DNA of 64,000 nucleotides. It comes from Zootoca vivipara (Eukaryota). The notes beneath the pieces were generated by a model. That model was not told the DNA's origin. It did no database searches and worked only from the letters and a program-made list of their open reading frames with translations. The stretch covers positions 71,486,001 through 71,550,000 of the forward strand of contig NC_083281.1 in assembly GCF_963506605.1 (NCBI RefSeq). The letters are read 5' to 3'. The number at the start of each line of letters is the position of its first letter. Positions within the stretch are counted from its first letter, which is position 1. Of this stretch, positions 1 through 64,000 are shown piece by piece. Made by a program: the position numbers and the translations under genes.

Positions 1-756
1 CCTACTACTCTTAATGGCCAGCTGATAAGAGCCAATTGCTATGAGATAGTCAATCATCCCTCCATTGTGTCTGAAGAGATAGCCAAAGATTCAAGGTGTG
101 GTGACTCCACACACACCAGTTAATGGAAGGGACTGAGCAATAGTTTGGGCATAAATGAGGCAGAGCAGTCAGAATTAGCTAAATGCTAGAAGTATATTTG
201 GGGTCTGGCCTCTTCTCTGGGGATTTGATATGGTGTAATATATCTTCTACTTCATGGGGTGTCTGCTCTTTCTCTGCATTCCTGTTCTACTTGTTTATTG
301 TAGATTGAGCAAAGGAAATACAGTTAAGCGCTCCAATCCAGAGAAAGCTAAACTCAGGGCAAGCTACCCATAACTGCATTGCTTGGGGAAGTGGAGAGTC
401 CATGCCACAAAGGCTGGGTATGCACTCCCATCTTCTCTTAATCCAATGCACGCCCACCGCTTATTTGGGAAGTCATGTACACACAATGTTGGCTCCAATC
501 TATATCTATCTATCCTGTTGCACCCCGTGAAATTGAGAAAAAGAAGACCTAGCTGTATTTTAAGATGCCAATGTGTCTACAGTCAGTATTCTGGCTTCAG
601 ACCAATCTCCAACGCTCGCTCCCACCTTTTGAAAATCATTAAGTTCTAATTGTACTCACTTTTATTTGGCCCACTGTTGGTAGCCTTATCATCTATGAAG
701 TCAGTCAGATACCCTCAGGAAATCCTCTACATTATTATATCATCATCATCATTATT

Positions 757-1048
757 TGACTAGCAGGAAGTGCCCGGTGCTGCCTGGGTATTTTTTTTTA
801 AGAAACCTTTTTAAAAAATGGATAGTGCAATTTGTGAGTTTGGGCCTGTGACACCAAAAATCAGGTGCTGCCAATCCAAACTCATGTTTTGGTCCACCAT
901 CTTGATTCAAAATCAATGAAGACTGCTGTCCCCACCTTGGGATGGAACCCTTGTGCCAAGTTTAGCAACGATATCTCAAGAGGGGTCTGAATATATAGAG
1001 AAGAAACAGAAGACAAGACAAACCACTTTCCAAGATATATAGCAGATT
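757..1048. mobile_element. Non-autonomous Helentron/Helitron-like (HINE/DINE-1-type) element, degraded
   Basis: Starts ACTAG followed by a subterminal hairpin (cccgg-tgctg-cctggg), has tgtgccaagttt and an (A/G)ACA-rich tract, and ends ...tatatagcagatt. This layout resembles HINE/DINE-1 elements; pattern recognition only. Confidence 0.4.
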
Positions 1049-3339
1049 GATTTACCACTTTAGTGGTTTACAAATATAAAACCAGTTTTAAAAGGATGGC
1101 CACGCATAATTAAAACATGCAATAAAACAATGTCATAAAACATCAAAACATTCATAATTAAAATGCAAAACAAACAAGGCCTTTAAAACAACCTATATAT
1201 CTATATACACACACACTAACAATTAAGTATGGCTTCCTCCCCATTCCCCAAGCTAGTTAGGAAACTCACAGTATCAGGAAAGTGCCTTTTCCTCTCAGTG
1301 CAGTAAATGAGGACCACAGATCTATACAGCTAATATCTGATGAAGTTCATGCTGCCACTTAACTTACAAAACAGGCATGCAATAATGCAATTTGATAATT
1401 GAGCCACGGAGTTCAGAGTGCAGAGCTTGTGGTCTTCCAAAACAGACTATTTACAACAAGAAGTTGTAGTGTGGATGGAATGCTCTGGTCAGGACTCCAG
1501 CCACACTGCCATCTTCCAGAATACTCTGCTCCCTCTCCCTCTCCCTCTCCCTCACACACCCTGTTCAGCATTATGTGGTCAGTGAGGACACAATCTTCAC
1601 TGGGCTGAGAGTTTGGGGGGGGTGCCCTTATCCCCCCACCCCCCAGAATAAGTTGGCTTAAGACACTGGTGAAGTTGCTGCTTTGACAAACTTCAAAAGC
1701 AGTGTTCATGTAAGCTTTTTCCGGGAAAGTCAGTTGATAAGATCTGGTGCTGATTTAAACGCCCAGCCACATGACTTATCAACGTTCTACTTAGAAACGC
1801 TCCATGCATAAGTTTTGGTAACTCAAAACTATGTGGTTTTGTTAACTGCATACAAGGAGTGCACTGGCTTCCAAGCAGCCACTGCTTTCTAACACACAAG
1901 CTTTTAGCATAATGCCTGCCTCTATCTTGGAAACAAAAGTAGTTAATCTAAGCAAAACAGCAAGTGGAACTCAACCTCTGTGTAGATAAAAACCCTCAAC
2001 TGATATAAAGGTAGGGTACTAAACCCCAACATTTAACTTTAAATAAGGAGGGTGCATGCTAGTAAATGAAGAATTGGGCTTCTACTGGGATGTGAACTAT
2101 ACTATTCTTCACACACAAGTCGTCGTGTCCCCCACCCCACCCCCAGAATTTGTCAAAACTTAATAAAAATGCTTTATTACACTTGTTTCTTTTTATTATG
2201 CAAGGCATCTTGAAAATTACAAATAGAAATTTCACTTTGAGAACATGGCCTACATATCACTTAAGTCATCGTGTAGCCTATTCCCACCCACATTTACTCA
2301 GCAGCAGGTGCCTGCAGTGGAATTTATTCCTAAATGAGTGTGTCTAGAATTGCAGGCATGCAACCCAACATAAATGAATGCTTGTTCAGAGTCAGGCACC
2401 CACCAAGTTCAGTAGGGGGCTTACTCTGAGCAGATACTATGCATTGCCTCCTTTAAAATCCTATAATTATTGGAAATTAGATAAACTGAATTTAGTAGAT
2501 CTCACATCAAAGCAGACAAGAGTAGGATTCTAGTCTCTTGAACACTAGCCTATGGGATGGTAAAGCCAGTCACAATGCAGTTCTATTACATACCTACACA
2601 GCAGGACGCTCCATTGGACTTACTCCCAGGTAAATTGGTATAGGGTTACTGTCTTAATTACTTCAATCAGGCAGTCTTTGCCTGCTAGAAGGATACTATG
2701 TCGTGGTGGGTATTTTGAAATAGGTGCTTTTAGCTACTTTACATCAAAGTTACCATCAATATCCTGTATTCCATCCAAAAAATTTAGGTTTACCCATGTA
2801 TTTATGTGAATTTAAAGCATTTATGAACTGCTTAATGTTTCAAAATGTCCTAGGGATTCAAACATGCCCTTCTTCCACAGAGGAGTTACAGAGAAGCCCA
2901 CACTGGAAAGACTGCAGACCACAACATCCTGTGTGGACAGAAAGTACCTGCATTGCAAGAACTCCTCTTTTCAAAACCTGGGCTGTGATCCTCCATAATT
3001 ACTTGGGGGTAAGCCCCATAGAGCTCAGTGTGATTTGCTTCAAAGTAAAACATGCAGGATTGCACTGCTGCTCATTCTCCAGAAAGTCTCCAATTATAAT
3101 CCCCATGGTTGACTTGGCTTAATATCTATTACCAGCAAGGGACGTTATCTAGCCAGAAACTCATTTGAAACACATCTTCAGCTGCCTATTTCTTCTCCAG
3201 TCAAAGATATTTCAGGCCACACACCAAACACTTTCCAGCAACTGCCTCAAGAGAAGCAATAAGCCCCTTACGCTTCTTCCCCTCTGAACTTTTCTACATC
3301 ACCCTGCAACTTCACTCCTTTTGGAAAGCAGCACTTACT

Positions 3340-5100
3340 GAAAGGACACGTCCGAGCACCCCAACGCCCGAAAGGGAGGAAGCGGAAAGGAAGCAGCTCA
3401 CGACACACGAGACATTGGGCAGCAGGGCCCCCAAGCTCCCTTCCAGCCGCCTGCCTCCAAGAAGCGCCCGCACTGGCCCAGGCTGAGGACCAAACCCCGC
3501 AGGAGAGGCCTGGAGGGAATCCGCTGCCCGGGACGCCTCTCGGCCGGCGCTCAAGCGCTTCAAGCTCCTGCCCCCCGGACTTCCTGGCTCACTTGCCTCC
3601 TGAGCCACAGAGTGCGACCAGGGCGCCTTGGCGGTCGCCCTCGCTCCCCGCCTTCCTGCGCCCCCGGCCCCCCTGCAGCCGCCCAGAGCCCTACCTCTTC
3701 CTCGCTAAGCCACCGAGGCGGGCACTTCCCAGCAGGCCAGCCAATCCGCCGGGCCGTTTCCACAGCCGCTTCGACCACGTCTGCTCAGTAAGCAGCCCGA
3801 GAAGGTGGAGCTTGGGGGTGGGGGGAAGGCTCACCGAAAAGCAGCAGCAGGAGCAGCCGGAAAAGCAGATGCGGCGTTCGACGGAGAGAAGAGGAAGAGC
3901 AGGAGCCCGGCGATGGTGGTGGCGGCGGCGGCGACTCTGAAAAGCTGGGCTGGGGGCCCCTGTGATTGACTCCAGAAGCTCCAGCTGTGCGCTATTTAAG
4001 GCCAGCAGCCCGGGCGGCTGCTTGGGAGCCCGAGCGCGCTTAAAGGGAGCCGGAACGGAGCTCAGCCTCACGAGTAAGGCACGAGACAGCGAGGGCGGCC
4101 AGCTAGCGCTCCTGACACCTGTCTTTCACCTCCTGCGGTGGCGTTTCCTAAGGATGCTGGGGAGCAACCAGCCCGGGGCGAGGCTCTTTCTCGCTTGCCC
4201 AAAATCCAGGCATTGCGCTGACTCCAGCAGGCGGTGAGCAGCGCGGGCTGTGGGCGATCGGGGGGCTCTGCCATGTGCGCGGGGCCCGGGGCTGAGCTTC
4301 GAAGGAGGGGCGGCGGGGGGAGGAGGAGCAGCGCGTAGGGCCGTGAGAAGCAGCGGCAGCCCGGCTGCCCCGGCCGGCCCGCGCCATGGCGAAGGATGAG
4401 TGCAAGGCGCTGCTGGACGCGCTGAGCAAAGTGACGGCCTGCTACCGGCACATGGTGCTGACCATCGGCGGCACCTCGGACTCGCAGAACCTGCGCGAGG
4501 AGCTCAAAAAGACCCGCCAGAAAGCCCAGGAACTGGCGGTGGCCAACCGCAACAAGCTTACGGCCGCCTTGCGGGACAAGACGGTGAGCAAAGAGGACAG
4601 GGCGGAATTCGAGCGGCTTTGGGTTCTCTTCTCCACCTGCTTGGAGATCCTGGAGACCGACATGCGGCGCGCCCTGGAGCTGGGGCAGGAGTTTCCCCTC
4701 AACGTACCTAAAAAGCCGCTCATCCAGACGGGGATGAGCGGCGGCACCTCCGGGGTGGCCGCCCGGGCCATGAGCGTCCAGAACATGAAATACGAGGCGG
4801 ACAACAACATCGACGTGGTGGATTTGAAGGACCTGGAGAACGAGATCAACCAAGTAGGGGAGATGATGTACGAGATGGAGATGAAAGTCAGCGTCCCGCA
4901 ATGGACGGTGGAGGCCAAGCAGGACCCTGGGGCGGAGCTCAAGTCCACAATCAGCGTGGGCGCCTCCTCCATCGGCATGATCGAGGTGGAGGAGAGCAAG
5001 GCCTTTTGCGATATCAGCAAAGTGCTGGCCGGCATCATCTTCACTGCCGTCCTTCTCATCGCCATCATCCTGGCTGTGTGTGTGGCAAAGCTCTCCTAAG
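3340..5100. promoter_or_regulatory. CpG island; RGS9BP promoter, probably bidirectional with ANKRD27
   Basis: Sharp rise in GC and CpG. CCAAT at ~3741, TATTTAA at 3993-3999. Minus-strand splice donors TCG|GTGAGC (3835/3834) and GAG|GTAGGG (3695/3694). ANKRD27 is head-to-head with RGS9BP in human. Confidence 0.7.
4386..5099 (+). CDS. RGS9BP: Regulator of G-protein signaling 9-binding protein (R9AP), intronless, 237 aa
   Basis: Strong Kozak context gcc[26 protein letters not shown]...[19 protein letters not shown] is the R9AP N-terminus. C-terminal transmembrane anchor [25 protein letters not shown]. Synteny with NUDT19 and TDRD12. Confidence 0.97.
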
Positions 5101-6494
5101 GTGGGGGATGCCAGGTCCAGGAGAAGAGTTGGGCTTTTCTTGATAAGGGAGAAAAAGGAAAGGCGTTTGTCCCCCCCAGATTATGGTTTTCCAAGTAAAG
5201 GGGTGGAGGGAGGTGGAGAGTATGGGATGGGCTCCCTGTGCCGGAATGAGGGGCAGGGGATGTGTTCTGTTCAAGTCCTAAGCCTGAGGATTTGTGCGAT
5301 ATTCTAGCTTTAAAGAACAGTCCATCTAAGGTACGTGGCAGCATTACAACTCCCAGCCATAGTAGGGATTTGTTCGCTATTTATAGAAGATTATTCTCAG
5401 TAAGCAGAAAAAAAAGTATTGTTTGTGACTAGGTTCTATTGTTGGTCTATGTTTACAAACTGATTACAAATTGCACATGATTTGGAGATGGGAATTAATT
5501 CAGTGGCAAAATGGAGACACCTATAAATTTACATATAATTTCCTACAAACATAAATGATGTTGTGGTCCTGAGCTCAGGATTTGTTTTCTCTCTCTAAAA
5601 GAAGTATGCTTTTAGCCCTGTGTGCTAAGCCTGATAGTATTTTTTTTTGTGGAAGGGGGAATTTAGGACCAAATGGTTTAAGAGACCTGAACTTCTTTTG
5701 TTGTATAGGATCTAATTGCACTTTGGCACAGCGTACACTGTGAAAGGCAATCCAAATCTGCAGGAGAAAGATTAAGCACCATTTACAGAGACCTTAAGAA
5801 GCTCTGTGTTCAATTCACTGTTGCATAACATATTCTACCACTTATAGTTTGCTGTGGGGTAGGACCAGTTCAGCTGCTTTGTCTACTGTCAGTCAAGTTT
5901 AAATGCTACACTGCCTGTTCAGACCAAATCTTCCAGAAAGGATGCTGCATTATACCCCCCTTATATATATTTATAATTATACAGCATATGCGCACACATG
6001 CTGCATTATATTTAATGCATATATCACATACTCACAGTAGGATTTCCTTCCTAGTAGGTGCATTCATTGCTTTGAAATCATGTATGGATACACATACCTG
6101 AGCTGGGAGCAAGTCCCAGTGGATTCAGGATTTAATTCTGAGTAAATAAGATTGCACTGCACAACTCCTCTGGGGCTTTATGGTTTGTGCGTGGAAGCTG
6201 AACAGTGGTGTTTCTAAAACAGTGAAGCTAGAGTGCAGCAAGATCCCAAGTATGTTTACTCAGAAGTAAACTCTACTGAGTTAAATAAGACTTTCTCTCT
6301 GGTAAGTGGGCTTAGAATTGAAGCTTTAAATGCAGGCTCTGGCTATAATCCTGAGCATACTTATAAAGAAGATTCCATTTATTTCAGTGGGACTTTCATA
6401 TAATGTGTTTCAGATTTGGGGTGTCAATGTCGCCTAAAAACAAGTCACTATCACTGATTTTTTTAATGCTGTAACAGGACGTTAAAACCTATGA

Positions 6495-6626
6495 ATCTGC
6501 CTTGTGCAAAGTCAGACCATTAGTTCATCTAACACAGCATTATGCTTCTTTGCTCACTGGCAGTGGTTCTCCAGGGTTTCAGACAGGGGTCTTTCCCAGG
6601 CTTACCTGGAGATTCCAGAGAACCCT
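6495..6626 (-). mobile_element. Squamate tRNA-derived SINE fragment (Squam3-like)
   Basis: Reverse complement matches the copy at 32551-32745 (gaaaccctggagag..c.cag; tctgact....taaggcag). Confidence 0.55.
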
Positions 6627-7516
6627 TTCCTGTGCTTGATCTCCGCTCTGATTCTATGGTGCAAAGAAGAGGCATGATCTCACGTTGACAGTCTGAAGTT
6701 TACACATGTACATCTCCTATTACTGTTAATGAGATTTACATATGTACCTGCCAGAGCCAAGAAGATTAGTATCAATCTTATAATCCTGACATACCCAAGA
6801 CCTGGCACAAATGTGACTTGGATGGCAGCATTTGAGCACAGGGCTGTCGGAGCTAGACAGTGGAGCTAAACATTATGTAAAAGAGGGCATTGCTCCTCTT
6901 TTAAGCTGTCTGTGGAACAGTATCTTTAAAGGGGATGCATGAAGCATTCCTGTGCAAACAAGGCCCTATCTGAAATGGCTTTTAAAGCAGCATTTCATTT
7001 CAGTCACAGTGGATTGTCAAGAACAGTATACTCAACATGCAGTTCCACTCATTCAAACTACAAAGGTGTTACTGAACATTTCTAACCACTTTAGCAGCAA
7101 TTAGCAGTTCCAGGCAACAAAGTTAAGCAACTGAAAGTGTGGTCCCATCCCTGTCTACTTAGCAGTAAGTGAGACTAACTTCTGAATAAACATGCTTAGG
7201 ACTGTATTGCTCATGTGCACAAAACATGCTTCTCTACTTGCCCCTTGAATTAACTGAGTTAATTGAAGCGGTAAGAAGATTTACAGGTCAAGCTTCAACC
7301 TCTTCAAACTTTTAAGTGCACAAGTCGGTGAAAACATTAATCTGAACCCTTGGGTGTAACAAACCCATGAGTTACAATTGTCCAGTGTTAGATTTCCTAG
7401 CAATGGTGATATGTGTTTTGGATTGGCATTGTGATAGAGTGATATACTTTGCATGATAGGATGCCCTAAGTTACTTTACATGAGTTCCTAAAGAGCTACT
7501 TCCACTTTCTCTATAC

Positions 7517-7660
7517 CAGTGATGGTGAACCTTTTTCAGCCCAAAGTTCACATTCCCTTCTGGGCAACTTTCTGGGGAGGATGTCTGGCCTCAGGAGAGT
7601 TCCAGTGGCTGAAAAGAGAGAGCTTGGGAGCACATTCGGGGCCCAGACCTGAGACCCCTG
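7517..7660. mobile_element. hAT MITE
   Basis: CAGTG...CCCTG termini; 8-bp TSD ctctatac/ctctagac (1 mismatch). Confidence 0.7.
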
Positions 7661-9647
7661 CTCTAGACAGGACTGATTTATATGGTCTGACACTATGGGC
7701 TAGCTCATTACATTTAAATCAAATGGCTAACTCAAGAGCATCCACCCACCCAGCAACTGCTACAGGGCTAACAAGAATATATTGTATGATTACTAAGAAG
7801 CAGGCAGCAGAATCTTATACCCTGACCCTAAGTCACTTGGGCTAAGAGCACGAGTCTGCTATTGACAAATCTGTTAAGTTTTATTAATAGAGCTATCCTG
7901 AATGTAATACTTGGAATTAGGTCCCATTAATTTCAAAGGATCTTCCATATGGCATGTTTAGGATTAGTATGCTTGTCTCATTAATGTCCTTGCAAACTGG
8001 ATACATGCAGCCCAGTTCTCTGTATATTTACATGGAAGGTCATGATGGACTCAATGGATGTCGGCAAACCTAAAAACACTTGAAAGCTAGTCAACATTGG
8101 GATAAGTGGGACCTACCTGCAATAGGATCAGGCTGCACAGCTGCAATGCTTTTTGTACTTACTTGGAAGTAAAGTCCCATTGAGCATAGCTGGACTTTAA
8201 CTTCTGAGCTAACATGCATAGGAGGCGGGGCTGCCAGTGAAAACCTATAGGTTCTGCCTTCACAAGCATATACTTACCGTAGGTATGTACCTAGCAAATC
8301 TATTAAGACTAATGATTTACTGACCATTCTTGAACTCTATGTGATGCCTACATCATACAGTACCCACATTAGTTTCCTTAGAATTTTAAGTTTACACTTA
8401 TTTACCAGTACAGTACTTGTAAGCCAAAACTTAAAATTCTCTGCATACAGGTAGACCATATTTCAGATCAAATATACTCAAGACAGACTTCTGTCCTACA
8501 GGGATTTTATGGAAAAGAATGCCCTGTAAGTATGCACAAAATGAGAACCTAATTCCATAACTTGCTTCTCTTTAGGAATGAACCATTAATCTTCCTAAAT
8601 ATGTTATTTGAGTAAACTGGCTCAGGCTACCCATTAACAGCAGTCTTGTTAGTGAAATTTGTGCTGCATGTTTGCAGGCAGCACTGGACAGCAGGCCGTC
8701 AAACAAGTCTTGGTTCTGTAGAGGTTGCAACCAGGCAAGACTTCAAACCATGTTAACACATAAATAAATCCTCCTGTGTTCAATAAGCAAGACAGCAGCC
8801 TTAATTACTCAAGGTATCAAAAGTGTTTTGATATTTGATTGTAAATATGTGTTTAGTCCAAAAATGGAATTGAGAGGTGGAATTTGGATTTTATGTATTT
8901 GAGATGACAATGATGTCAAAATTGTGTACTCATATTGGTGCTAAAGTACCTCTGCATATGTAGATAGACTCAAACTGCTGCTATTGATCCCGTGTTTTGA
9001 CCACTGTTTCACTTCAAACATTGTTCATGAGAGGTAGTGATGGCTGTCTTCACTGCTACAAGGGCTAGACCTTTTTCTTCAGTGTGGTTCACACACCTTG
9101 CACTTAAAGCTGGTCTGCAAATGGCAGCATTAAACTTCAGAGTGGGGGGTGCATCGTTGGATTGCAGCTAGCAGTATTTTAATCAGAAACAGATTGTATA
9201 TTCTTTGCACACCAAGGGTTGTATTTTTTTCTGGAACAAACAGGAAATCCAGATGCATTAACTTTTTTTAGTTCCAACTTGGGTGCAGTCTTTTCTCTAT
9301 CCATTTTTGTAAAAGTGTCAGGTTTATGAGATGTAAATCTATTATGCGGACATACAAGATTTGTTTTCCAAATGATCTAAGACACAGGATTGCCACTATC
9401 TAATTACCTAATGGGTCCACCATTAATCTTCCATGTACGCCCAGTGTAATCACATGCGCAATGTGACCTAGGCACAGCTGCCTGTCGCATGGTTTACTAA
9501 GCTGACCAGATGCAAAGGAGGTCAAGACTCTCATACCTTTAAATAGTGATATGGAAGAAGACATGTTGACAGGTTTAGCTTGCTAGGTAGAAATCAATGG
9601 AATAAAATATAACAGCTAAAATTCTATGGAAGTGTGAAAGATATGAG

Positions 9648-9856
9648 ACACTGGAAGAACTTTCTGACAGTAAGAGCTGTTCAACAGTGGAATGGACTCC
9701 CTTGGAAGATTGCAGGCTCTCCTTTCTTAGAGGTTAATTAAGCAGGGGCTGGATGGTCATCTGTCATGGATGCTTTAGTTGAGATTCCTGCATTGCATGG
9801 GGTTGGAGTGGATGAGCATTGGGGTACCTTCTACAGTGCAATTCTATTATTCTGTG
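9648..9856 (+). mobile_element. CR1 LINE 3' end fragment
   Basis: ggaagaactttctgacagtaagagctgtt... ending in an attctattattctgtg tail; matches 22955-23148. Confidence 0.85.
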
Positions 9857-10097
9857 GTTAAACGACTTGGATGAAGGAATTGAGGGTATGCTCATTAAAT
9901 TTGCGGATGACACCAAACTGGAAGGGGTAGCTAATGCCACAGAAGACAGAATTGGGATTAAAGCTGATTTTAACAGATTAGAGAACTGGGCCCAAACAAA
10001 CAAAATGAATTTCAATAGGGACAAATGTAAGGTTCTACACTTGGGCAAGAAGAACCAACTCCACAAATATAAGATGGAGGGACACCTGGCTTGCCAG

Positions 10098-10223
10098 TGT
10101 TGTTGTTTAGTCGTTTAGTCGTGTCCGACTCTTCGTGACCCCATGGACCATAGCACGCCAGGCACTCCTATGGTCCATGGGGTCACGAAGAGTCGGACAC
10201 GACTAAACGACTAAACAACAACA
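10098..10223. mobile_element. Palindromic insertion of two inverted Bov-B (RTE) 3' ends
   Basis: Both arms match the Bov-B 3' end at 56275-56350. Flanked by a 12-bp direct repeat ctggcttgccag (10086-10097, 10224-10235). Confidence 0.9.
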
Positions 10224-10840
10224 CTGGCTTGCCAGGTGTATATGTGAAAAGGATCTAGGGGTCTCAGTAGAACCACAAGCTTAACATGAGTTAACCATCT
10301 GATGCAGCAGTAAAAAAAGCTAATGCTATTCTAGGCTACGTCAACAGACGTTTAGTGTCTAAATCAAGGGAAGTAATAGCACCACTATTCTGCCTTGGTC
10401 AGACCACACCTGGAGTACTGTCTCCAGTTCTGGGCACCACCATTTAAGAAGGATAATGAAAAGCTGGAACGAGTGCAGCAGAGGATGACCAAGATGATAA
10501 AGGGCCTGGAAACCAAGTCTTATGAGGAATGGTTGGGGGAGCTGGGTATATTTAGCATGGAAAAGAGGAGACATGAAGGCCATCTTCAAATATCTAAAGG
10601 GCTGTCACATGGATTAAGGAACAAGCTTGTTTTCTCCTCCAGAGTATAGGACCAGAACCAATAGATTTATGTTACAAGAAAGAAGATTCCAATTAAACAT
10701 TAGGAATAACTTTCTGATGGTAAAAGCTCTTTGACGGTGGAACGGACTCCCTCCAGTGGTAAAATCTCCTTCATTGGAGGTTTCTTAGCACAAGTTGGAT
10801 GGCCATCAGTCATGGATACTTTAGTCGAGATTCCTCAATT

Positions 10841-10976
10841 CAGGCTTCCTCAACCTTGGCCCTCCAGATGTTTTGAGACTACAATTCCCAGCATCCTTGA
10901 CCACTGGTCATGCTAGCTAGGGATCATGGGAGCTGTAGGCCAAAAAAATCTGGATGGCCGAGGTTGAAGAAGCCTG
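10841..10976. mobile_element. 136-bp hAT MITE nested in CR1
   Basis: Long TIRs caggcttcctcaacc...; TSD cctcaatt/ccttaatt. Confidence 0.88.
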
Positions 10977-11918
10977 CCTTAATTGCAGGGGCTGGAATAG
11001 ATGACCCTCAGAGTCCCTTTCAACTCTACAATTCTACGATTTATATCTTAGCACTCGAGCCACTAGATTGTGATGTACTGAATATATTTTACACACAAAA
11101 TCACATTAGCTCAGGTTGCACATAATGGTCATCTGAACAATTTCTTGGCACAAAAGTACAGTACAAGCATTTAGACTTCTAGAGGAGAGACTGCTGCCAC
11201 TTTGCTCTTGGCCTGGTCTTCTGCAGCTGTGAGATAAGCCTTGGTTTAACCTAGTAAGTCATCTGACCCTGCGCTCATCGTTTGTCCCCTCCAGGCAAAT
11301 CACAAGCTGTAAGCCAAACAAAACTTGGTTGCAGCTCATGGTTTCTTGGGAATGAAACAAACCACAACCCTTGGTTCAGGCAACATGCTACAGGACTGAA
11401 GAAGCAAAGCAGCCACAATCTCCATTTGGACCAAGCCATGGTTTGGCTTAAGTGTTATGTATAAACTGGATCACAAATTTAAAGCAGAAGCTTGGCTTTT
11501 ATGCATACACACACACACTTCTAAAGGCCTGGTTATTTTCTTATGTTTACAGCCTTAGTAATTTTTAAGAATGTATATATTCACTGGAAAAGGCAGAGGG
11601 AGTCTTTTTTTTGTAAAATAAGATTTTTTTAAAATCAAACTTTGCTGTATTTTACAGAGTATGACAAAGTAATGTATTACGACCATGATGATAACCCAGT
11701 AATTATAAATACAGAGTGTGCAATATAAAAGGAAATAAGCACTTTTGATTTATAACATCCAGGTTTTACTTCAAAATGTTTTGTCGGGTTCATATTACAG
11801 AATTGTTTTAGTATGAATATGGAAGTGTTAAAATATTATAATGAGCTGGCATCATTCCATCTGAGCAAAAGTGTTGCTTTTGTGCTCAGGATAAAGCCTG
11901 TTGCTATTATTTATTTAA

Positions 11919-11924
11919 AATAAA
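11919..11924 (+). terminator. Candidate distal poly(A) signal of RGS9BP
   Basis: AATAAA after an AU-rich, TGTA-rich, repeat-free block (11500-11920), followed by GT/T-rich sequence. More proximal AATAAA hexamers also exist. Confidence 0.3.
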
Positions 11925-14900
11925 GCCTGTTCTGTCAACTTGCCAGCCTGTTTGTGACAGTCATTTTTTCAAAAAAAAGGCAGATGCCCAAGCATAAGCT
12001 TATCAATCAAACTGAGTTACCCATACTGAATTGCCTACACACTCCAAATAACCCATTTCATTATTATATTGTGAAACACCACCACCACATTAGAGAGTTG
12101 TCGTAAACTTCCATAGTTATTTTACTGAGTGGTATCTCGCCTGCAAAGAATTTATTATTGTCCACATATATGCGTGTAAGGCTGAAGCACAAAACACTGT
12201 TTAAATATTATCAAATCAACTGCTTTATATATAATATACTGTAATGCAGTGGGAATTTGCTTACAGATGACTTTGTGAATTCAGTTTTATAGCGTGGCAC
12301 CTAAGCTAATTCTCAGAAATATAACCACATTCACTTGGAAGTTCAATTTTGTTAAAGTGTCACTACCTTTAAAGTAATTAGACTTAGATGGTGGGGGTGT
12401 CAGCTTTTGAATTACTCCAGCACACTGACTCTTAGAACACTGGTGCCCTACATTCACCCCAAGATCCACAGCAACGAAAAATTTTGGAAATCTATAGAGA
12501 GGACAGAAAGAGAAAAATTCAATTACAATTTATGGTGATGAGCTGAAGCCAAGGGGTCTGCACCTGGAAAAATCAAGCACTGAATGCTGATCTTTGCTTG
12601 TTGAACTAAAGAACCTTAAAGGTTTCATCTGTTTTTCGCAGGTTAAAAATGAGCAAACCAAAATCAGTTGGAAAGATCCGGTAATGAAAAAAGAAATATT
12701 AAATTAAAATTCAAAACAACATAACCCGGAAGGCCATGTGTCACAGGATTGTTTCTATATATAAACAAAATCCAAGAGGTATTAAAGCTCCTAGCCTTCC
12801 GGCTAAAAATTAAGAGTGCAGAATAATAATTTGAATATAAATAAATGTTTGTGAAGCTCCTCATCAACATATTTACCCTTCACAGATTTTCATTATGTAA
12901 AAAGTCATTCAGGAAGACCAGTGGATTATAGTCCTCTAAATGCTTTCTCTCAATACGATTATGTTAGTCTTTTAATGCAGGCTGAGGTCTGAGTGGAATA
13001 GTAGGGCTACACGTGAGCATTCAGCTGCAGCCTACAGTACAACTGGGATTACTGAAGAATGACTGCTTTCTAAATCTTTTGTGAAATTGTGCATATGCCA
13101 AGTATCTGAATAGCATTAAAGCAAGGAATAAGAAGTCGGTCTATATGAAAGTAAATTGCACAGATGAGATGACAAAACTTCATGTTATAATTCCACCAGG
13201 TATATTTTGCACAGCTAAGCACTGCATAAAGACTAGGAATCTTAGTTTAAAACAAACAATGGTAACTTAAACATGCCAGCTATGGTTTGATGCTGGCTCA
13301 TTTTGCAACTAACCATTTTCTATTTTAATCTGGATGACAAGCCCAAACTTCAGTTAACTGAGTTTGTATACAATGCACAACTATGGCTAGTTCTAAAGTG
13401 AAGTAAGACTTCACTTTCATTTATGTACAGAGAAGGGAGAAGGCTGTGAGGCTGTGTCTGAACTGGGCCTTATATTATTTTACTGCAGATTTGAAAGCAA
13501 GGCAGTTCTTTATGTAGACATTAATCTTTTTCTTACAACAAGTTATTTTCAAAGAAGGATAATGACAAATCAAATCAATCTGTATTTTCTTTATTTGGCA
13601 AAATCCATATCTGCTGGACGTGAACTCCGGGAAGCCTTTTTTTTCCCCCATGAATATTTCAACATTTAAAAGTAGCTATTAAATCAGAGCCCGTCATGTA
13701 ACTTATTTATTTCTTCTACAGTTGGCAAGGAAAATAACATTAATACAAAAACCTTAAGAATGCAATGTGAATTTAAGATTTTAAAATAATTTCTTGACAG
13801 AAATCAAATTAAGAGAACAGTCTAGACTCTTAAAAAATGGCTACTTGTAATTAGGGTGCATATTAGACTTTAGAACATAGACTAGGTATATAATAGTTTC
13901 TAAATCTCCATTTCTAATGCACTCAGTGAAAGAGGAGGAAATAAAAACAATTTCACTTAGCTACTTCATAGCAGTTAAATGCTCACTAGCACTTTTCTGG
14001 AAAAGAAGGGAAATTAAATTACAGGAAATATAGTAACAGGTAAATCCATGAAGTCACTTACAGATGATCCCTTGTTTTGTATTAAGAATGGTTTTTATCC
14101 TTTAAGGACATTGGAAAAAACTTCACCTCAAAAATTAAAATATCTGCAAATATGTAAGTCATTTATATTATTAGGTTACTGTATATCTAATGCTAGTTAT
14201 ACCAAGAGTAGACCCAATTAATTCACATGACTAATTTCAATGGGTCTACTCTGCATAAAACCTAGCTTGGTACAGCCCATAATCAGCCAGTTACCAGAAA
14301 AACAATTACATAACTTTGTAACCTTTAAGAATTGGTACCTGAATTTGCTTGTTTTTCCCTTGTCATGTCTATTGGACTACAGGCCTATGGATAAGGACCA
14401 TCTTATTTGTAACATTTCAGGCACTTCATGAATGGAAGAAAAATAGCAATAATAATATTGCAATAAAGAAAGACCAAATAATTCTCTACATTGTGGGTTG
14501 TATGTGATGCTAAGTTAAAGTCCCTTAGTACTGAAAGTACTGGTTCCACTGGCAACATGTTTTGTATTGTTGCACAACAAAATGCAGAAGCAGGTCGCTG
14601 CTAACTTTGCTGCACAACCCCACAAGTTGTGCAATGAGTTTCCTCTAGTACAACTGTTGCAAACTGGATTCTTCTGCTGTATAATATTAACATTCCAAAA
14701 AAGTGAAAGGGCGGACAGAGAACGTTGGATACAGCCCCATATCTATCATTTTTAAACGGGGCAATTTTATACTTGACTATTCATAGGTCAGCTCTACTGA
14801 GTTCACTGAAACTTACTAAAGAGTACTGCAGCCAGGAAATGATGAGAATATATTAATAAAAAATTAATGATAAACAGTTTGTATAGCGTATAAGAGAAAG

Positions 14901-16254
14901 AGTGAGCAGATGTCCAGTCTTGCGTGTGTGTCTGATTATAGTTATGCTGGTGTTTCATCCCAGTCCCCCCCCCCCCCGGCAAACATAATCAGCCAGCTGG
15001 CTGACCTCTGCTACTCTGCCAAGCTAGTATCAAAATGAACTTGCAGCCAAGCAGTTTGGTAGGCCAAAAGGCGCAAGAGCAGTTTACAGTTTTTCAGCAT
15101 TCTTTTTTTATTTCTCAAGTGATTTCTATACCACTGTTCCACCCCCCAAAAAATCACACAGTGATTTACAACAGTAAGGTAATCTAAAAACACAAGAAAC
15201 AGAAACATTAAAGTAATGATCCTAAGTTACACAATTAACCACATCATAAAAGTGTCTTAATCCATCAGTTTCCAAAAGTCTGAAAAAATGTGAGTTTCTA
15301 CATGGCATCTAAAAAAACATAAGGTTGGAGAAACACACACTTCAGTCAAGAGGTCGTTCAACTGCAGAATCACCATTGCAAGGGCCCTTCCATGGGCCTC
15401 CACACAAACACACTTCATTTAATGCAGGGACCATGAGGTGAGCCTTTTCTGCTGATCCTAATGCATAGGCAGGTTGATATGGGAGAAGGCATTATCTCAG
15501 ATATTTATGAACATGAATTAGTAAGCACTGAGAGGGATTTCAGAGTTTACACTCTCTACAAACTGGCATGGTCCAACTCAACAGTAAAAAAAAAATTAAT
15601 AAAAAAATTGGTCCATTAGCCCCCACTACTGACAAAACATAGCAAATGCATTCTCCATTTCTCTGAACTATTTCCCATGGAAGGGAAGTACTGTCATAAA
15701 GTGTGGAGATGCAATTTTGGAATTCTGCATCCTGGCTTAATTGAAAGACAAATTAAAGGACACCAATCGTGGAAAAGCTACTGACTGCATCTCCTAAGAA
15801 GGCCACTACTTTCAGGATAATAGATTCTAGGGAAGTGGAAAGATAATCTTTTGGATTTTGACACAGAGACTTGCTTTCTCCTTGGCTATGGTGATCACTG
15901 GGCGGTCATGATCTCACTCTTTCCTCATCTAAGATCACCCCCCCCCCAATTGCTCTTTACTACTGAGGATGTCACATCCACTGGCTGCCGCAATCTCACT
16001 ATCAGCCCCCTCTCCCACAGTCCCATCCAAAGGCTGCACTTGCTTAAAAACAAAACAAAACACAAGGCCAGGATAGAGAATGCCAAATGCATTGTGTATT
16101 CTGGACCTTCTTAGATGCATCTGTTGGCCTGCAGCCAAAAGCACTTTATGCTGCAATTCTGTGCAGTTAGCAACACTTAAGACCATTGATTTCAATGAGC
16201 TTAGGGGGTGAGATCAGGGAGCAGTGTACAATAATTTCAACTGCTACATTGATT

Positions 16255-16572
16255 GGATCAGCAAACCTTTTCAGCAGGGGGCCGGTCCACTGTCCCTCTG
16301 ACCTTGTGGGGGGCCAGACTATATTTTGAAGGGGGGAAAAGAACGAATTTCTATGCCCCACAAATAACCCAGAGATGCATTTTAAATAAAAGCACAAATT
16401 CTACTCATGTAAAAACACCAGCCAGGCCCCACAAATAACCCAGGGATGCCTTTTAAATAAAAGGACACATTCTACTCATGTAAAAACACGCTGATTCCCG
16501 GACCGTCCATGGGCCGGATTTAGAAGGCGATTGGGCCGGATCCAGCCCCCGGGCCTTAGTTTGCCTACCCAT
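16255..16572 (-). mobile_element. hAT MITE, inverted relative of 18331-18651
   Basis: Reverse complement aligns to 18331-18651, including the duplicated aaatgcatctctgggttatttgtggg unit. Confidence 0.85.
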
Positions 16573-17634
16573 AGATTGGATGGTAAAATTTCAAAGCTCT
16601 TACAGTAGCATCAAAATGTAGATATGATATTAATAATGTATAAATATATAAATGTATGTTTAGAATAATGGGAAGTGTGTGCACTTCAGGAAGCAGGCTG
16701 AGGCTCAATCAATACAGGCACACCACATGCTGCCTATACTTGTTGTATAAATTGTCTTTTGGACAGCTTGTCTGTAGATTCCCAGGATTCCCTAGAACTG
16801 GTTCCCAACTGGTGGGCCGTGGACCCCCGAGGTCCGCATAACCTACCCGGGGGTCCATGGTACCATTCACTTAACAAAAACCACTGAGATATAAAGAAAT
16901 TCAAAAGTAGGGGGCGCATGGCTTGGCTTTTGAAAAACAGTACTTAGCTAATTGGGAGTATATGGATGTATACCCATGTAACAAACAAGTGTTAAACCAA
17001 ACCAAGGCTCATAAGTAAACAACAACCCATGGCTTAAGATTTTGGATTGTTGGCAGTAAACAAATCATCGTAAAACTGATCGACATGGTTCACAGGTTGA
17101 ATAAAACATGTGTGAACCAGGCTACTGAGTCACCTTCCCAGTGGACTATAGACAGCACTATAGAAAGGTCACTTGCCAAGCAAGGAAGCAGATAAGTCTG
17201 CACTTTCCAAGAGTCATTATATGTGTGCATGGAGTGCTCTAATTACGTGACACATGCTGATTCCGCCTCTGCTGTACTGCAGTACTTGAGAAGAGAGTAA
17301 ACACGAGTCAGGAGGAGCAGTGAAGAAGCGGCAGAGAGCTACTGGAAGACAGTGTAGCGTGTGCCATGTGGTATGCCTTGCATAAGTTAGCCTGCTGGCT
17401 GCTGCCATCAGGTGTGGTAGCAGAGGATGCTGTCCCACCACTAGTACTGAAGTAAGTACATGGGATGAGGGTGGAGCATCCTCTTGTCTTTTGCCTCAGG
17501 AACCAAAAGATATTGGGTCAGTTCTACAAAGCTACCATTTACTCATCACTGTGGATTTGCAGACCTTATCTTGGTAGTTGTACATTATAGACCCAAACAC
17601 CTTATTCCATCTCTACTGTTTCACATTCTGAATC

Positions 17635-17646
17635 TTATTTATCTAT

Positions 17647-17685
<39 letters not shown>

Positions 17686-17686
17686 T
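17635..17686. repeat. (TTTA)n microsatellite
   Basis: Direct observation. Confidence 0.9.
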
Positions 17687-17841
17687 GGAGTAAAATGTTT
17701 AGATATTATATATCCCTCATGTGCGTATACATCTCAGACAGAAAATGTAAGTGTGTTTTATTCTATCAACAAGATTCCATTTGAAGCAAGATTTGTCAGA
17801 AGTGAGTCCCACAATGTTTTGTAAAACAATATACAATAAAT

Positions 17842-18257
17842 CAGGGCTCCCAGACTACGGCCCGGGGGCCGGATGCGGCCCAAGTGGCCTGCCAATCCGG
17901 CCCACAACGACGCCCGATGACGCCCGCTCTTACGGTGCGCAGCGCAGCAGCGTTCTTCCGGGTCGGGAAAAAAGCGCAGAAAATCCTTTGTGCGCATGCG
18001 TATGGGCCTCTCCCGACCCGGAAGAGGTCATTTCTGGTGCACTTCCGGGTCGGGGGAGGCCCATACGCATGCGCACAACGGATTTTCGGCGCTTTTCCTA
18101 CCCTGGAAGCGCGCCGCCGCGCCAGTAAGCGCTCGTGCGCATGCGCACGGGCGCACATTCCCCGCCGGCCGGCCCGCACAGGCGCGCGCTCCCCCGTCCT
18201 CCACGCGATTGGCGCGGTGGGAACCGGCCCAAACGCCGGTAAGTCTGGGGACCCCTG
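17842..18257. mobile_element. CpG-rich hAT MITE, 416 bp
   Basis: TIRs cagggctcccagact / agtctggggacccctg; perfect 8-bp TSD caataaat; internal inverted repeat ~17988-18078. Confidence 0.92.
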
Positions 18258-18330
18258 CAATAAATCATTGTCTGCAGAAGTACCGAGTGGGATTTTTCAG
18301 ACAACTGAAAATTAATCTGAGTTTCTACAG

Positions 18331-18651
18331 CAGGGGTCCCCAAACTAAGGCCCGGGGGCCGGATGCGGCCCAATCACCTTCTAAATCCGGCCCACGGATG
18401 GTCCGGGAATCAGCATGTTTTTACACAAGTCGAATGTGTCCTTTTATTTAAAATGCATCTCTGGGTTATTTGTGGGGCCTGCCTGGTGTTTTTTTGTAAG
18501 TAGAATGTCCCCTTTTATTTAAAATGCATCTCTGGGTTATTTGTGGGGCATAGGAATTCGTTCATATTTTTTTTTCAAAATATAGTCCGGCCCCCCACAA
18601 GGTCTGAGGGACAGTGGACCGGCCCCTGCTGAAAAAGTTTGCTGACCCCTG
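18331..18651. mobile_element. hAT MITE, 321 bp
   Basis: caggggtc...gacccctg termini; perfect TSD ttctacag. Confidence 0.92.
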
Positions 18652-18909
18652 TTCTACAGGGTGCGTTTCAGTTTAATGCTGGAGATTGCCCCTGCTACAC
18701 ACACAATTTGGAAATAAGGAGAATATTTGAGCTGCCTATTATTTTTAGCCCACCCTTCTACCAAGGATGTAAAGTCAGTCTCTTGTGGCTGTAGTCTAGC
18801 TAACAAAAAGTTATTGGCTTAGGGTCACTTAATGAACTTCATGATTTAGCAGGTATTTGAATCAAGATATCCCAGGTCCTCTATACAGGTAATTACCTCA
18901 CTAGCTCTG

Positions 18910-18912
<3 letters not shown>

Positions 18913-18955
<43 letters not shown>
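18913..18955. repeat. (TA)n microsatellite
   Basis: Direct observation. Confidence 0.95.
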
Positions 18956-18956
<1 letters not shown>

Positions 18957-19769
18957 TTTGAAAGAAATTAACCTTTCCCCTAAAGTTCTCAAGACAGTTA
19001 CATACACTCCACCACTGTATCCTTACACCCACCCTGTGAGGTACGGTAGGTTATACTGATTGTGGGCAGTTGAATGAATAGAGATTAGATCCCAAGTCCC
19101 TTCAATTGAAATTCAGGCTGCAATCTCAAACACACACAGAGCGTAAGTCCCAGTTTACTTCTGACTCTGACCTTGGCTGCTTCCTTTTTGCTAATGCATT
19201 TCACAATGGTTAACTGGCACCTGTATTTTAACTCTCTGTGAGTTTTATTGTGCAGTTTTAAATTTTATTGCTGCAAGCAGCTTTGATATATTTTTAATGA
19301 CGTAATGGTGTATAAATATTTTAATTTAATTTAATTTAAATAATTAAAAATGGGGGGGGGGCATATCTTTTACACTCATTTGTTTTCTTTGTCCCGGCCT
19401 GTCATTGTGAACCTTGTGTATATTTGCTTTCACACTTATCCCGTATACTTACCATGCTAACGCCATCTCTCTTTTTTCCGCTCTCTCCTTCCTTAGTTGT
19501 TCTTGGACTTCCACCTTCCTTAATGTGGCCACATACCCGTTGAGCGAAATATTTGTTTATTTATTACATTTTTATAACCCGCTCTTCATCCGAGGATCAC
19601 AGGGCGGTTTACTGCATAAAAACACAAAATGCGGGACATAATAATTATAATAAAAATGCCACACGCAAACACATTTAGAAGGCCGAAGATCGTTTAACAG
19701 TCAAGGGGTATTAAAATAACAATACAAATACCAGTAGTTTAAACAACACTAATAGTCATTTCAAAAGCT

Positions 19770-20760
19770 AGACGCTGTTGCGGAGGGGGGGGGGGGGCGC
19801 CGTTCACTTTCCGAACGCCTGCCTGGCAGCCCTGAGGAGACACCGCGCCTCAAAAGGCGAGCCCGCAGGGTGGCGGCGGCAACAGGCCCGCCCTGAGGAG
19901 GCGGGAGAGGCGGGAACGTGAAGGCACCGGACTCACCCTTCCCGCCAGCCCCGGAGGCCAAGGCGCGCAACATGAGCTGGCGGTTGCGGCACTGGCGGGA
20001 GGCGGCGACGCTGCTGCTGGCGGCAGGCGGGCCGGGCGCGTCTCCCCCTCGGACCGCGGCGGCGGGCGGCTTCGACTACGAACTGCTCCTGCTGCGGCGG
20101 AGCCCGCGGAGCGCCTTCTTGCCCAGCGCCCACGTCTTCCCGGGCGGCGTGGCGGACGCGGCCGACTTCTCGTCCGACTGGCTGCAGCTGTTGCCGGGCG
20201 GGCCACGCTGCGGGCTGGGCTCGGTGCGAGGCCCGAGGGCGCCGCTCTTCGCCGCCGAGCGCCCGGAGCTGGGCTCGCCGCTGCCGGGAGACGTGGCCTT
20301 CCGCATCTGCGCCATCCGCGAGTCCTTCGAGGAAGCCGGAGTCCTCTTGGTGCTGCCTGGCCCGGTCGCTGATGCCGCTGCCAATGCGGGCCCGGCCCGC
20401 CTGCTGCCCGCCGAGCGCCTCCCGCCGGCCTCGGAGCTGGCTGAGTGGCGGCGGCGGGTGCAGCGGCAGCCCAGCACCTTCCTGCAGCTGTGCCGTCACC
20501 TGAGCTGTGTGCCCAACATCTGGGCGCTGCGCGAGTGGAGCAACTGGCTGACCCCCGTGGGCCGCGCGGGGCGAGGCGGCCGCCGCTACGACACCGCCTT
20601 TTACCTCTGCTGCCTCGGGCAGGCGCCGCCGGTCGCCTCGCACGACGACGGGGAGGTGACGGCCTGCCAGGTGAGCAGGACGGGTACGAAGTGCCGCCAC
20701 CGCCGGCTGCGGGGCTGGCAGAGCCGAGGGTCCCGAAGGCGCGCCCTCCTCACACGCTTG
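19770..20760. promoter_or_regulatory. CpG island over NUDT19 promoter and exon 1
   Basis: Very high GC and CpG density around ATG 19972. Confidence 0.85.
19972..20670 (+). CDS. NUDT19: Acyl-CoA diphosphatase NUDT19, exon 1 (233 codons)
   Basis: MSWRLRHWREAATLLLAAG; split Nudix box VFPGGVAD...FRICAIRESFEEAGV; WSNWLTP; RRYDTAFY; donor CAG|GTGAGC, phase 0. Confidence 0.95.
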
Positions 20761-20811
20761 CTTCAGACATGAGGCGATTTTTGTCATCATTTTTATTACT
20801 ACTAGTATTGC

Positions 20812-20937
20812 TATTTTTCTAGAAAAAAGAGGTGCTGGAACTCACCACGGACGCCTTCCCTTGTTCTCTTATAATGGCGAAGGCGCCCACCTGAGAACTG
20901 CCAGAACTGAGTTCCTGTGGCTGGGGAAAAAGGCCTG
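20812..20937. mobile_element. Degraded DNA-transposon MITE
   Basis: tttttctagaaaaaagaggtgctggaactca...tgagttcc...aaaaaggcctg inverted ends. Confidence 0.4.
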
Positions 20938-21149
20938 ACGACTACTACTATTGTTGTTATTTATTATTATTAGCCTGATTTTGGGGGGGGGGGCAAGGTG
21001 TGCCATCTTCACATGCACAATTCAGACATGAGAAGATTTATCATTTTTATTACTACTCTTATTGATTTATATTATTGATTTTTATTAGCCCAGTGGGGGA
21101 GAAAAGGTGTGTTGTCCTCACATGTTTGCTTCTGACACCAGGCTGCTGC

Positions 21150-21150
<1 letters not shown>

Positions 21151-21196
<46 letters not shown>
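21151..21196. repeat. (TTA)n microsatellite
   Basis: Direct observation. Confidence 0.95.
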
Positions 21197-22309
21197 GTGC
21201 GGGGGAGAAAGCATACTGTCTTCGGGCTGGAGGCATTGCATCTACACGAGGGAAACATTTACTTACAGTATTAGATTTTTGATGTTGCTCCACCACAGAT
21301 GTCAAGACGCTGAACAGGATTCCCTCTTTATCCCCATTGTCCATTTTATCCTCACAACGACCCTGTGAGGTCTGCTAGGCTAGGAGATGGTTACTAACCA
21401 GTGGCCACTAGCCAGGAGAGTGCCAGTAAATTGAATGCCAGTTGCTGGAAGCCACAGGAGCGGAGAGTGCTCTTGTGCTCAGGTCCTGCTTTGGGGCTTC
21501 CCGTTAGGGACATCTCCTCAGCCGCTGTGAGAACAGGAGGCTGGACTCTGGATGGGCCCCCTTAGGCAGGTTTGGCTAAGGGATGCTTACTAGTCAGTGG
21601 CCACTAGCCATGAGGGTGGCAGTTTGCCTCTGGATACCAGGTGTCAGGAAGCAAAGGGCTGTTGTGGTCATGTGCTGCTTCTTGTGGCTTTTTCATTGGT
21701 ATCTGGTTGGCCTCTGCAGGGACAGAATCTTGGGGTCAGATAAGCCTCTGCCTGATACAGCAGAACTCTCCTTCTTGGGACTAGCCCAAGATCACTCAGC
21801 AAGCTTCATAGCTGGTGGGAAGCTTGAATCCAGATCTTCCCAATCCTGCTCTCTAAATAGCACCCTGCTGGCTCCCTGGCATCAGCATTCCCTTCTCTCA
21901 GCTCACATAAAATTGGCATTCTCTTCTTTAGGCTGCAAGTCTCAGCATGCTTACCAGAATGCAAGACCTGCATAGCACAATGCGATTTATGCTCGGTCAA
22001 ACAGTGATGAACATGTTCACAGTCTGAGCCCAGAGACTGGCAACAAGTTATGGAGAATGACCTTGGCCCACATCGCTTAAGACTACACCCTTCTGGTGTG
22101 TCCCGTGTAGGATGGGCAGGAGGATGCCAGGTTCAAGTCCTTGCTGAGCCCTGAAGCTCAGTAGGTGACCTTGGGCCAATCCTTGCATGTTTGGGGCAAA
22201 TAGCAGCTAGAGAATGAATACTTTTTAGCAAGAAACAAGGAGCCTTAATCTAGATCAGAAGAAAGTTTCAAATTTGGTCTTCCTGGCTTTTATTTCTTCT
22301 TAACGCTGT

Positions 22310-23148
22310 GGATGGGTGACACCTGTCTTGAGAGCAGTACATGTGAAAAGGATCTAGGACTCTTGGTAGACCACAAACTTGACATGAGTCAACAGTGTGA
22401 TGCAGCAGCTAAAAAAGCCAATGCAATTCTGGGCTGCATCAATAGGAGTATAGCATCTAGATCAGGCATAGGCAACCTTGGCTCTCCAGATGTTTTGGAA
22501 CTACAACTCCCATGATCCCTAGCTAACAGGGCCAGTGGTCAGGGATCATGGGAGTTGTAGTTCCAAAACATCTGGAGAGCCAAGGTTGCCTATGCCTGAT
22601 CTAGATCAAGGGAAGTAATAATACCACTGTATTCTGCCCTGGTCAGACTTCACCTGGAGTACTGTGTCCAGTTCTGGGCACCACAGTTCAAGAAGGATAC
22701 TGACAAGCTGGAATGTGTCCAGAGGAGGGCAAAATGGTCAAAGGCCTGGAAACGATGCCTTATGAGGAACAGCTTAGGGAGCTGGGTATGTTTAGCCTGG
22801 AGAAGAGAAGGTTAAGGGGTGATATGATAGCCATGTTCAAATATATAAAAGGATGTCATATAGAGGGAGAAAGGTTGTTTTCTGCTGCTCCAGAGAAGCG
22901 GACACGGAGCAATGGATTCAAACTACAAGAAAGAAGATTCCACATAAACATTAGGAAGAACTTCCTGACAGTAAGAGCTGTTCGACAGTGGAATTTCCTG
23001 CCAATGAGTGTGGTGGAGTCTCCTTCTTGGAGGTCTTTAAGCAGAGGCTTGACAGCCATATGTCAGGAATGCTTTGGTGGTGTTTCCTGCTTGGCAGGGG
23101 GTTGGACTGGATGGCCCTTGTAGTCTCTTCCAACTCTATGATTCTATG
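22310..23148 (+). mobile_element. CR1 LINE 3' portion in NUDT19 intron 1
   Basis: [36 protein letters not shown]; [16 protein letters not shown]; ctatgattctatg tail. Confidence 0.93.
22463..22598. mobile_element. 136-bp hAT MITE nested in CR1
   Basis: Perfect 58-bp TIRs with a 20-bp spacer; perfect TSD atctagat. Confidence 0.95.
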
Positions 23149-23531
23149 TAATAGAAGCAAACTGTTTTAAGCATTTTTTGAAGAAGCACAAAAAATATGT
23201 TTTGTTTGGCTTTTGGCCTGACCTACCTCATAAGATTGTTGTGAGGGTAGTAATGGGGTGTGGAGACTGCTGCCTTGAGCTTTTTGGAAGAAAGATGAGA
23301 TCAAGCTGGAGAATCCATAGTGCAGCCTAAATATCTTCTGCCCCTAAATATCTTCTGAGTGCTCCTTTGCTTTCCTGTAGACCTGAAGGCACAGACATCA
23401 CATCTATTTGAGCATTTAGAATTGCTGCAAAATTATATTTTAGTGCAGAAACAATTCAGGTGATTCAGAATATTCCTTTCAATGGGAATTCACAAACTAT
23501 GGAGATCAGCTTATTCCTCATTCTTTTTCAG

Positions 23532-23739
23532 TGGTCAACGCCCTTAGAAGCTGTTGAACTCTTTAAGTCCCAAGACATCTCGATAGCACCACCTCAGTTT
23601 TATGAATTCTGCAGACTCTGCAATTTCACATCACTTCATGATCTGCATAGGTTTGCCTCTGAACGAGCCTTAGAAGGATGTGAGCGTTGGATGCCTGTTC
23701 TGATGATTGCTTCAGATGGCCATATGCAGATTTTACCAG
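23532..23739 (+). CDS. NUDT19: NUDT19 exon 2 (208 nt)
   Basis: Acceptor ttctttttcag; WSTPLEAVELF...APPQFYEFCRL...QILPG; donor CAG|GTAGAT, phase 1. Confidence 0.95.
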
Positions 23740-24717
23740 GTAGATGAAAATGGCATTTGGATTACCGGTAGTTATTTTAACAATGAAAAGTTTATTTTCA
23801 TTCTTTGGGAAGAACAAGTACTTTCAAATTCCAGTGCATCTTATTAAGATGGTGTTTTGAAGAAGAATTGATTTATTTACAATTTCCCAATAAGGGATGT
23901 CTATTCTGAATTGTCTGGTATTAGCCACTAGTGTAATCTGTGGGTCTTGTCTATTATTAGGCTTAATGTTTGCTTCTTGAATGATGTTATAAATATTTCT
24001 ATGTAATTCTGTGCATCTTTTCTCATAAGTGTGTGCTACTACGTTCAGTAGGGTTAACGGTACTTCCAAATAAGTGTGCATAGGGTTGCAGCCTTACTGT
24101 GCAATCCTTTGCATGTCAGTTAATTGCAGTTAGAATAGAGCTGTTGCACACTTCTGCACGACTAAGAAGTACCGTATATGCAAAAAGGAACCTTGATAGA
24201 GTATCTGCAGAACACAGGGTTATATGCATGGTCACAACACTGCTGAACCAAAAACAGAAAATTGACAATGTTACTTGTCTTAGGGTTTGCCAGCTATAAA
24301 CTGGAGATGAATAATATACATTTATATTCCCCAGTAAAGCAAAGAGGCGGTTCTGGTTTCTCCTGATACTCCCCTCATCCAGTCTTTTTGTTTACCTGCT
24401 TATCTTGTTGGCATGATCTAAATACACACGAGGCATCCACTTTACTGAAGCTAAGCATTTCTGTAACCCTGCAGATACTCTATCAAGGTTCCTTTTTGCA
24501 TATACTTCTTAGTCATGCAGAACTGTGCAACGGCTCTATTCTAACTGCAATTCAGGCAAACCAGGATTTTGGTTTCTTTGAATTAACTGTACTTAGAATA
24601 AACATGATTTCCCATTTTATAGGAAAGTGTTTTCTTCAAAACCATGGCCAGAAGCACCAAATTTCTTTTCTTCATCAATAGAGAGGATAGAATAGCCTAA
24701 GGCTACCTATCCTAGTA

Positions 24718-25070
24718 CAGTGGTACCTCGGTTTATGAACACAATTGGTTCCGGAAGTCTGTTCATAAACTGAAGCGTTCATAAACTGAAGCGAACTTTC
24801 CCATCGAAAGTAATGGAAAGTGGATTAATCCGTTCCAGACGGTTCTGTGGAGCACTCAACCTGAAGCGTACTTAACCCGAAGCATGGGTGTAATTGGTTC
24901 CGGAAGTCTGTTCATAAACTGAAGCGTTCATAAACTGAAGCGTTCATAAACTGAAGCGAACTTTCCCATTGAAAGTAATGGAAAGTGAATTAATCCGTTC
25001 CAGATGGGTCCGTGGCATTCGTAAACCGAAAATTCGTAAACCGAGGTGTTCGTAAACCGAGGTTCCACTG
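24718..25070. mobile_element. Tc1/mariner (Tigger-like) MITE
   Basis: TA|cagtggtacctcggttta...taaaccgaggttccactg|TA; internal ~100-bp duplication. Confidence 0.9.
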
Positions 25071-25412
25071 TAATTGTAACTCTCAGTATAGCATTATGTC
25101 TGAACTGAGCATATTTGTATGTGCAGGCTGGGCCTTAAAGCTCTTCTTTCCCTATAAATTCATTGTTCATAATATATTCCTTGGCACAGATAGAACAAGA
25201 ACCACTTTATTATTTCATTGGAATACTTGATTACTTGCATTCTTGTATGTCAAGAGAACCTTTATGAAAAATACTGTCACAAAACCAGTTTTGAATCTTA
25301 CCAATCCATCCAACAGCAAAATAGCTAAAAAATCTCTAGAAGTACCTAAAATGAAGTTCACTGAAATACTGAATATTACATAAAAATTTAAGTTATACAT
25401 AATGTTTTTTAG

Positions 25413-25648
25413 GTGATGAGCTATATCCAGAAGATCCCGATTTTACAGGAGAAAGAAAACCAGTGTTGATGACAGATAAAAAGACTGAAGATCTAATGAA
25501 AGGCGCCAGTAGACTTCACCGGATAGTGACACAAGACCATAATAATGTAAATATCTATGTGAATATCCAGCCCAAATATAAACACATCAATCCAATAACA
25601 ATGGACTTTAAAAGGGGAAACAATGCAGATTGCAATAGTAAATTATAG
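25413..25648 (+). CDS. NUDT19: NUDT19 exon 3; full protein 380 aa ending in -SKL (PTS1)
   Basis: Acceptor tgttttttag; GDELYPEDPDF...LHRIV...NIQPKYKHINP...CNSKL*; phase matches exon 2. Confidence 0.95.
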
Positions 25649-26396
25649 TATTTTAAAAATAGTTTACATATTTTTATATCTACCAACGCAATGGCAGTTC
25701 TTGAATAAGCTGTCCTGGGAGCTTCACATCTTGATAAGCAACATGTATTTCAAACATAGCTGGAATTAATACATTCTTGTGCCACTTTATCTACATGCCA
25801 CAAGCCTTATGTGAATGATTTAGGCTTTCATTTGTGTACCACAGTAATTATTTCCTTGGCTAAAATTTTGTGCAAATGTGCCAATTCTGGGGTGGACATC
25901 TGTCCGCTAAGAACTTGACCTTAATCTACACATTTATGGATTTAAGGCCCTGAAGAGGCAGTGGAGCAATAGTTACCCATGGCTACCATAGGCCATTTGT
26001 CAGTATTGGGATAAACTGTTCCTTTATAAATATAATTCAGTATCTTGAACTATTCTGCTTTTCTCATTAAAATGTGGAGACGCTATGGAAGTTTACTCAG
26101 AAGTGAAGCTCCCTATTTAGCTGGGATTCAAAATGACAGTTTAGGATTGCAGCCTTACATGAGCATAAGTTCTGTAAATTCAATCAATAATGATTATTTT
26201 TAAAATATTCAGAAGCTCTGCTTTTGGAAGGCACTTTTCTAGACACACTAATTTGCTAGTGCTGTCTAACAGCAGTAGAATTAATTCCATTGTATGGTTG
26301 GGTTTTCAGTTTTTATATTTCAGAATGTCAACTGATGTGCATTTAAATTAGCATTAAAATGTCAAATTGTAATTTATTCTTATAATTTGTTTTAAA

Positions 26397-26402
26397 AATA
26401 AA
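26397..26402 (+). terminator. Candidate NUDT19 poly(A) signal
   Basis: AATAAA ~750 nt after the stop in AU-rich context, with T/GT-rich sequence downstream. Confidence 0.5.
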
Positions 26403-27290
26403 TATTTATTTTTAGCAACATTGCTTTGGCTGTTTTCATCGTTGCTAAGATATACTGAGCCGTTACACATCTTGTTTTCTTTAAAATTAAGAAGATGCCC
26501 TATTAATAGTTTGTGTCAGGAGCTTTCTTATTTTTTAAAAAACATAAAGTTAAAAGTTGAAATTAAAGCCCTCCTGTTACATTTCACATGTGTCCAAACT
26601 GGAGCTTTTGAGCTGTGTCTGGCTCCTAACTAGTTTGAGGAATGAATAGAAAACTACTGAAAAAGTGTCCTCCATGTGTGCCGGTTACAAGGGGACCTTG
26701 GGTTTCCTCCATCCCATCTTCCAGCTGGAATTAAGAAACTTGAGATTTGATGCAGCGTAAGGGGAGGAAGTAACACAGACCAAGAGAAATGTCTGTCTCT
26801 TTAGTTTTATGTTTTGGGTGTTGGAATAGCTAAGCAAAAGATAACAAACTGCATCCAAAGCAGTTTTGCACAAATTGTCTTGCTATGTCTCTGTTGTACA
26901 AGAGGTATTACACAGAAGATTTATTGAACCATCTATATTTAATGTTCCAAGACATCACTGTGTATATAGGTTTGTGTTTTTTTAAGAGAAACTATTTGCC
27001 AATCACACAGAAATATTCATTAGGCTTAACTGAACCCTCTGACTATGCAGTATCTCTTAGAATGCTATTATATTAGCCGTATTTCAGGTTTGTTTTAAAT
27101 ATTTCACATCTGTTGTCAATACCAGGTATCACAAATAATATCAGTCAGTGTCCAGCCAGCTCTTGCTCTCAGAATGTCTTCTTAAAAAAAACACCCAAGC
27201 TCTCAGATCTCTTTGCAGCTGACGCATGACCATGGGAGTTACATTACAGAAATAGTACAGTATATAAAGTCATATTTGTATAGTCGGATC

Positions 27291-27401
27291 CATGGGCATA
27301 ACCAGGAATTTTGTGGGGGGGGGAGGGCAAAACTTCAGATTTGTATTGGTTTGTATTGATTTAGGGGGGCAACCCCCCTGCTTCCCTTGGTTACACCCAT
27401 G
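27291..27401. mobile_element. Short MITE
   Basis: TIRs catgggcataacca / tggttacacccatg; TSD degraded. Confidence 0.5.
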
Positions 27402-28209
27402 GCAAGATCAACTGCTTGGAACTTAGGACTTGCCCCCCAAGAAAGGCAGAGAGCTAGCTGCTCTGTGTTGAGACAGGGGTCTCCAAACAGCTCGACACTA
27501 GCAAACTACTCCCCCCCCCCAAAAATTGTGGGGAGTCGCGTGCTTTAGATGTGCACTAAGTGCGCCTTAAATGTATGATGAAGATCTGCATTAAGTTTAT
27601 TTGGTGGCAGTACAGTTTGTTCCCTCACTTATACCTCTCTTAACAGGCTCCAAGTGGGGAGGCAGGAGGAAGGCAAAACCTAAAAGTATACAGTATATTT
27701 TGTTTCTCCACCATGCACCCTGGAGGTTGTGCAGGCTGAGCAAAAGCGGACATGCCTGATGATGGAGAATAACTTAAGATGTTTTACACATGGACACATT
27801 AGTACTGTACAGCACCATACATTTAAAGTACTGTACTTTGACCAGCCATGATTTCCTGCAAAGAATTGTGGGAGGCGTACTTGATAAGGATGCAGAGTAT
27901 TGTTAGCAGGGATGGTCGATTCCATCCCTCTTATAATGGAGTTGTTTGTTACCAAACAACTTCTTCATTATAAGAGGGATGGAATCCCTTTTAAATACAG
28001 TACTATTTTTGTGAGTGGATAGTGTGTGCATGTGGATGTCTGTATATAAATAGACATACACATTCATTTCCCCCTTAAATTACAGTATTAACGGGTTTTT
28101 TTATTAAAAAAAACACCAATTGGACAAAAATTTGGTGTTCGTGTACACACAGACATACACACACACAATTTCTCCGCCTGATCAGTTTGTTTTAAAAATG
28201 TTAATTGTT

Positions 28210-28610
28210 GAGATGGAAGAAGATAAAGACCAGAGAAGAATGGCAGATTAACTTGATGGATTATGCCGAATTGGCAAAAATGACGGGAAGAATCAGAAAT
28301 CAGGAAGACTTTCATAGAAGAAAAATTTTCATAAGGAATGAGGAAAATTTATAATTTATCTTAAAAATCATTGTAAACAGTTAAAACTGTTAGCAGGACT
28401 GGAATAACACTTGTAGTTCAATGGTGAATCTTGGACACAATGGAGATGTAAAAGATTTGGATTACTGTATCATAAAAGATGTAGGAGGAAATGATCAACA
28501 ATAGGATCCACAAAGGGGAGGAGGGAAGTCCAGGAGATTCTTTGGAATCTTGTTTGGATATGCGATTGTAAAACTTTGACCTGAAAACCAAATAAACAAA
28601 CTTTTTTTTT
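28210..28610 (+). mobile_element. L1 LINE 3' end (ORF2 C-terminus plus 3' UTR)
   Basis: REEWQINLMDYAELAKMTGRIRNQ-like remnant, G-rich 3' UTR, AATAAA; 13-bp TSD aatgttaattgtt (28197-28209, 28611-28623) at a TTTT/AAAA site. Confidence 0.8.
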
Positions 28611-28659
28611 AATGTTAATTGTTCACACTAAAAATTAAGGGTTTTTGTTTTTTTAAAAA

Positions 28660-29030
28660 CCGCGACAAAAACAAAATCGGCCGACCGTCGCTGACAAGTG
28701 CGCCGCCGCTGAGAAGCTGGGAGCGGTACTGAGCATGCGTGCGGCGCCGGCGGTTAAACGGTCACTTCAGAGCACGCGGAAAGGAAAAGGAAAGCTAACC
28801 GCCGTTAGAATAAGACGGGGAAAGGGCGGGACGAGACGAGACGAGACGAGGTGAGTTGCGGAGCGGGGCCCGAGGTTTGCATTTGAGGGCGCGGGGAGGT
28901 GCGAGCTGTGATAAAGCAGCCGCGGAGACGAGCTATTGGCCGGCCCAGTTGAGCGGACTCCTCTTCCTCAGAGGTGGGGGCAGCTTTCTCCCCACCCCAC
29001 CACGCCGCGTCTGGTGGCGGTTTCGTATAT
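28660..29030 (+). promoter_or_regulatory. TDRD12: TDRD12 CpG promoter and probable non-coding exon 1 (donor GAG|GTGAGT at 28850/28851)
   Basis: Small CpG island 1.3 kb before the ATG exon; consensus donor; MYB, NRF1-like and GC-box motifs. Confidence 0.75.
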
Positions 29031-29166
29031 TTTAATATACGGATACAGGTAGCTAGGCCACGTGCTCAGTTTATAAGCATCACAGGTGGTCACTTTCCTC
29101 CTCCTCCCCTTCCTTGACACCCTAATTTAGCCTAACTGACTTCCCCGCCTTTATTATTATTTAGCC

Positions 29167-29302
29167 CAGTGATGGCCAGACCTGGCCTTCCAGCTGTTTT
29201 GGGACTACAACTCCCATCATCCCTAGCTAACAGAACCAGTGGTCAGGGATGAATGGAATTGTAGTCCCAAAACAGCTGGCGGGCCAAGTTTGGCCATCAT
29301 TG
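29167..29302. mobile_element. 136-bp hAT MITE
   Basis: Same family as 22463 and 47000; TIR cagtgatggcca; no matching TSD. Confidence 0.85.
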
Positions 29303-29309
29303 AATATAT

Positions 29310-29691
29310 AAAAAAATATTATTTAAAAGGGGGCATGCTCACATGCTTAGAATAAAAAGATATGAAGGGATATAAATGATAAAGAGTGGGGGATATAAGA
29401 CAAGAGGGATAGAGGAATATAGGGAAGACAGAATGCATGCAGAGAATATATGTAAGTGATCGATTATATTTACAAAATTTGAGTCGAAGTGAAAACAGAA
29501 GTCGAGAAAACAAAGGAGGGAAGTTTGTGGGGGAGGGGGGAAGGTGGCGAGGGGTAAGTAGAAGCAACCCTATCTAAAAATTCGTAAGTGGAAAAAATCC
29601 TATCTAAACCGCATCCAAGATAGCGGGCGGAGCTCCATTCGTAAGTAGAAACATTCGTAAGTAGAGTTATTCGTAAGTAGAGGTACCACTG
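29310..29691 (+). mobile_element. L1-like 3' UTR fragment joined to a lone Tigger-like MITE end
   Basis: Purine-rich ...ggagggaagtt... segment resembling 28510-28530, then ttcgtaagtaga repeats and gaggtaccactg|TA. Confidence 0.55.
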
Positions 29692-30174
29692 TATCATTAA
29701 AGCAGTAGTATATATTTTTGCTACCTTTCCCTTTCTTCAGGGAAAGCAGGGCAGTGGACCGGGGTGATCCTCAACATGTTTTATGCTTATAATAACTGTA
29801 TAAAGTAGATTAAGCTGTCTGTATTCCTTGCTCCAGAGAAAGCTGGCAAAGAGAAGCCTGTACTGCCCTTTTGGTTGGTTGGTTGATTGGTTGGCCTGTT
29901 TGTTTGTTTGTTTGTTTGTTCAACTGATTGCACACCTAGGCTCAACTTCTAGGGGAGTTGGAGCTATATTAGTTATTGGGCCACTGCATTTCTAAAAGGA
30001 AGAAAAGCACCTGGACTGTGGCCTGGTTTTTCTCAGGTTGAAAGTTACTTTTAAAGGAATGTCATTATGTAAAAGCAGTTTAAATTCTTATTTTGTTGTA
30101 TTTTTCAGAGGTATAGATAAAGCGTGTGAATCTCTTTGATGTACAGTAATTGAAAAAGTAATTGAAGAAAGAAA

Positions 30175-30198
30175 ATGTTTGAAGTGTTTATATTGAAG
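30175..30198 (+). CDS. TDRD12: TDRD12 coding exon 1 (exon starts 30109): MFEVFILK
   Basis: Acceptor tttttcag at 30108; donor AAG|GTATTG. Confidence 0.9.
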
Positions 30199-33100
30199 GT
30201 ATTGTGGCTTTTTGACAAGTTTTAGCATATGAATGTTCATTTTGATGCTGTACTGTTTTTAATATTCAGTTTTTAATATTTGGTTGGAAGCCGCCCAGAG
30301 TGGCTGGGGAAACCCAGCCAGATGGGCGGGGTATAAATAATAATAAATAATAATAATAATAATAATATTTCTGAGCATAAACCTTGCAGTGTTTTCATAG
30401 GACTCTAACTGTGGCTTACTTATTCATTAGATTGAAAATCCATGGTGCTTTTGGGGCTACATAAAAGGAGGTGGAAGTATTGTAGAAAACGAAATGGAAT
30501 ATAAAGAACTTCAATCTGAAATGAATCTGTTCTATAATAAATTCCACAGATATGTGGATGATATCAAGCCATCGGTATTGGAAGAGGGCCAGGTAATTTT
30601 ATGTACTTTATTTGCTTTACTGGATATGAATTTGAAGAGGGGGGAAGGGAGGTTAGTGTTGGGATATTAGGTCAGTGCTAGTCCTACTCAGAGGAGACCC
30701 ATTGAAGGTAATGAACATGACTTCCTTTGGTTCATTAATTTCAGTAGTTCTATTATGAGTGAACCTCGTTGGCAACCTTTTGTGAAAGGACTGGATGACT
30801 TTAACAGCAATGCAGGACTCGGCTAAAATGATCATCCAGCCTCTGCTTATAATATTATATAGTATATTTTATTATATTTGGGTTTAGCTACTTTTGGAAG
30901 TTTTTCTAGATAGATTGTCATATTTCTGCCACCTTTGGGGCACTGTATGAAATATAAAGCATGAAATATATAGCACATTACATGTAGTTTTCCCCTATTG
31001 GTTTGATTCCATCAATTGTCTGCTAATCTCATGTAGAGTTTGTGTCAAATGAGAATGGATGTTTCTTTTTCAGGTTTGTGTTGTTTATTGTCAGGAAATG
31101 AAATCCTGGTGCAGAGCTGTTGTTAAATCAATCATACCATGTACAGATTATTACATTGCTGAGTGTTTCCTTGTGGATTATGCCAAGAGTGTCCCTGTGA
31201 AAACAGACCGGTATGTTCTAATTATACTAAGGGCAAAGGGTATACACAATGAGAGTACTGCAACCTGGGACTAGCAAGCCCTCTAGAACCTGGAAGGTAT
31301 GATCAGAAGGTTAACGTCATGTTCTATCACACATGCCCACTGAGTTTGTGTGATCCTTCTGATAGACCAAAGTGTATGGAGTTGAAAATCCTACATTCAA
31401 ATTTAATCTGAACCTATAACTTGCAGGCTGGTCCGAGGCAAGTTTGTCTTAATCTTTCTTCACATTCACTTCACTCAGTAAGCCCACAACTTACGCACAT
31501 TTAACTTGTGCGCATTCAGCTTTAAGCACATGACAAAATAAAAATAAAAGGGGCGGAGTTCCAGGAAAAATGACTTTGGCAATCCTACTTGCCATTGAAC
31601 CCAATTGGTTTTTACTATATGCGATTTTGGCTTTAGGTGCAATCCCTGGAAGGTAGCCCTGAGTAAGTTCCGGGCTTACTGTAACAACAGACAGACTACG
31701 TTGTCAGCCTATCAAGGACGACAAGCAATACTGTGTTATTTACAATTTGTGCTTTGTTTATAATAGGAGTGGCCATTGTGGTACCCTTGTAACGTTTTGG
31801 AATACAAGTTGCATTATTCCTGACCATTGGCCATGCTGGCTCTGGCTGGTAGAAATTGTAGTTCTGAACATCCTGACGGCACCACATTAGCTACCCCTAG
31901 CTTATAAAGTATTAATTAATGTTAAAGGGCTTGTTTTTCTGAAATTATGTTTTCAGGATTTGTGTTGCCTTGGAATCATTTATGAGATTACCCTACAGAG
32001 CAATAAAATTTAGACTGTATGGTACAAAACCGGTCACACTGCGTGTCGACTACTATAATGACATTGCTAAGACAGTGTAAGTACATTTTGCAAGGTATTA
32101 TGTAAAAGCATTCTATATTATTTTGGGTTTCTGTAGGACAAGTATTAGGACTTGTAATTTGGGTGACCTTCAATGTAGCTACAAGGAGAGCCTGTGAAAA
32201 TTTCCCATTTTATAATTCTAGGGCCCCATATTTCTTGGTATAAATGTCACTGAAGCAGACTTCATATCTTTCCAGTTTCTTTCATTCTCTGAGAAACATT
32301 TTGAAGTGAAAGAGTACTTCACAAATGTATAATATGTATTTATATGCTTATAACAGTGCCACAGTAAAGTAAGTCATGTGTGCTTTTTTGTAGCCCTGCC
32401 AACCGCTGGGATATAGCAGCTATCCACTACTTCCAAAATCTCCTGAATGGTAAGAAAACATAAGGAATAGCATATTATATAATTCCAAATGTATAGGCTA
32501 ATCTGTTAAAATGCTTAGGTTTTTTAAAAATTCCACCGAGAGGCTGGGTTTGGAGACTGTAGCTGAGTTGCAGAACAGCTGACTATCTGCAGATGGTTCC
32601 ATGTCCAGGTTCTAATATCTCCAGGCAAGGCTAAGGGAAATCCCTGTCTGAAACCCTGGAGAGCCACCAGTGAACCAGTCACTGGAGAAGGAGTTGGATG
32701 AGCCAACAGGTTGACTCAGTACAGTATAAGGCAGCTTTCAATGTCTTCTTTAGATAACTGTGTCTGAAGTAAAGACTATTAGTGTACTTAATGTTTGGTA
32801 CAAATCAGAATAACAGGAAAGCAGCATTATTGGTAATTCATAGAATTGTAGAGTTGGAAGGGACCCAAGGGTCATCTCGTTCAACCCCCTGCAATGCAGG
32901 AATCACAGCTAAAGTATCCAGGACAGATGGCCATCCAACCTGTGTAAAAAAACGTATTAAAAATGATACCTACTTGCTGAAACTTAGCAGTTCACAAATT
33001 AATTGTTTAACAGGTTCAAAGCCCACTGGCCAGGCAGAATTGTCATAACCCCAGTGTCATTATTCTGATGTCACAACAGGGAGATCCTTTAATGCTGAAT

Positions 33101-36100
33101 GGTAATAAACTTTTTGGAATTCAACCACGTTGTAATTACACACACATCATAGGATTTTAAAGTGTTATCTTGCCTGCAAATGTCTAGCAACTTGACTTAC
33201 ATATGTACAGAAATAAAATGTATCTATTTCTAGCTTCACTGGAGTAAAACTGATGAAATATTTTGAGATTCATTTCTAACGGGTTAACTATTCATTAATG
33301 GCTTCCCAAAACGTTTGCTTATTGCATTACCTTACTTCAGTCAAGGGGCTGCTTATACCTTTTGATTCTTTGGCAAGAGTGTAGAAAATCAGTTGTTGTA
33401 GCCTCCCTTCTGATATTTCATCCATTTGGCTTAATCAAGAAAGACCTACTGTGGGGAAATGTAGAAGTTAGAAGACCTAATTAATGCTCCATTTGTTTCT
33501 GTTTCTAGCAACCACCAAGGTGGAGGCCAAGTTATGTGCTGTTGAAGAAGACAGTTTTGATGTTGATCTCTATGTCACAATAAAGGAAGAAAAGGTAAGC
33601 CAGTCATCTTTACAATTCTGTTTGTGTATAGTACCGCATTTTAAAACATAAACCCAGTTTGCCAGGGTGAGTGGCTGCATCTGTCCCTCTCTACTAATGG
33701 GGAATAGCATTCTGCCACTCAGCTTCCCTTCTTATATGCACCTCTTTTGTATATGTTTTAAAAAGTAGATCCTTTAAAATGATAGATGGGGTTGTATAGG
33801 GTGATGACTTGCTTTTTTGATAGAAGGGGTTCCTGCCCGAAGCCTCCGAGGGTCCAAAGTTCATGGGAGCAAGGATGCTAGGACACAGGCAAAAAAATCA
33901 CAAGCATTGGCAGGTAGACTAGAACCAGACCCGCAGTAGGTGGGTCAGTTCTGGATTCAGTTTTTTGGGTGAAAAAAGCTGTGCCCCTGTGGCTTAATAG
34001 AATTGCATGGTTTGCCCTTATGCCGCAGCTGATGGGGAGATTCTTTGTGCACTTGGCAGGCTACTTTAGGTGATAGTAGCTGCCTTATAAAACTATTTCA
34101 GGTATTTCCCAAATTATGTTAGTAATGTTTATCTCTGCCATTAGTAAAAATGTGTCCCCTTTGTGCTAAATCTTCACATGCATGAAACCTGTTTTCTTCC
34201 TAGATATGTGTGAATGATGATCTTGTTGCCAAAAAGTTTGCTTTCTATGAGGCACTGAACAGTACAACAATTAGTGCTGTGGAAGACCAGAAAAGAGAAA
34301 CACCATTAAGCCTTGAGCCTCTTTCAGAGGAGATCAATCCTGCACTTGTTCTGTGGCCAATGTTGTTGCAAGCCAAGGAAACAAAGGCTTTTGAAACATG
34401 TGAGTATGACAGATCTGCTTCCCAAATGAATAGACGGGATGGAGAATAGTGGTGAGGGTGTTCAGCTCTTCCTCTCCTTGCTGCTTTTCCTCTACAGCTC
34501 CTATCCCACTTGTTCCCTCCATCCAGTCTGCACACATATTGGCATAGTACAGATCCATGGGGTGGGGCTTTGCTGTTCACCTGGCTTCTCAGTACTGGAA
34601 CGGCTGTCATTCACCAGAGGAGGGGCATGGCAGTCAGTGCAGGTATAGCAGCAGAGCCAGTCAGATGCTCCTATCTGCCACCAACCTCACCTTGCCCCTG
34701 TCCCTCAGTAACTGGCAATGACCCTGAAGTTAGTAAGCAGCACCATCTTGTTGTGCTCCGCAGACTGTTACTGATAAAAGAACCTAAAAAAGAGGAAACC
34801 TCAACCAATACTTCTCAACCAATGAAAGCTTCGATGTGATTAATGTGACTGCTCAAAGGTGGCTGAATTTTTGATAAAGTGTTTGTTGAGATCTCTTTGA
34901 TAACCACACAGACAGTTACTCCATCCTTCTACCTTTTGAAACTGTGTATGGAAACAAATGAGATTTGAAAAGTGAAGAACTTACATAAATTCCCAAATCT
35001 GGAAGATCTTCCGTCTTAATAATTTGGATTGCTGGTACTCCAGGGTTTGGCATACTGCCCTTCTTGAAAAAATATGTCATAAACAAAAATAGCTAAAGGA
35101 ACTGCTCAAATGATTTATTTTTATTGTTATCTGTATGTCATAGTTTTATTTCTTATATGTGTCACCAGTATATGGAAATGTCTGGCACAACTAAGACTTC
35201 AGAGAACCGTTTTCCTCAATAATGATGGAATGTTACAGGTGGAAAATACTTTTATTTGTAAAAGGAATTTTGTATAAGTCAATACATTATTATCCCTTTG
35301 GAGCTACACTGTATATTTGTACTTTTGTCCTTCCAGGCTGTGACACTTTATGGTTTATATTTTTTATTATGTTTGCACTTTTTAACAAAACCAATAAAAT
35401 ACAAAGTAAAAGAAACTTACATAGCGAAGAAAACTCAAGCTTGATATGCTCATGTCTCAAATTGGCATTATTACACTTTAAGCGAATAATGGAACATACT
35501 ACATTTTATTTCTTTTAGGTGCTTCTGCTTCTGATGATGTTAAAAAAACAACTTGCAATAATTTGCAGGAAACTGATTTAGCCAGTGAAGAAACAGAGTC
35601 TGTGAGTGATTGTAGCATTTTTCACAAGGGATTGAAATTGAAGATTTGTAAAATCCTTAAGAGAAAAGTGGCTTGCCTGAAAAGGGCAGCAAACACGAGT
35701 TATATATTATTTAATTAAAATTAAATATGTTATTTACTATTCAAGTAATACTTTGGAAAAGTTGGAACTGGCTCACTGCAGTGCTTTGAGCATTGCTTGA
35801 GGTATGTGGGTACAGATTCACCTGTATATGTTACTGCTCTTACACAGTGCTTGTGACATGACTGTTGGTAAGCATAGCTGCCAAGTTTTCCCTTTTCTCG
35901 CGAGGAAGCCTATTCAGCATAAGGGAAAATCCCTTTAAAAAAGGGATAACTTGGCAGCTATGTTGGTAAGTGGTTCGCCTTTCAACGTGCCCTACCACTT
36001 CCCAAATGCTTCCAGATTTGTTTTCGCTCTTGGGGAGGTGTCTGATTGTAATTAGGCTGGGGGCAGTCGGGGCAAAGAGTTAAGGCCCTCATTCTTCTCA

Positions 36101-39100
36101 TGCCATTGTCCTGAACTGTGGACAAACCATACTTACAAGCCATGGTTTGTTGTTGATTTATAAACCTTGGCTTTACATTAATCACAGCTTAGTGTTTTGT
36201 GTGATCCCAGTCCTAGTTTTGCTACTCTGTTCTTAGTCACTTCATTCATAACTGGTGACCAACAAATCAGAAGCTCAGAAAAGCAGGTGGAGCTGGAGGA
36301 ATACCTTTTAAAGTATTCTTGGTCATATGACCTGTCTATCTCGGTGGGGGGGGGGGCTTATCCCATGGTTGCCTTGGAGTCCTCCAAACACTAATCCAAG
36401 AAGGAGCAGTCACACCAAGTATTCAGTGCTTTCTTCTTTGACAAATTGTGTGTGTGTAGATAGGATGGTGAAGGTTAGTTGCAAATCAACTTCACAACTG
36501 AGCCGCATGGCTTTGAGATATTGCTACTGATGCTGCAATAGAGGGACAGAAGAGTAGCTTGCTAGAATCGCTTGTAGATGTATTTTGTGTTGTGGGTGAG
36601 AAAGGCTGTGTTTTACTGTGTTCCAAAGCAGTGCAATGTGCCTTACTCTCCATTCTAGTCCTGTAGTGAAGTAGCTCCAGCCAGAAACACGGAGGTGCCC
36701 TGTTTCCTAGGTCATAACTAACATAACCCTGGGATGTTTTTGTCTGCTTACTTAGGCTGTAATGGTGCCGGTTCCTCCTTTAAAACAAGGCATAACTGTT
36801 TCCTTGCAGGCGGATATACAAGCAGACAGGTTTGTTTTCACCTCTAAATCTTCTATTCTTATTCCCTTAGCAAGGGGCTGAACCTATATGTAAAATAAAA
36901 ATAAACTTGCTGATTGACAATTTTAGAGCACAATTAATCTGTTTAAATGTACAGTCATACCTCAGTTTAAGTACGCCTCGGTTTGAGTACTTTCAGTTTA
37001 AGTACTCCGCGGACCTGTCTGGAACGGATAAATCCACTTTCCATTACTTTCAGTGGGAAAGTTCGCTTCAGGTTAAGTACGCTTCAGGTTAAGTACGGAC
37101 TTCCAGAACCAATTACACTCATACCTCAGGTTAAGTACACTTCAGGTTGAGTACCCCGCGGACCTGTCTGGAACAGATTAATCCACTTTCCATTATTTTC
37201 AATGGGAAATTTCACTTCAGGTTAAGTACGCTTCAGTTTAAGTACTCCACGGACCATGTGGAATGGATTAATCCACTTTCCATTACTTTCAATGGGAAAG
37301 TTCGCTTCAGGTTAAGTACGCTTCAGGTTAAGAACAGACTTCCGGAACCAATTGTGTTTGTAAACCGAGGTACCACTGTAAGTAGTTTGACTCATTTGTT
37401 CACTTTCCTGCACGGGAATAAGGCATGTCTTCTACTGGCATATTTGTGAAGATAAGATAATTATCTTATTCAAGTTTATCATGTTTTTGTATAATAAGTG
37501 TCATGTAAGGACCCCCCCCCCCAAAAAAAATCCCCAGTTCACATATATTCCACATGCAGCCAGTATTTTTATAGTCATAAGTAAAGTTTTATCAAATGAT
37601 TGTGTATTTCATTTTAGCACCTTATGTAAGGAAACTACTAAAACACAAGAACTGGAGAAAGATCTTTATGAGAAAAATATTGGTGTGAAGTAAGTTTTCT
37701 TTTATCTTCCTTTTGAACTTATACAAATACTACATAAATGGAAATGCTACCTTGAGCCTGAGTTTTTAAAAGTGTTTTTATTATAAAATGGCATAAGCTG
37801 CCATAGGCAGAAACCTCCTTCATCAGATGCTGAGTTGAAACATGAACATTTTGTTATATTAATAGGTCAGGCAAGAAGAAGCAAAGCAGATCTCCAATGT
37901 CTGCAATGTTTATAACTTTCACTCTTGTATATGGCTCATTACTTAGAGCCAGATTTAACTGAGTTGTCTCTAACTAAATTCTATCACTGAAAGTCAGGGA
38001 CTGAGGTTTGTTGTACAGTGCTAATTAATTTCAGTGAGTCTGATCTGAGTACAACTTGGTTGAATACAATTCCTCATATTTTTGCTGGTGGTAGTCATCA
38101 GTCAAAATTTGTGCTTACTAGCAGCCCTGACCCTCCCATAGAGCTGATGTAACTAAGCACTGAGGCAATCAACAGATAGAGTGTCTGCTATGGGGAATGC
38201 AGTAAATGTTTTGGGTGAAATTGACTTGGTATCTGATGGATGTTTTTAATTGCTAAAAAGATATTCAAGATACTTAGTTTATCAAATCAAAACAAGCATT
38301 ATTATTTGATACTAGCCTAGCGGTCTATTCCTTATGCTAAATATAGATTGGAGCAGCCCAGATGCAAATCCTTGCTCAGCCATGAAGCTCCCTGACTGAT
38401 TGGCCAAGGTCATCACCTCTCAGCCAGCCATGATGCCTTTGCTCTATGTCCTCAGTTGGAGGCAGTAATGCTTCCGAATATCAGTTGCATACCTGCCAAG
38501 TCCTGGACGAAAAAATCCGGGATCGGCAGCTGCACGACACCGGAAGTTGCGTAGACACAACTTCCGGTGGCGTTTTGCCCTTCTATGGGCACCAGAAAAT
38601 GGCGCCAGCGCCGGAGGTTGCTTCTACGCATGACCGGAAACACGTAAAAGCGACTTCCGGCACCAGCGCCACTATTTTCTGGTGCCCATAGAAGGGCAAA
38701 GCGCCACCGGAAGTTGCGTCTACGCATTTCCAGACATGCGGAGAAGTGACTTCTGCCGCCGGCCCCGCCATTTTCTGGTGCCCATAAAAGGGAAAAGCGG
38801 TAGCAGAAAAATGGCCGCCGGCAGGAGCGAATTTAAGGGAGAATAACGGGAGAATAACCAATACGGGAGACCGCCGGGAAACGGTAGGAAAAAAGGGGGT
38901 TTCCCAGCGAAAACGGGATACTTGGCAGCTGTGACCAGTTGCTGGAAATAACAGGAGAGGAGAGTGCTCTTATGCTCAAGTTTGGTTCCTTGATTTCACA
39001 CAGGCATTTGGTTGGCGACTGTGGGAACAGGATGCTGGACTAAACGGGCCATTGTCCTGATCCAGCAAACTATGTTAAATGCCATCCTGATTTCTTTGGG

Positions 39101-42100
39101 AGAAGGGCTGAATAAAAGTGTAATAAATAAAAGCTGTTAAGTTGGCATGTGGTGACAAACTTTTTAAAAAAGCAAACATGTATATTTTCAGGCTTCTACA
39201 ATTTTTAAATCCTTTGAAAGCTGTTGATGGACAAGATGAGACAAAGGTATTTCAATTAACTGTTGCTTTTGGCAGATCATAAACACTTTTGGACTGTTAG
39301 TGCCATTTGAATATATAAATGAGCTTTTATAATTTTGGTTTGTTTATCTAGTTTTTTGAATTGATACATGGTGTACCCACCACTTCAGAAATTGCTACAC
39401 AGTCACCTATTTCACAAAGTTCTGGATGATCTCAAAACTGTCAACTAATAATGTGCTTTCCAGATTGGAACAGGAGGACTATTTGAAAATAGGAAGCAAT
39501 TTGGGGTTATCTTAGAATTTGATAGCTGAAGATTGAATATCTTTTAGAGTCCTAATTATAGCACTGGTATTCATGAAATCTTAGTGATCCCATAAAAGGC
39601 ATAAATTGTTTTGTGCTTTTTCCTAAACAAAAAAAAATATGAAACCATTTGCAGTGAGGGAGAACATTTTAATGCAAATCATCATGTATCCTGTCTGTTG
39701 CAAGACTTGTGATTGTTACCTTTAATTTTAGAAGTTACAAGTGAATACCGGTGCATTTCGTCCTGCTGTCCTTAATAAAAAAATGGAACCATGTTCATCT
39801 CTTGAAACAGCACCACTATTTCCAACTCTGAAAAAGGTAATATTCACTATACGATATAGAAAAGCATGGATTGTGTATTTTATTTAATACTGAAAGCTCT
39901 AAATTATTTTTTGAAATTGAGCATGCTCTAAAAATAGCACTTGTTTCTATTGCCATCTTCAGCATAATAGAATCCCAGTAATTCATTGAGGTCACCACAA
40001 AGCTGAATATCAATTTTGGAAGAGGATATGGAAGACCGAGGCAGCAATCCTACACACTTAACTGGAAGAAAGTCCCATTGAACATGATGGGGCTTGCTTT
40101 TGAGTAGGGATTGTCCTGTAGGATTGCCCTGGGAGTTTCAAATTGCTGCTTTACCATGAAGCCCACTAGATAGCTATGGGCAAGCACCTTGCACTAAGCA
40201 GCCTCACAGGATGACCAAGAGGATGAAATGGTTCAAAGTGACACATTGTAATGTGTCCTAATCCCTTAGATATGGCAATTTACTATCTCTGAACAACCAA
40301 CATGAAGCTTTGCACAGCAGAGCAAGCTAGCTGTTGATACTCTGCCCACCCCGCCTTAATACATTTTATGCTGGTGGAAGTAATGCATTTTAAATACGAT
40401 GCAGCCCATACCCAGAAATTGCATTGCTTATTGATTTTTACCCATTTGTTAGCAGTAGATCTGATGAGCAACTCAAAAAGGTTTAATTGGTAATTAAGGC
40501 TACAACTGTGTGCTCATTTGCACTCAGGTGCCGCTTGTTTCAGTGGAATTTGTTTGTTAGCTTGGCAGGGAATTGTTTTCCAAGACTATAAATAGTTACA
40601 ACTGTATCTGCTTAAAACTTGGTCCTGACCATAGCTGGTGCTGCTCCAACCCCTGCCACCCCTTAATGCTGTATTGATTTCTCATATACAGAATATTCAA
40701 TAACCCAGACTGTTTGAACCACATGCTGTACAGAAATATGTAGGCTGTCATCCAGTGAATCAGTATACATCTGTAATGGGTCACCTGTGCCCATACACAG
40801 GTGGTGATCTCCACGGAGATTCTGCAGGAAGCAACTCACATTGATCCCTTGTTAACAGGAAAGCTGTGACTCTGTATATAATGTACCTGCATTTGATCAT
40901 CTCCCTAAGACCGACTCTTCTATTTTAAGCAAATACATAAATACAGTTGATGCATTTCCCCCCTTGGTAGGAACTTCTAAGGAATCAGTTCCCAGGACCT
41001 AATCATGTACAGTCTTATTCGTGGCCACCAATAGCTCGCGGATGTGATTCAGTTATTATCTCTCCTGAAAACGATCCACTGCTATATCTTCTGCCAATTA
41101 TTACGTTTTTGCAGTCAAGAAGTTGCTATGTATCACTGCCAGCTCGGAGTGGTGTAAGTAGGATATTCCGTTTATGCCCAAATGCCTTCTTTGTTGAAAC
41201 CAAGTCTTGGAACAGTGTAGGCTTGGATTAAGCAGTCAGAATGTGTGGTGCTTTCTGTGGTTGCTTTTTGGATGTGGGCTCTGCATTTGAATGTGCATCA
41301 CTTCTGAATGGGACTATGTGAGGCAACAGACATCTCAGTTTCCAACCAAATAGTTAAGTCCATTGTAACCATGTCTTAAGGAGCCGCTTAGAAATGCAGG
41401 AAATATAGGGAAGGTGGGAATGCTGTAGCCTCTGATATGAATGTCTAAGCTAACCAGTTGCCTGCCTAGATAGTTCTATCTAGAGACCCTGAGCAGTAGA
41501 TGTTTGAATGGGCTCAGCTCATCCAAAGCTAGCTGCAAGCAATAGAACATGAGATTAACTTTTTAAAAGTTGTGATAACATATTCTTCCTAAGGGATGGC
41601 TTAGAGTAAAGAGAAGGATCAAACTTTATCTGTATAAATGCCTCTAGTTTGGGGGGCAGGGGGTTGGCAGGGAGGGGGAACTAGAACCCAGCAGGCCTTC
41701 TTCAGGCATGTATATTTGGCATTAACTAAATATGTACGGGGGGGGGGGGCAATGAGAATGAGCATACTAGCTTTGTCCTGCCATTGTTCTCATTTCCCTC
41801 CATAAGCTGCAGAATGACTGACTGAAGTAGGGAGCTTCCATGAGAGCAATGGCAAAAGGTTTGTCTGGAGTCGGTGTGCTGATCCTTTATAGCAGGCTTC
41901 CTCAAACTCGGCCCTCCAGCTATTTTTGGCCTACAACTCCCATGATCCCTAGCTAGCATGACCAGGGATGATGGGAACTGTAGTCTCAAAACATCTGGAG
42001 GGCCGAGTTTGAGGAAGCCTTGCATGTTTCAATTAATAACCAATGTGCACACTTCATGAGGGTTATGTACAGCAATGTACAGCAAGCCATTTGGAGGGTT

Positions 42101-45100
42101 GAGTAAGCATGCAGCAAAGAGCAGGCCTGAATGAGAGAGAGGAGTTTTGTAGAAACAAGGCTGTTCAGAGTCTATACCACTGTGTGATTTCCCCACTCCC
42201 TTCATGGATTTTAAAAACCTTGGCTAGCTTGCATTATTTTGAGCAGTGGGTTCTCTTTTTTAAGAGATCTTCTGACTGATAAGCTTCTGATTCATGGAAG
42301 TGTTTCTGCTCTTAGTATGAATTGATGTCTTGTGTGTGTTCATAGCCAGTCGCATTAATCCTGTGCCCAAGACAGAAGAAAGCAGAACTGGTGTTTGAAT
42401 TTCTAGAAACTTACAGCCATTGTTCCAGGCCTATTCACCCAATATTGCTCTTACTGGGAATGAATAAGGAAGAAATACAGAGCACAAGAATTCCAAGAGG
42501 ATGTAAGCATATCATGATCATTAATGCTGAAAATGTGATTGAATAAATTTATCTGGATCATAAGGGAATAACAAAATAGAAAATGCAAATATGGTATAAA
42601 ATCATACAGTAACATTAACTTATTAAAGTGGTCTGTCACAAGTGTGACTAAATCATTCCTATACAGTTTCAGTGCCACAGAGCGAAAATAAAAATAATGC
42701 TTTAAATTGGCAATTCACATGAACTATAAAATCCATATTAAGACAACCAATTAACTGCAGTTTTCCAGGACATGTATACTAGGCACCTGACTTGTGTTAT
42801 GCAAAAAGAGAGAGGAGGGGAGAAGCTGAATTCATCATAGCTAATTGGATTTCACATTCTTAATTTGTACCTTGCTATGCAGATTTTTGTTCCAGTTGAT
42901 AAAGCAAGTTAGGGGGTTATTACTTTCCAATTGTCTGTAGCCCTAGAAACAGGAAGCAGCTTTTTAATACAGAATTGGTACACCTAGCTTAGTATTGTCT
43001 ACACCAGGGATCGGCAAGGTTTACCTTGCCTGGGCCAGTTCACTCCAGTGGAGATCCCTCCGTGGGCCAGATTGCGCGCTCGTGATTTCCGTTGTCTGCG
43101 TCCTGCGCAGATGCCATTTCCGGTGCCGCGGAAGCGAGCCACTGCGCTGCGCCGATTTAGCACAGCGCGCAGGGACTCACCAAACAGGCAGCTCAGTTTG
43201 GGGGCGGCTCATGGGCTGGTTAAACAACCCCCAAGAGCCGCTTGTGGCCCACTGACCTTAGGTTGCCTACCCCGGTCTACACCTACTAGCAGTGGCTCCC
43301 CAGAGTTTGATGCGAATCTTCTCAACCCACTTGGAGATGCCAGCTCTTGAACGTGGAACTTTTTGATAGCAAAACACCTACTTTGTCACTAAGCTATAGC
43401 ACTTGGTGAGTACAAATCAATTCTAGGTAACATAACAGGAAAGCTTTCATAAACAAGAGAACAGGTTCTTTTTTCCCTTGGGTCATGAATTATTAGCTAG
43501 CATGGCTGTAACTGGGTTACAGGCTAGTAGTTTTTGATGGTACTTTATGCTTTTGTTGAGATTTCAACCAAATAATGTGGCAACTTCCTTACAGGTGAGG
43601 TCCTTATAACAACCCCATATACCCTACTGAGGTTGCTTGAATATCACAGCTTACTGTTCCTCAGGCTCTGCCATCTTGTGCTTGATGAAATTGACGTGCT
43701 GTTTGCTGAAGCCAGCATAGAAGTAAGTGTGGGTTTTTGCACATAAGATAAATGTGCTAAGATAATGTGAACTCAAAGAATATTATAAAAAAGATACAAT
43801 CATAGTTGTCCCTAGCGCTGATTGTGCTCCCCCCCCCCCAAAAAATAGTAACTATACAGTAGTGCTTACATCAAATATACATTGCTAAAAAGTTCTTCCT
43901 GGTGGGCAACCAGGGATTGCCTGTGACTCAAAGACCTAGTTCCACCCAAAGCAGCTAGTTGATTAGTAAGTTAACTGTCTTCCCATCACCAATTCTGCCT
44001 GTAGTTTACCCATAGTATTACTTTTAGCAGATGGAAAAGATAATGTATATTAATTCCTGTTTTATAGATATTTAGTATTCTAGAATATTACAAAACAGCC
44101 TTGAACGTTGAAGAGAAAGAATCTGCACCTCAGCAGATCGTTGCTATCGGAAGGCACTGGAGCAAAAACATAGAACGCTTAACCAAAGAGTTCATGAATG
44201 ATCCGTATGTTGTGATCACATCCATGGAAGAAGCTGCCATATATGGCAAAGTGCAACAGGTAAAATATTAGGGGCTTTATAGCTCTCTTATATTCTGTAT
44301 TTGCTTTTGGATTGAAGACTAGGCTCTGCACAGTTTCACTAACTCTTGCAGGCACAAATTATAAGCATTGTGGCTTTTAAAATACTAAGTGGAATTTGGA
44401 GGTTGAGATTGGCTATGTACAGAACAAATCCAGTTGGTCAGACCTGTTAAGTAGCTGGAAACTTTAAGGGTTATAATAAGAGTAACTTCCTCAGTTCTGA
44501 GAATAGCATCAAGAATGGTTCCTATGAAACCTGCTGGTTTAGCTATGATGTGCAAAAATAGGAGGATAAGAACACTTATTATACATGTATGGTTTCTTGA
44601 GCAGGTTACTTGAAAGTAAGATTGAGAGGTGCTCATAATTTTTTCACAGAACAATTTCATGAATTTTCTATTCCAGAAGCGCTGATTAAACAAAAGGATA
44701 AATCAAACTATTGTGGAACCCCATCTTCATGTTAAATAGGGTTAATTCAGCATCTCCCTATAGAAAGTTGTATCCAGTGCTAGTCCTACTCAGAATAGAT
44801 CTATTGACATTAATGGGCATGACTAATCTTGGTCCATCAGTTTCAGTGGGCCTATTTAGGTAACATTGTTGGATACAAGCCATGGGTATTTTTATTCCCT
44901 AACATAAGGGGGAAGCAGAAGTGAAATACTTGGCTTTTATAAAGAGTGATTTAATTTAACCTGACACATTTGAACTACATGTGACTCTAGGTGGTGCAGC
45001 TTTGCCTTGAGTGTGACCGAATCTCTACTTTACTTCAAACATTGGACTTTACTCCTACTAATGTTCAGAAAACATTGATTTTCACCAGTTCCACAGAAGA

Positions 45101-48100
45101 AACAGATATAATTTACAAGGTATTTCCCCCTAAACTATACAGTCCAGATTGTTTAGAAAGAAAGATTGTTTAGAAAGAAAGATTCTCCTCTTTTCTATCC
45201 AGGTTAATGGATAAATACATAGCTGAATAGGCAATAAGAGGGTGTTGCAAAAGGAAATGGTTTCATTTCTTATTTTATCATTTTCAAAGCTTTGCATAAG
45301 ACATGTGAAGTGTTGTCATATGGGAATCTCAAAGCAGGAAAAGCTAGTCACTTCCAGAAAAGGACTGCTCTCCCCCCCCCCCCGGGTGAGATATACTCCA
45401 AATCTGATATCAGTAGTCTTAAGTGGCCAATTGGAGATTTTAGGCACTTGAGCAACTAATGACTTTGGACTTGCATTACTCAAAAATGCCAATATAAAAG
45501 AATTGTGGGGTGAAAACTCAGAACCCAAATATTCCTTTCTCAGCCGGGATGCAAAACCCCAGGTACTCCAGGTGACAATGTTTTGCTACATCAGCAGATA
45601 AGGGTGTTTTGTATGCAAGTCCAGCAGCAGGACTGATCACTGATTAAGGCACTGGCTGAGCTCCCACCCACATCGCTGCCACTCACTGGCCCTGGTCCTC
45701 CACAACAGGAGCCCAGATCAAACATGAGGGGCGGCAGGCAAGAGACGTTGACGGCGCCAGGACTGTCTGCCTATGGGGCTGCCTCACATGCTACACCCCT
45801 CTGTCCAGGCAGGCCCCAGGTACCTGGCCCAGGCAAAATCAAAAGCAGCAAACAGAAACAGCTGGGGTTCAAAGGGCAAAGATTGATAACAGCACCCCGA
45901 GTACCTTCACTCTCATGAATACAGCAAACAACTCTATTAAAAAAACCCTTTGCTTTTGAAGTTGTTACATTATTTTGTTTGCTAGAAATAAATATTGAAC
46001 TTGAGGGGGCAATTCAACTAGCTTGAAAATGTGGCAGAATGGTGTGCCTGTGTCAGAGAGACAGAGACAAGGAAAATAATAGGCAGGAGATGGTTGCCCA
46101 TGGCTTCTGAAACCACTGCTTGGAGTTTCAATCCTCCCCGCTTTGGCACTGTTGACAAATTATACTGATGAAATGAAAGCTTTGGCTAACTCGGATGGAT
46201 TTTTGCGTTGAAGGACTCTGCGCGCCATTGAGTTGTTCAAAATAAACCCCGTATCTCATCATTCTTTAATTTGAGATAAAAGCAACTAAGATTAAAAAAT
46301 CTATGGTGATAGAAGTTTTCTTGCACTCAAGCTCTGCTTTGTCCAAGGCATGTAATCTTAGTTTGAAGGAATTAAAAAAAAAATAGGTAGGAGTTTGGCA
46401 ACGAGATTCAAAAAATGCAGTTGCTGATAATGAGAGTTCACATGTCTGTTCAGTTGGTACCTTTTTGCAGCAGCCAGCAGGTGATAGTGGGGCTAAGAGG
46501 AAGGAGTTCAGAAGTGGAAGGGAAAGGAAAGGGGAAAGGAAAGAGGACAGGACCAAGGGGCCAGCCTTGGTTGTCTTGTGTTCTGAAACATCCCTGAAGG
46601 GAAGGACAAAAGTCCTGCTATGACTGATAAAGCCTTGCCTTGTTTGTGGAGTGTTCCCACAACAACCGAAGTCACTGTGTTGATTCCTTGCTGCAGGGGA
46701 TGAATGTTTCTTCGGGCTGCAAGGCAGTAAGGCAGGCAACAGGGAAGGCACTGCTGGGTTGAAACAGCATAAATTGGTAACACAAGCAGTGCAGCACAGT
46801 TTACAGAGGCAGCATTTTGACTGCTGCTGATAGGTACAAGATCTTACCAAGGAATTGATATGCATTCCAAATGAATTGATTTGTGTCTCCTTATTTCACA
46901 AAAGGCCATGCATTTGTTTGATACTGTATATAAATGAATATAATCATCCAGGGACACTTTAGCCTTCATTTAAGGGCTAAATGAAACTGACCCTTTAGAC
47001 AGTGATGGCCAAACTTAGCCCTCCAGCTGTTTTGGGACTACAACTCCCACCATCCCTAGCTAACAGGACCAGTGGTTAGGGATGATGGGAATTGTAGTCC
47101 CAAAACAGCTGGAGGACCAAGTTTGACCAAGTTTTAGAACGTAGAAAAAAAAGATTACTCATGACCAGGCTTTTAATTCTGAATGCAGCAGTGTTCAATT
47201 CAGTTTGTTTTTTTAAATCAGAGCATTGTTCAGTAATTATACATTTCTTTTGTAATCCACATTGTTTGAAACCATTCTCTTTTTTAATTAGGCAGTGGAG
47301 AGCACTTCAATATTTTGTTTGAAAATGCACCCAGACATCGAATTTCATTTTGATTATGTTTTAGAGCAATGGAACAAAAAATTTAGCTCTGGCACACATG
47401 TTGTACTAGGTAAATATATTGTTTTTCTCACATATGCTTACTCTAAAACCTTTGTCAGAACTATAGTGACTCAATCTCTTTCATTAAAATTTAATTAGAT
47501 GTATCATTTGCTATATTATTATTAAACTGTTCAGATAATTATTGTCTCCCAAAGAGGCTCACATAAAGAAAAAAATAAAGGGGGGTGAGTTTTGCCATCA
47601 GGTTTACAAACTACAGTGTGCAATTCTGAGCACCCCACTTCAAGAAGCTATTGACAAATGAACATGTGCAGAGGATGACTGAGGGTCTGGAAACCAATTC
47701 TTATGAGAAGGGATATAATGGTCACCATCAAATATCTGAAGGATTGTCACATGGAAGATGGAGCAAGCTTGTTTTCTGCTGCTCCAGAAAGCAGGACCTA
47801 AACCAATAGATTCAAATGATGAGAGAGGAGTTTCTGACTATACATTAGGAAGAACTTTCTGCGTGTAAGAGCTGTTTGACAGTGGAATGGACTCCCTTGA
47901 AATGTAACTAGATGGCCCTTTGGTGCCTTCCAACTCTATGATTCTATGACTTTTGAAAGTGGTTGCCTCTCCTACCCTGAAGGTTTTACACAAGTAAAAT
48001 AACCATCCGTCAGGTATTATTTAGCTGTGATTCCTGTGTTTCAGGGGGTTGGATTAGCTCACCCTTGGGGTCCCTGCCAACCCTACAATTCCATGATTCT

Positions 48101-51100
48101 ATAAAAAAAGACAAGAGACACACTTGGGAAAGGGAGTGAAAGGAGAATAGGTAGAAGAGGGAATTCATTCTTCAAGGTTAGAGCAAAGTGCTGAGCTACA
48201 AGCATTTATATGCAATTTGGACCAGGCTGGTTTCCCTTTGCCTGATCGTCTTGCTTAAATCTCTGTTTATGTCTGGCTAGCTAACGGTTTCCTGTTGAGT
48301 AGAGTAGCAGCATTGGAAAAGACTTCCGGTTTGCCGCAGTTCAACTTTGGTCGCACGTTTCTTGGGCTCCAAGAGATGCGCACTCACTGAAGGGGTGAAA
48401 CGGGGGTTGTAAGGATTCACGGCACCTCAGAAGATTCAGGAGGGCTTCCAGAACCTAGAAGGATTCGCTGTGGTGTCGGGGAGGTCTCCCAAAAGCGGAC
48501 CGTGAGGTTCGGGAAGGGGACCACGGACGCCGGTAACAGTGTTCCCTCCCTCCGGTGAGAAAGCCTGATTTCGGTGTGACCCAGCGCCTGAACTTCCACA
48601 GAATAACGACGTGTTTAGATATCCGGTTTGTGTGATTAAACTCTGAAGACTCTGAAGAGCGGCAATAATGACCTGCCAAATTAATAACTTGGCTGGAAAA
48701 ACTAACTGGAACAACTTCGTTTAGCCAAACAGTCGGGGAGCTGCACAAGTGAAAGGGGGGGTCAATCCCGAGGTATTTAGAAAATAGTACCCGAAGAAAA
48801 CCAAGGTCAGGAAAGAATTATATTTACTGGCGTTTGGCAGTGTGAGCATAGATTAAAGCAATACTGGATAAGAAACAAAGAAATTGGAGTATGGAACATC
48901 CCCTCGTAACAGAAGTTTATTGAATGTTCACCAGTGTATAGGGGAGAAAGCCGAGAAGGAGGGAAGAAATGACAAGGTTTAAAGACTTTAACACTGCTCC
49001 AAAACCCAGCATTTGTGTCTGGCGCTTAACATACCTGCCAAGTTCCTCTCTGAAAAATAAAGGATCGGACCGGAAGTAGCGCTGCTGCCATTTTGGAACT
49101 GGGCGGAACATGCTCAGAAGTGACTTTTGATGCTGCTATGCCCAGTTCCAAAATGGCCGTCGCACCAGAAGTCGTGCTGCAGCCATTTTGGAACTGGGCA
49201 GAGCAGCATCAAAAGTCGCTTCTGAGCATGCTCCGCCCAGTTCCAAAATGGCCACCGCGCCAGAATAAACCGGGGGAAAACAAAAAAAATCCATTTTTTC
49301 GGCTGGGGACAGCTGGAAAAACGGGGGTTTCCCGGGGAATACGGGAGACTTGGCAGCTATGGGCGCTTAACCAGACCCTATGTAGAAAGGAACTGTTTAA
49401 ATTTGCTGAATTTAACGTGGCAAGGTTGTTTTATGGGACCACCTGGTGAGATGAATGTGTTTGTGTGCCTACGCTGGTAGTTTCCCAAAAAAGGCTTCTT
49501 CATAGTTTTTCTTCCTAAATTGAGTGGGACTAAATATATTGAGTGGTAGTCTTTCTGAGCTAAGTATGGAGTTTGAAGATAAAGGGGTTACTTTAAAAAG
49601 AGAAATCCAAAGACGCTAAAGAGAACTTATTAGGGAAAACTGTTGAGTCACTGTTGCAAGTTGCTTCCTCTCTGGGAGCCACTGTTGTAAATTGCTCCCC
49701 CCTTCTGGGGGTGGGAATTGGATACTAACTTATGAGGAGAGAGATAAAGAGACAAAAGAGGGATAGAGAGGAAGAGACTAAGAGACAGAAAGAAGGAAAC
49801 AACATATCGGAGGAAAGATACAGTGGAACGCTGACACCTAGAGGACAAAATTGGAACTCTTCAAATTGAGACGTCTCTTTTTTGGATTACTTTTCAGTAT
49901 TCATAAATACCGCAAATAGACTTATGGGGGTATGGGAAAGATAATGGTGCTGATTGCTATATTATCGCTCTTCTTTTCTTTATCCTTTCTATTTGTTTTT
50001 ACAATCGCTTTCTTTTGTTTTTCCTTCCTGTTTAAACTCTTTGCTGGTCTGTGTTCCCCTAGGTGAAAGGTGCCTTAATTTTGTTTCAGGTTTGCTGTCT
50101 GTCCTCTTCTGTCTGTTCTCTTCTGTTAATTATTATTATTATTATTACTTTTCATTTTTTTATTCCCCTCTTCCCTCCCTTTGTTTGTTTGTTTTTGTTT
50201 GTTTGTTGGATCACTTGACTGCCCCTCTCCAGTAAGATCATTTCCTATTGCCTACTAATACTCTTCAGTGGTTAAAATCTTAAATAATAAATATTTTAAT
50301 TTTATAAGATATTTAAGTGTATAAATTAACTTGATGAGGGGGTGATTGTCAGATTATATCTACTAGGACAGTAAGAGGTGGAACAAACTGAACAATACAA
50401 TTAGTTCATTAATTCAATTTGTTAAAACAATCACTGAAGCTAAGAAACTGGGTTTGATATGTCCAATATAAATAATCTACAAATTTAGCAACAACAATTT
50501 CTGCTACCAATCCTAGCAGAAGAAGCTCAACCCCGGGCTCAGATTTGAACATGGATATGAAAGAATTAATTTTGGGATTGAAAAGAGATATCTTAGAAAT
50601 GAAGAAAGAGATGAATGAAAATGCTAGGACTACAGATCAAAAACTTGACAGGATGAGAATGAAAATTGATGAAAATGCTAAGATGGTAACAGATTTAACA
50701 GGAAAAATGAACGAGTTAGTGGTTAAAAATATGGAGATGTTAAAAACAGTACAAGAATTGAAGGACAGAACAATTAATTTGGAGTAGGGAGTGAGGAAGG
50801 TACAGAAAGAGAACAGAGAGCGGAAAGGAGAAACAGACAAAATAAAGAAAGAAATTGTAGAAATGAAAGAAACACATGTGGTAGTTTTAGATGCAATATC
50901 AATGATTGATATGCATAGAAGAGAGAAAATGTTAAGACTCAGATCAATACTGGAAGAGCCGGATGAACAGATAGACCAGAAAATAGTTTCAGAATTAGCG
51001 AAGTGCTCAAAATGGAAGAGCAAGAGATGGCACATAATATAGAGAGAATTTTTAGAATTAGATCCAGCGTTGCTAAAATGAATAATTGGCTGGGAGACTG

Positions 51101-63100: not shown

Positions 63101-63733
63101 CAGATGCTCCCGAGAAGCTCACAGGAAGGGCCCAATGGAGAAAGCCATCCTCAGCATTCCCAAGCTTCTGCTAATCAGAGGTAGGCTGCTTCTGAAGAGG
63201 ATGTGCCTTTATTGGCTGTCACTTTTGGCATTATAAAGCCTTTTTACTAGATGTTGTGGAATCGAGCAGTAGCATTACATGGCTTGTCAACTGAATTACT
63301 TCCAGGATTTTGGAAATTCATATGTAGGAATTTGTATTTAAAAATCAAATCCATTTTAACCAGTTTTTCTTTTCTTTTTTTAGCTTCTATCCATCAATAA
63401 AATGGTTTGAAAAGCAGGATGTTGTTGTTCTGAAGGTAAAATTACAAAATATTACCAGCCATGACTGCAAGTTTTTCTCCCAGAGGATTGTTTTCAGGTA
63501 GATAGGAAATATTTTACAAAAAAAGGATTAAAAAATGATTTGTTTCTGTTTTGAAACTAATATTTTAAAATACTGTCAGTGCTTCCGTAGAAGACAGATT
63601 TTATTTGGCTGATATGGAGCTGCAGAAAAATATCATCAAAGAAAAATCAGCTTGTGATCTTAAGAATGGTGAACCTGTGATTACCCTTGCAAAAGAGAAG
63701 GCTGAACCTTGGTGCAACTTGCTGAAGCACAAA
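30175..63733 (+). CDS. TDRD12: Tudor domain-containing protein 12 (Tudor, DEAD-box-like helicase, CCCH, Tudor, CS); 29 coding exons, ~1219 codons, 3'-incomplete
   Basis: Exons chained by GT-AG sites and phase into one stop-free frame; N-terminus MFEVFILK|IENPWCFW...EEGQ|VCVVYC is TDRD12-like; synteny with NUDT19. Confidence 0.95.
30240..30366 (+). mobile_element. L2 LINE 3' end with (AAT)n tail
   Basis: ggaagccgcccagagtggctggggaaacccagccagatgggcggggtat matches 54372-54420; fills much of a 232-nt intron. Confidence 0.8.
30431..30592 (+). CDS. TDRD12: TDRD12 coding exon 2
   Basis: [13 protein letters not shown]...LEEGQ; phase 0-0. Confidence 0.93.
31074..31210 (+). CDS. TDRD12: TDRD12 coding exon 3 (Tudor 1 core)
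   Basis: [17 protein letters not shown]...CFLVDYAK; phase 0-2. Confidence 0.93.
31957..32076 (+). CDS. TDRD12: TDRD12 coding exon 4
   Basis: [28 protein letters not shown]; phase 2-2. Confidence 0.93.
32394..32449 (+). CDS. TDRD12: TDRD12 coding exon 5
   Basis: [18 protein letters not shown]; phase 2-1. Confidence 0.92.
32551..32745 (+). mobile_element. Squamate SINE (Squam3-like)
   Basis: Degraded tRNA-like head (gtagctgagttgcaga) and body gaaaccctggagagcc...tataaggcagctt. Confidence 0.6.
32839..32948 (-). mobile_element. CR1 3' end
   Basis: catagaattgtagagttggaagggacc is the reverse complement of the CR1 tail. Confidence 0.75.
33509..33594 (+). CDS. TDRD12: TDRD12 coding exon 6
   Basis: [28 protein letters not shown]; phase 1-0. 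Confidence 0.93.
34204..34399 (+). CDS. TDRD12: TDRD12 coding exon 7
   Basis: [13 protein letters not shown]...[13 protein letters not shown]; phase 0-1. Confidence 0.92.
35519..35601 (+). CDS. TDRD12: TDRD12 coding exon 8 (linker)
   Basis: Strong acceptor, donor GTGAGT; open only in phase 1; ends phase 0. Confidence 0.75.
35873..35962. mobile_element. 90-bp hAT MITE
   Basis: Perfect TIR catagctgccaagtt; perfect TSD ttggtaag. Confidence 0.92.
36810..36829 (+). CDS. TDRD12: TDRD12 20-nt micro-exon (ADIQAD)
   Basis: tttccttgcag|...CAG|GTTTGT; phase 0-2, needed to join the neighbouring exons in frame. Confidence 0.65.
36952..37378. mobile_element. Tc1/mariner (Tigger-like) MITE
   Basis: TA|cagtcatacctc...gaggtaccactg|TA; three internal repeat units; opposite orientation to 24718. 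Confidence 0.9.
37618..37689 (+). CDS. TDRD12: TDRD12 coding exon 10
   Basis: [23 protein letters not shown]; donor GTAAGT; phase 2-2. Confidence 0.8.
38488..38933. mobile_element. CpG-rich hAT MITE, 446 bp, inserted in an older SINE-like repeat
   Basis: TIR catacctgccaagt / acttggcagctgtg; TSD atcagttg/accagttg; internal inverted repeats. Confidence 0.9.
39192..39246 (+). CDS. TDRD12: TDRD12 coding exon 11
   Basis: [13 protein letters not shown]; phase 2-0. Confidence 0.9.
39732..39836 (+). CDS. TDRD12: TDRD12 coding exon 12
   Basis: KLQVNTG...[17 protein letters not shown]; phase 0-0; NAGNAG acceptor. Confidence 0.9.
40971..41153 (+). CDS. TDRD12: TDRD12 coding exon 13 (Q motif and motif I region)
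   Basis: [26 protein letters not shown]...; phase 0-0. Confidence 0.93.
41893..42021. mobile_element. hAT MITE (10841 subfamily)
   Basis: caggcttcctcaaactcggccctccag...ctggagggccgagtttgaggaagcct. Confidence 0.85.
42346..42502 (+). CDS. TDRD12: TDRD12 coding exon 14
   Basis: [17 protein letters not shown]; phase 0-1. Confidence 0.93.
43005..43274. mobile_element. hAT MITE, 270 bp
   Basis: cagggatcggcaa...ttgcctaccccg; perfect TSD gtctacac. Confidence 0.88.
43595..43722 (+). CDS. TDRD12: TDRD12 coding exon 15 (motifs Ib and II)
   Basis: [14 protein letters not shown]...[11 protein letters not shown]; phase 1-0. Confidence 0.94.
44068..44259 (+). CDS. TDRD12: TDRD12 coding exon 16
   Basis: IFSILEYYK...[11 protein letters not shown]...[23 protein letters not shown]; phase 0-0. 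Confidence 0.94.
44991..45119 (+). CDS. TDRD12: TDRD12 coding exon 17
   Basis: [20 protein letters not shown]...KTLIFT; phase 0-0. Confidence 0.93.
47000..47128. mobile_element. hAT MITE, right end eroded
   Basis: Near-identical to 29167-29302. Confidence 0.85.
47292..47409 (+). CDS. TDRD12: TDRD12 coding exon 18
   Basis: [13 protein letters not shown]...[16 protein letters not shown]; phase 0-1. Confidence 0.93.
47612..48102 (+). mobile_element. CR1 3' fragments with two tandem tails
   Basis: Matches 22660-23148; tails ctatgattctatg (~47948) and ccatgattctat (~48102). Confidence 0.85.
48321..51640 (+). mobile_element. L1 LINE 5' half: 5' UTR, disrupted ORF1, first codons of ORF2
   Basis: Starts gacttccgg with a CpG-rich 5' end. 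ORF1 remnant ~50460-51456 (coiled coil, then [14 protein letters not shown] and [10 protein letters not shown]-like, then CTD) with a stop at 50785 and frameshifts. Endonuclease start TWNVNG at 51596-51613. Confidence 0.85.
49030..49361. mobile_element. hAT-type MITE nested in the L1 5' UTR
   Basis: TIR catacctgccaagt / acttggcagctatg; flanking direct repeat ggcgcttaa. Confidence 0.9.
51641..51683. mobile_element. Lone Tigger-like MITE end
   Basis: ggacctccagaacgaatta...gagataccactg|TA. Confidence 0.65.
52109..52248 (+). CDS. TDRD12: TDRD12 coding exon 19 (motif V/VI region)
   Basis: [33 protein letters not shown]; phase 1-0. Confidence 0.93.
52731..52951 (+). CDS. TDRD12: TDRD12 coding exon 20
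   Basis: [20 protein letters not shown]...[13 protein letters not shown]; phase 0-2; AAG acceptor. Confidence 0.9.
53888..54421 (+). mobile_element. L2 LINE 3' portion
   Basis: [33 protein letters not shown] is a typical L2 ORF2 C-terminus, followed by the 3' UTR. Confidence 0.9.
54622..54721 (+). CDS. TDRD12: TDRD12 coding exon 21
   Basis: [11 protein letters not shown]...TGNVT; phase 2-0; in-frame internal donor AAG|GTAACA at 54682. Confidence 0.92.
55862..56049 (+). CDS. TDRD12: TDRD12 coding exon 22 (extended Tudor 2)
   Basis: [16 protein letters not shown]...LADEMNAYY; phase 0-2. Confidence 0.93.
56275..56705 (-). mobile_element. Bov-B (RTE) LINE, 5'-truncated, with (CAA)n tail
   Basis: Uninterrupted [12 protein letters not shown]...[23 protein letters not shown]...[12 protein letters not shown], the Bov-B ORF C-terminus. 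Confidence 0.95.
57083..57293 (+). CDS. TDRD12: TDRD12 coding exon 23
   Basis: VQVLEV...IKYIDEG...[25 protein letters not shown]; phase 2-0. Confidence 0.94.
57467..57559 (+). CDS. TDRD12: TDRD12 coding exon 24
   Basis: [31 protein letters not shown]; phase 0-0. Confidence 0.93.
57638..57773. other. Assembly gap (136 N)
   Basis: Run of N. Confidence 1.
58662..58831 (+). CDS. TDRD12: TDRD12 coding exon 25
   Basis: [35 protein letters not shown]; phase 0-2. Confidence 0.93.
59881..60068 (+). CDS. TDRD12: TDRD12 coding exon 26 (linker)
   Basis: ccccttttag acceptor, CAG|GTAAGT donor; open in phase 2-1. Confidence 0.75.
60170..60290 (-). mobile_element. MIR/CORE-like SINE fragment
   Basis: tttatcctcacaacaactctgtga...gtcaccca...gattgaaccc (B-box on the minus strand); similar pieces at ~19020, 21345, 22110, 23220 and 38360. 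Confidence 0.6.
60538..60592 (+). CDS. TDRD12: TDRD12 coding exon 27
   Basis: Strong acceptor; [17 protein letters not shown]; phase 1-2 fits both neighbours. Confidence 0.75.
60929..61520. mobile_element. hAT MITE split by an L2 insertion
   Basis: TIR caggcatccccaaac; perfect TSD atctaaag. Confidence 0.92.
61017..61478 (-). mobile_element. L2 LINE 3' portion nested in the MITE
   Basis: Minus-strand [23 protein letters not shown]...; microsatellite tail 61017-61062. Confidence 0.92.
63384..63497 (+). CDS. TDRD12: TDRD12 coding exon 28 (CS/p23-like domain)
   Basis: [20 protein letters not shown]; phase 2-2. Confidence 0.92.
63580..63733 (+). CDS. TDRD12: TDRD12 coding exon 29 (CS domain)
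   Basis: [14 protein letters not shown]...[20 protein letters not shown]; donor AAA|GTAGGT; preceded by an 82-nt intron. Confidence 0.92.
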
Positions 63734-64000
63734 GTAGGTTGGACATTCAAAAGTGGGTTATGGAACTTAAAATATTGGCATGGTAGACTGAAGTATTCTG
63801 AAATGTTCCTTCCAACAGAATTCCCACGTCTCCTTTGATTTTGATTACTTGGATGATTCTGAAGAAAGAAGTCCCTTTTCTGCTGGTAAGCCACTAATTG
63901 CATTTTGTGTATACATTCCTCTTCAGTCATAGAGGTTATCCAGGAGTGGGCCATTTCAGAGGTAGGACTGCAAATTACTTCTTGCTTGGTCCCCTTCAGT

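Follow-up and report, generated by a model that had tools for sequence, protein, structure and literature searches.

A double-tailed Bov-B hairpin inside a CR1 copy as the probable product of a truncated cDNA that snapped back during integration

The stretch of 64,000 nucleotides analysed here (the window; G000:C6:71486001-71550000) carries a single-exon open reading frame of 237 amino acids, which we take to be RGS9BP-like and which gave a weak Syntaxin_2 match below the cut-off. Another frame of 266 amino acids, GC-rich and presumably belonging to a NUDT19-like gene, lies at 19972-20772 (+); it is probably a first exon and was without match in Pfam. Between the two frames lies a LINE copy, taken to be CR1 (the label that the original prediction also used), which is split by the hairpin under study (Table 1). 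The left part of this copy has 39 paralogs at 89-93%, and a Pfam search of its RT-like frame gave no match; the register of the right part was confirmed against paralogs. A position of the hairpin within the 3' UTR of the RGS9BP-like gene is doubtful, because four AATAAA/ATTAAA signals (at 7185, 8763, 9129 and 9601) lie between the stop of the frame at 5099 and the CR1 copy. Two related CR1-like 3' ends in the same orientation, about 1,050 bp apart, occupy 9653-9856 and 10703-10840, and an element about 135 bp long, which ends in inverted repeats of 56 nt (80%) and looks like a true MITE, is present at 10841-10976, with copies near 22462-22599, 29180-29292, 41892-42020, 47010-47126 and 60929-61016.

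The insertion that splits the CR1 copy totals 126 bp and consists of two Bov-B 3' ends with their tails pointing outward and a 14-nt loop between them. Sequence comparison showed that 10093-10153 and 10168-10228 are exact reverse complements of 61 bp, and that the arms lengthen to 72 bp (10082-10153 and 10168-10239, 97%) across a TT/TT mismatch, after which pairing ends. The predicted RNA fold has an energy of -144.8 kcal/mol (z = -25.4), equalled by none of 200 shuffles. There are no differences between the long and the short arm, 56 nt of the long arm recur in the inverted one, and the tail junction of the short arm lacks T|A. The original prediction had described perfect 61-bp arms with a 14-nt loop and a 72-bp extension, a Bov-B origin of both arms, a join through a 2-nt CT, and a flanking 12-bp direct repeat, and all of these were recovered exactly: the long arm (72 nt) and the short arm (56 nt) are each 100% identical to the Bov-B 3' end, and their alignments overlap by CT.

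Table 1. Features of the window that bear on the hairpin
Feature	Position	Strand	Remarks
Single-exon 237-aa ORF, presumably RGS9BP-like	4386..5099	+	about 5 kb upstream of the hairpin
Host LINE (presumably CR1), left part	9852..10097	+	open 82-aa RT-like frame reaching the insertion; left boundary approximate
ACAC, from which the derived GTGT at 10236-10239 was likely templated	10082..10085	+	exact reverse complement; GTGT absent in 98 paralogs
Left copy of the target-site duplication	10086..10097	+	12-bp direct repeat; L088, an ordinary insertion, has a matching junction
Long arm, 72 nt of Bov-B 3' end with (CAA)n tail	10098..10169	-	100% = 56279-56350
Hairpin loop of 14 nt, long-arm portion left uncopied	10154..10167	.
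CT microhomology, pairable with AG at 10152-10153	10168..10169	.	alignments of the two arms overlap by 2 nt
Short arm, 56 nt of the same 3' end and tail, opposite orientation	10168..10223	+	100% identity
Right copy of the target-site duplication	10224..10235	+	12-bp direct repeat
GTGT in place of the TAGT/CAGT of paralogs; closes the outer palindrome	10236..10239	+	0/98 and 0/24 paralogs
Host CR1, right part, continuing in register	10240..10835	+	matches 22323-22464 and 22600-23088; right boundary approximate
Ordinary 5'-truncated Bov-B copy, used as reference	56275..56705	-	about 431 nt common to other copies

The reference copy of the element ends in the C-terminus of an RT ORF. Judged from their sequence, the sister copies bearing this tail belong to a LINE, because they carry RT-encoding frames that end at the tail; these frames are open for up to 520 aa, and the one in L022 matches RVT_1 with E = 4.5e-39. 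The name Bov-B (RTE clade) is a putative assignment that rests on the tail, on the target signature and on the C-terminal motif of the RT ORF, which we take to be that of Bov-B. The tail is (CAA)n, unlike the (ACCTTT)n of the Sauria SINE, a criterion for telling the two apart that is given in the accessible text of PMC13295347 together with the Bov-B target signature, Tn-TA. The squamate Bov-B described there shares with ours the (CAA)n tail, a duplication beginning with A after T, and an upstream T stretch, and the main text of that paper, so far as accessible, has no occurrence of "invert" or "palindrom".

The target itself was reconstructed from CR1 paralogs. GTGT after CCAG was found in none of 98 paralogs in a pattern match across the site and in none of 24 aligned paralogs; most have TAGT or CAGT after the 12-mer, and in the 24 aligned paralogs the palindrome arms at this site reach 3-6 bp only. 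The original prediction had reconstructed a 20-bp palindromic empty site, of which the length holds, while the letters are probably wrong in view of the missing GTGT. Only the inner 5-bp arms appear to be ancestral and the outer half derived, so that the 20-bp palindrome is probably a product rather than a cause of the insertion. A palindromic target as the cause was rejected, as the 24 paralogs have short arms and the sister loci described below have ordinary targets. GTGT is best read as templated from the left flank, and the right flank would then be a mosaic, because its central TT follows the target while GTGT follows the hairpin. The first 5 nt of the right duplication copy also match the inverted copy of the left flank.

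In the paralogous CR1 site, the minus strand has a T stretch and then, about 10 nt on, T|A, which is the Bov-B signature and is found for the long arm only. In the hairpin locus the 12-bp duplication is present; the T|A is missing in the present sequence and is seen in the paralogous site. Two more Bov-B insertions, L088 (G000:C5:52884770) and L105 (G000:C2:13333362), lie at the same position of paralogous CR1 copies; a Bov-B target site is built into this CR1 family. L088 is of the ordinary kind, with one tail and a staggered duplication of 13 bp; therefore, a perfect palindrome is not needed for the stagger. Nesting of one insertion in an older Bov-B was rejected for the hairpin locus because both flanks are CR1, although it suits a few sister loci (L129, L143 and L050).

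The 1.44-Gb assembly was then searched for other tail-out pairs. A 17-mer anchor has 28,692 exact copies genome-wide, and an 11-mer anchor has 48,735, of which about 3,100 are background. Four tail-out pair patterns (for one of them, 50 of 51 pairs were listed and examined) yielded 58 distinct loci, of which a first set contributed 28 and a second set another 30; because the searches recover only pairs that have exact anchors and span less than about 280 bp, every count is a minimum. Direct head-to-head joins with overlaps of up to 8 nt make up 42 of the 58, and the remaining 16 have spacers. Arm lengths vary from 20 to 371 nt, which answers the alternative posed in the original prediction in favour of a recurrent mechanism and against a fixed mobile family. 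Palindromic targets, which it had also envisaged, are not a property of the class: at other double-tailed loci the target is not a palindrome, and one flank is present as an inverted copy. The number of pairs as such is not taken as evidence, because tail-out pairs do not exceed uniform scatter (14 at 30-250-nt spacing against about 32 expected; tail-in pairs, 44 against 36). The non-chance evidence resides in the junctions and flanks.

Two side observations arose from the same searches. In six tail-in pairs (G000: C2:106956999, C3:44105265, C3:60873396, C5:11938563, C7:74575335 and C8:1537445), one Bov-B tail abuts the last ~20 bases of the opposed copy, suggesting that the Bov-B 3' end is itself a preferred target. 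The same fold-back register is also seen at unrelated sites (L057/L060/L137, L058/L116, L059/L128, L063/L120 and L044/L144), which suggests that the sequence of the Bov-B 3' end sets hot spots for snap-back.

With arm extents curated by hand, loops of 3-24 nt were present in 34 of 42 direct joins, compared to 13.3 expected from independent truncations, a number reached in 0 of 200,000 simulations; no loop was under 4 nt. Among long pairs, short loops were found in 15 of 23 (3.8 expected), and eight of the 42 direct joins have loops of 48-345 nt. The phenomenon is recurrent, with at least 34 inherited sites, or about 0.07% of tails at minimum. In 20 of the 58 loci the inverted repeat passes both tails and continues into the flanking DNA for 15-229 bp, abutting both tails; 16 of these 20 belong to the 34 short-loop joins, and the chance rate of a flank copy of at least 15 bp between independent tails is 0.003. 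These counts are BLAST-based, as automated scoring, which missed L063 and counted a microsatellite at L030, was set aside, and they leave out L142, whose diverged flank copy was seen by eye. The flank copies are 92-100% identical, and therefore the class is of mixed age and does not stem from faulty assembly.

The flank copies also have a direction. A duplication of at least 8 bp beyond the inverted flank copy was on the short-arm side in all 12 scorable loci (L031, L041, L045, L056, L058, L063, L110, L112, L116, L132, L134 and L137; p = 2.4e-4), six from each set, with the second six found after this polarity had been predicted; L051, with a marginal 8-bp duplication, was left out. The longer arm is thus the original insertion in 12 of 12 loci with a scorable distal duplication. 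Under this strict rule, 8 of the 20 flank-copy loci have no scorable duplication, and a search for the opposite polarity returned only self-complementary matches beside the tail. Of 16 loci, 15 have the T|A cut signature on the long arm and 2 have it on the short arm (Fisher p = 7e-6); on the long arm it agrees with the Tn-TA signature given for Bov-B in the accessible text of PMC13295347.

The point at which copying stopped varies, being inside the element (L147), in the tail (L035, L047 and L062) or in the flank. L147 (G000:C5:15174121) has nearly the same register as the hairpin locus, and its copy halts before the tail, leaving one tail and a 10-bp duplication. Variants or odd tails are common to both arms in L032, L037, L038 and L061. 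The spacer loci and the long-loop direct joins, some of which (L036 and L039) have arms that come from different templates, may be independent or dual-primed insertions. At L051 (G000:C6:50227453), a second small hairpin with 11-bp arms, about 120 bp to the right of the short arm, encloses what is left of the duplication, as though the DNA had folded back once more at the distal junction.

We consider it probable (roughly 0.8) that the hairpin arose from a single 5'-truncated Bov-B insertion, the cDNA of which folded back and primed a copy of itself. Fold-back after one insertion was the second option of the original prediction, and it is now favoured by the loops, the flank copies, their polarity and the cut signature. 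The endonuclease would nick the top strand at the T-stretch/T|A site in CR1, with a second nick 12-13 nt away, and the 3' end of the left duplication copy, probably together with T at 10098, would serve as the primer end. Reverse transcription would halt after 72 nt, giving the long arm as first-strand cDNA. Its 3' CT would then pair with AG across the 14-nt loop, making 10168-10169 the snap-back point, and the polymerase, which may be the RT of the element or a host enzyme such as Pol theta (the two are not distinguishable here), would copy back through the tail into the primer-side flank, making the short arm a copy of the long one. The copied end would join the far side of the staggered break in register, aided by the 5-bp quasi-palindrome of CR1, with the duplication kept. 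GTGT could be written from the left flank during the insertion or by a later hairpin-driven template switch, and the mosaic right flank could reflect an imperfectly annealed fold-back strand with patchy repair, successive template switches, or later correction. Copying beyond the 12-nt overhang, to 229 bp elsewhere, would imply resection or strand displacement, with the RNA removed first. That all this took place during integration is suggested by where the copy lies, with the truncation point on one side and the duplication on the other.

At the hairpin locus, snap-back is supported by the identical arms and tails, the derived GTGT and the ordinary insertion at the same CR1 site, and the junction has a 2-nt overlap, a 14-nt loop and an antisense copy that begins at the cDNA 3' end. 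The equal length of the two tails is weak evidence, since 17 of 59 independent tails have this length. Against it count, in the class, the spacer loci, the long-loop joins and the flank-copy loci that lack a scorable duplication, and, at the hairpin locus, the T|A that is missing from the present sequence. The quasi-palindromic target blurs the distinction between flank copy and duplication, and a simple copy predicts AA where TT stands, so that an extra template switch or patchy repair of a heteroduplex is needed. The weight of the finding rests on the class rather than on the single locus, which is probably neutral.

The alternative that deserves most attention is dual priming, in which both 3' ends of the staggered cut would prime from the Bov-B tail and the two short cDNAs would anneal at 2 nt. 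It is unlikely. GCCAG does precede each nick on its own strand, the central TT is retained as a true duplication, L035, L047 and L062 have a duplication and two tails with no flank copy, and the arms of L036 differ at 7 positions. However, the short-arm side lacks T|A at the hairpin locus and in 14 of 16 other loci, and in L035, L047 and L062 it is always the short arm that bears the short tail and the long arm that bears T|A; nor does dual priming predict the loop-size peak, the inverted flank copies, their polarity or GTGT. The headline of the original prediction, that both strands primed at a palindromic target, is not sustained, as the cut signature is on the long arm only and the outer palindrome appears derived. 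A little less probable still is that a replication template switch, having nothing to do with retrotransposition, later turned an ordinary single-tailed insertion into a hairpin. Short inverted duplications with microhomology are a common class of human structural variants according to the accessible text of PMC12350158, and GTGT at the hairpin locus may well be such a later correction. Yet in the scorable loci the inverted copy spans from the 5' truncation point to a few bases off the second duplication copy (at most about 10 nt at L134), and a later unrelated event would have no reason to fit between these two points.

The two remaining explanations carry less weight. The arms are 100% identical, and 10208-10222 was left uncovered by public contigs at 92% likeness in 4 of 4 runs, as might be expected if the hairpin were an artefact of assembly or of a chimeric read. 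We regard this as quite improbable: the right flank that follows is the correct one, keeps the register of the paralogs and comes with a 12-bp duplication, the flank copies elsewhere include some that have aged in the genome, and holes in contigs at repeats and palindromes carry no proof. None of the public contigs (runs X1, X3, X9, X13 and X14) bridged either allele, so that the filled allele is neither confirmed nor excluded by them. A 110-nt contig in run X9 aligns to 10224-10329 with 2 differences, and 4 letters at the expected start of the tail stay unaligned; this hint of a different allele was given no weight; a contig in run X14 passes the site without the insert and could be a paralog. 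A mobile MITE-like family built from Bov-B tails can be given almost no credence, even though junction registers recur (46/32 three times; 54/39, 52/44, 67/53 and 37/27 twice each). Where loci have a register in common, their flanks differ and each has a flank copy of its own, arm extents range as widely as given above, and the exact junction of the hairpin locus is single-copy in the genome, with one further one-mismatch match in a differently built locus. The description as MITE-like thus holds for the shape of the hairpin and fails for a mobile family.

Snap-back of a cDNA, which we prefer, has relatives in other non-LTR elements. L1 twin priming inverts an upstream segment of the RNA and leaves one tail. 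Our loci share with it an inverted element segment, a microhomology junction and a target duplication, but a twin-primed 5' inversion was ruled out for the hairpin, which has two tails and an inverted arm that duplicates 56 nt already copied. In engineered R2 insertion in human cells (PRINT), as described in the accessible text of PMC11371274, the cDNA 3' end likewise primes on the cDNA before the upstream join and leaves an antisense copy, for one protein especially after full-length cDNA; that text does not describe a retained duplication, nor synthesis that runs back past the 3' tail and on into the flank at the primer side. Short foldback inversions beside L1 target sites (52-220 bp, 0.3% of events; PMC10191854, accessible text) likewise produce an inverted flank duplication at resolution, in a size range to be compared with 15-229 bp here. 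There, however, the upstream (reciprocal) flank is copied and one poly(A) is left, whereas our loci copy their own tail and the primer-side flank and have two tails. In the accessible part of a study of remodelled L1 break ends (bioRxiv 10.1101/2024.12.14.628481), small hairpins with 2-bp homology likewise prime with the duplication preserved, and fold-back is possible for the primary RT end. The small inverted duplications reported there are on the reciprocal end and the RT-end foldbacks give large somatic rearrangements, unlike the RT-end fold-back here, which is resolved locally and inherited. The excess of head-to-head Alu pairs at 24-36-bp spacers (PMC3215922, accessible text) was considered as a parallel and rejected as a different thing, as it concerns full-length pairs with spacers. 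In the literature searched (main texts, for the most part of open-access papers), no double-tailed snap-back LINE insertion was described; snap-back itself is known from R2 and L1, and read-through past the element's own tail was not found there.

The shape of the hairpin raises the question of small RNAs. Rfam mir-6536 matches 10120-10201 at 67.3 bits, under its gathering score of 100, with 48 of 81 consensus letters in agreement, including an 8-nt run in the loop; the best score was that of mir-5014 (77.6 against a gathering score of 101), mostly on structure, and a search of the Bov-B tail monomer gave no match. Long perfect hairpins tend to give such sub-threshold Rfam miRNA matches. The cattle group also carries Bov-B. 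In the accessible record mir-6536 is reported in cattle, and it may be a ruminant Bov-B fold-back, as a candidate that the alignment brings forward. The hsa-mir-378a hairpin lies in two opposed MIRc (PMC9380744, accessible text), and like mir-6536 it resembles our locus in being a hairpin of two opposed copies; the hairpin here differs in scoring below the Rfam gathering threshold. Most likely, it is a neutral by-product.

How LINEs complete the 5' junction and the second strand is still debated, and one route has left an inherited trace in the tail-out loci. Dozens of sites preserve a legible loop, microhomology, flank copy and retained duplication. Their polarity identifies the primed strand, and the loci show that copying can extend up to about 230 bp into the primer-side flank. 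They also offer a direct means of telling RT from Pol theta in a Bov-B retrotransposition assay. Hairpins of opposed elements gain a one-step origin that does not require two chance insertions. As a tentative extension, which we hold to be possible rather than likely, snap-back with read-through would be a regular integration route of Bov-B/RTE elements, used in at least about 1 in 1,000 insertions, that makes hairpins and inverted duplications of host DNA and may have seeded miRNA or endo-siRNA genes wherever Bov-B spread, with mir-6536 as an independent product in nearly the same register.
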